From Bugula neritina (Eukaryota; Animalia; Bryozoa), in NCBI GenBank assembly GCA_964035545.1, contig OZ037766.1:29080640-29144639 (forward strand): a stretch of DNA of 64,000 bases, given 5' to 3'. The translations under genes were made by a program, and so were the position numbers. Positions 1-64,000 of the stretch are shown piece by piece (position 1 is the stretch's first letter; each line of letters begins with the position of its first letter). The notes beneath the pieces were generated by a model. It was not told the origin of the DNA, ran no database searches, and saw only the letters and a program-made list of their open reading frames with translations.

Positions 1-1202
1 ATCTTCATGTCATTTCCTGCGAGTGTCTGACAGTCTTTAAGGTTTGTCAAAAATATTTATAATAGATATTCTATAGTGAAGCTGATACAAAGATCGGATT
101 GGTCGATCTAGCTGCATACATTTTGACATGAAAGGAAATGGCAGAAATAATAATATAATATTCTATTTATTTCTTTTGCATAAGTTAGCCAATCAGGATG
201 ATGTATCTTAAAATAACAATTCAACAGAGAGCCATCATATCTTATGAGGAGTCATCTTTTCCTAACAGTGGCTTGCGGATTATACCAGTATGCTTTTATT
301 TAGCAGTCGCTGTTCGGAGCAATAGCTAATGAATGATCTTTGACCTTTTGCAAACCTCGTGTAGTTTGTAATCATCATCACGCAGGCTGGTAAATTTAGG
401 TCAGCATTGCCCGTTAACTTTTTACTAGCATTTTCTTCAGTTGCACCAGTGTAAAGGTGTCAAAAACTAAAATATTTTCTTTTAGAATATATCATATTCA
501 TTATATTATAATTCATATTGATTATTAGTCCAATAATTTGTTTGATGGTGATAAAAATTATCATTATGATTATTATTATATTTATAATTATTAATTATAT
601 TTTTATTTTACTTTAAATTTGTAATGATAAATCAGTATCAGTATGAGTATTAGTACCATACTCATACTGATACTGACTATCAGACTTAGTATCAGCTGCC
701 TCTGGTAGTACTAGTGCTAGTAGTAGTACTGCAAGTACAAGTACCGGTGGTAGTACTACTACTACTACTAGTAGTAGTAGACTAGTAGTAGTAGTAGTCG
801 ACTAGTTTACTAGTTCAAGTTGTTAATGTTATAGTCGTAGTTAGTTAATAAGTTATGCTTATAGTAAAACAAGTTATAGTAAATAAATAATTATTATAAT
901 ATGAAATTTGTTTAAAGTAGTAATATTAATATTTACATTTTATAGTTATATTAAATTTCATTATAATTATCAATATAAATAATAATCATAATGATAATGT
1001 CAATATAATTATTCTTATCAATTATAAGCATTATTATTGTGATGCTTATGGCTATGATTACGGCTACTATTATAATATTAATATATCATGAATGAAATAG
1101 GATCAATTCATTGTGATTATCAATATCATATTCAATTTTATTAAGATTATGATTATAGTTGTTGTATCATAATCCTATTGATATTTATGATTGTGTAGTT
1201 AG

Positions 1203-1614
1203 CCTGTAAGCCATGAGTGATGAGGGAAACCGGCAGCATCACTGTGAGTGTCTCTGTAGTTGTTACAATGATTGCATGTTGGTATTGATATTATTAGTAT
1301 TACTATTATAATTATAAATGATTGATAATCACAGGCCTAACGTTTAATTTTATAGACATTTTATATGCATAGCTTGTCTTTATCTTTCAAATTTTTCTCT
1401 TTGAGTTTAAGAATAGGTACATTGAACTTGGCTCTTGTGATTTAAATTGGTAATAATATTAACTTTATAATGTTGACAATTGGCATCATTATGATTAGGT
1501 TACGACTATTGGTTGTCAGTAATCGTAGTTGTGGATATCATCAGCTATTCAATATAAATATAAATATGACTGTTACCTTTATCTAGATGGTAGATGAGTA
1601 TTTGAAATCTTACC
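1203..1614 (+). other. Probable upstream leader exons of the Eph-like gene (1203-1243 and 1587-1614)
   Basis: Both are bounded by tag acceptors and gtgagt/gtaagt donors. The ATG at 1587 would be in frame with the main ORF if spliced to the acceptor before 3696. Confidence 0.4.
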
Positions 1615-3703
1615 GTAAGTATAGCCATAGCTTTCAAGTTGTGCAACAGTTTTACCTGTTATTATTAAATCAAGCTTTTGTAATAATTTTCTCTTTCAAT
1701 ATCTAAAAGTTTTCCAAAAGTTCTACACAGGGGTCGTATTCAATATGAAAATGGGTAATCATTATGGTGATGTTTATTCAATTCTCTTTGTTTAGATAAA
1801 GTTTTGTCTTGAAGTTGAGAAATTAAATTCAATAAAAATAAATTGAAGGTAGTCATTTTAAAATTTTTGAGCCCATTTATTTAATAAAAAATTAGTTTGT
1901 TTTAGAAAGTCTGGTATCATTAGTAAGCTTTAAGCTGATGTTATGCTTCAGTCGAACGTTTCTGATAATAGTTGCAAATTCTATTAGTTGGTGAACATGA
2001 AATCAAATGTTGGTATTGCTATATTCCTCAACTGTTACTAATCACAGCCCAAAATATCCTTAATGTTATCGAATACTGCTAATATACGCAAGAAGCTGCA
2101 TCATCTTAAAGGGCTGCCATCCGAGACTTTCATGTTACATATATGGCACTTCTTTGTGAAGTCAATAAGCTGATACAAATTAGCATCAATGCAGCAGTTA
2201 TCAAAACAAAAACAGGTAGCGTAGGCCACCACTCTAAGGTCTGTTGCATTAGATAGTTGATTCTTTGCTTCATAAAATATTAAGTATTTTTGTTTTGTTT
2301 CTTTGTTATTGATACAAAATAAGAAAAAGTTGCATTTAGTAGTTATTGGTCATGGCCCATTTGGGCAACATTAAAGCTTTTCAGAGGCGCTGAGCCCACC
2401 ATGGCAATTGATTAAATTTCTACAAACTAAACTAGGAAGTGATTATTACCACAATTCTAGTAGCTGCTGCTTTGATAGGCAAAAGTTAGCAGATTTCAAC
2501 TTTGAAGGAATTTGACTTTCATTTATACACAAGTAAACACTATGCATAGTTCGTGTTACTAAATGAACTGCACTAACTATTTTTTACTATTTTGAAGTTT
2601 GGTAACTCTTTCAACACTAGGCCTTAATTCAAAGCATAGATATGGGGCGTGGTTTTCTTGATTTATATATTTGAAAAATAGACAAATTTTATGCTCTACT
2701 TTTGATTAATAGTTTCTGTAGTACTCTTATAGTATGCGTTCCAAGAGCTGAACCCTCCGCAACTAATAGCATGTTATTTGTTATAGTTTGCACTGTGTTT
2801 CAGCTCACAGCATTAGAACTAGTGCTATAAATGAACTATATAAGTGCTCAGTTTTTGCACAGCTTACAATTTAGTGGAAATGTAGTAATTGAAGGAAATT
2901 AGTTAAATCTAACTGATAATTTACTAGGTGCTGATAACCTGATGAGACCAGGACCATTCTGCTAACAGGGTGTCCTGTTATACCAAGTTTAGGTGGTCTT
3001 GTCACACAATATCACCACCATTGCATCTACTTTAAAAATTAAAGTAGGCTACAACTTTTGTGACTCGAAAGTTTACATTTAAAGTTTTATAAATTATTGG
3101 CTGTGTAATATGCCTGACTGGCTGTAAAACAGGAAACTTATAGAAAAGTACTTTATCCAATGACATTAATCACAATTTGAGTTTGATCACTGTGACATCA
3201 ATTTTCACTTGATGCAGCTTCAACTTTTTTTGTAAAAAGATATTAAATTTTAGTTGATTAGCACCATATTGCTAGTAGTAATTTCTACTCTTTATAAAGT
3301 AATATGTTGTAGAATTCTGCTGAGAAGTTTTATAATAAGTTGTGTTAGGATAAGCATGACTGTTTAGTGAGTTCCCGTAATATTAATAGTTTGATAAATA
3401 GTCAATACCTGTAGTTAAGGAAATGTTCACAATATTTATTTTTGACGTACTAAACTGACATTTTACTTTATGCAATTGGCTGCCATTTATATCTTATCTC
3501 TTGGTGAAACTTTAGGTTTGGTTGAGTTTATAATTCCTTAAAGCTGAAGCATTTGTGTCGTATCATTGCTTGCGTAGGACACTGAGCAAACAATGAAACT
3601 CTTATCTGTAATTTTAGAAGTGGTTGTCATAAATCAATTTGCCATGAGATATTGCACAAGTCACGCAGTCCCTAAGTAAGCAATTTAAACCACAGAATCG
3701 AAG

Positions 3704-6700
3704 ATGCTTTGCCGATACTTGTGGATATTTTCGTTACAGCTCGGAGTATCTTTCTCTGTCAGAGGTTAGTGAGTATTTCAGTGTTAGTCTTGCTTCTTGA
3801 TGTACATTTCTACTTATCCTATAGAATAAAACTAATATGCGTGTATTCTTGAGTAGAAGAGACGGAATAGATTGATGTCTAGCATGATTTCTGTCTGCTT
3901 CTGTTCACTATATTTGTTAGTTCTGTCAGCATTAAAACCTTTTCCTAGCATTCTATTCTGATGCTGGCAAGACATGGTCTGGTATAGTGAAATTACTTAT
4001 AATATAGACCAGCATTTGGGAGCAGCCGTAGTCTAGGGGTTAAAGGGCAAGGGTCAGTGGTCGGATCCCCATTAAAGGTCATTGGTGATGCTAGGAAGGG
4101 CATCCTGTGCCACATATTATGATTGAGTCCTCAGTTTGCTTTAAGAACATTTTCCATCAGGGGTTCTCACAGGGATGGTGACTATACTCCAGCATCTCCC
4201 AAATAGGAATCTTTCAACTGTAGCTCTATTTTGTATTAAAAAGACTTTACAACTAGTTTTAATGCACACGGGTGTTGTCAAGTGATGGTGTGTGTGTCAC
4301 AGTAGATAACATAATATCTGGTAGCATAAAACTATTGCACACTATGACACAATTTCAGTGGTTTTTTTTTTGCATAGTAACAGGGCTCAAGCTATGAAAT
4401 GTTAGTGAATTATCCTGCCCCACCCTCCACTCTTGATACAATCTGTAGACCCTTTACTGACTCATTTCATATTCCGATGGCTGCTGTCAACTAAGCAGTG
4501 TGGAATTGTGGGCTGACTAATGAAACAGCAGATTTATGCAGTCACACCCAAGTTTATGTAAACATGAGCTGTCTAATCATCAACGAGCCTTGAGTGTTTG
4601 TTTCCACTACAAGTGCTATATTGTTGATAAAACTGTGTGCTTTTCATTTGTGATTCTAATTATCCCATTGAAGTTATAAAAAAAGTTAATTTTTATACCT
4701 TGTTCATATTCAAATTGATTTTTGTTCCAAAGTTGCTTCATCAACTTTCTCCTGCTTACAGTAGTGCTGTCTAGAGTCAGCAAAGTGTCAAGTTAGTTTG
4801 TTATATTCAAGGTTTGAGTATCTAAACATAGTTTATAGTATTCAGTTTTATTATCAAGTTTATGCCCACATAGTTATCAGCTACCTCTCTCTGGTAGTCA
4901 GGTGAATACAAGGGACGATATTCTTATCTGGTGTTACCAGGCAGTAGCATTGTATGCAGTGCATTGTGGTTTATTATTGTAGTATACATATAATATTGTA
5001 ATATATTAATTGCATAGTGATATATGTGTTGCATAGTAATATATGTATTGCATTGCAATAATAGATGCATTGCATGGTAATATTTGCTTTGTATTATATT
5101 ATATATATAGTATTATAATTTGTGGTATATTATTATATAGTATTATATTATATGTGTTATGTTATAATGTCTATATTGTATTATAGTATATATATATGTA
5201 GTATATATTATATAATGATATTATATCACATGTATAGTATTATAGTATATGTATCGTATTATATTATAGCCTATGTGTTATAGTATATCATATGTATAGT
5301 ATTATACCATATGTATAGTATTATAATATATGTGTTCTAGTATTTTGTATGCACTTTTTGTTATCTTATTTATCATCATAGGAGTTACCTCACCACTGTA
5401 CTAATACTGAATAAAGTTTAGCCAATCAAAACTCACACCACCTCCAAACTTACTTGCATAGAGTTTCGACATCTATTTTAGAAATTCTGCAAGACTTCAG
5501 GACTACATCTTCTACCGGAGGCAGTTTTCTGCCAACTGATGTTGTGATTCTAGACAAGGATGGGGACGGTGTCAAGGTCAGTGTAATATAGAACTTAGTT
5601 TATTATGTGTAACAGCTTAGGCGGCTTGAAACCTACTAATTTGTAAGCAGGTTTCACAGCACATAATATAATGCTGTTAGTTATTAGAGGTTGCTGGTCA
5701 CAACTACGTTGCCATGGAAACGTTATGGCATAATTTTGTTGTAAGAAATACAAAATATTGTGACTTTTTGAGGCTGTCACGTGTAAATATGCCATAACTC
5801 TAAGTGGCTAGAGGCAGTAGATCTAAGTCTGTGTGAGTTTGTCATATAAAGTCTTGGTTGGAATTCTTCAGACTAGCTTTTTGGCTGCATTATTTTTAAC
5901 TACACCAACTTAATTATAGATTCGAAGATGTATATTAACAGCACAAGTGTCAAAGGTTATGTTCATATGTGTTAGATGCTCTCCAGACAAAAACTTTACT
6001 TAGCAATTCTGTGTGGGAACTAATAACTAACTGAAGCTCTTTATTAAATCCTGCCGACAGTTTCAATAGTTATTATGTCTACTACTTCACAAGGTTTGTA
6101 AGATCTGGTTCTAATATAAACATCAGTTTTTTGTTATTTAGCCTGTGGTGGAAGAATTGAGCAACAACATCTTGCTGAGAATAAACACCATGCCAGGCTT
6201 TACTGACCCTAATGCCCCGAATCTAAAAGAAGACAACTACATCTTCCTCCCTTATATAGCCAACCCGACAGGAAACAGCATGGTACGACTGGAGTTCACC
6301 TTCTCTCATGTCGCGTCTTGTCCAACGTACAGCCATCCTTCACCTGTTCAATGTAAAGATTCCATCACAATGGCACTAGTGAGCACAACTCCAACAGAGG
6401 ATGTTGCGTAAGTTTATATATTATAATATATATAGTAGGTTGATATACTGTATGTAGGCTTATGTACTATTTGTAGGTTTATATATTATGTATAGTAGGT
6501 TTATGTATTATGCAGTAAGTTTATATATTATACAGTAGGTTTATATACTATACAGTAGGTTTATATACTATACAGTAAGTTTATATACTATACGTAGGTT
6601 TATATACTATACAGTAGGTTTATATACTATACAGTAGGTTTATATACTATACAGTAGGTTTATATACTATACGTAGGTTTATATACTATACAGTAGGTTT

Positions 6701-9304
6701 ATATACTATACAGTAGGTTTATATACTATACGTAGGTTTTATATACTATACAGTAGGTTTATATACTACACGTAGGTTTTATATACTATACAGTAGGTTT
6801 ATATACTATACAGTAGGTTTATATACTATACAGTAGGTTTATATACTATACAGTAGGTTTATATATTGTATTTATAGACATATACTACTCTATATCCCAT
6901 CTACTTCTTGTAAACTTTGTGGCTATTTTTCCATGTTTCGGTCCCTTCTAAAATAATTTATTAGCATCATGGCTAATGCAGGCCTCTCGGTGCTCTTTGT
7001 AAACATTTGCCTAAAGCATTTTGACTCATAAGAATTTGGATATATTTGTTTCACATTGTATGAATTCACTCTATGAACTCAAACTAGCCAACTTTACCAC
7101 TAGGTGTGCGCATGTGCGCATGTGTGTGTGTATAAATGCTATTACTCATGCCTGCTGCCGTTGATACAGAAACATAGATGTGCCAGGGTCAGCACTATTC
7201 ACCGAGGTTCTTGCTGACGGGACTGACAAGGTTGAGAATTTACACATCAACTTTCCAAGTAGTACCACCGGTATGTGTGCCTCTACTTCTATTACTACTT
7301 TACTCTCTGCACATGACTATGTTTCTACTGTATTGATCTAAAAGTTCATAAGACTTCAAGTAAAATTTATAAGGCAAATATTTCTATTAGAAGCATGATT
7401 AATATCACTGAAAATTTATTTATTCAAAAAATGATAAATAACTTTGACAAATTTTTGATTTTAATGAAATAAATTATTGATGCTGCCATTATTTAAATTA
7501 ATTATCAAAACTGTCACTGTTAGTGGGCTACTTTACTTTGCATGTTGCCAAAGTTGTGTTATAGACAACAGTCCTATCAAGTTGAAGAGGTAAAGCTAGA
7601 TTCTAAGTTATTTCCTGTATCTACACTACGTATCTTGTATCTACACTACCTATCTTGTATCTACACTACCTATCTTGTATCTACACTACCTATCTTGTAT
7701 CTACACTACCTATCTTGTATCTACACTACCTCAATTTTCTGCTGATTAGGTTATAGGTTGGCGATACATGACGAAGGTTCCAGCTACCTTATCAAGCTTC
7801 TAACTATTTCCAGTTATCACTGTGAATACATCCCCGGACCCTACACCTTGCCTATCACTTGTCCCAACTCTCCAGCTAGTAACAATGTCTCTCCCACTGT
7901 ACAATGTAAGCATTCTGTCAGTCTGCATACAACTGAGTTTATCATATTGATTAACCTATCTGGTGGCTAAAGTGTAATGAGTGGAAAAGTTGGTGATTTT
8001 AGCTCTTAGTTTGAGGCTCAGCGAATGCATACTACAGCCTTACTAAAATCTTTAGTTTGGTTCTTCAACTTTTGCATTGCAAAACGGACTGGTTATTTAG
8101 TTTGAATTTTTATTTAATCGAGTCTCTTTTTAAACTGATTAATAACTTATAACCAACTTCTCAAACGAGTAAACTCTTAGACATTTTGCAACCAACTGAG
8201 AGTTATTTCGCCTTGTTACAGCCACGTGTTATATGACTAGCATGATTATTGGCTATTATTGCATGTTTATGCTGTGAAGCTTATTTCATGGTATAAGATG
8301 TACTAAACTAACTTTTCACTTAAGGATTAGCATGCGGTATGCACCTCACTACAACATCTGGTATCTAGTATTATTAACTGTTCTGTCACCATGATATCTG
8401 ATTGCTGACTCTACTTTGTACAGGCAGCTGCGCTAGCAACAGCTCTCCTACTGATGGAAAATCCTTCATAGCTGAGGAATGTGTGTACAACACAGCAGCT
8501 GAGACTGCTGACTTTACTCGGGCAGCGTCTAGTGCTGGTGTCAGCTGTTCATGTGATCCTGGTTTCACCCTCGCTGGTACTGGCGCTGCTCCCAGGTCCT
8601 GTGCAGGTAGGAGTTGTGAGTTTGTCTCGGGGGGGATAACTCTGTGCTGTTCACTTTGGGTTTGTGTCTGTGTGAGAAAGACATCCGATATCTCAACTAC
8701 GCAGGCGTTCTATGACTTTTAATCTTAATCTTTGATTTTACCTGAGGTGTGAGGTAACTGGATTTCAAACCATTGAGCTTTAGCAGAAAGAAGTCAGATA
8801 TAAGCTCAATTCTGTTAGGTTTAGTTTTATCTTATCACTTATGACTTGTGACCATGCTACTGCTATCTGGCTATATCTTTATTCTTACTGGTTGTTTTAA
8901 ATGTTGTAAACATTAACAGCTTCAATATAACTTGTATTTAAGTTTCATCTCAAATATCTAAATGAGTAATATAAGCTTGTCTTTTAGAGGTCACCACTAT
9001 GTCACCACCCCCAAGACCTAGTAGTACTAGTAGTAAGGGTGGGTTGGGGTCGTCCCATCCTCCTAGTACTGGAACTACTACGCATGATATACTTGTAGTG
9101 ACTACTACAACGGCCCCTCCTCTAACATCTGGCAGCAGTAGCGGCAGCAGCAGTGGTGGCGGGGGTTCAACCCCTGTCCCAACCACCAAGAAAACGTCTG
9201 TTGCTAATACGCCAACCACCACGACAGAATGCAGTCATGCAAGTCATGTGGTGTACAGCTGGACATTGCTGATGGTGGCTATGGCTGTGGTGCTACAGTG
9301 GTAA
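3704..9304 (+). CDS. Kinase-less, probably GPI-anchored Eph-receptor-ectodomain-like protein (~424 aa)
   Basis: Phase-consistent GT-AG exons: 3704-3764, 5422-5576, 5920-5955, 6142-6407, 7170-7270, 7750-7905, 8424-8606, 8988-9304. Signal-peptide-like start MLCRYLWIFSLQLGVSFS. Eph LBD-like motifs in order: EDNYIFLPYI, VRLEFTFSHVASC, QCKDSITMAL, GYRLAIHDEGSSYLIKLLTISSYHC. Cys-rich CSCASNS...CSCDPGF...C, then an S/T/G stalk, then CSHASHVVYSWTLLMVAMAVVLQW-stop. Confidence 0.75.
4020..4186 (+). mobile_element. tRNA-derived SINE copy (degenerate)
   Basis: Shares the head gagcagccgtagtctaggggtta, the core ggtcattggtgatgctaggaagggcatcc and the tail ttctcacagggatggtgactata with the copies at 37460 and 38744. 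Confidence 0.75.
4975..5345. repeat. Degenerate AT-rich tandem/low-complexity repeat
   Basis: Runs of tattgcatag and tatagtattata variants in the intron upstream of exon 5422. Confidence 0.7.
6408..6870 (+). repeat. 20-bp minisatellite (cagtaggtttatatactata)n, about 20 copies
   Basis: Direct inspection. The array begins at the splice donor gtaagtttatatattata. Confidence 0.95.
7616..7731 (+). repeat. 20-bp minisatellite (tatctacactacctatcttg)n, 5-6 copies
   Basis: Direct inspection. The array ends about 20 nt before the acceptor at 7748-7749. Confidence 0.95.
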
Positions 9305-10842
9305 CTTCCGTAAGGTGGGTGAAGTTTTTACTCTGTCTTATGTTGGTAATTCTATGGTGAACTAAATTATTTGCCTGCAAGAAAAATAGATTATGTGGAG
9401 ATGAGAAGTGAAACACTCCTCATTCAACATGTTTTCAATTTTAAGTCTTCAGTGACATCTTCAGATTCTATAGAAATATTTTCTGATAGTGTTGGTACAT
9501 TTCAAGTCATTTCGAAACGATTGCATCATTACAGCAAGGTGATTATATTAATTAGCACTATTCGTTTGAAAAGCAATAAAATCTTTAAATTTGGAACCCA
9601 TTAAGTTGAAACATCAGCTTTTGCTAGTGAATGAATATTCTGTGTATTTGTAGATTTCCACGCCGTATTCTTGTCTACTCAGGAGTTTTCCTCTCTACAA
9701 TTCTTATATCCACTATCTACTGCTAGTCACACTATTACTACAAAATTTTGATGAATTATATGGCAAATAATGCGTTGAACTTATTATATGCATTAGCTAA
9801 GTTTATTCGTTATTCAATTGTTTAGTTTTTTATTTTAATAGTCAGTTTTTTTTATAAAAGCTCGCTGGAATCAACTAAGTCACAAATCAAAAGGATTACA
9901 GCATTAAGCTTGGAAAAATATTGCTCAATTTTTTCTCTGAATGAAAATGTAAATTATTTTGTCCTTGAACTTTTATATTGCATGAATATTTATACATTTA
10001 CTGAGTTGCAAAGAGTAATCTATATTTTTATAATAAAGCTGTTTTATTCTGTCAGGCCAAGTTATTATACAGTTGGTTAGTGGAAGCCAAAGCTATAGTT
10101 TCATTAATTCACGAACTCCATTTTGTTTTGTTTTTGTAACTTAGGAACTAGTATACAAAACCACTACAGCATTAGTATACAAGATTGGAAATGAAAATAA
10201 CTAACTTTAGATGTCATATAAACTGACTATCATATAATGGGATTGTTACCAGCAAAAAGCATTTGCATATATATATTGTTATAGAATTATTATGACATGT
10301 ATTATTATGATTTGTTTTTGCCAATTATAATATCTGTAATGAGACGGTAAGTTGATGAAATTGCTGAAGGGGAAAATTACGAGTTTTTAGTAGCAAGCTC
10401 CAAATTTATTTTATATTTTTAAAATCATCTGAACATGCATCTAAGAGAAGAAAAAGCTGTGAATTAATTACATGGCTCAGTAGGTAGGTATAAAAGCAGC
10501 ATTTTTTGTTAAGTATTATAAATAATTTTAAACAGCATGCGTACTAAATTGTTGAATCAAATACCAAAAATGATTTATCTCCCAGGTTTGAGATGGCTGG
10601 GCGACACAAGGCATCTATAAGGTAAGGCAAATCCAAATATATCAAAGGAAAAATTGAAAGGTATCTGCTATGGGAATGAACAAATGATACAGTTTAGTAA
10701 ATGATTAGAATGCTGAAAAACATTTAACCAATTATATTGCAATAGCATAATTGACAATAAGTTACGTAACAAAGTATAATGTACTATTATATTATTAAGT
10801 TGTTATAATACAATATATTCAGTTGGATATTTACACTGACTA

Positions 10843-13061
10843 CTACCAATCATCATCGCTGTCAGTGTCATCACCTCTGCCTCGTATGTTCTTTTTCTGA
10901 GAATCAAACAAAACATTTTTAGACTTAGAGGCATTCTCTGAACCCGGGGGCGTGAGCAGATCCCCGCTATAGTTGATAATATCAGCACGAGCTATTCTCC
11001 ATTCCATCATTTCGGTTGAGAAGTCGTCTACTCCACCCAAATCATCAAATCCCACAATGAAATCAACCTAAAGGAAGACATCAGCCAAAAATATCAAAAC
11101 AATGAGTTTATAATCAACATCCGATTAAAGCAGACCTATGCAAATGTAAACCAATCAAGTTCAGCAAAAACACTCAAGAAGCTAAAACCTATTTTGAATG
11201 CCAAGTCCTTCAACTGTCGTACTAGTTCATTGCTATGGTTTACCTGAACATCTGCTACTGTAGGTAAGTTACTTTCATATTTAGATGTGCATGCATGTGT
11301 AAGTAATGAATGTATATATGTACATGTTATAGTAGCGGGTCAGTGATTATCCTACAGGGTTAGATATTTCTGTAGGTTCAGTAACAACTAATACACCGTG
11401 TAAATAAATCCTTCATAGGGAAAGTAATATGATTATAAATCCTGCGATTTAATATTAGTATGGTATACCTCACACAAAATCAAGTGAAGTATTATAGTAC
11501 CAGAGACTACCTACAGTTTTATTGTCTCGGAGTAGGACTAGGGTGGGTAGCACCCTAACTTTCAATCTATCTGTCAGGAACTTTGACTTCTCCGCATCTA
11601 TCTTCATAAACTTGCATTCCAAGTGCTGAGGGGCTAAGATTTCTAAATGTTTATCTACGATTTTGCATCTAAAACAGTAAAAAAGACTTGATTAAAGAGT
11701 CCGAGCAAGTTAGGTTGGGTAGATGTAGCTTTCGTTATCAAGGCTATAGGTCTGTCACTAAACTTCAATTCTCCATTCTTGTGAAACCTGTTACTTGAAC
11801 AAAAAGTAGGGACGTGATTAGAGAGTCCCATAGTTTATCTCTAGATTCTAGAGGGTAGATTTTTTCAACTACATTGAATTCGCATAAAACTGAGTAACTT
11901 CATTAGGCAAAGGTCAAACAGCTTAATATCACTAGATTATGGAAATGTTGATTTTCTCACCTTTGCACAGTGTAACACTGGTAACCAAAAACTCTATACA
12001 AGATGCTCACCCCTGACCCGTTGTAGCCTCATAGTCCTATAAACTGACACTCACCGCATTGTGGCTTCTCTGTAGAAATGACAGACTACATTTTTGCTCT
12101 TTTTACACTCGTCAAAGAATTCCTTTTCACCAGGAACCTCAAAGTACCTGAAATAAATTGGAAATATTACATAAGAGAGGTGATGCAAGCAGTTATAGCA
12201 TCAAAATTAGAAAATCAAAACTTTTTTGTGCTAATTTTAATTTAAATCATATTTTTGAAGACAAAAAAAATTTTGAGTCAAAAAATCTTAGTCTATAAGG
12301 GAAAGACAGAGCAACACTAATATTGTACGTACTATTGAATGTCAGAAACTAAAGGGAGTAGAAATGGTGGCCCTAAGGATACACTTACTTGCCGTGGCCG
12401 TTAGCTCTCCAGGTATTCTTTTGGTCTTCAGCTTTCTTCATAGCTGCAATTCTCTTCTCTCTTAGCAACTACGAACATTAGCCAGTGTGAAGTTTTATAA
12501 ATTAGACTCTGCTCTGTTATCACAATGAAGTAGGTTTATTTTCTTTTGAAAACTTTTTTATATAAAAAAAAAATTTTAAATAAAATAATTTAAAATATAG
12601 ATAATACAGCACAAAATGACACCCACCTAAACTTTATAAAATGATGCACTCAGTTAAGACAGGGATGGTTAATTCATAGTCATATAACACAGTTTGTTAC
12701 AACAACATAACAAGTTCAATTGACCGGCAGTTCTAATGAAGTAAATACATTGTTTTTTATACAAAAATTGTTTATTCATTATTGTCTTGCCGAAACATAA
12801 AAGTTTTGGTTATCAAAAATATAGTTACATTAAACCACAGACTTGGTAACATCAAATAGGTTAGCAAACCCACCACTTGGTGAAAAAAATATCTATACAT
12901 GAATACAAATGTAAGGTTGCTCGCATTCATGAAATGAATAAAATATTAAATACCTCTAATTCATCCTTGTCCATTTTATCTAGTCTATCTATCTCACTGT
13001 CAAGTTGCTGCTCAACCATAGAGGCAGCAGCCATTAGTTGTTGTTCAAGAACTTGCTCCAT
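10843..13061 (-). CDS. TXNDC9: Thioredoxin domain-containing protein 9 (phosducin-like family), 219 aa
   Basis: Exons 13061-12954, 12468-12389, 12147-12055, 11668-11515, 11067-10843. Translation includes MEQVLEQQLMAAASMVEQQLDSEIDRLD...LREKRIAAMKK...[30 protein letters not shown]...CKIVDKHLEILAPQHLECKFMKIDAEK...VLPTL...DFIVGFDDLGGVDDFSTEMMEWRIA...DSDDDW. Confidence 0.95.
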
Positions 13062-14962
13062 TCTGAGAGATATGCTCCTTGATTCTAAAAATACCAGACT
13101 TTTAGCACTGGGTGTGATAGCAAATTTATAAATAAATTTATGATAATATTTACTAATCAAACCAACAATTTTATAGTAATCTTTAGAGTTACAAGCAAAA
13201 GAGTTGCTTTAATTAAAGTAGAAGCAAAATTCAGACAGAACAATGTAAGTAACAAAACTTGTTATAACACAATGCATTAGAATTTAAAAAATATCTTTTG
13301 TAAAGTAAAATGAGGCATGACAAAATTAGCTATTGTATTTGATGAGAAGCTAAAAAACTTGAAAAGACACATTTCATATATCCTCTCGTCCCATCAGCTG
13401 CTGATAATTACTATTATCAATCTTGACCATTATGTTTTTCATAATTTCTTACTATCTCCATTTGTATAATATGTATTTATATTGTGAAGAGACTCGTGCA
13501 CAAAGTGATATGCTGATATATATTTTAAGATTTTCCAATTCCAATGTATATTTATATATTTATTATAAATAAAACTATTAATATACTATTTATTATTAGT
13601 ATTATCAATTGTGATTGAGATTAAGAAACAACCGTAAGAGCATCAGACTATGCAACAGCAGGCAATAGTATAGATTCTAGGTACTATTATAACTAAAACT
13701 CCACAACCATAATGCATAGCAAAGCTTTCGTTCCCAATATAGCTAGCTTTTTGCAAATAGCTAAGCTTTATGTCATTATAGGATAGACACTTTTATGTTT
13801 CTTGTTTATAAGACTACTTATAGGAGTTTGAATGAAAGTGAGCTGTAAGTTTTTGATGCTGTGTCATTCAATTTTGTGCCCACACTAATTTATTCTTACA
13901 ATAAATGCTATTAGACCACGTACAACTAACTACTACGTTACAAGGATGAACATTACTATAACTATGTAAGTATATATTATAGTAGTATGACCACCAAGAG
14001 CAACTATAAGTATAGCTAGTATTTGTATACAGCATAGGAGTGATTCCAGAAATTATTATGATTGTTATTTTCTATTAAATCATTATACCTTTACAAGTGT
14101 ATGCATAGCATCATCAGTGAGATTACATTTACTATAAGTAGCAGCAATAACAATAAGTACTAACTGTACAATATAATTAGTGTACTGGTGTTGTACTTTT
14201 ATTTACAGCCGTATCACTATCAGTGTCACTGATTAATAACTAAATGATATTAATATTATTAAAAATGACTTACACAAAACTCAAAAGTAAAATGTAATAA
14301 CTGTTAGCATCACTAATATTATTACTAATAACATGATTATACATATAGTTATGCTTTTATCTACTTCTACTTCTACTTATTACTTATACTTTATAGTACT
14401 AGTTTCATTTATACTTATTAATTACCTAATCCTATACTTCATGAGAAATGACAATTTATTAATTATTTTGCTCTACTATTATTAATACTAGAGTACTACT
14501 AGTAGTACTAGTAGTAGTCATAGTCATACTGATACGCATATTTAATTTTACAGTATAACACTAGCTTAATAAGCATACCAAATTATAATGTTATACTTAT
14601 TCTAAAACTAAAACCAGATCAAAACGTTTGATTTTATCGTTGTTATTATTAACTTTAGTAGAAGTATTTACTTTTAGCCTTAGGTTAAGGTAAATAAAAT
14701 ATAATTAATATTATTTTTTATATTATAAATATAATTATTATAATTATCGTTATTATTGTGATTTTTGATTGTGTTGCTAACACCACGAGTATGACTAACA
14801 CTAACAGTAACACTAACTCTAGTTTCTAAGAGTAAGTCTAAGTGATACTCATACTCATACTGATAACATTAACTGATAGTCATAGTGAATAGTATAAATT
14901 AAACTAAAATATACTTAATCTTATACTTATACTTATACTTATAGTTATAGTTATATATTTAC

Positions 14963-15720
14963 CAGAGGCAGTAAGAAATTTCGGGAAATTTCAAATAAGA
15001 ACGTTGTGATCTGTGGCTATAGTATAAACAAGCTTCAAATTAATTTTTAGATGACAAGTTGGCTAGTAATGATTGTGCTTGTGCGTAGAATATTTTGTGA
15101 ATCAAAATTGTGTCAACAACTACAAGCATCAATAATAGAAGAAAGAGTTGCTAGAGTAAAATGCTTTAGTGATTTCTATTGGATAATAAAAAACTAAACG
15201 TTCAATAAGCATTGTCTTAACGAAATATACAAAGATTTCTAAAGTAATAATTGGCTCGTTTTATTATAGCCCTAAGTTCACATGTGTGAATATTATAGGC
15301 CGAAAAGTATATTTTACGCATTAAAAAGTAACGTAAAATTATGGGGTATTTCAGGGTGCTTTGTACGTATTCTGTGATCTCTAAGTAGCGAGAATATCGA
15401 TAGAAGGAGCACAAAGTTGAGAGTGATTGCAAATAGTATACTCATCCTTGTCCGAAATCCAAATCCATGTACTCTAATCTCAAGAACTAATGTACTCATT
15501 GACAACTAGCTTAGTGCTGCTTTAAGCAATTTTTCAGTGAAACTCGATAACTTGTTCCAAAATCAAATTCAATGAGTTGGATTTGAAATCAACAAATTTA
15601 TAAATATATTGATGTTCTACTCAAAATAATAAAGAATAAAAATCGTAATGCAAAATATATTTAGTAACTAGCTTAATTAACGTGTTAGCCATGTTGGTTT
15701 TATTGCTGCGTAAAATGCTA
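14963..15720. promoter_or_regulatory. Putative bidirectional promoter and non-coding first exons of TXNDC9 (-) and the WD40 gene (+)
   Basis: Head-to-head genes. Minus-strand donor at 14961-14962, ATTGG (CCAAT) boxes near 15178 and 15250, and 6-bp-periodic tracts on both sides. Confidence 0.5.
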
Positions 15721-16374
15721 AATTAGCAATTATAATATTAATAATAATAATAATCATAACAGTGATAATGAAATATTAAATTAAAATTTAATATTACTAT
15801 TACTATTAGTATTAGTATTACTGTATTAGTATAGTGTATTAGTATTAGTCATTTAGTGCTAAATTTAATATGCAATTACAAATAATTATTATAGTTATCA
15901 TCATTATGATTATCGTCATGATTAGGCATAAAAATGAGCATTGATAATAATATTCACATGCATTTTAATGATAGCACACCTGCACAGATGATGTACTTAT
16001 ACTAATAGTAATACTCTTATACTTATAGTTATACTTATGCTTATACTAATAGTTATAGTAATACTAGTTGAGTATAACTTATAGTTATAGTTATAGCATT
16101 AAATTTAATAATTAGATTTAGCAATTTAAAGTAGTAAATTTCAATTTAGTTACACTTACAGTTGCTATCTCTGCTGATATTGAATAAGTTTGTTGATAAT
16201 TTTTACCCTAGAGCTAATTGTAGATTATACTATACTATTAGTATTATATTTACTGTATCTATTAGTATTTATTTATACTTATAGTGATGATAATAGTAAT
16301 AGTTGTAGTTATACCTCCTATGTCAGTAATAATTATTTAATAACTTAGTCATTATATTTACTTTTGGCTCCAGT

Positions 16375-19300
16375 ATGTCTAGTGTTAAGAATAAAACAAC
16401 CGAAAAAGAACAATTGACACCAGCGTCACATAATGATCACGATGCACTGTACCGGAAGATTCGTATTCTTAGAAAGAAGTTAAAGCAAGTTGAAAACTTA
16501 AAGCTTTTACCTAGAAAGTTGAATGAAGAAGAAACTCGTAAAGTTAGTAAGCTAAGGCTACTAAAAGTCTCTGTGTGCCTTCAGGATAATAGTTAATAGT
16601 CCAAGTTTATAGCTGCAAACTTATGCAAACCAGTTGTGTCATTCATGTATGTCAAAATCGTTTATTTCACTACTTTTTTTGTACAAGTCATTGATATACT
16701 TAGGAAGTTATCAGTGCCATAGCAAATTGAATAAAAATAAGTGATCAGGGCCTCTTTGATAGACTCCTGTTTCCAATGGGTGTATTACTATTACAGTAAT
16801 ATTACTTTCTGTCAAAGACAGCCCAATGCATGTAGTCATACTTTCAACTCTTTTCAGATTCAGAGACAAAATGAATTCAGAGTTGAATTGTTGGATCTGT
16901 TGGCGCAGCAGAATAATTTAATAACTGAAGCAGCTCCAGTTCTAGAAAAGACTCAAGATGTTGAGCCTCCAAGTCCACAGGTACTGAAGTTGCATTTATA
17001 CCTCTGCTAAAAAAAGTACCGAGTTTAAGTTAATAATGCTTGTCTGGGTACCCCATTATAGTCAAACTTAAAATCATTGAAATCATATTGATGCAGAAGC
17101 TCACTTTCTAAAATTGAAATTTGACTTGCCTAATCGCTATTTGATGCCCTTTGTAAACGTCGTGAATTAGTGAGATTGACAGCATAAAAGCGACAATTGA
17201 GAAGGCGTAGGCGATATAATTATTAACATATAAGTACGCCATTTAATCGTCAAAGTCATAACTAAATTACTCCTTTTGAGTAATATTCTGAAATCGGCCG
17301 ATTAAGTTATCACAGTACAAAAATTCCTACGAGTGGCTTTTACAATGCAATGCAACTCGGAGAAATTTCAACCCGGCTGAATTGAATTTCTGATCGAAAA
17401 TCTTGAAGGTATAAAGGCAACTTGAAGCAGTATTGACATAGAATAACTTTAAGGTGTTTTTTGTAAAAGTTGCAACATGTATTGTCTGGAAAAGCTGTAT
17501 TAAAATTTTGTCACTACAACTGTTGAATATAAAAGTATTAGATGTTTGGGAATTTTTATCATAAGTCTGCTAATAAAGTTGCTAATGCGAGATTTTTTTT
17601 TTAATTTAAGCACTTGAGTTACAATGTATGTTGAAAGTAGACTTATTGCATATTTGTTGCTGTAGCAATGTGTGAAACATTTCAGAAATTGCCCCCAAAG
17701 GATAAACAGTTAGAACCCAAGAAGAATCTTCAAAATGTCTTGAACTCAAAGTATGTTTTATCAAATTGGTTGACGTGCTTCTAGATATTTCTTCTGCTAT
17801 AAGTTTTGCTTATAGTCTGCTGTTCAAGCTGCAGTTTCTAATCTAAATGTGGATAACAATTGTCAGTCTAAATTGGAAAGGTGTGACTGTGCTACTGATT
17901 TTACTGCTGGGGATGCATATTTCATTTTGTGAGTAAAACTAATGTGAATGAAACTTCTAATTACAGTGACTTGATAGAACTTATGGGTAATGTAGACTTT
18001 TTTGTGATGACTAGAAGCCATGTCAATATGCTCCTAACACTTGAATAAGTTTCTCCAAATCTTTGGCTATAGCTGCTGGATTTATACTTGAATTAAAATA
18101 AGTTGACTTATTTGTAAGTTATTTTTGCAATAATTTGAATATTTAGTCACCATAAATTATGTGCATTTCATAGACTTTGAAATTTGTATGTGACAGAGGA
18201 GACAGTGAAAGCAGATCAGATGTGAAAGTTAGTCCTGCACCTTCTGCAAGTAAGCAGGTAGAATCCAAAGTGAGCAAACCAGATCCGTTACAGGACATCA
18301 AAAAGGAATGGGCTACAAAATACTTTGAACTTTTAGAGCTGCCTGGACATACTGATCTGGTATTGTGTGTAGATATCAATGCGACCTATATTGTGTCTGG
18401 CAGGTGAGTTATGTAGACATCAATGTACTGCTGAATTTTTTTTTAAATATTTAAAATCAGTAGTTTTTTAACTCAGGAATACTTGCTGTTACGTACTATC
18501 AAGCTATTTGTAGCAATATTTATGGAATGTCTCTAATGTATAATTTAATTTTTTCCAGTCGTGATACATCAGTGAAACTTTGGAATGTTTTGTCTGGAGA
18601 GCTCATACACAACTTCGGAGGTCATACTGGTTTTGTTTCCTGCGTAAAACTGTTGGAGCTTTCTAGTGAGTTGAAAACTCTTTAATATACAGTCAACTAT
18701 TTCTACAAGTCCTGGTGGGAATCGCTTAATTTTTATGAACCAAAAAAAAGAAAAGAACTAAGCATTGATAGGTTGAAAATTCAAATTGCTTAAACATTCA
18801 AATATGTAATATATAATAAATAAATAGTTTATAGGTTAGTTTTTAGGAAGTCCAGAACATTTACTTAAAATGCTGTCATTTTTCTTGCATGTTTGTAGTT
18901 TTTTTTAAATGAAATATATCTGCATTTAAAAACAAGTAGCAAAATGTTAGTTGAAATTAATTCAAATATTTTGAAAGTTTCTTTTCGTTAAATCCTTGGC
19001 ATAGCATGGTTTTAATTAACTTTTCACATTAGAATATTAAAAAATGTAAGGTAATGGCCAATGTTTATAAACAATAATATAAAATAATATTAATAAAAAG
19101 TGCTTTGGGAGAAATTCTCACATGACACCTTTTCATCTCTACTTTTTGTTTTTCAAACAGATGAAAATTCAGGTGATGTGAAGAGTGTTATAGCGAGTGG
19201 CAGTCATGACTGTTCCATAAAGTTCTGGGATGTACATACAGGTAAGGCACAATATTACTACATACAGGTAATATACAGTATTACTATATACAGGTAATAT

Positions 19301-21395
19301 ACAGTATTACTATATACAGGTAATATACAGTATTACTACATACAGGTAATATAGAATATTACTACATACAGAGTATGGGTAATATACAGTATTACTACAT
19401 ACAGGTAATATACAATATTACTACATACAGAGTACGGGTAATATACAGTATTACTACATACAGGTAATATACAATATTACTACATACAGAGTACGGGTAA
19501 TATACAATATTACTACATACAGAGCACAGGTAATATACAGTGTTACTGCATACAAAATAAAGTAATATACAGTGTTACTACCTGCAGAATACATGTAAAG
19601 AGCACTGCTTGTGCTTTCTGTTTTATTATGCCACTATTGTTTTGTCATGCAGAAATTGTAAAAATTGAAATAAATATCAAATTAGCATTTCAGTTCTAAA
19701 ATTTTTTGCTGTTTCAAAATATTTTCAGCTGTTGACTTGAGACTATAGTTTGCTTCTTATTGTGGAGTTTATGTGCTGCTTTTCTATCCTAATCGGCAGA
19801 CTGTCCTATATTTTACATGTAGTCTACCCACGTCACTTTGTAACTGACATTATCTCTTGTGTCATTCTTATTTAGGTAGTCTGATAAAGGAGTTCTACGT
19901 GTACAACTCTGTATTATGTATGACAACCATGAACGAGGGAAAGTATCTAGTGGCAGGTCTAGACGGAGGTAAAATGGAGCTCTATAACATCAACACTGGT
20001 ATCACACCCGCCTTGTCTTACAGTATTGAAACTGAGGCTATTTCCTGTCTGTCAGTGAGTATCTATTATTTCCAACAATTGTTTGTTGGTTTTCTTTCAA
20101 AAATTTATCCAATTTTGTTTGCGTTGTCTATAGGCTTGCACTATTTATAACATTTGTGAGGATTTTTAGTGTGATGGGAATAGCCTAGCTGTGGGAGGCA
20201 GCGATGGTCTAGTCACCATCTTAAAGTTTGAAGAAGATGCCTTTCAGTGTCTGTACTCCCTCGATGAACCTCTAGCTAGTCCCGTGAAAAGTATCTCGTT
20301 GGTAGGAAATGATGTAATTCTCGGTGATGATGGTGCCAATATAAAAGTGCTGCGCTGGAAATCAGGTGCACATAATTCAACTGTTTGTGCAATCTCAATA
20401 CTTATAAATTTATGGTATGAAAAAGCACGATGCACGTAGCAAAAGTTGCACAACTCTTTTCAGTAGCATGCATTTTGCAGTTGGACTTTCAGACTTTTGT
20501 ATAGGTTATATTAGAGTTGATGCTCACCTCTGATTGGCTGAGCTTTACGTGATTGTTAACTACAAGTTAGCACTATAATAATGTACTACCTGTTCATAGG
20601 CAATGTTTCTTGCTTGGCCAATCACCATTCAGAGTTTGGTGTGACCGATGCTCTATGCAAACATGGGAATTATCTACTCTCTTCAGCTTATGACTATGAC
20701 AATGGTACTGGATATCTTAATGGTAAGTTAAACTATTCATCATTTGTGCTATCCGCTTTTTTGATTTTAAGAAAACCTATTACAAGAGTAAGCGATGCCT
20801 ATCACTGCATTGGAAATTGTAATATATTTTATAGTTTCAATGAGAGTTCATTGGCAAAACCTAATTGATGTTCACTTATTTGTTTAATTTACAGTTCGAG
20901 ATAGAAATGGGCCTCAGTATAGTTATATATCCTCAATACTAGATCCTGATATCACTCACATACTTAGTTTGGCAGCTGTGACCTTGACCAGCAGTCAAGG
21001 TCATAAGCCATTGATGTCACTAGTAACTGGGGGAATGATATTGGTGCTTTGGAGAGAAGATCCATCAAGGTATATTTATGGAAATAGTGAAGTTGTGAGA
21101 GGTTGAAAGTATTTTTGCAAGTTCAAGTGTTACTTGTTCTAATAAATATACACTATTGTACCAACTTAACAATGCTCATGCATCATGTTGTAAATATCCA
21201 ATCAAAAGTATAATTATTTTCAGAAACGCTGAAAGTGTCAAGTGTATTAACAAAAGACTTCTACTAGCTGAGGATGAAATGGATTCTGATAACGAAGATT
21301 CAGATTTAGAAGACAACTCTGACTTGTCATTTGATGATAGTCTAGAAAGTGATTTAGCAGAGAATGCTAGTGGCTGGTGGTGCAACCTTCTGTAA
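16375..21395 (+). CDS. WD40-repeat protein (~531 aa) with an N-terminal PYM/eIF2A-C-like basic helix, an acidic tail and a CaaX box (CNLL)
   Basis: Exons 16375-16542, 16858-16980, 17686-17750, 18197-18403, 18559-18665, 19161-19241, 19876-20054, 20170-20365, 20600-20722, 20895-21069, 21224-21395, all phase-consistent. WD repeats include GHTDLVLCV..IVSGSRDTSVKLWN and GHTGFVSCV..IASGSHDCSIKFWD. Confidence 0.88.
19232..19590 (+). repeat. ~26-bp minisatellite (tacatacaggtaatatacagtattac)n that copies the exon end and splice donor
   Basis: The first unit is the exon 6/intron junction TACATACAG|gtaa. Later units retain ACAGgtaa. Confidence 0.93.
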
Positions 21396-22605
21396 TCTAT
21401 CAATATGTGTATTAGTAATATTGTACTTAGCATAACTAGTGCTTCATCCATCATTAATTAAATTATATTCTAAAAAGCTACACAAATGTCCTAACCAGTG
21501 TAGTTTAAAGTTTTTTCCTTACAAAAATTAGTTTCAATGTACTTATTCTTTTCATTAGTGCTGGAGGTAGTGATGTTTTCTACAACTTTTTCAAGATGCA
21601 AAGAAAGGTTGTTCGTTCAACTTCATTTTTCCTACATGTTATAGCATAGTTTACTCTAATGCTTATTTTTTCTATTAAATTCTTCTTTTCATAGAGTCTC
21701 ATTAGTGCAAATATTTTATAATCAGTAATATTTAAACCAGAATTCATGTTCAATTCTGTTTCATACTTTGATTACTATTTAATTATATTATCTTTGGTTA
21801 GCTAACGCGGATTTGTACAGCCAAATATTGTTTTTTTTTGTCTGACTTGTATTAACCGAGAAACAGGTGCTAAAATAAAGATAGAAAGTAAGCAAACAAC
21901 AATTTTAATGAAACAAAATATTGGTCAGCGTCAGATGTAACTGAAAGGATAATTATGACAGATTCAGGAATGTTTTGTTAATACATCAGTATGCTGTAGA
22001 GAAGACAAGTCCTACATTGATGGTCACGTAGACAGAAAATGACCAGTCTGAGAGTAGCAGTCCAACTGGAAGCCATTGAGTAGTAATCATATCATTAATA
22101 CGTCTTCATTAGATTCTTATATATGGCGGACGGATATGTGTTATTTGAGATCTGAGCAGCCTGCAAGTGTTGGCGTGGGATACTGTGTATCTCTGTTTGG
22201 TGCCAAGAGTTGTCTTCACCCACTGAGTCTATCACTGGAAAATTTTGTCATCTTGGCAAACTAGTATTCTGAAAGATAGTTTCATACTAGAATAGTTGTA
22301 TATAATATCCAGCTTTCATAAACATAATGTGGTCATTTAATTCGATGACAGCTGAATGAGGTACAAGCATATTATTAGCTCATAAAACAGCAACATTCCA
22401 CATGCTATAACTATATGAAAAGCTTTGGTTATCTAAAATATAGATACCCTTCAACTAAAAAGACTCACAATATCTTGACATAAACCACTATGCGGTCAGT
22501 CTTACTACTAGTTACTATTACCAATAACATCATTTTATTAGTATTGTGGCACTTACTGAGAGTAAAATGCTATAATCCTGTTGCACTCTGTCAAGTGAAG
22601 GTAGG

Positions 22606-25600
22606 TTACTGGCCACCAGCTCCTTCCTACAGTGAAATAGAACCTCACAGTCAGTATTACAGTGCAACTTAACATACATACACACATTATATTAAAATGG
22701 TCTAGACACATACACACTTGCACTTTCTATTTTAAATCAAGATAATCTGGTTGCAATAATTTGAGTTGTATCCTAAATCATTAAAAAGAAATAATATATT
22801 CATATTATACATACACTAGTTTCTCCAGTGATTGGGTTGTAGGAGCCTGAAAACAATAAAAGCAAGATTATTCAGAGTGTATTTGAGTAAAGGCATTAGC
22901 TACACATCATACTCTATGAAAACATCAAAGGCTGTTACTATATAAAAATACTAATTGCCTACCATCCTATCCATAAGCAGAGCAAAAATACTTATAAAAT
23001 ACTATTTAAGTAAAATCAAGTTTTAGTTAAGAAAGTCGCAAAAAGTACCGCAAGTACCAAAAAAACTTTGATATCGCTGATATAATCTCTAGAAGCGCTG
23101 AAAGGCAATTTTGCAAGCGCTGATAGGCACTTCTTAGGTTCACGTTGAATAAAATAAATTTCAATTTATAGATAGCAGGCGCTATAGTCAGCAAGCTGTA
23201 CTGAAGTGAAACATAAAGCGTGGACATTTGAGCAGTAAGCCAGCCGACCTGTTAAAGAGCATCATATCAAAATTAGGAGTTGTTTTATCATACTATGCTT
23301 GCAAATGTTCTGCCCATCAATGGCTGTGCTGCAAAGACTTAATAGCGCGTGCACTTGGTGAAAAATAATATGACAAAACAATAAACCAACAAGCACTTTT
23401 AGTGCTTATCTCCCCTCTATTTATTATATATGTGCTGATACTCCCGAGTGACAGAAGTAGCAGATAGATTAGCTGGACTCTTATTTAAGGTATTGTCAGT
23501 AGCGCACGCAGCTGCCAAAATGTTCAACTAACTAACACATTAGCCTGACCTGATTTTGTAGAAGCATGATTGCCAAATCTAGACCTATGCTGAGGTTGAT
23601 CTGTGGATGCGTCAAAGTTGGAGTACGCCTCCCAAGTGACAGGGTTATGGGTAGAAACTATGTGCCACCACCAAGGGAAACAGATACATGTTAGCAACAG
23701 ACAAACTTCGTGCAGCAGTAGAGACATATAGATACAGTGCACAAAGGAGAGACATGCAGTGGTAAGTAGAAACCCTTATTAGAGCATCCCATTGGCTGAG
23801 CTACACAGAGGCATGATTTTATTTGGTAAGAATATAACCACTTCATCGCCATAGTAGGCTATACAGACATTACAAAAGGTGTAGCTTGGCATTTCAGTAT
23901 TTGTACAGTAGAAGAAATAAGCAGACAAAACATTTTTAATGCAAAATGTACAAAGATAACTATTATATGGGCTTACTGTATTACCAAACGAGCAACATGC
24001 AGAAATAACAGTATGGAAATTGTTCCTCTACGCATAGCATTTGTTATATAGTTCTAACATGCATTGTGCATAAGTCAGGTAGTTTTAGAAAAGACTGCAT
24101 ATAAAAAAGCAAACATGCTTGAGTAATGAGTGTTAGAGTGTAAGCTCATCAGACAAGCAGCAGCACACAGCAACTCATGCTGACAGAGAACTAACACCCT
24201 CAGTCTAGTCTACAAGAGAATCCTAGAGCTGCTACTACCTTGCTGTGAAGACCGAGCCCCATGGCCTCGAGATTTGAGAGGAATGTCAACATCATCCAAT
24301 GAGAGACCTGCTATGTTTTGATGAGAATTTGTCCAATGAAGAGGGTCGTAAGAGTGTGCTGATGGTGGAGATTTAAGGAAGGTGATGAGATTAGTATGAA
24401 GAGTAGAAAAGTTATGAGCTTAGACGTAGAATAAGATAAGATAGGTGTCTTAATATTGTTTAGTCACTAAGGTAATGTAACCTTATGATTTATAAAATTT
24501 ATCTTTGCAAAAAGGAAGTTAATATTTTGATTTATCTACTATTTTTATATAAAGTTATGAGTTATCAGTAAGATTATGATGCATAGAATGATTATCTGAT
24601 AAAAAGGTAGACTATTATATGATTGTGAATTTTAAAGGAGACAGGTAAGAGATGACAGCACCTACATAAACTAAATCTAATACTAAATTTAGCCAGAGAT
24701 AGCGTAGTGTTGAGTTACCAGGATGAATGTCAAAGCATTTGATGGTTGAACATGGTACAACTGGGACGCCTTCACCTGTTAGTGGATTTCGATATTCTGC
24801 ATAGTAAAGAAGAAACTGAGTTTTTTGTATCACTTCTAACAAATTTACAACAAGAGGCAAACTTATAGATATAATTAATTTATTTTTTCTTCCCATATAA
24901 CTTTTAAGCAATATATAGAGCTTTATGGCCATAGTGAACTTATAGACCCATATATGCTTAAAACATGCCCTTGTAAATTAAGATAAGTTATGATACTAGA
25001 AACAGCAAATTCAAAAAATTTTCAGTTCCGAAATTACCTTTTGCATCCAACTCTGGCAAACTAGTGCTGCTAGTTACCGTGTCAGGGCCAGGAGATGGTG
25101 CAAGTGGTAGGATGCTGTCTTTAGTACGAGGATGAGGAGACAACTGCGGGTGAGGTGAAGGTGACATTGGTATTATACATTCTGGTGGCTGGTAGTTATT
25201 AGTGCTAGAACTAGGAAGGTTTTTAGAGGAGAGAGGGCAGGTTGGTAGTATGCCCAGATCTGGTGTGTAGTTTTTGTGGAGCACAGGCTGAGGTGAAGGA
25301 GAAGGAGGAAGAAAAGGAGATGACCATGTGATGGGGCTTTCTCTTACAGCAAGACAGTTGTTAGTAGCTACTGTTTGGGAATACACACTAGTGTCTGTGT
25401 CTACTAGAGAAGAAATGAATATGTGCAAACACATTAGGATAATCTCAACATGCATGAAATTATTAGCTCAATCTTTCATCAGCTATTTGTTTTTAACGAA
25501 ATTGTAGACACGGAAGCATTTGCTACTGTCTAATGTTGTAGAAAAGGAGTGAAATCTACAAAAATTACAGTCAACTCTTCCGCTATCAAACACAACGCGT

Positions 25601-28600
25601 TAACTGCAAGTTGCTGCTATCAGTGGTGAAACTCATTAGTTACAGAAAGTAACAATTTTTATATATCTAAAATATTCTACGTGTTAGAGAGTATTGGTTG
25701 ATAGGGGGTTGAATATTAGTGAGACTGAGAAAGCAGCTAGGTTAGTGATCACTCATCACCACAGATCACTGCCAGCCGACCTTTAGCGTGAGGGTTCTGA
25801 GTTTTGACGCCGTCGTCCGCAAGGACACTTTTCCTGGTGAGACCAGCTGCCATGGACAACTCATAAGAGTGGGAAGCAGGCGAGGAACGATTACCTGGTT
25901 TAGCTGACCAAGTGACCGGATTGTATTGGTCAACTACAAAACCAACAGCAATGCTGACAACAGCCTACCGTGAGATCACTTGATGGTGATCAGTGGAACC
26001 ATCTTCAGAGAAACTAGCTGTGTGTGCCATACACCAGACACATCAACATCAACACAAGAGTTTCAACATATCTAACAACTCAAGCATTCAAACAGCGTTA
26101 GAAGCAAGAAACTGTAGCATTAACTGTGACCAGAGCAGCAAGAATACAGCAACCAGGTTGACCTAGAAACGTTAAAATGGTGTGAGTTCAGGAAGCTGAT
26201 TATATTCTACTAGAAATACCAACACCACCAAAGAGCTACAGTAACAGCTACTATTAACTACAATAACCAGATTGTTTACTTGGCAAACACAAAAGTAGAA
26301 ACCCATATGATCAAAAAATTGCAGGAGAAGGACGAGTTATAGTTAGTCTTTTAGGAGAGGACAGCTAAAAGCTTTTACATAGATGGAAAGCACACGGTGA
26401 AGCAAGGAAACAGATCTGTGCAAAAGCAACTGTGCAAAAAGCATGACTCCGAATAAGCATTTCTCGACTGCGCATTTGAAATCTCACAGGAATGAGCCAA
26501 AAACATCGCCGTTATGCAGGCTGCAGTAATTATGAATAGTTCTCTTGGGAATGAACAGCGCAGATTTGTCATAAGGATCCGCCCAACTATTTTCTTACCA
26601 CAGCATATGAGTGTTAACGCAGTATTCACCATTGCGACAGCTAATGTTACCCTAGCCTAATAAAATTGCTGAATATTATAAACTGCCACACAAACCTTTG
26701 CCTTTGACTTTGCTTCCATTGCCAGTGGGCATTGCGGATTCACCAAACAGATTATTGAAAGAGTTGGCAGCTTTGTTAGGGTTCTACAAATAGAGTAAAC
26801 CAAAAGCTATTGAAACGTCTTGTCTAGTCTTATAACTCCAATGGCCTTACATCTCACCTAGAATACTTCTATAGAATCTAAGCATCACCTCTCAGCACTG
26901 TCATATAGAATGTATATACATGTATGTGCAGACAACTAGAGAACAAAGGAAGGACAAACATGTCTTCTATTGGAGGGAAAGCTATGCACTTTCTGGCCAT
27001 GTTGTGAAATTAATCAATAAATTAGCTAGAGATTCTTCACATAATTTAATATTTTTAATTGCATGAAGATAAGAAGATTTATTTTCAGATTTTCTATGAG
27101 CAATGTATTGATTGCAGACATGAAACTCTCGAATCAATAACTGTTTGTCTGCCCTACATATTTCATAGTTAGCAGTTACTTTACATGATTGAGCTGAACA
27201 TATGCATGTCCAGTTTCAGACCTACTAACATATTATGCATCTCACTAGTTGCAAGACAACATAATACACTGTAGTCTGACTGAATACAAGAGTCGATTAG
27301 CATTACAACATTTCACAGGCCTAACACACTTTAGCAAAATTTTCACTAAATTTGCCATGACTAGAGTGAGGATATCTCTCCTTTGACTGCAAAATACAAA
27401 GAGAATTACTTGCAATTTCAATTAAATAAACCTGGGTTTAGTCAAGAGGGAATTGCATTAAACTTCATTAAAATTGATTGAAAACAAACATTCAAACAAA
27501 CCAGTGATTGTATGGCACAGCTGTAATTAAGCTGATGGCATAAGGTTTCTCTCCCCTCATACAACCTGAGCAAAAATTGCAGAACACAACACTCAAGTTG
27601 TTTGACTTGTTTGCCTAAAAACTAGCTGCTTTTTACACAAAATTGATTCACACCAGCTTCAAAAGTAATTTATTAGATATTCCATAAGCTTGCTCTATGC
27701 ACACAATTCAAACCTGTTTCATATGTAAATTAATGATGATACTAGATAGCATGACTACAGTTGATAGGTCTTAACCCTAAAGACAACAGATGGTATCATA
27801 TGGTGTCTGTCAACATTGCATGTCCCACTGAATTATTAAATCAATACCAATGGCCTAATATATAACTTTCTTTCTACCATTACTCAGCTATACTCAAACC
27901 AGTTTCTCCTAAAAGCCGCTTCATTTTTCAACATAGTATGTATATGGAATGCACTTGGAGTATCCTCTTTTTTAGCTTTTTTCATCAAAATTAATAACAA
28001 TGTATGCGCGATAGTTACTTGTTCCATACGTTCTTCGTTGATTCTCAAATTTAAACCCTAATTAAGCCCACGTAAACTGTATGATTCTTTGTGTAGGGAA
28101 ATGGCTGGCAACCTAAAAGTAAAACTCACATTTGCCTGCCTTTGCTGAGGAGTTTGGTAGTCACTTCCTACAGTCTGGAACTCCTGAACTGGTTTATTAG
28201 ATTTGGGCACCACCACATCCTGCCCGTCTCCGGTGGCAAATGGCGCCATAGTGCCATGGTTTCTGTGTTGAGACATGACAATTTGTCAAACAACCATTAT
28301 AAGGTGACTGTATAGTAACTCACTATGAGTTGCAGTTGAACTAATTTTATCTCAATTGCAACACTGCATACTGAACAATGCGTGACTCTGCGTTATACAA
28401 TTATAATTGTGCTATTTTAAGAATTACAAGGCACAACGCAACTATTAAACCCATAAGGCAAAATTTAATTGTATTTATATACCAATATTATAATATTTCA
28501 AGGAACAAGCAAACTTGTTCACAATCTAAAATCTGAATACCAAGAGTTTAATTTCTGCATCATCAAAAAGCAAACTCTGTACTGCACCAAATGCAAATCT

Positions 28601-31600
28601 AGTTACACTAACATTAACATCAAGTATACCGAATTCGATTGGCTTCCTGTCGTTTGTATGGAGATTCAAAGTCGTTACCAACAACTTGCTGCTGGTGGGC
28701 GGGCCTGTCTATGTTAGATGTACTAATCAAACTGTCAGTCACAGCAAATGGTGCACTCTCTCCATGGTTCCTGTAACAAGCGGATATATGAGTAGCTCTT
28801 CAGCTATAGAAACATATTCAACATCAACTCACAACTTTAACAACCATGCAGTGGACTTAGCCTTCAATCTCCTGTCACTGGTTTCTACAATGTAACCATA
28901 TGTTCCGAATTTCATTAAAATAACTGTGATTAAATGGCATATATAGAAGCCTTGCATCACCTTAAAATTTAAATGAAATGTTGTTGTGACTGGCAACAAT
29001 GTGATTTATGTTATTGCCTAGTTACAATACTATATAAGCTGCCACATTATACACCCTATTTAGTTTATACCATCATATGCTACAGCTATGGAAAATTGTG
29101 AAGGCAAACATAATTACTCAAATCATACATTGCAGTCCCAGCAAAAAGTTTTAAAATAAATTTAACTTCAAGTTAAACAAAGTTCAGCTCACCGACGCTG
29201 GTTAGCTGCATAGCTAGTTCGGTTATTCTGGAAGTTATTGCTTACATCACCACCACCGGCCTCTGCTCCCTACAAAATCGTTTCACTATATGCATATGTG
29301 TGTGTGTACATAATAATATATAATATAATCATATATAATATTATATTTCACACACATAAATCAACTCACAATCAAGGTCTTTAAATAATGCTGCCGATAC
29401 CAATGAATTGATGACTTAGTAATAGAACATAAAACCTAAGCATGTGCAATGCAAGGTGGCTGCTTACAGCAGACTGCCATTGGGATTGGTGCATAATAAA
29501 ATCCATCAATATTCTTACTACCTCAGTTACTTTGAATGAAAATAACACGTCAACTACAGTTATTGAATAGTTTCTTTACAAAAGAAATTGAAATAACAAT
29601 GGAAACTGATGTGCAGTTTGTTTGTTAGAATAATATTGTAAACAATTTAAACGCCTATAAGCACTTGCTTAGTCATAATGAAGTTAAAACTGCTATACTG
29701 GGTGAGCTACTTCAAATCTAGCAATGCAAATACTTTCAATGCCAAACACTATCGAAGTATTAGTCTAACCGTATTACTTAGGGCTATGAGGTTTCCTTGA
29801 AGCTTGGCAAGTCTTGTTTCTTTTATGTTGGCTTGCAAAGTGTTGCTATGGCACATAAATTTTGGAATTGTCACACACTACTTAGACTTCATAAAACCTA
29901 GTTGATTAGTTGTTATGTTGCAGTCAGTCAAGCAAAAAGGATAAATAGTTTCACTAAACTAAATGGGTCCATGGAAACTAAAATCTGTATAAGGGGCCGT
30001 GTGGTAGCTGAGGAATAAAACTATTGACCATAGAGTATGTATGCATGCCTGAAGTACTACAAAAATTATTTTTCTATATTGTGAAGCTCTTCAAATGAAT
30101 TGTATCTTTTCCATATACAACTCACAAGCAGCTTGTGCAAACTGCACTAAAAAAGAACACTGTGTAACAACTGAGGGCTCATCTACATAAGATAGATATC
30201 ACATCTACTAGAAATATCAAAACCTCCTGAAGACAGCTTGATGGCTAGCCATAAAGTGAAAAATATTCTAATAATTTGTAATAAATGCTGAACTTAAGTA
30301 AACAAGATAACACTAATGGTTATCATAAAACAACGCAAACATACACTGTTCGAGTTATAGCCTGATTCTAAGTACCAGGAATACAATGGGTTGTAATAAA
30401 AAACTCATTTCTTTGCAAGGGTCTCATACTAGTATAAGTTTATCAACAGACCATACGGACTATCGCACAATAAGCAATATAACATAAGTGATTAAATAAT
30501 CACTCTTGGGAAGATGGCCTACATCCCATATATAGTATGCACATTGTTATCAGAATAATACCCTGGCTATGCTGTTCATAACAGCAGCTGTCTCCTCTTG
30601 GTTTCTCTGCACTTTTTCTCTTTCAGCTTCTTGTTGATAGTGGCCAAAAATATTAGATGAACCGCCACCAGGAGCTTGCAGAACTCTACAGTGAATCACC
30701 AGTTATAATTTAGCTTAACAAAAAAGGCAAATAGTATCACATATCCATTAATAAGAATCTTAAGCTCTGAATAATTACCATTACTGAAGTTTCAGTGGTT
30801 TTTACTGAGAATGTTTATACTGAGCTTAAGCTTATAGGAAACCAAATTATAAGCAATATAAACACAATGTATATTGTATTTATAATATTTTTTTCCAAAA
30901 GTATTAGCAGTATAGTAACAGATTCCAAGCAAATGAATTTATCATCAATATGAACATTAGCAAAGTTCTCTAACTAAGGAACATGTTCAATTATTCAAAT
31001 GTTTGATGCTAATGTGCAAGTTACAATTTGATTTCCTGTGTAGTAAGTAGTGTATAATAAACTTAAAGTAACACTCAGACTATACACTCATTGTTAAATA
31101 AAAATCAACAGTAACTGTAAGTCTCTAAACAAAATGATGATTAAAAAGACTAACTGAAATAGCAAGCCTAACTGGCAACAACAACAGCAAGTAAAACTCA
31201 ATAACTACAATTTTCACTGAAAACTCAATAACCACAAGTGACATATGCACTTAAATTTAAATTGTAATAATAACACACTTATAGTTACACTTCTAATTTC
31301 ACTTACAACTTGCGAGTTACACTTAAAAATCCATAAAATAACTATTATTCTAATAGCTATAATAACTATTACTCATTCTACTAGTACTAGTATTAGTAAT
31401 AACGTCAGTATAAACCAATAGCCAGAATGAGTTTATGCTTGTGGTTTTCCTGAGCTTATAATTTAATACTAAGTCTAAAAGTAATAATAAATATTATATA
31501 TATCATATAATTATATGTAATACTTATACTAGTAGTAGTAGTAATACTAATAGTAATAGTAAAACTAAATGCAATTGCCAGTGCAAGTCACAAGTGCCAG

Positions 31601-31969
31601 TGGTGAAATAAGATATTTACTTTTAGAGTTAATTGGGAATTCACTTTTAGTGAGTGTGACACTCTGACAGTCACACTCGCTGTGAGTCAGAGTCAGAGTG
31701 AGAGTGTGACACTGATGACTGACAGTCATCGTGACCGTCAGCTCGAATGTCATTGTAAGTATGAATGAGAGACTAACAAAAGGAGTTGCAATCATACTAA
31801 ATGTCAGGCATCATAATTATTATCATGATTATCATTATGATCATGAATAATATTTTGGCTCTCGAATTCCTTTTCGTTTTGAAAAAGTTTTTCATTTTGA
31901 TAATATTATTAATTACCTGGAAGACGACTTTGCTGACGATAATCCTTGATAAAATCCTGTGGAAGTCAT
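22606..31969 (-). CDS. Jupiter: Microtubule-associated protein Jupiter / HN1 (JPT) family, up to ~475 aa
   Basis: Exons 31969-31917, 30685-30562, 29269-29193, 28704-28630, 28262-28130, 26783-26696, 25933-25781, 25403-25038, 24796-24719, 24358-24239, 23657-23550, 22846-22815, 22626-22606. Family hallmarks: MTSTGFYQGL..KSSSRVLQAPGGGSSNIFG, NSFNNLFGE and RNPLTGEG. Confidence 0.82.
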
Positions 31970-32595
31970 TTTATTTTAGTAAGTGACTGTGCAGGTTGTT
32001 GTTTGATAATTGTAAAATAAGTTATACAGTTACTATTCGACTTGGTGTCAATAACTGTAAGACTAAAAAATATAACGTGATTGTCAAATGGAGCCGTTAA
32101 GGTGAATGCCAATGTGGGCGAAGGATGTAAGCTGTTGTCTGCTTCTAAGTAAAAAGTTCTTTGAATTGAAATTGACCAATGGTTGGCATCAGTAATTTGT
32201 TTGGTTCACATAAAGATAAAATTATTTTTTTAAATTATTACCAATTATTGTTTTTATTATTATAAATTGTAATATTTTTTAAAAGTGTTTCAAGTAATTT
32301 TTCATACGTGCATGGTAATGTCATGACAACAGCTTGACATTTTAAGTGAGCTGATAACTCTCTTGAAACTAGTAGCATTCTTCATTTAGCCACTTTTAGC
32401 AGGTTTGTAACGTAATTGGACCGAAGTAACCATTAGTTGACCAATCAAAAGCCAAACCGCACCCAAAAGTGCGTTTTGACAACTTCAGCAAAAGCGATCA
32501 CGTTTTGTAAATAAACAACTGGTTGTTGCTTTCAGTAGAATTCTAATAATTAATTAAAAACTTAATCTTATTGTAAACTGCTCTGTAAATTTAAG
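31970..32595. promoter_or_regulatory. Putative bidirectional promoter for Jupiter (-) and filamin (+), including the filamin non-coding first exon (donor at 32596)
   Basis: Head-to-head arrangement. CCAAT/ATTGG boxes near 32176, 32241, 32415 and 32441, locally more CpG, and an AAG|gtaaga donor. Confidence 0.55.
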
Positions 32596-34215
32596 GTAAG
32601 ACAGTAGTTTCTAGTAGTATTTATTCTATAGTCATAGTGATAATCTAAGTCGTTAACTGGAAATCTTGCCATTCTTAGTTTTAGCGGATGTACTGATAGT
32701 GATATGATTATCAGATTGTCATTGAGTTTGACTTTGAGATTATGATTAAGTTTAACTTAAAGTTATGCGGTAGCCTACGGCTACAGTATAACTTAAACTA
32801 TCAGTATGAGTATCAGTATAACATTGACTATGAGTTTGCGTTTTAAAGTTTTACTTTAACTTAAGCTTGCGCCATTTATATTTTTTTAATTTAATAAAAG
32901 TCATTACTATTGATTACTGTTACTGTTAGTTAACCAATACACTACAGATTACAGCATTATCTTCTATTAGCATTGGTATTTTCTGTAATTTGAAAAACAA
33001 TGCTAATAGCTAATAGGTATAACAGTGATTATTTTTATCATAATAAAAGAAAAATGTATATAAACTCACTTACTATTACACTTATAGTTTGAAGTTCAAT
33101 GAACACGTAGCATTCATTACAACAAAAAATGTATGATTCAAATTGTGGTAAGCTCAATCTATAGTTAACTTTTTGTATGCGAGAAACAGTTATTGGCTAT
33201 GAGTAGATACAATTTGTGATTGTCATTTTGTTTAATGAAATTGCTGGTTGTAGCCTAAATACTGCAATCTTAAAAACATCCTTTTTAAGTAATGGCTGTG
33301 TTATTCAGTCGGTTTTTCTATAGAAAATTGTTCAATAAACTCACTGACTTATTAAGCAAACATTTAATTTAAAAACAAATAACTTACTACAATTTTTAGC
33401 TCAACTTTCAAAGCTTTTCTAAGTTATGCTGAAAAGTTATTTTTGCATGATTATAAATGTCCTTACTGCTGTGCTGGGAATATCATAAGAGGCTATTTGT
33501 GCATCTTGTTACAGTTATGGCTGAAATGTCAAAAAGATAATGCTGTGGTTGCTGACTGCATGATTTTTATCATTTACTTAGTACAGTTGGCTAAACATTT
33601 ATTTCTCTCGATTTACTGCTGTGTTATTAAAAAGTGAATGGTAAATACTGCTTGTATTTTGTACCTTTTGTTAAACAAACATGGCCTAATATGTCCACTC
33701 AGGGTCATGTTATTGCTTAGATGCATTTACTTCATTAATTAAATTGTTACTAAAATTTCTTGAAGCAGTAACGTGTAACTGTAGTTACCAGTGTATGTCT
33801 ATAGATGCATCATCAGATGCTAATATTTATGTAGAACGCGTCATGGAGTTTACCTGTTCATCTACAGCATAATTATGTCTTAGGTGGATGACTTGATAAG
33901 TGACATGTAAATTATCTAATTGTACTTCACCTCTAGGTTATGCAACTCTTGCCATCATTGCTCTTCTCCACTTAACAGTTAGCAGCTCCAAGTGCTTCAT
34001 AGCATTAAGAAAATGAATTTATACTTGCAAATTCTGTTGAAAAAAAATTCATGAGTTTACATTCAACACATTTCACAGATTGAATTTGCTAGTTTGATTT
34101 GTGTTATTTGGTTTTGTAATTATTTTTAATGTTATGTATTTATAAGAGTGTCAACAAGTTTGTCTTAGATAGTACAGTTTCCTTACTACAATATGTTTGA
34201 TCTGTATAGTTGAGG

Positions 34216-37200
34216 ATGGCTGAGGAAGAGCCCCTTCCTTCTCCACCACTTCTGCAAGATAAATGGGTGACAATCCAGAAAAATACTTTCACAAACTTTG
34301 TGAATCAGCAGCTTAGAGAAACGGAACATGAAATTGAAGAACTTTACAGTAAGTATTGCTATTGCCTACTACTAGACCTGTCTTTCCCAGGCAATTGGGG
34401 AGGAGAGGGTAATTGCTAGGACATTTGTTTGGTTAGGGAATATTTTAAGAAAAAAAATTAAATTTGATCGTTCACATTTTTGCAGGATTTTATAAGGTTA
34501 TATTTAGTATCCCTCATTTCTGGTCTATGCTTTTTCTACTTTACGACATTTCAAATAAATGCATTTATTCTATCCGTCGTTTCTCAAGATATCAAGTTAA
34601 TCATATGCTTCTATTTGTTTCAATATATATGCCTAATCACCTGGCTCTTGTATAAACACAGTTGTGCAATGCCAACTTTTCAGCTCAGTGCTTACCTAAA
34701 GTTTATAGCTTATTCTGTCATAGTCAACGGTTGAGCACAGTTTCCTTGTCATGAGTGAAATTGAAGTGTCACTGGAACTAATGAGAGTCACGCAATCTGA
34801 TCAACTAGTTCAGTATTAGTAACAAAATCATTGTTTGTGTTTTATCCTATAGCATGGTAGACCAAGCACTACCTGCAATCTAGAGAAAGTTTGGTACACT
34901 GGAGAGGATAAACTATCCTTTTCTAGAATATGTCTGGAAAGTACACTTTCTATGATATTTTTTAGTTTATATAGCATATGATAATTTATCTTGTTTTAGC
35001 TGAGCTATCAGATGGCGTGAAGTTGTGTGCACTTGTTGCTGCACTACAAGGAAAACCAGGAATTCGTGGTATGAAACCTAACCCAAAAAATAGACATCAA
35101 ATGATTGAAAATGTGACTTTAGCTTTGCAAGCTGCGAAACAAGACAAACTAAAGATTGTGAATATTGGTAGGTCCTAGTGCCTCGTTATGTTCACAGATG
35201 TGGTTTCTGCTAGCCTATTGGTATATTGTTGTCAATCATATATATAGTAGCGTATGGTGTAAATAGTATCACCAGATCTTTCTGAAGCACTGTCCAGGCG
35301 TACAACTAAACTGTTATGTAATTACAAATAGTTACTAAATATATAAAATATAAAAATAATATGTTTAGCAATTTAGTAAAGCTCTGTATTGGCGATTGGT
35401 TTCCAATACAGAGCTTTACTATGTCACATAATATACTTAGTTCGTAATTCAATCTGGAAACTCTACACTCTCTCTACTTATTATTACTAATCAACAGCCT
35501 AAATGTTGTTTGCTTTAGATATTATTCACAATAGCCTGTCTTTTTTATATGAGCTTGCTATTGTTATCAAATACTTTACATTGTTGCGGCTGCAAGCAAT
35601 ACCTGCGTTATACTCACCATGTGTGGGTGACTTTGTGTATGCATTGGGTAACTAAAAATGTTTGTCCTTTTTAGGCGCTGAAGATATTGTAAATGGGAAT
35701 GGAAAGCTGATTCTTGGCTTAATTTGGAGTTATATTCTCCGTTACCAGCTTGGGAAAACTGAGGTCAGTTGCACTTCCCCATTAATTTCTATCTCTGAAA
35801 TATATCTGAGGCCCCCCCCCCCTTCCCACACTACTTCAGTTTTCTGGTTTGATAGCACTTTATGTAACCTTAAATCCTACCTAGCCAGCTAAGTAGTGAA
35901 AGTGAAAAACTAAGGCTAAAATTAATGCTTTGACCTTGAAATTGACATCAGATAGTTGCACACTGCACTTCATCAAGGTTCTGGCACCGATGGTTTTTAT
36001 TTCTAGTAAACAACACTGGGACCACTCTACTCACACATCCGTCATTCATTAGCTAACTTGTAGTGATGTGTAAATATCTCGTCAGAAGCATGACATGCTA
36101 TGCTCGCTCTGTAGTATGATATGTTACTCTGTAGTATGATATGTTACTCTGTAGTATGATATGTTACCCTGTAGTATGATATGTTACTCTGTAGTATGAT
36201 ATGTTACTCTGTAGTATGATATGTTACTCTGTAGTATGATATGTTACTCTGTAGTATGATATGTTACTCTGCAGTATGTTGTGTTACTCTCATTGTAGAT
36301 TCCACCTAAACAGCTGATGCTAGCATGGATTAATGCTGTGATACCCGAGTGTAACATTACTAACTTCACAACTAACTGGAACAATGGCAGAGCCCTTCAG
36401 TAAGTAAACAGTTGACCTGGCAATATCTCAGTCTATACCGAGTTCTCTGTACCAACCCAACCTTCAGGCATTCAGCATGTGGCGTTTTCCTGGCAAATGA
36501 TTGGATTTTATTTTATTACTATGTCCTAATCATTCATGTGTAAGATACGCAGATTTTAGTCGAAATTCTTAGTTTTCAATTATAGTATGTATTTAAGCCT
36601 ATACTAATTTGTCGACTGTCTTGTGTAGTTATTTGATAATATTTTATGTAGTGCACTCATTGATTACTGCGAACCTGGTCTGTCACCCAACTGGCGGAAG
36701 ATGTCAACATCTGACAAGTGAGTCTTTCAGTTCACTAAACTGTGTATAGAGGTTTTATTTCTCATAACAGAATGACTTCATGTCACTCGATGGGATGTTA
36801 TTTGCAAGTTAATAACTTTTGTATTTCAACACCTATTTTTTAGAAAAAAAATCATATTAAATAAAGTTCTTTAAAGCATCAACCGTAAATTTATCTCCAC
36901 ACTAATATGTTTCGTGCATTTAAATAAATTCTTGTAAAATATTTTCAAAGCTTTTTAGGTTTTTGTTTTTTATATTTTAAAACTACAAACGATAAAACAT
37001 GCAATTTTGTAATTATTCTATAATTGTTATAAATCTTTAATGGATTTTTTCCTCTTGAATTAATTTGTATCCAAATACAATTCACTTAACAGTGTTGTAT
37101 TATTAGACAAGGTAACTGTGAGACAGCAATGAGACTTGCTCAAGAGAGACTCGGTGTACCAATAGTTGTGTCTCCTCAGCACATGGCCTCATCAGACCTC

Positions 37201-40200
37201 GACCAGAACTCGGGTATGACCTACCTCTCCTACTTTATGAAGCTCAACTCCTGTGGATACAAGGCTACACTCAGAGACGTGAATCAACTTCTTCCATCAA
37301 GCCATGTGACCAACTTTACTGTGAGTTTACAGTGTTAGCTCTTTGTAGGGAGTCGTGTGCTCTCTGTAGGATGCTGTTTGCATCACATATAGTGTATATA
37401 TTACGTTATAATAGAAAAAGTCTGTAGGGTATTTCTATAGTTAAAACAAGTTTATAGTTTATAGTCACCATCCCTGTGAGAAAATTCTGATGGGAGGGTT
37501 TTTTGTTAAATCGGACTAAGGACTTATTCAGATGAGACACGGGAGCAAATATGACTGGGTGCTCTTCCTAACGTCACCAATGGCCTTTACTGGGGCTCGA
37601 ACCCATTATTTTTTGCTTATGAAGCAAACACTTTAATTCCTAAATCAAGGCTTGAGATATTTATGTAGTTATTATATAATGATTAAATCAACACTTGATT
37701 ATTTACTATTGCTGAACTCTATAAATTTTAGCTAGTTACTGGTTTTGTATAGACTATTGTATTGCTACTGTTCTCACTTGAGTGAAGAGTTAATAGGCTG
37801 AGAGTTATTTATCAACCTGCTGATTTTTATACCTGCAGTCAGACTGGAGAGATGGCACCGCCTTAACTGACCTTGTACAAGCAGTTGGAGGTCACATTTC
37901 TAACCAGTCACCGTCTGCTGGAGTGATAGAATCCACGCAACTCGGTTAGTGTTATCATGTCAGGTGTACCGGTATGCTAATGTCAACTGCACTTCTCATA
38001 TGCTACACTATATTAACATTATTTAGGTTTATATTTACTAATTACTTGGTTTTACTCAGTCAAATTATAAAATACATTACATCAAATAATTAATATAGTT
38101 TATATAAAATAATCATAATAATATATAATAAAAGTAATAGTTGAATTTATAGTATAAGTAATGATATGTATAGTATAGGTAATATATAATATTTTAGTAT
38201 AATTTGCCTGCGTATATTATAAAGGGAAATAAAAATGCTGTATTCATATTGGTTTAATTTGAGAAAATATTCTATATAGCTGAATTTTTTCAAATGTACT
38301 TTTTATTAATTTATTCACATGGCTTTATATTCTCCTCCAGTGTTACATATGATCATCTTTTATATAAACATAGATGTAGCAGACCGGGGTATGTTAGTCC
38401 AGTATTGCAGCTTGTTTAATAGATATAAATGCTTTGTGGAAAATATCTGTTAATTCATACTGAGTGAAAGACTCAATATATATTATTTTATATTTAACAC
38501 AAGCGTTTGCTTGAAAACTATTTGATTGAATAGATTTTTAGTTTTGCTGTGTGATGATTTGGCCTTGCATTTTGTAGAATGGTTAATGATAACATCGGAG
38601 TGTTACAACTCCCAATACTGTGATATTCAATAAGGCTTTGTTGTGACTTATCCAATAGTTTTGGTGTCAACCCTGCATCTAGAATATATATGCTGCTGCC
38701 GATAAGGCAGTATGCTGACTGGGAATTGAATTGCTATTATTGAGAGCAGCCACACTCTAGGGGTTAGAGTGCTGACTCTGTAAACACGAGGTCATGGGTT
38801 CAATCCCCAGTGAAGGCCATTGGTGTTGTTAAGAAGGGCATTCAGTCATAACTATTTCATTGCCACAATAGCGAATATGTCCTTAGGCCGCTTAAACTCT
38901 TTTCACCAGGAGTTCTCACAGGGATAGTGAATATATAAGCTCGCGTGAATTTTTTCTGCCTGTTGGTATAAATTACCAACGCTGCAAGTATAGGTCAAAA
39001 CTTATTGGCACAATCATTTTTATAACCTTAGGAGTTGTCTTCTTTTTCTTTGAGTCAGTGTTTAGTAGATATTAAACTGTCTGTAGCTATACAAGGAGCC
39101 AGAGAACTTGGCATTGAGCCAATACTGTCAGCTGAAGACATGGTACAGCCACAGGCCGGTCACCTCGCTGTCATGGCTTACGCTGCCAGGTTCATTAACA
39201 GACCAGTCGTGAAGCTGTCAGCTGCCAGCTACATAGAGGTGCTGTTCAACACTGTGGACATATCTCCAGGCAGCAAGGTGAGCTCACTATACTAGTAACT
39301 ATATCACCTGACAGCAAGGTGAGCTCACTACACTAGTAAATATATAATAGGCTGTGCTCTGACCAGAGTTTTACCCAACTAAATATCTTCTATTATAGTT
39401 TATAATAGTCCTTGTTGTTTGATTTAATTAGGCTGTACTTGACTCAGACTCATGGCATTACTGTTTTGAATGCTCCGCAAATTTACTTTTCCAATATTGG
39501 GCTAATTATCTACTAACGACTTGTGATTAAAACGTATATGTTGTGTATAGATTGGCACTTGTGTTTCTTTTACTTCGTAGTCAATACATATTTTGTTTGT
39601 GCACGTTTGGTTTCTTTATTTCTGGTGTAGCTTTTATGTATGCTTTTCTCTAATAGTTTATGTTGTGTAACGAATATATGCCTTACTTGGTTAGCTACGA
39701 GTACATGTTGCAGTTTAACCCACAGAGTAATTCCCGTAGTTTAGCCTTGGGTTTGTTACTTTGCAGACACACTACTCTCTGCTCATGAAACAAGGGAATC
39801 CCAGGCTACACTCCATTAATGTCAAGGTCGCTGATCCCAATGGTAACAATGTGCCAACCACAGTGGAATGGGACGACCAGCCTGAAGCTACTGGACTGGG
39901 AACTTTTATACCAACTGTTGTGGGGGAGCATCAGGTACGTTGCCTGTTTGTATATATTCTGGTTTGTATGCCCCTTCCCCTTTGCGAGTGTGTACTTGTT
40001 CCAATACAGTTCGAATTGCTTCTTCATTGTCACTTTCTTGTATTATACGGTGTGTGTGTGTGTGTGCGTGCGTGCGTGCGTGTGTGTGTCGCATTTGGTA
40101 GCCATGTGCAAGCATTTTTGACCCTCCAATTTTCAGCATATGCCACTTTGTGCTATCTTGTGCACCTTTTACCCTGCTTACTGGATATTAATATGGTTTA

Positions 40201-43200
40201 GTGGTTAGTGCGTTGGGTTGGATGTGTGAGTTAGATTTCTGGTTTTAATCCCAGTCATACTACTTTACCACATAACAGCGCTGAAACTATGTTACCGCAA
40301 TAGTAAGGGATGCACAGTCCTAATCTCACCTAAAACCTCTTTAAGGTTTTGTTTCTGACAAGAATTACAAATTTAAAACAAGTTCCGTCTTTACTACTTT
40401 GTTAACTGCTATTTATCTTCTATCTTGAAATACAATGCTATGAGAAATCTACTGTTTGATATGTCTTGTTGTTAAACTGCAATAGCTTCTGTTACAGCTA
40501 AAGGTGATCTGTGATGGGGAGATGATTAGAGGCTCTCCTATCAAGTTCAATGTTGGCAGAAGTAAGAAGGCAATCTCCTTTGTTAGGAGAGATCAGGGGA
40601 TTGTTGGAGACAACACCAAGCTGGAGGTAGAGTACTCTATTTCTGTGATACTTTATATTGAGATGATTGATTGCTTGTCAACATTTATTGTCATAATGGC
40701 TATTTGCTTATTGTATGTAGTTCGTTTTATCAAAAAAATTCATGGAGATTTATTTTAATCAATAACATACAAAAACAGTTGTTTTAATTGAACTTTATTT
40801 CATCTCTTTCTTTCTTATGATTCTTCATTGGCGTAGGCTTACCTTGTGTACACATTTCTAGTACTAAATTTATGATATAGCAACGTAATTTGAAAGTTGT
40901 GTTCTCAAACAAAGTGATTCTATTGTATATTCTGTGTGTCTATATCTTCGATTGCCTTTTTAACTTGACTCATCCGATAAGGATGTTGCGATGCCCTTAG
41001 TGATCGATGTGCTTAGTGATCGTAACATTGAAGCAATGACATTGACTAATACTATCTTATTACCTACTGCAGTATACTGAAATAGTCATAATATGTATTG
41101 AGGCTGTTTGAAGTTGGAAAAACTAACTTCTAAGTCCTACAAAGGTGAAATATTTTTCAAAATTAGGAAATACAAGCATTATATTTTCAATATGTAACAA
41201 AACACAATTGGTGCATCACGTTGGTGACAGTTGTACCTTACTGTTATTTTAGAGGATTTAAATATTCACCATCAGCTGTGTAGGAACATTGGCAACAATT
41301 ACAAACATGGGTTCACAACATATATAATGAAATCAGTCTGTGTGCACACAACTCCAATAATGCGCAGATATTGTAGCCAATGTATTTCTGTATACATTTG
41401 TAAACAAGTCAGTCCTGCTTCAACATTATGCCATGTCAATGTAATCATGTCTGAGGTTTAAATGGGAAGGCTATTGTCGGGCAGGATATTATCAATTGTT
41501 GACTTCCTGCTTGAAAGCAAGGATTCCCCATGTATTGTAGGTGCTGAGTGAAGATGGGAATGTTGCAGACGTACATATGACGTACACTTCACCTTCTGGA
41601 CTGAGCAAGGAAATTGCTCTTTCTAGAAGCAGCTCTGGCCGTTCTCTCAGTCACTCCTTTGTTCCTGATGTAGTCGGTATGTGCATTGTCTAATCACATG
41701 ACCTGTCTAGTCACATGACCTGCCTAGTCACATGACCTGTCTAGTCACACGACTTGCCTAGTCACATGACCTGCCTAGTCACATGACTTGCCCAATCGTA
41801 TTATAATTTTGCATGTATACTATCAAGTCACATGACCTATGTTTTACATAATATTGGTAATATATACTACCTTGTCACATGATCCTTATGTAGACCATCT
41901 GATCACATGATCTCTCTGCACACCAGTCACATATATTATAATACCAGTTGGCATTTGTTATTACACCATCATGATTAAGATGTTCCCAAGTGTGGTGTTC
42001 ATATTTACCATACGCTCATGTGTGTATTTATCATACGCTCATGTGTGTATTTATCATACGCTCATGTGTGTATTTATCATACCTCATGTGTATTTATCAC
42101 TGTATGTTGCATCTTTCAGATTCTAGTAGCTCAGGTAACAAACTCTCTGCACACACATTGACATTTCCTCCACCACACATTGCATACTATTAATAATATG
42201 CCCATCTTTCTAAAACTCCCATTAAATTAGACCAAACAACTGGGTAACAAAATGATGATGTTGTACTTAAATTTGTTTTCTATAATGGTCATCATGTCAT
42301 ATGATTATGTAATATTAAAATTTTAAGAAGGCTCAAAAGCATTTTCGTCATTCAATCTTGTGAAAATACACTGCCTTTCTTTGATAGCAAAACTTACATT
42401 CTAATCATTTTTAATCTCAATTTATACTCACAAGTTTCTAGTTTACTAGCCTGTCTGAATATTCCATAATTAGATAATGTTTGATTTAATTTCCTTTTAA
42501 TATAATGTTAATATATTGTAACTTAGAATTTCCTACTGCCTACTATACAAAGAAAGTGTGGAAGTACTTGTAGATGGTGTCTTATGCTAAGCAAGCATTA
42601 GCGTTTCTTCTAGATCATTCAGTATATGATCAGTCAATGTTGTGACACCTCTACTGACAGGTGAGTGGAAGGTGTCAGTGCTACAGAACGGGGAGCATGC
42701 TAGTGGTAGTCCATACACAATGAACGTCATCAAACCTCAAGCAGTGAAGCTATGTAATCTTGAGGGTGGACTTATAGGCCAGCCTTTCTCATTTACTGGT
42801 GAGCCACAGCTATTTAATCTACTACAAAATGTAATTGTTCTATAAGCAGCTCCAAGTTGGGGGTGACTGAGTGCAGTCGTCCCAATAACCCTCAGCTCCA
42901 ATATTGAGAACTCCAAACTACTGCACCCCCAACTCAGAGCTGCTTATAGACCAATTCTACTAAACGTTTCATAATCTCAGCTTCATCAGAAAAGCTGTTA
43001 CATTCAGCATTGTTCCTAGCAGTTGCCTTCTTTTCTTAAGGTTTTTATCATTTACCATACTTTCTGATTTCTCCAGTTTATATATCTTTCTCTACAACTT
43101 TGTTGTAATGACTGGAGCATTTGTTTATTGGTTGCTATAGTAACCAGGGTACTTGTGTCAGCTGATTCGTGATTGGTTGTTGTAGTGGATACATCTGAAG

Positions 43201-46200
43201 CAGGCAAAGCTGAATTGCAGTGTCTAATTACCTTTTCAGGACAAGCTGTACCCTCCACTATTGAGAGGACAGGTAACTCCTAGTATAATAGTACTATATG
43301 CTATGTTGACATCTTGGTACTTGATGTGTGTACTGGTGATTGGTGGGATGAGTACGATCCTTTGTTATGAGATTAACAGTATGCTAATTTGCAGTATAAG
43401 GTTGCGTGACTGTTAGAGAGATAGTGTGTTGGTACATTCACCAGTATGAATGAATTGGTGTGTGAAATATCCAAATCATTATACATGAAACTGGCTGTGA
43501 AAGCCTATGCTCTATGTATCTTATGCTTAACATAATGGAATTTATTAGTGAAACTTACTAGTTAAAAACTTCACTTGGTGAGTGCGTAGGTTAGATTCTA
43601 TGAGTCATCAAATTACACACCTAAAAATGTACGAAACTGGATAGTAGTGAAATGCTTTACAAATGAAATCTGTCTAGTTTCTAACTATTTTATACTGCTT
43701 AAAGACATGGTCTATTTTTGCGTTCCCTCACACACCATACTACTACCTTATTAGCTATATGCATACATAAACAACTGTGGTGCAATCCTTTACAGTGTTT
43801 TTGTTAAATTGTACTCGTTATCTCAAAACTGTTTTAAAGGTACTTTAGGCTAATAAGTTGAAATATTTCAGGTTGAAGTAATAGTTGTCTCCCATGACTG
43901 TATGCATAGATCTATAATTATAGTTTGTGTGAGCATTTAATATCTTTCCGGAATAATTTCTGTTTCAGGAGAAGACACGTATCACGTGAAATTTACTCCA
44001 TCCGGTCCCGGAACTCATCTTATCAGACCCATGTACGGGGGTAAAGATGTTAGAGGTATACACTCTGTGCAGTAATATGTAACACGGAGATGTGTGGCAT
44101 GTCTAGCTAATAGGCTGGCTGTGGGTTTTTTGACATAATTGAAACGAAAGAATAATTTAATTAAAAGTTTAGTCTCTGTAATACATTTTGTGTTAGTTGC
44201 AATAAAGTAAAGAGAAGATAACTGCTGTAATTAATACAGTGTTACTCACAATTAACCTGTTACAGAGTATTATAGTCAGGAGTATCAATGATGTGCAGAG
44301 TTATTTTCATTTATGACTCATACTTTAGTGTAACCTGGCCCATGTATTGAATGTAACTCATACGTTCTTCTACGTGTGTCCAAGTGTAACATTTCTGTTG
44401 GTAGAAAATGAATGAGTAAGGTAAGAGCTCAATGAATTGCTCTCAGCTGCTCCTGGTTATTTTGCTAGACGAATGGCTGGTGTATGCTATCTGTATGCAC
44501 GGGGTATAGAATGCATGTTGCTATACTCGTAGTCAATGTTTTGGCTGATTAAATCTCTCATATTAACTGTTTGGTATTTGTGTGAGTTATGGGAGATATT
44601 GCCTTAGAATAATAGCCTAGCAAAGAACTGATTTGGTGTAAGTTTAAAGTCATGGACCATCAAAACTTGGTGTTGGTTAGCAATTATTTCCTCAGGCTAT
44701 TATTCCTGCTAATTTTGTACAAATAGAATCAAAATTGAATATTTAATGTTCAACAACTGCTCCTGAGTATATATGGTAGTCATATGGGAGAGAAGTTTTG
44801 CATGTTTATAAAGGAAAGCTGTGTTGTACATCAAGTGCATGGTTGAAAGAGCTGCTTAGCATGTCTAGCATATTGTCTGTCATATAAATCATGAACACTT
44901 GGCTACTGGAAGTTCAGCTTTACTTTAAGCAGTACAATGCAATGTCTCTTCAGAGTGCTTTCATCATACCAGCACCTAAATGTCACTAAACATTACAGCT
45001 GAGCCATACAAGGTGGAGATAACTGACAGCAACCTCGTGCTCACTGATGGACCTGGTCTGAAGCAAGCTAAGATCAATGAGATTACCACATTCTGGGTTG
45101 ATGCGTCTCAAGCGGGTCCCGGCCAACTCAATGTTCATATCAAAGGTGAGCAGAACTTAGCCTAATGTTTTAAGAAACAATATATTCATAGAACTTAGCC
45201 TAATGTTATAAGAGACAATAAATTCCTGTCTTTTACTCTTTTTTGTAGTTGAAGATAAGTTATACAATAGAATTACTAAGTCAGAGTTATTCTTTACTTG
45301 TATCTTGATATGCACATCTGTATATGTATTTAACTGACTAATAGTGAATACTCCTTGACTTGTCTGTTGCAGATGCTGGCAGTGTTCCAGTTCCCTCAAC
45401 TCTCCGAGAGTTACAGGATAAGAGGTTTGAGGTGAAGTACAGCCCCGCTGTGATTGGTGAGTCTCTTGTAGGTGTGTGTGTGTGCGTGTGCGTGTGTGTG
45501 TGTGTTTTATTTCATCATAATACAGTGTTTTACAACTAGCATAAGCTACAAGAGCAGACAAACAAATAGAAAGGAAACATAGTAACAAATAACAGTATAA
45601 AAAATAAGCTGTCGGAAATGATGATGAGGCCCAGTGCGAAATAGCATGGCTAGTGGTACGCGGGCCCAAAGTTGGCATTACCATACAAGGCACCACAGAT
45701 CACTCAACAGAGTGGAGGTGATGCCTCAATTCCGCTTTGAATTTACCAAGTGGCTGTATAATCTTTAAAAATTTAGGCAACTTATTCCACAGTGCAGATA
45801 TTACAAAATTTGAGGTGCGTTGACCAGCAAATGAGGAATAAAATGGAACAGGAAGAAATTGCAACTGATGACGAGTAGTATAGTGAGAATGTGTCGAAAA
45901 GCTTTCTGAGTAGAAGATTTTATGAGCTTTAATTAGCAGTTTGTACTTGTACAACTTGTCAACTGGTAAAATGTCTGATTTCCTAAACAGGTCTTTAGAA
46001 TGGTATCCAAAAGGCTTGCGGTGAATTATACGGATAATTTTCTTTTGAAATTTTATCACTCTATCAAGATGGACCCTGGATGCATTCCCCCAGGATTCTA
46101 TAGAGTAGCACAGCCTGGAATGTATTAGTGAATAGTATAACATGATCAAAATTTTTTTAGGAGCGAATGCATTTAAACGATAAAAAATTCCCGAAATTGG

Positions 46201-49200
46201 TCGAAGATTTAATAATATTTTCTGAATGTGGGATGACCAGTTTAAATTTCTATCAATTATCACGCCTAAAAATTTTACTTCGTCAACTGCTGTTATTGGT
46301 TTGTCGTTTATTGTTAATTTTAAATCAAATTGGAACTTATTTTGATAGTTCTTAAAAATAATGTGAGGTCTGCTTTTATCTTGGTTTGTTTTTTTCGTTT
46401 GTCGTTTGCTTTTTCGTTACACAAGAGTTTGCTTTCAGGTCCTCACAGCATAGACGTTGAGTTTGACGGGAAGAGGATAAAACATTCCCCGTTTACTGTG
46501 AACGTTTACAAGGATCCTAAGGCTGAAGTTCCTCGTGACGGTGTAGTCAACCAGCCCCTGGTGATTCTCTGTAAGTTTGTTCTTACATTTACACTGTTTG
46601 TATTCATTATTATACACTTGAAATGGAATCAGTAAAGCACAATCATTTTATATATTTGCTAAACTTAAAAACTGCAACGCTGCCGTGAAATATATCATTG
46701 TGTTATTTGAAAATGACAAACTTTGGGGTTGAACTCCGAGTCTTGCCTGTCGTCCAACATGTTTCTAGTTCTTTACTTGTATTAGTGGACACGGCCAATA
46801 CTGAGAAGGGAGATCTAAGCATCACAATTAACGAGGGCAAGATACCAGTGACTACCAAGAAACTGTCCAAGTCTTCATACTCTGCGGAGTTCATACCCTC
46901 TGATTTAGGGGAGTACAAGGTGGAGCTCGAGTTTAATAGCTCTCCTATTCAAGGTATTTGGGCTAATTTATTATATATTTTGTCTCTGTACCATATGATG
47001 CATATGACATAGAAACCAGCTACCTGCGTTTATGCATCTTGCTAATACATGTAGTTACTTTATGCCTGAAAAGTCCTGCTGCATGTAATTGCATTTTTGA
47101 AAGTTATCTCAATTGTAAATGTGAAAATGTATTATGTTTCCTGTGGTATATGATGGAAAGGTTTATATGGTTACCAAGTAGTTATTAGACAACATTTATT
47201 GTTTCTGTGCTAAAAGTAAGGACAGTCATATTTAACACTAACTTGCTTTTTTTTACCTACTAGGAAGTCCCTGGTATGTCAACATCACAGCTCCTGTGGT
47301 GAAAACTGGACCACCCGTGCTCACCCCCACTCCACCCCCGGTCCTTGTGGAACCCCCCACTCCACCACCTGTAGAAGTGGAAGCTCCTCCGCTACTACCA
47401 GTGCAGCCTGCTCCGGCCCCATCTACTGATATCTATGCCGTTGTGAAACCCAAAAGTGTTAGAGCCAGTGCTGCTAAGCCCAATGCTGTTCCAACTCAAT
47501 ATGCCAGAGTTGGTGAAACCAGATCCTTTGATATCATTGGCAAAGAGAATGTCACTGTGAAGATTATTGGTTGGTTTTTTTCCTGTGACTACATATTTTA
47601 GCATTTGTTGTAGAAATTTAGTAAATTGAAACGTGTGGTAAATAGATCACTATGAATATCACTGTGTTTGCATGTGTGTTTGTTGCCTTCGCGACTTCAT
47701 TTAGTATTATCTATTGTGTAACATCTGGATAGCAATTTGTTAAATAATTTTGATGAGCTGTTCTATATATTATTTCTGATATTTTGTTTCATTGAAACGT
47801 GAAATGAGTAATAATGAGCTAAAGAATTGTAATGATCATGGAATGGTAATAAAATACAAGAAAAAAGAATGTTTTAACACAAATGTAAACAAGTAGTTTA
47901 TAGTCAGCGATTTCAAGTAAAAAATATTATTTATGTTTATTATATGCATTCTGATAAATGAACACTTGTGCCCCCTTCAAAGTTCATTATTACTAAATTT
48001 TTAAAAATTGTGCATGTCAAAACTTAAGTTTTAAAAAATTAAATTTATTTCAAGTTTGATTTTTTTTCAAAATTATTTTGACACTAGGGTATTTCTATGT
48101 AAGTATTCCATACTCAAAGCTGTTGTATTCTTTTTAAAGTTTTTTATAAAAAGTAATTTAAATCTTTTCATGTCGAGAAGACAACTTTTAAATTGCTCTT
48201 CACAAAACTGTCCCCTAAGTAGAATAAAGCTTTCTTATAGCTAATTCATATACTTATTTCAGATGTGTTTGGCTCTAATGTTCCATTTACATCGACCCCT
48301 ACACCCAAAGGCTTTGCTGTGAACTATAAGTTCAAGTACATTGGTATGTTGTTATTTCCTGTCTCTTGTTTATTCAAGTGTGCATAATATTTGTAACATG
48401 CATGTTTATGAAGATGCCTAGTAGTCTTTACTGCTTTCAGCATAGAATACACACAAATAAAAATGAGTCATTTGATTATGTACAGTAAATACAACATCGT
48501 AAAACATAATTGTGTGTATCTGTGTGTGCACACATGTATGTGTTTTGCCAGTTTTGATCTGCCAGAAAAACTGCTAAATTTTAAATATGTTTGCATTTGT
48601 TCGTAACTTGGCTTTAAGTACATTTCAACTTTTGGCCACATTAAGGACTAAACACACCAGTTTAATCATTCTAGTGGGCAGACAACCCCAAGTTTCTGCT
48701 CAAGTCTCAACAAGTGCAGACACTTATACAGGGCATATTTTCTTATATCTATAACCTAAGCCTATAGATAGATTTTCACATTTTGTTAGACACTGTGTTT
48801 CATAAAATTCTTAGACAGACTATTAATACAGATTGTGGGTATGTTTTGTGTACCATTTTACTGTACAGATAAAACGTTGGTTGATCAGTTTTTTTTCTGT
48901 TTCCTAAACAGTATTAACTTCGGATATTTTTTCATATTTCAGAATTCTAGTGTTTAACTTTCTAACTATCCATGTTTAAATTATTGTTTCTTCTCTAGGA
49001 GACAACTGGATTCATCTGATTGGAGAGAACGGGAAGCCACTGAAGGGGAGTCCGTTCCTGGTCTGTGCCTTTGATCCTGGTTTAGTGGTGGTCAGTGATC
49101 TGCAGAGTCACGGGGTTATCAACACCCCTTCCCAGTTCAAAGGTAGGAAGTTGGAACTCAAACTATCAGCAAATACTCTCAACAAATACATTATCTTCAA

Positions 49201-52200
49201 TGGTTTCAGTTTGCTTATTTTTAATATTGGAGTTGTTCTACCAATTCTTAGATAATCAAGCATAATAAAATATACAGAAACCCAATTCATTCATGCTAGT
49301 GTAGTATGTTCATTATTGATATTTTTGTGATTCTCATATTTAAAGCTTTCGCATTGCTATTCTAGAGAATTCGAGCTGCTAGACACTAGAACACTTTGCT
49401 TCTCTCTTGTGTTTTATAATTACCACTTGGCTATATTTACTTTGTCAGTGAACACACTCAAGGCTGGCAGGGGGGAGGTCACCGTACTCGTAGACAAGGG
49501 AGCTACTAACTGTGAAGTTCACTCTCAGTCTAAAGGAGATTACAACGTTACGTACACTAGCACCTGCAACGGTGTCCGAAACATTGATGTGCTTTTCAAT
49601 AACCTTCCAGTACCAGGTAATTCTCCTAAGTTCTTTATACAATTTTTATTAGTAAAATGTATGACCTGTCAGTGTAGAGAAAAGAGAACAACTCCTAAGA
49701 AACTGAAACAATGTTGTATGTAAACAGTATTACTGCTTGTTTTAATAGTTCTATTGTTGCTTTACTTCACTTCACCTACCAGCTGTTATTATGACATCAC
49801 TTCCTTGCAGGGTCTCCTTTTCAAACTGACTTTGGTTCACCTCCTGTGCCGGCAGCAGCACCTCAGCGCGCAGGTGAGTTGTAGTTCGATGTATCTCTTT
49901 CATATTCCTCATTTACAATGCTTCTACTGCTATTTACAATGCTGGGGGTTCTATGTTATATATTGCTGGTAGTGTTCATACATGTTTCCTATATATGCTA
50001 ATTAATACACTACTCAAGCTGGTCCCTTAATTTCTGTTGAAACTATTCACTAGCACACTACAACTGATATTTATGTGTTTTCTGTTTTGAGTTGTCTTCT
50101 CATGTTTAGCTGCATAGTTCAGGCACTTGATGCATTACATGAAAAAGTTTGAGAGTTAAAAATGAGTAAACTTTGTGTAATGTTTATCTATTTAACTTAG
50201 AAATATGTTTGCGTTTTAAAGTATGCAGCAATGTGTATCATAGTACTTAGTGTATCACTAAACATACTAATGTGTAGCACTAGTGTAGATTTTGTAACGT
50301 AGTTTAACATATTATTGTGATAAATTTTTTGTGCAGTGTTGTTTAGTGTATGGTACTATAGCATACTGTAGTGTTTGTTGTAGTGTATTTGAGTGTAGTG
50401 TAGTGTTGTACTAGAGTATGCTGTAAAGTATACTATATGCCATTTAGTAGTGTTAGACTAGCCCTGGTTCCTATGTTACAAGTACGTAGTTCTCAGCTAT
50501 TATTAGCTCTCATTGTTAACTTCACAAGCTCCTTAATCACTCTTATCAAATACTCAACCTCTTCATTGATAGTTGGTTATCAGTAAATAAAAAGTTGTAA
50601 GCTTATCTCTTGGACATCACTGTGACTGTGTTAACTATTTGCTTCATGTATCATCTTGGGTATAACACGTAACCATTTAAGAACAGTAGTAGAGAAATTG
50701 AGATAGCCTAAGTTCTTCAATTTTCTTATTAAATTTTGGTTTGGGTCGAGGGTTGAAATTCTTATGAAAACATAATTTCTTTTGCTACATTTCTAATCTA
50801 GAACACAGGCTTTTCTCAGCTTCTTCAATGCTGCACCTACCTGTAACTAGCGTATGCTTTCTTCTTCCTGTCTCAAAGTCTTACACCAGATTTTTTACCT
50901 GCAGTAGTAATTCTTACCTATCAATTCATCAAAGAGAATTACATGCTGCAAGCTGTCTCAGTTGGCTGAATAATATTTAGCCTTAGGCCTTTATGTCAAA
51001 TAGCAAGCATTTTGTGAAGCGATATCCATCCCCCTCTACCTAATCTTTTTTTTTGCTTTAGATAGAACTTAGGCTAATATATGGCCTCATAACTTGATAT
51101 ACACAGGCATGCTTTCATTGCCTAATGAAGTGAATGCAATTACTGTAACATAATTGTTCACAAATTATTAATAACTTTACGTGGTATTGAAATAACTCGT
51201 TGGGCGGAAATACAGAATCTTACAAATTAGATCTGCATTTTGAAGGCGTAATTTTTATTTCTGGGAGCAGTAATCAATGTTTGGTGAATTTTCTGCATTG
51301 AGCAGACGAATTCTAAACTACTCGGGACGTCTGAGTTATAAGTAAGCAGCCGCGTGTATATCTGGGTAATCATTCCCTTTCATGCAAGGTTATTAGTCTC
51401 ACTATTGATAGGACTTCAAGTTGTACATCTAACAGCTATATAGTATATATATTACTTCACATATGTTCTCAATGTTATTCTGTAGCTGCTTTATACAAAC
51501 TTGCTCTAGTTCAAACATTGATATCAGTAACCTTGAGTGATAGACACAATTATTTATTTTATTGCAACTGTTGAGATCACCAATAAAAATAAGTTAATGT
51601 TGAAGTAATGCAGTATTACAAAATTGAAAATATTGTATGCATCCCCCATCTATTTTATTTTTTGATTTCAAATGAAGAATTTCAATCTTTATTACCTAAA
51701 TTTGTGCTTACTAAATTCAATTATATATGAATATCTCAACAAATGATTCAGCATTTGCCTGTAATAGCATATAGTATAGTATAGCACGTACAGCATAGTA
51801 TGCTATAGCATATAGTATATGTAGTACAATATTACATAGTATAGTGTGGTATAGTATAGTGTAGTATAGTATAGTGTAGTATGGTATAGTGTAGTATAGT
51901 ATAGTGTAGTATAGTATAGTGTAGTATAGTATATTGTATAGTATAGTGTAGTGTAGTATATAGTATAGTATAGTATATTGTATAGTATAGTGTGGTATAG
52001 CAGCACAATCTTGGTTACTTACTCAAAGCATCTAATGTAATATACAGGGCTGACACTAGTCTATGTAGTATTCAATTAAATATAGAGCCATATACTAAGG
52101 ACAAAGTTCCCATTCTCCACTCTGTTGAATTATTCAGAATTAATCAATCGGAAACCTTCCCTTGTTCCATACTAGATACACAAAATCGTGTCCAAGATAT

Positions 52201-55200
52201 TTATAGCTTCCTTGTCATGCGGGTGGTGTGCGTGTACACCCATAGTTATCAATGGGAATTGAGGTTATTGAATGTATTAGTTGCTAATTGTTGAGATATG
52301 AACGGAAACTCGGTGAGCCAGTACCCTGTTACTATGTTGTAAAGTATGTCATTGTAGGCTTGTATAGTGTCAGTTGGTATGACAAATTATACAGTACCTG
52401 TTTGATTTATTTCTCCTTATATTCATGAATGCCAGTTATTTCAATATATGACTGATTATAACCAAATACAGCCAACTAAGATAGCCTGAAAAGTCACTAA
52501 GTTGTAATTATTTTACAATAATTTTTTTTGCTGTTTTGTTGTAAGAGTAAAATGAATAGTTTGTGTAAAAACATGTTTTTCTGAGATATTAAAACGTTGC
52601 TGCTGGTTCAAATCAATTTGCAGTGTTTCTATATTCCCTAACCAAAGCTAACAACTAATTTTTAGTGAATTTTTACAGAAAATGAACAAAAAAGTAACTT
52701 TTCTATTTCGGTTATTGAGAATTTGAAATTATTATTTGACTTTTTATGCCGTTTTTTCAGAAACTTGAAGATAGATTCAAGTATTCTTTGAAAGCTACTC
52801 ACACCCTGACTTTGCCAATTCATTACTTATCTAAGCCTTTCATGTTCCTTTGCCTTTCATCATAACTTTCTATTGAATTGTTGTGAAATAGGAGAATGTG
52901 AAAAGATTCTCTCACTATGAAACTAGCTCTAATACAAAGAGTCATGTGACCTAACACAAAGTGTCATGTGACCTGCTTTTAACTTGTTTAGTTAAACCTG
53001 ATCTGCCAATATTGCTGCCATAATAGCCTCATATATGTTGTTTCACAAAGTCAAAAACATGTTTGGTATTTTCTTAGCAAGTGGGGATTGCAGCTAATAA
53101 AACATTTGGTAAGCTGTAGGCACCTGAATTGTAGCATTTTACTGTGATATACATGTAGAGTTTTGCCGTAGATCTAACTCTATAGAAGTTTAAGCTGTAC
53201 GGAATTCTAAGCAAGATAAGCATAAATTGTGTTTTTTCCTTCTCAAACTAAAACTTGCAAGTCAAAAAAAGTTTTGATAATCAAATTTATTATTAGCATA
53301 ACTTTCAGTTACTATTCTGAGATGCAGTGCACTGCAAACTAATGGAGCCGTCAATTTGTCTAAGATGCGCTACATTTATTAATAGATATTTGAATGTCAA
53401 ATGCCTGCTATAAAGTTTCACCTTGTTGTACAAAAAGCTGACTCTTATAAAGGTGCTTGTCTCTAATAGTCGCTTAGGCCTAAACCACAAAAGGTGTGGT
53501 GTTGTATTACTATGCCTACATTATCACAATCGCTTCACACCTCCTATTGTCGTAAGCAAGCCTATTATAGACACTGGACACTTGACACAACCAACTATCA
53601 GATAAAACTTGCTCAGTCTTGCTGGTTGTTAGACATAACTATAATCACAGAGCTTGTTATCTTCTTTTAATAAAAAGAGTATCATTATTTGCAGCATCTT
53701 GCACAGTGAATATCATTTTATATTTCTATATACAAAACTTTAAATATACAACTATATCACAGAGTCGCTTCGATGTAGGGTGTGTAACTATTCAGAATTA
53801 TAGAGCAATGTACAAAATAAAAAAATAATTTAATAACTATCATAAAATATTTATAATAAAAGATTTCAGGCTAAGTTGTCTCTATTTTACCAACTTCTCT
53901 GTAAAGTTTGTCTGCAATGTGTTCACCAGCTCCCTCTCTTAACTCATCTAAACATTGCTCACGTTTCAATTCTAATGTTCTCAGTCGGAGTCGTCTATCC
54001 TTTCTTCTCTGCTCTCGATCTTTAATGTCCAACTTACTAATGTTCTCTGAAATTCCTGCCGTATTCGTTTCACTGTGAAGATATTTTTTCCTATACTCAC
54101 TGCTAGCCTCTCGACAGCTTGCACTACGTCGTACATGGGCATCTATTGCCGTCTTCAACTCTCCCATTATATCCGCTGTGTTACTTCTTGTGTACTGTCG
54201 TTGGGAGTTATTCCTATGGAGTTTATTATGATTTCTTTCTGGTTTTACATCTAGTATCTGTTGTGATGTAATATCCTGCAGAATGTCATATTTAGTTGAT
54301 TGAGGAATTTCAGATGAAGAGGTTTGTTTGTAAGCTTGAGGTAGGTTTGCCTGAGTATCCGTGTTCTGTGTGTTTGAAGTATGGGCGTTGTCTGCTTCTG
54401 TCTCGGAATCAGAACTTTTCTCTAGACACCCACACTGGGAGCTGCATTCATGGTGATCGCCGTTACAGTCCGCTGGGCAGTTGGAGTCACACTCTAATTC
54501 CACTTCCTGTTCAGAAAGCTGCTCGTCGTCGCATGAGGCTTCATCTTCGGACAGTTCAATGATCTCTTCGTCCGTGCAGCTTTGTTCATTGTCTGAATCT
54601 GGTGGACAGTCTGATTCAGACTCGACTTCTGAATCGTAATGATTGTTATTTTCTATGTCGGAGTTTGTGCTTTCTGGTATACTGCCGTCTTCTTCATCTG
54701 AACTAGCCTCGTTTTCATACTCTACTTCACTGTGATCGCATTCCGAGTCACAATAGTGCACATTCTCATCCTCTAAAAATAGAAAGATATATGAGTGTTA
54801 GCATTATGTCACAGCATTCAGTATCTAATTAACTGGGGGTTCCAGTTATTCTAAGCTCTAATTTTTTCCGCAATTCATAAAAAGTTAAAACTGATGAACA
54901 AACACTATTTAGCCCTTTGAAAAGGAAAAGTAGCATATAATTTAAACACTCAAATGTATGGCTGCGATAATACAAGTTTGCCCCTAACTTCTGTCACCTG
55001 CATTCTATTTCCTCTCTCATAAATTCCTACATTTAAGGGGTTTTTTGGAGTAAAGAATTGCATTCATTTTGACATAAACCTGATGCTGAAGTAGGTAATC
55101 ATAGAAGTTCTTACCACCTGATTCCTCCCCATCAGTTCCATCTCCCTCCGAATCCATTTCCTCTTCTTCTGCTTCCTGTTCTTCATCAGCCGAGTATTCC

Positions 55201-58200
55201 ACGTCACTCACCTCAATGACATCTTCTATCACTCCTGTAGCAGCTTTCTCCTCTGCTAATATCCCTTCACTGGCCGACACCAAACTCATATCTGAGTCTT
55301 CATCAATATGTGGCAAATCTGACTGTCGGTTTGCCCTTGGGCTGCTGTGTTTAGAAGATGCTTCATTTTCTGCGGCGTCACAATACTCTGAGTCAGATTC
55401 TTCAGATGTGTATCCAGCAGAGCTGTGACGGTCTGTACGCCTGGCTGGAACTGGGGGTCCTTCGCAGGAGTCATTTTGTCTGTTGTTTACCAAAGTGTAG
55501 TTGTGAGGTAGTCCACTGCCCATGGAGGCTGGTACAATATATTCTGTGCCAGAGTCTGCATGCTTACTGGATCCGCAGAATACAGTAGACAGCGCTGACA
55601 CCACGCTACCCATGGCTGACCTCTCCCTACTAGTGTCACTAAGCTTAGTGTTTCTGTGTTGGCTGGACTCACCCACTCTGGTTAAATGATGCGATGAATA
55701 CTGGTTACTACTCATGTTCCGAGATTACAATAATACACTTGAATAAATTCTACATCAGTTAGCATAAATACAATACCTTGAAATATTATTTCAACTAGCA
55801 GACAATGTTTGTTTTTGTATTAATCCATGATTAGTTTAGCGAAAAGAATGGGTTATGCTTGCAGGTTAGAGTTAATCAGTGCATCAGTTCTTTATTTTGG
55901 TCCAGCAGTTTCAATTCTTTCCGGCCACCACCCTGCCGTATTGTGTATGTGTAATGTCTCAACCCAGTCTTTTCTCTTCTTTAATGTCACAGCGTCACAA
56001 TGTCTCCATTTCAAATTATTTTCGTCACGTTTGTTGAACTATTTTAAATTTTCTTGTAATGCTGCCAGAATTTTCTCTCTCAACTGCTGCCTGCTGCTGG
56101 TTTACTCTGTGTTTAAATGCTGAGTACTAAATGCAGACAGCTTCTCTCACCTCAGCATATCAAATAAGGTGGTCAGTTAGAACTACAAAGGTATAAGCTG
56201 TTATAAAGTGGGCGGTCCTTAACCCACATTGCATAAACGCATTGTTTCTAAGAGATTGTACAGTGTATCAATTGATTTGGACTTGTTATGTTCACAGAGT
56301 AATACTATCCCTTTCAGTAATCTGACTCTACCTGCTTTATGTTACATAATTTTTCCATATAGTAACAATATCTTTATGCAATATAGAAATAACTAATATG
56401 AATGACTCGTTTATTTTGTTACGTATGTAAGGAGGTGTTTGTTTGACCACAGCTGCACCAACTTGTGTATCTACCTCGAGTGCTTGCTCACTCACCTTTA
56501 TCTCAAAGTATCTATTCTCATTAATTAACTTCAGCTACTCAAATAAGTTAAAGTGGCTCTAATAGTAATTATTACTAAATTATATTTATTTATTCATTTA
56601 CGCTACTTTTACTTTGTCTAACTGGACAATCTTGATTATAACCAAGTGGTTTTGAAACAGTTTCATAGAGGCACTAAATAAAATATATGACCTATAGAAT
56701 TGAGTAAATACGTTTTAAAGTATTTGATCTAGGAGATATAATTTTTGTGTACTTTACTAGAATGTTTTCATGTATTTAATATATTGGATTTTATCATATG
56801 TAGGAATTGTATTTCAACCAATGAAAGTCTAACAAATTAATTATATTAGTATGGGCAACTTTAGTTTCTGTAAGCTCTGTAATATTTTTACAGCTGTATG
56901 TTGCTTTAATATTTTTTAATATATATTTTCCTGTACAGTATATAGCACTACCAGTGTTATACTTGTTATATTCAATCTTGTTTATTACAAAGTTGTTTTG
57001 CTGTGTAACAGCGTAATCTGATATATATTGTATAATTTTGCATTGCCTTTTAGGAATTGATATTTATATCTCATTTCAAAGTTTACATTTATTTTTAATA
57101 ATAATTTTCAAAACAGAAAGTTTAATATTTCACTACCCAATTCTAATCCAAATCATTTTATCCAATTGGCTAGAGCCATGGGAACATACCTGTTGCTTAG
57201 TAAAGCATGGCTTATCATAACAATCAAGTGAAAGTGTAATAGACTGCCTTGTTTATACAATTCTAATCGCTGCCCAATCTGTAAAGAGTTGCTTAACTTA
57301 AGCTGAATACCCAGTCAGTTAGTTTGACTTTTCTATGTTCAGAGTCATGTCAAGAATTTTCTCAAGTCTTGAGTTATTTTGTCAGGTGGTTTCTGCTTCC
57401 TCTCATGGCATTGATTTCTCACTATCTCAGGTGTTTCCCTGTCTGGTATGTTCTCCACCATCTCAGGTGTTTTCCTGTCTGGTATGTCCTCCATCTCAGG
57501 TGTTTCCCTGCCTGGTATGTCCACCACTATCTCAGGTGTTTCCCTGCCTGGTATGTTCTCCATCTCAGGTGTTTCTCTGTCTGGTATGTCCACCGGCAAG
57601 CTGAGTGTTCCCTTGTCTAGTATTTCCACCACCATGCTGGGTTTTCCTATTTCTCAAACTTGCTCAGTTTTAAGCAGATAGTGGACACTAGAAGTCATGG
57701 TGGACTGTTAGCCTAGGGCCACACTGTGCGTATTTTCGCATGCGAAAATTAAAATCACAAGTAGCAAAGGTGTCCACTGTAACGTCAGTGATGCGTGATA
57801 AATACAGCTTTCATTTTTAAATAGCACTTGCTTTCAATAAGACGCAATTTACTGGAATATAGCACTAAATAAAGAAATTGGGCTCGCTGAATAACTACCA
57901 GCCAATTAGGTGACGACGACAGAGACGATTCGCACTTGCGTTGAAAATGCAGAGCGACAAGTGCGAATGTTTTCTCAACTTGCACAGTGGACACCTTTGC
58001 TACTTGTGATTTCAATTTTCGCATGCGAAAATACGCACCGTGTGGCCCTAGGCTTACTCTGCTATTGTTGGCACATTTGAGTTTAGGTTAGCTTCAGTGG
58101 TCCTGCTTGATTGCTAGAAATAGTAATATTGAATAAAAATCAGAAACTCCCACCGGGAAGGTGTAAGCTCAGGGGAATCCTAGTAACCTGGTTGAGTGGA

Positions 58201-61200
58201 GTGGAATAGGAAGAATGAAAGAGGTTTTGCTGCTGTCAAGATTGATGATGTTCTCAATCAATATGCTGACCTATTTAGTGTACTCTGTGTTAACACTTTG
58301 TTTTCAATTTTCTTCTATCAAGGTTTTTCACCTCCTATGGCTGCATAACACAGAGTGTGGAGCAGGTGTTAGTGCTGTGTGGAGATGTGATATTTATAGG
58401 CCACATGTGTTAAAGATACACATATATAAATATTTATAAACCAAGTGTGGGGCAATATCCATGACTACTTGCATTTTCTTTCAAACTTTGTATAGTATGT
58501 TAGAGTAGTGAGTATCTATGCATAACCTGGTAGGAGGCTCTGTATAAACTGCTTCGATTTTAGCCTCAGTTCTAGAACCTGATTTTAGTCATACTTAGGC
58601 TGTCTGTACGCCCTCTTATTACTGGTACATTGCTAAGCTCTATGACCTGTGGTGGCTTGTTGAAAATAGAGTATAATACTAAGTAGAAAGTTGCTGGGCC
58701 AGTTGTTGCCTATCTACTAGCAGTAGGACATTGTTTAAACAATCTAGTCTAGTATATATAGCTGAGGTTGGTAGTTCTAAAATCACAAGGCTGGCTATAT
58801 TCGCTAGCTATCTGAGCTCAATTGCTTAAAGAATCTCTGACACACTTTATTTATGTAGTATTAAAATTTTCATATCCATCTTAGCTATCATCTGCAGGCT
58901 GTTTGAGTGTTGTGCGCTCTTACAATTTTGTGTTTTAATGAATTTTGTTCAAACATGTCTTAAATTAATTTGGGATTTCTCACCGCTTGCTTTCAGTAGG
59001 CTCGAAATATACTATTATTATTATTATTATAAAATTAATAGTAATTATAGCTGACTTTCATTACATGCTATTCTTAGCTGCTGCAATACACAACTTAATC
59101 AATGAGCTGTCTTGAATGTTCAAAGTTTAAGGGTTGAATTCAAGACAAGTTTGTGCAAAAGTTATCATAAAACAAAATTATTTGAGCACACAACCCCCAA
59201 ACACTATGTCAATGATAGCTAATATGAATATTTTAACACTGCATATATGAGGTTTTCTCAGAGATGCTTTAATTTTAAAACTCAGTTAATTGTAGAAGCA
59301 GGCATTGCTCTTATAGCCCGAAGGGGAATTCCTTAGCATCATCTACGCTGACACTAATCACATAGGAAAAAATAGAATGATTTGGTGCCTTGACTTTATC
59401 ATGGCTGTGTATTCAACATTATTTTATCCTTTGTGTACAATGTCACGAGATATTCATAATATTCAATGAACATGGCGCTACTGATAGTATCAATACTGCC
59501 TAGTGACGCATATTAGACGGAAATGCTACCTGATATAAGCTACTTTGTTTTGTCGTAGGTTTTTTCTCCTGCATGTATTATGTTGAGGTGAACAGTTCAG
59601 AAACATGAGAGATGTTTTCGTGTATTTTTTGTGTTGATTATTAGCCACCCCCTCTCTCCATATCTCTGAATAATTCAGTAATTGTTACTCTAAGCGTTTA
59701 CTTTTAGTTATTCTTTTCTATATTTATTTTCTGCTATCACTTTAATGTAGATATGGGTGAAAAAAGTTGACATATAAATAAGCTGCCTTTGAACTGGGAT
59801 GAAAGCACTAGGCACCAGTTCTTCCATTTGTTGACATTAAGTGTTAACGTAATGTAATATTATAATCCTTCACTGATAAAGCAATGCACTGGTACCTGAG
59901 ACTCTGTAGCTCAGGGCTAAACAAGGTCACTATTATCATCTCTCTTATGATGCTAAACCTTTGAGAAGTGTAACTTTTACATCTCAATGTGCTGTAAATT
60001 TTTATGACACGTTTAAAGTGTCAATTTCATGAATGTTAATAGCAAGTACTTGCAAGTGACCTGGTAAAACAGTACTTGATAGTTAGATAGGCAAGGAATT
60101 TTATACATTGACTACCCTGTTTTAGTTGCCAGTGTGTTGGCATAAATCTATGGAACCTTAACTGGAATCATAACATTTATCTGTCAGACCTAAAGTTTGA
60201 GAGATTTCATTCTTAAGTTTATATTATTTGTATTATATTTATCTTAAATACATTAGATTTGTCTTCTCTTTTTCAACAACTTGTTTATATGTAATCTAAT
60301 TCCATAACTTTATTCACATTCAATATGATTTCATCGGCTGGTAGATTCGCTATTAATAAAATATAAAACTAGTATTCAGAATTAAGCTGTTTGTTTATGT
60401 GTTGTTTGTCATAGTTTTTGTTTTTGTTTTTCTGTTAGAAGTCTCTGCAAATTACATCACTCCGGCAATCTCTCCGATATCAGTGACAGGAAGTGGCCTC
60501 CATATTGCCGAAGAATCTAAGAGGGCGTCATTTCTCATCAACCCGTTTGGCCAGGCTGGTCAGCCAAGTGTACGGATAGAAGGTTTGTTCCAAGTTTTAC
60601 GTTCCTCTGAGTTCGATGCCATACGACTGCAGCTACCGAACTTCATTGTGTGTTGTTAGGTTTACAATACTAAATATCTTGTCAATTAAACTAAGGAGTT
60701 GTCCACTCATCGCCGCAGTTGAATTATTGACATGCTCTGGGCTTCATCAGCTGATGTTTCTACTGGAACCTTCTTTGACCATTTGGCATACTATCAAGGC
60801 GGTACGTTATCAAACATGCCCTTTTATAATGCTAGGTCCTCACTCTATAGCCAAGACTAACATACAGCCGGTAGACTCTGCTGAAGGAAGGAGGTATGAA
60901 GTGACGTACGTACCTGTAGAGACAGGTATATACAATGCCTACGTCATGTGGAATGACAGAGACATCGAAGGTATTGTTGCTACAGTCGGTCTTGAAAGAA
61001 CTACTCCACATGTAGAAAAATATATTGGCGTTGACTTTTCACATGAAACCAGCAAAGAAAATGTTTACTAAAGTAACCTGATGTAATGATGTAGTTTCCT
61101 GTGATTTAACAGGAGAAGACAATTGCCTACTGCATGTAGTTTCCTATAGAGACAGAGAGGGAATAACTCCATGTAGTATTTTATTTAGATAGAGGAGATA

Positions 61201-63720
61201 ACTCCGTGTAACTGTTGTATACTGCAGGCAGCCCGTACCATCCCAGAGTTGTGGACTCTAAGATGGTGAAGCTAGACGGAGACTGGTACTCTCATGTGGA
61301 TGAGGAAGGAATACTCTCTCTCCAGGCGTCTCAGAATAAACGCCTTCTGTTTGACGTCAGCAGAGCTGGGCCAGGTATAGCTACGCAGCAGACTCTCTCC
61401 GTTTCTCACCGATTCTTATCAGATCCATTTTGGTCCTGCACACAGCAGACCAACATCATTATGTTGTTACAGTTACAACTAGCTAAGTGTGTTGCTTTTA
61501 CTGAATGTATTTTTATGGCTGAAGTTTTCATTTCTTGTTTGGTGAAATAAGATGATTTGTATGGACAGCTAGTTATTAGTTTATACTAGCAGATAAAGAA
61601 AAATTAAAAATTTGTACATACAATGAGAGCTCTTGGTTATATACAGAGTAGTTAGCTATATCTAGACGAGTATGTTTCAAGGTGAACTAAAGGTGACTGG
61701 CAGGCACTTAGCCTCAGGCTCACCTCTGCAGTGCACAGTATCGGAGAAAGATGTCTATCACTACTGGGTAGATATTGTAGCCAGTGAACCTGGTGATGCT
61801 TCCATAGATGTTGAGTGGAGTGGCTTCCCCATCCCTAAATCACCCATCAGGTTTGATTATGTACTATGTCTACTTTTACTCTATAGTATTCTAATGGAAC
61901 TTCATAGATAGTTAAGTTGTGGTGGTATAAATTGTTTGGTTTTAATTTGATCATAATTAATTTTAATTTTATTATTATTAATTTAATTATATTTTTAGTT
62001 TTATTTGTTTAATGAATGAAAATGGTATATTCAAATGTAATGAACAAAGTGTGTTCTATATATGCAGTCATATATTATGTATGCTATATATGCAGTCATA
62101 TATATATATATATATATATATGCTATATATGCAGCCATATAGTATATATGCTATATATGCAGTGATGCATGCACTAAGATATTCTCTGCAGGGCTGCTGT
62201 GGTTGCGTCTGCTAGAGCTACGAACGGCCATGTTGCCAGACCTCCGCAGGTTGTACTCAGTGGGTTCGGTTTAGAGTCTGCAGTAGTCAACAAAGTAGCT
62301 GAGTTCTACATAGATGGAAGTCAGGCTGATAAAGGTGAGGGGGCGGTAACTAAAAATATGATATTTCTAACTTGAGTATTTGCTAAGTTGACTTTCTGAT
62401 CAGTTATTATACTATTGGAAAGTTTGACTCTTGATTCAAAAATATTGATTTTTTAGTAATGTGACCACACTTATGTAGTGTAATGTTCTATTTTATTGCA
62501 TATTATATTCTATTCTATTAAATATTGTATTCTATTATATTTTATTCACTAATTCTTCTACTGAAGGTGTTACAGGAATTAGAATAATTATCTCATTGCA
62601 GGCTCTCCAGGAGTAATACTTACCAACTCCAGACTACAGAATTTGCAGACGAACATTGTAGCTGTTGGTGAGAGTGAATACAGATGCAGTTATACTGTCC
62701 CGGAGTCTGGTAGGTTTTATTATTCTATACGTCTTAAACTTGTACATGTAGACTGGTAGGTCTTATTATTCTATACGTCTTAGACTTGCACATGTAGACT
62801 GGTAGGTTATAGTTCCATCAGTGTTCTATACGTCGTAGACTGACAAATATAGAGTTTAATACTTTGGATTTTTTTTGTTTTTTACTTATTATTCATGTTG
62901 TTTGTTTTCTGAGTGAACTGACATTTGGCTTTTTTTTAAAAAACTGTTAAAGTTGTTGATTTTATTACTAAATATTATTATAAAAATTTAGCTATTATCT
63001 TATTTTGTGTTAAATTACAGAAGGCTTATTTTCAAATTAATTTTTCAAAATTTTAATCCATAGTTTTAAATTAAATTTTAATTGTAATTTTCACTATTTA
63101 GGTTAATTTTAAAATTCTATCATTTTAGGAAAGTGAAATGAACCCCCCTCCCTCCCTTATACAGCGTCCTATGTCAATGTTGGTCCTATGTCAATGTTGC
63201 ATTTCAGTTTTGACAACATATCAATTACCATGCTATAGTAAATCTCAGCTATGCTTGTGTCAACATTTTGCTTATATTTAGAATGCATTGTTTGGTGTTC
63301 TTCAGGCATATATATGTTACACGTCAACTGGAGTGGAAATGACCTTCAAGGGTCACCATTTTCTGTCACAGCTCTGGATGGGAACTCCACTGTGTCCTCC
63401 AGGACTTCAGGTTAGCACTCTACACTTTGTCTTATTAGACGCCATCTCCACATTAACATAGTTGGTGTATAATGTGTATGTGTATATTATGTACAGCTGT
63501 AGTGTTTAGTTAACATACATGTAAGTTTATATTATGTACAGCTGTTATGTTTAGTTAACAGATGTGTATTGCTTTACTCTCTTAGATGGTCCAGATAAAA
63601 TAACGGTTCGTGGAGATGGAGTATTGCCTGGCATTCTGGCCACTTATAACGGCATATTTTATGTTGATACTGAGGATGCTGGGAAGGGAGATTGTGAGGT
63701 TAAAGTTCAAGGACCGAAAG
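34216..63720 (+). CDS. jbug: Filamin, jitterbug/FLN-2 type (three N-terminal CH domains plus Ig-like filamin repeats); 3' end lies beyond the window
   Basis: Exons 34216-34348, 35000-35167, 35675-35763, 36299-36399, 36652-36717, 37107-37320, 37839-37944, 39087-39277, 39767-39934, 40498-40626, 41541-41676, 42661-42798, 43186-43272, 43969-44055, 44999-45145, 45373-45456, 46439-46570, 46786-46953, 47264-47569, 48263-48343, 48999-49142, 49449-49616, 49811-49873, 60439-60582, 60836-60970, 61228-61374, 61682-61850, 62192-62334, 62602-62709, 63306-63410, 63586-63720. CH1 WVTIQKNTFTNF/LILGLIWSYILRYQ, CH2 ITNFTTNWNNGRAL, CH3 VTNFTSDWRDGTAL. Many G-SP[F/Y] and VDxxxAG filamin repeats follow. Confidence 0.9.
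35374..35421. repeat. Perfect 19-bp inverted repeat with a 10-nt loop
   Basis: tagtaaagctctgtattgg (35374-35392) pairs with ccaatacagagctttacta (35403-35421). Confidence 0.9.
36105..36291 (+). repeat. 20-bp minisatellite (ctctgtagtatgatatgtta)n, about 9 copies
   Basis: Abuts the acceptor cattgtag (AG at 36297-36298). Almost every unit carries tgtag. Confidence 0.95.
37460..37652 (-). mobile_element. tRNA-derived SINE copy
   Basis: The reverse complement shows a B-box-like gggttcgagcccc, the core ggccattggtgacgttaggaagagcaccc and the tail ctcacagggatggtgactata. Confidence 0.75.
38744..38935 (+). mobile_element. tRNA-derived SINE, best-preserved copy
   Basis: A-box-like ctaggggttagagtg, B-box-like gggttcaatccc, core ggccattggtgttgttaagaagggcattcagtc and the shared tail. 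Confidence 0.8.
39260..39345 (+). repeat. 41-bp tandem duplication spanning a filamin splice donor
   Basis: cagcaag|gtgagctcacta occurs twice, 41 bp apart. Confidence 0.85.
41688..41792 (+). repeat. 17-bp minisatellite (tagtcacatgacctgtc)n, about 6 copies
   Basis: Direct inspection. Starts about 12 nt after the donor at 41677. Confidence 0.92.
42002..42100 (+). repeat. 23-bp minisatellite (tatttatcatacgctcatgtgtg)n, about 4 copies
   Basis: Direct inspection. Confidence 0.9.
42833..42956. mobile_element. Small foldback element / MITE-like (~124 bp, ~33-bp terminal inverted repeats)
   Basis: aattgttctataagcagctccaagttgggggtg pairs with cacccccaactcagagctgcttatagaccaatt, with 3 mismatches. 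Confidence 0.65.
45472..46364 (-). mobile_element. 5'-truncated non-LTR retrotransposon (CR1/L2-group LINE; RT C-terminus, 3' UTR and (CA)n tail) in a filamin intron
   Basis: Open frame from ~46364 to 45700: IIFKNYQNK..INDKPITAVDEVKFLGVIIDRNLNWSSHI..LYYSLIHSRLCYSIESWG..QKKIIRII..LWNKLP..FKAEL. A 3' stem-loop near 45627-45666 is followed by AATAAA and (CA)n. Confidence 0.9.
51765..52000. repeat. Pentamer microsatellite (tatag/tgtag)n
   Basis: Direct inspection. Confidence 0.92.
53871..55715 (-). CDS. Nested two-exon gene for a highly acidic, low-complexity protein (500 aa; 466 aa from Met 55613), antisense within a filamin intron
   Basis: Exon 55715-55115 (GTG|gtaaga, phase 1) joins exon 54772-53871 (ttttag|AG) in frame, giving a 1503-nt CDS in AT-rich surroundings. 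Minus-strand AATAAA signals lie near 53375 and 53287. Confidence 0.8.
57345..58110 (-). pseudogene. Decayed exon encoding 10-12-aa repeats ([ED]xIP[GD]RETPE[MI]), interrupted by a MITE
   Basis: About five 30/33/36-bp units at 57420-57593. With the MITE and one TSD removed, the frame runs QSSRTTEANLNSNVPTIAE*QSTMTSSVHYLLKTEQV*EIGKPSMVVEILDKG... from a tttctag acceptor. Confidence 0.45.
57711..58053. mobile_element. PIF/Harbinger (Tourist-like) MITE, 343 bp, 70-bp TIRs, TTA target-site duplication
   Basis: TIR 57711-57780 (gcctagggccacactgtgcg...) pairs with 57984-58053 (...cgcaccgtgtggccctaggc) with 2 mismatches. TTA is present at 57708-57710 and 58054-58056. Confidence 0.92.
58830..59268. 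mobile_element. Old TTAA-flanked MITE with long degenerate TIRs (Kolobok-like)
   Basis: TTAA|AGAATCTCTGA...TCAGAGATGCT|TTAA. Arms of ~140 bp (58830-58970 vs 59135-59268) align as inverted repeats through blocks such as atgatagctaa, caaaatt..gagc.cacaac and aatt.aagaca.gtttg. Confidence 0.6.
62058..62165 (+). repeat. Degenerate tandem repeat (atgctatatatgcagtcata..) upstream of an acceptor
   Basis: Four tatatgcag units precede the acceptor tctgcag at 62190-62191. Confidence 0.8.
62706..62810 (+). repeat. ~46-bp tandem repeat that copies a filamin splice donor
   Basis: ctg|gtaggt..attattctatacgtctta.acttg.acatgtaga is repeated, so ctggtaggt occurs three times. Confidence 0.88.
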
Positions 63721-63764
63721 GTAAGCTCTGTCCCACTAAGTCCATCCCGTTGTAGTCTAGATAG

Positions 63765-63931
63765 TATAATAGTACGTATATTAGTACGTATAATAGTACG
63801 TATTAGTACGTATTAGTACGTATATTAATACGTATATTAGTAGGTATATTAGTACGTATATTAGTACGTATATTAGTACGTATATTAGTACGTATATTAT
63901 TACGTATATTAGTACGTATATTAGTACGTAT
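63765..63931 (+). repeat. 12-bp minisatellite (tattagtacgta)n
   Basis: Direct inspection. Starts about 45 nt after the donor at 63721. Confidence 0.95.
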
Positions 63932-64000
63932 GTGTTCAGCTCACAAAAGCTTAGCAATCTTAAATGTACAAGGGATGTGGAGTCAGGGCCCCAAACTGTC

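Follow-up and report, generated by a model that had tools for sequence, protein, structure and literature searches.

A conserved gene of Bugula neritina for a kinase-less, putatively Eph-derived surface protein with a GPI-type C-terminus

Eph/ephrin signalling is bidirectional, and most known Ephs that lack a kinase are splice isoforms or engineered decoys. Alternative splicing yields kinase-less or secreted Eph isoforms such as truncated EphA7, and the known kinase-less isoforms act as dominant-negative or decoy forms. In structures of the EphA2 ectodomain, both ephrin binding and the Eph-Eph contacts of clustering fall to the ligand-binding domain (LBD) and the sushi part. GPI-anchored decoys or co-receptors occur in other families, as in the case of TRAIL-R3/DcR1, GFR-alpha and CNTFR-alpha. 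Eph isoforms without the kinase domain have also been noted in the literature (PMC6993872), as have truncated or fragmentary Eph-like models in non-bilaterians and choanoflagellates, for example an LBD without a kinase in Salpingoeca urceolata (PMC6485061). A kinase-less, GPI-type Eph gene with the architecture described here was not found in the literature searched.

Judged from its sequence, the stretch at 3704-9304 (+ strand) of the window, the whole 64-kb stretch of DNA that was analysed, is a real, conserved gene for a secreted surface protein, probably of the lipid-anchored type. Like the canonical Eph of the same genome and the vertebrate EphA and EphB receptors, the predicted protein carries an LBD-type head at its N-terminus and the sushi part next to it, with collinear motifs; unlike them, it has no EGF-like part, fibronectin type III (FN3) repeats, transmembrane (TM) helix, kinase or SAM domain and escapes Pfam, has lost one canonical Cys and gained another, and combines a shorter head with a mucin stalk and a GPI-type tail. 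It shares with the kinase-less splice isoforms an Eph ectodomain without forward signalling, but those isoforms come from full receptor genes with canonical LBDs, whereas here a separate conserved gene carries its own stalk and lipid-anchor signal. As in ephrin-A ligands, a GPI-type signal would hold a globular head on the outer leaflet, and nothing would reach into the cytoplasm; however, ephrins are cupredoxin-like (PF00812), unrelated in fold and ancestry, and here it is the receptor side that bears the anchor signal. TRAIL-R3/DcR1, GFR-alpha and CNTFR-alpha likewise place a receptor ectodomain on the membrane without a signalling domain, but they belong to other protein families, and for the present protein a decoy or co-receptor role is putative. 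Finally, the Eph-like models of PMC6485061 also include an Eph-LBD-bearing protein without a kinase, but these are fragmentary transcript or gene models with no defined GPI-type architecture conserved between species.

The predicted gene comprises seven exons (the initial annotation had counted eight), all with GT donors and AG acceptors in compatible phases, which join into a single open frame of 392 aa. From N- to C-terminus this frame encodes a signal peptide, a head of ~180 aa, a Cys-rich module, an 81-aa Ser/Thr/Pro stalk and a hydrophobic tail running to the stop, a layout that agrees with the one originally proposed; all of the motifs quoted at that time are present in the exon translations. 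A convergent thioredoxin-domain gene on the minus strand, as first annotated, ends near 10843, ~1.5 kb downstream. The features are as follows:

3704-3764, + strand: exon 1, ATG and putative signal peptide (aa 1-20); GTTAGT donor, phase 1
5482-5576, + strand: exon 2, start of the LBD-like head with the V-V-I-L-D-K-D-G motif; AG acceptor, GTCAGT donor, phase 0
6142-6407, + strand: exon 3, core of the LBD-like head; D-N-Y-I-x-x-P-Y-I motif, Cys-x10-Cys loop
7170-7270, + strand: exon 4, middle of the LBD-like head; phase-1 donor inside a Gly codon
7750-7905, + strand: exon 5, end of the LBD-like head (G-Y-R-L-A-I-H-D-E-G ... Cys199) and a linker with Cys212
8424-8606, + strand: exon 6, Cys-rich module similar to the Eph sushi part (Cys-rich domain); phase-1 donor
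8988-9304, + strand: exon 7 (whole), stalk followed by tail; TAA stop at 9302-9304
8988-9232, + strand: exon 7, first part, mucin-like Ser/Thr/Pro stalk (aa 288-369)
9233-9304, + strand: exon 7, end, GPI-signal-like C-terminus and TAA stop; candidate omega site S370
9575-9580, + strand: polyadenylation signal AATAAA, 271 nt 3' of the stop (pattern search and sequence)

Conservation was assessed in the related contigs L010, L012, L013, L014, L016 and L017, and in the related sequences or lineages P0002 and P0003. Orthologues of exon 3 are 93%, 46% and 40% identical; exon 4 is 91% identical in L012 and conserved in L013; exon 5 is 41% identical in L013 and L010; and the orthologue of exon 2 (L016, near 4137-4226) keeps I-I-D-K-D-G and the phase-0 donor. 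The phases of exons 2-6 are identical in the L013 and L016 orthologues, and no orthologue of exon 1 was identified among the related contigs. The divergent orthologues are ~40% identical, yet they retain the exon structure and the GPI-signal-like tail. Because exons 2-6 and their phases are conserved in related contigs and dN/dS is 0.145, the exon pattern goes beyond chance; the gene is under purifying selection. Nucleotide identity reaches 92% in exons, as compared with ~81% over the whole aligned contig including introns. Sushi and EGF-like ORFs in L013:1-846 were rejected as extra N-terminal exons of the orthologue, because L016 and L017 part from L013 at the repeat L013:847 and carry the true exon 2. 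A decaying, functionless partial duplicate of an Eph gene could be expected to carry 5' Eph parts only and to be highly divergent, as seen here, but with a frame intact over seven exons at this dN/dS, and with architecture and splice phases kept in lineages just 40-46% identical, such a relic is scarcely credible.

The paralogue and orthologue search that had been proposed with the initial annotation thus yielded orthologues with the same exon phases and tail; within the animal's own genome, searches with exon 3, exon 5 and an exon-3 profile returned only the gene itself and did not retrieve the canonical Eph (a match on C9 was a low-complexity repeat). A search of representative sequences gave only three clusters of exon fragments, all from related contigs; it yielded no relative of full length or from another phylum. 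The gene is single-copy and lineage-restricted.

Evidence for the ancestry of the head and Cys-rich module comes from comparison with the genome's single canonical Eph (G000:C3:25027198-25042200). A family profile, with exons joined computationally, scored 29.1 bits against the canonical LBD plus Cys-rich part (nominal p 3e-11); composition-matched shuffles indicated that the HMMER p-values are ~20-30 times over-optimistic, and the p-value after this calibration was ~1e-9, with an alignment collinear over ~190 residues. Taken separately, the canonical LBD gave 13.1 bits (p 2.7e-6) and the Cys-rich part 13.7 bits. The Smith-Waterman score against the canonical Eph was 80, a value reached by 0/3000 shuffles (mean 34, sd 5.3), and a 40%-identical orthologue scored 82 (0/3000); for the LBD alone the signal was weaker, with 8/3000 shuffles reaching the score. 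At the level of single exons, hhalign matched exon 3 to canonical exon A (LBD; E 1.1e-4) and exon 6 to canonical exon D (sushi; E 3.3e-5), exon 5 versus canonical exon C being not significant (E 0.16). Canonical exons A and D were the best matches among 3781 ORFs once low-complexity and self matches were set aside.

The gene structures point the same way. Two introns are identical to those of the canonical Eph in both position and phase, a third is consistent and a fourth is 4 nt off. The first of the identical pair, in phase 1, interrupts the Gly codon before x-x-L-A-I and corresponds to the canonical B/C intron; the second follows a phase-1 donor two residues past the last Cys of exon 6, which is also its place in the canonical Eph gene. 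Exon 6 agrees in the first Cys-x16-Cys spacing of the sushi part with the canonical Eph, which also carries V-V-V-L-D at the place of V-V-I-L-D-K-D-G in exon 2. P-Y-I and L-A-I are common to the head and the canonical Eph of the same genome; vertebrate Ephs differ at these two sites. The head resembles a bona fide Eph LBD significantly and collinearly; this and the introns support homology to the canonical Eph in the LBD and in the sushi part of its Cys-rich domain, and the gene is very likely Eph-derived.

The Eph match put forward in the initial annotation therefore stands as homology by profile, exon-level hhalign and shared introns, but not as a match to Pfam: neither Ephrin_lbd (PF01404) nor Ephrin_CRD matched any exon of the window gene or its orthologues at E<=10, exon by exon, and in the control every canonical Eph exon scored (1.2e-9, 2.1e-5, 3.8e-5). 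Exon 6 drew weak cEGF and FXa_inhibition matches in Pfam and nothing stronger. A PF01404 scan of the animal's own genome found the canonical Eph only, with no match in the window; a weak match on C1 is spurious because it is full of stops. No candidates came from a word search, whether with exon 3 or with the canonical exon A. The PDB, searched by sequence and by profile, held no relevant match (a filamin match was due to chance), and exon 3 in the ESM Atlas gave low recognition and unrelated bacterial families, with no Eph. An Eph derivative can escape Pfam detection.

These database results are what one would expect if the head were unrelated to Eph, that is, if the motifs coincided by chance in some other beta-sandwich domain joined to a generic EGF/sushi-like module. 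A look-elsewhere effect also applies, because the Eph hypothesis was picked after the motifs had been seen, and phase-1 introns are common at the ends of Cys-rich modules. However, chance resemblance would have to account for the calibrated profile p-value and its collinearity, the replication of the Smith-Waterman result by the orthologue, the LBD-internal phase-1 intron at the identical codon and the top rank of canonical exons A and D, and we consider it very unlikely.

At the N-terminus, a hydrophobic core (aa 5-19, mean Kyte-Doolittle 1.43) comes after Met-Leu-Cys-Arg, with small residues at -3 and -1; by heuristic only, this is a putative signal peptide. The stalk, 60% Ser/Thr/Pro over 81 aa (aa 288-368) and mucin-like in its low complexity, directly follows the Cys-rich exon, with no FN3 between. 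Besides the N-terminus, the sole hydrophobic 19-mer lies in aa 371-392 and reaches the stop; its hydropathy is 3.14 (Kyte-Doolittle, aa 381-390), and the last 24 aa are without a charged residue. The frame stops right after this tail, so that the C-terminus resembles that of GPI-anchored proteins, hydrophobic to the stop and with no charged cytoplasmic tail, in this gene and in the orthologue. By eye, a candidate omega site can be placed at S370-H-A, followed by an 8-aa spacer and a short hydrophobic tail (12-13 aa); the last exon of the orthologue has a candidate S-G-A, also by eye, with a 7-aa spacer, 15 hydrophobic aa and the stop, and PTS-rich phase 1-1 exons lie at the place of the stalk. 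The GPI-type C-terminus that had been proposed is thus borne out as a GPI-signal-like tail that ends the gene and is kept in the orthologue, and the protein is probably GPI-anchored.

The signalling half of an Eph is missing. Canonical FN3, TM, kinase and SAM pieces found no similarity in the 64-kb window or in the orthologue contigs L013 and L014, in line with the earlier statement that no kinase exons are visible; tblastn with the canonical FN3 exons likewise found neither of the two repeats in these sequences, and the canonical EGF-like exon has no counterpart in the window or the orthologue contigs. The genome carries one canonical Eph as well as ephrin loci. A GTAACT at 9301 and an AG just 5' of the ATG could signify an incomplete gene model, with upstream coding exons or a splice to distant TM/cytoplasmic exons, in which case the tail would not be the true C-terminus. 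Yet the orthologue ends in a hydrophobic tail and stop without a consensus donor, AATAAA and the convergent gene follow the stop, no FN3, TM, kinase or SAM likeness occurs in the 64 kb, an in-frame TAA lies 18 nt 5' of the ATG and the signal peptide begins at that ATG, which makes truncation of the model highly improbable. The dedicated gene first suggested for this locus thus holds up, and the data support a separate gene predicted to be without EGF-like, FN3, TM, kinase and SAM parts.

We propose that the 5' exons of an Eph receptor gene gave rise to the present one. The LBD, a jelly-roll head of the ephrin-binding type, would have been retained along with the sushi part of the Cys-rich domain, and the EGF-like part, two FN3 repeats, TM helix, kinase and SAM domain would have been replaced by an O-glycosylation-type Ser/Thr/Pro stalk and a GPI-attachment-type signal. 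The mature protein would then sit on the outer leaflet with a glycosylated stalk and bind a partner without a forward kinase signal. Components of the Eph/ephrin contact system would be the likeliest partners, because it is through the LBD and sushi that Ephs bind ephrin and cluster with each other. As a result, ephrin may be sequestered, reverse-only signalling may be triggered, or canonical Eph clusters may be diluted.

The head itself is very divergent in sequence. It is shorter than the canonical LBD by ~20 aa near the N-terminus (our own count) and ~12 aa mid-head (alignment), and the Cys of the canonical I-C-S-V stretch, placed by eye, is missing; because of these changes, and because orthologues are only ~40% conserved, an unchanged ephrin pocket is argued against. 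In EphA2, an Arg two residues ahead of the first loop Cys contacts ephrin; at this position the present head has Ala and P0002 has Gln, but the P0003 lineage has Arg. An Eph-derived head with a new function might explain this extreme divergence, the two deletions and the changed Cys pattern: recognition of ephrin or Eph would have been lost, and the product would be a GPI-anchored, mucin-stalked glycoprotein for adhesion, recognition or protection with some other ligand. But exactly the LBD and sushi have been retained, under purifying selection, the genome's ephrins and single Eph are candidate partners, and another ligand is suggested by no result; we regard such a change of function as rather unlikely.

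An Eph-derived, kinase-less, GPI-type surface protein that binds a partner of the Eph/ephrin system is the best explanation overall, and we give it about an even chance. That the protein acts within Eph/ephrin signalling is somewhat less likely. More doubtful still is the fullest version of the proposal: no earlier gene would then have been devoted to an Eph with a lipid anchor and no kinase, and the protein, mirroring ephrin-A, would bind ephrins or co-cluster with the single Eph to give reverse-only or damped contact signalling, the gene being apparently fixed and conserved in one invertebrate lineage.

If true, a conserved stand-alone gene for Eph ligand binding and clustering on a GPI-type anchor would be a natural experiment in which the forward and reverse arms are uncoupled, and a receptor ectodomain would have taken on the role of a surface modulator or the recognition of a new ligand. 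Such an Eph derivative is unseen by Pfam, and domain-based surveys of Eph evolution would therefore miss genes of this kind.

The gene studied, at 3704-9304 on the + strand, resolves into seven exons with GT donors and AG acceptors, polypyrimidine tracts at the acceptors and phases that are compatible throughout; the initial annotation had counted eight.

Features of the window (positions in the window)
3704-3764, + strand, exon 1
4998-5333, AT-rich repeat arrays, intron 1
5482-5576, + strand, exon 2
6142-6407, + strand, exon 3
6429-6865, 20-bp minisatellite, intron 3 (22 copies, 90% match)
7170-7270, + strand, exon 4
7616-7731, 20-bp minisatellite, intron 4 (5.8 copies, 98% match)
7750-7905, + strand, exon 5
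8424-8606, + strand, exon 6
8988-9304, + strand, exon 7
10843-13160, - strand, convergent thioredoxin-domain gene (Pfam Thioredoxin 2.5e-4 on one exon)
16375-20150, + strand, WD40-repeat gene, further downstream

When joined, the exons give a single frame of 392 aa whose sole stop is at its end, with an in-frame TAA 18 nt 5' of the ATG and an AATAAA 271 nt 3' of the stop. The protein comprises a signal-peptide-like N-terminus, a head of ~180 aa, a Cys-rich module, a stalk of 81 aa (60% Ser/Thr/Pro) encoded directly 3' of the Cys-rich exon, and a hydrophobic C-terminal segment; the final 24 aa of the protein are all uncharged. All motifs quoted in the initial annotation were found in the translations, and its placement of the TXNDC9 end ~1.5 kb downstream agrees with the thioredoxin-domain gene ending there on the opposite strand. 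The intron-3 minisatellite array is also found, at a different length, in the contig of a close relative (L012). Within intron 1, the region at ~4010-4100 resembles by eye the head of a tRNA-derived SINE; ARAGORN made no tRNA call on it.

The profile of the Eph ligand-binding domain (LBD), PF01404, did not match the head, either exon by exon or in a scan of the animal's own genome, which gave no signal inside the window. Database searches were run per exon, the joined sequence being compared only with sequences fetched for the purpose. Exon-by-exon Pfam searches of the gene and its orthologues returned only weak cEGF-type matches on exon 6, and sequence and profile searches of the PDB, as well as the ESM Atlas, gave empty or irrelevant results. 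As a positive control, single exons of the canonical Eph of this genome were detected readily (Ephrin_lbd 1.2e-9, 2.1e-5 and 3.8e-5; Ephrin_CRD 1.3e-5). Because each canonical exon scores singly whereas the window exons do not, the gene is not an ordinary member of the Eph family.

The canonical Eph (C3:25.027-25.042 Mb; G000:C3:25027198-25042200) encodes an LBD, a Cys-rich domain, two FN3 domains, a TM helix, a kinase and a SAM domain; it is apparently the single such gene in the genome, and its LBD is spread over at least four exons. Direct comparison with this gene, by three methods, supported an Eph-type head, which Pfam, PDB and the ESM Atlas had failed to detect. With hhalign, the exon-3 family matched canonical exon A (E 1.1e-4) over 33 columns around D-N-[YW]-I-x-x-P-Y-I, and the exon-6 family matched exon D, which encodes the sushi part of the Cys-rich domain (E 3.3e-5). 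The match of exon 5 to exon C, taken singly, was not significant (E 0.16); the two align end to end with no internal gaps and share L-A-I, a Gly and the terminal Cys column. For Smith-Waterman and HMM comparison the exons of each gene were joined. The window protein scored 80 by Smith-Waterman (shuffles: mean 34, sd 5.3) and a 40%-identical orthologue scored 82, in each case with 0 of 3000 shuffles as high. The family HMM gave 29.1 bits against the canonical ectodomain (nominal p 3.4e-11) in a single collinear alignment of ~190 residues, to which both halves contribute (LBD by itself 13.1 bits, Cys-rich part by itself 13.7 bits); the top of 5000 composition-matched shuffles reached 11.8 bits and the reversed sequence -1.1 bits. 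Judged by the shuffles, HMMER p-values are ~20-30x too optimistic here, and extrapolation from the shuffle tail gives a p of roughly 1e-9, which still survives correction for the Eph hypothesis having been picked after the motifs were seen. Among 3781 ORFs compared, the best non-self matches were canonical exons A and D, behind one low-complexity repeat.

Intron positions provide evidence of homology that is independent of sequence scores. Both genes carry a phase-0 intron 28-30 residues before D-N-[YW] and share two introns of phase 1: one interrupts the Gly codon right before x-x-L-A-I, the other the codon that lies two residues past the final Cys encoded by the sushi exon. Ahead of the sushi exon their introns sit 4 nt apart, and each gene has one private intron. 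Within the sushi part, the first Cys-x16-Cys spacing, an Asn at +3 and an Asp at +8 are common to both. The window protein also shares P-Y-I and L-A-I with its own genome's canonical Eph, at two sites where the vertebrate Eph consensus differs, which suggests a duplication within the lineage of this genome.

Exon-level searches found the gene in single copy in its genome. With exon 3 as phmmer query against 1.84 billion representative proteins, only three clusters of relatives were recovered (93%, 46% and 40% identity), all of them ORF fragments from short genomic contigs; sample labels (BRYA16 ... METAG) hint at a bryozoan host for some of these. Orthologues of exons 2 to 6 with identical splice phases lie on the fetched contigs, and are ~40% identical across the head. 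Exons 3-4 differ from the closest relative, L012, by 18 synonymous and 10 non-synonymous changes (dN/dS 0.145), with nucleotide identity of 92% in exons and ~81% over the entire aligned contig, introns included.

As the initial annotation had noted for the kinase exons, the remaining Eph parts are missing: tblastn with the canonical pieces found no EGF-like exon, FN3, TM, kinase or SAM in the 64-kb window or the orthologue contigs. Of the GPI-type tail also proposed there, the hydrophobic end at the stop codon stands and recurs in the orthologue; the omega site is a candidate placed by eye, S370 (S-H-A), from which 8 spacer residues lead to a strongly hydrophobic run that reaches the stop. In the last exon of the orthologue (contig L013, about 5885-6038) we read, likewise by eye, S-G-A, then a spacer of 7 residues and a run of 15 hydrophobic ones up to the stop, with no consensus donor there. 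By this heuristic, the matching tail therefore indicates an architecture conserved across ~60% sequence divergence. The initial stretch of that contig (L013:1-846) contains ORFs that resemble sushi and EGF modules (142-300 and about 640-770). We rejected it as part of the orthologue: it is unlike contigs L016 and L017, the break falls at a dispersed repeat, and it is probably a chimeric join or structural variant.

Compared with the canonical LBD, the head is ~20 aa shorter near the N-terminus (by count of translations) and ~12 aa shorter in the middle (by alignment). By eye, the Cys of the canonical I-C-S-V stretch has no counterpart in the head, and an additional, conserved Cys stands 13 residues past the LBD-terminal one; this loss and gain may reflect a re-paired disulfide. 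Two residues before the first loop Cys, in exon 3, the canonical Eph and the lineage of fragments P0003, P0005 and P0006 have Arg, the window gene Ala and fragment P0002 Gln; the equivalent Arg of EphA2 presumably contacts ephrin. A protein acting purely as an ephrin decoy should have preserved its pocket; with a head this divergent, it is far from certain that the ligand has stayed the same. Among the roles considered, a new ligand for the head ranks a close second.

Two evolutionary surveys (PMC6993872, PMC6485061) report splice isoforms that lack the kinase, along with Eph-like models that are truncated or fragmentary. A stand-alone gene for a GPI-type Eph ectodomain appears in neither survey, and targeted phrase searches of the literature found none.

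Read from its sequence, the product is an Eph-derived, kinase-less, mucin-stalked protein predicted to enter the secretory pathway and to end in a tail-anchor signal. A GPI link would hold it on the outer leaflet, where it could bind a partner without forward signalling. It is through the LBD and the sushi part that Ephs bind ephrins and cluster with one another, as seen in EphA2 ectodomain structures. Ephrin-domain loci in this genome include one clear and one weaker instance (G000:C4:7332216-7332350; G000:C5:8886401-8886541). Because LBD and sushi are both kept, and at least one ephrin locus accompanies the one Eph in the genome, we tentatively rank first, among the single roles considered, a modulating effect on Eph/ephrin contact signalling, which might take the form of sequestration, reverse-only signalling or cluster dilution.
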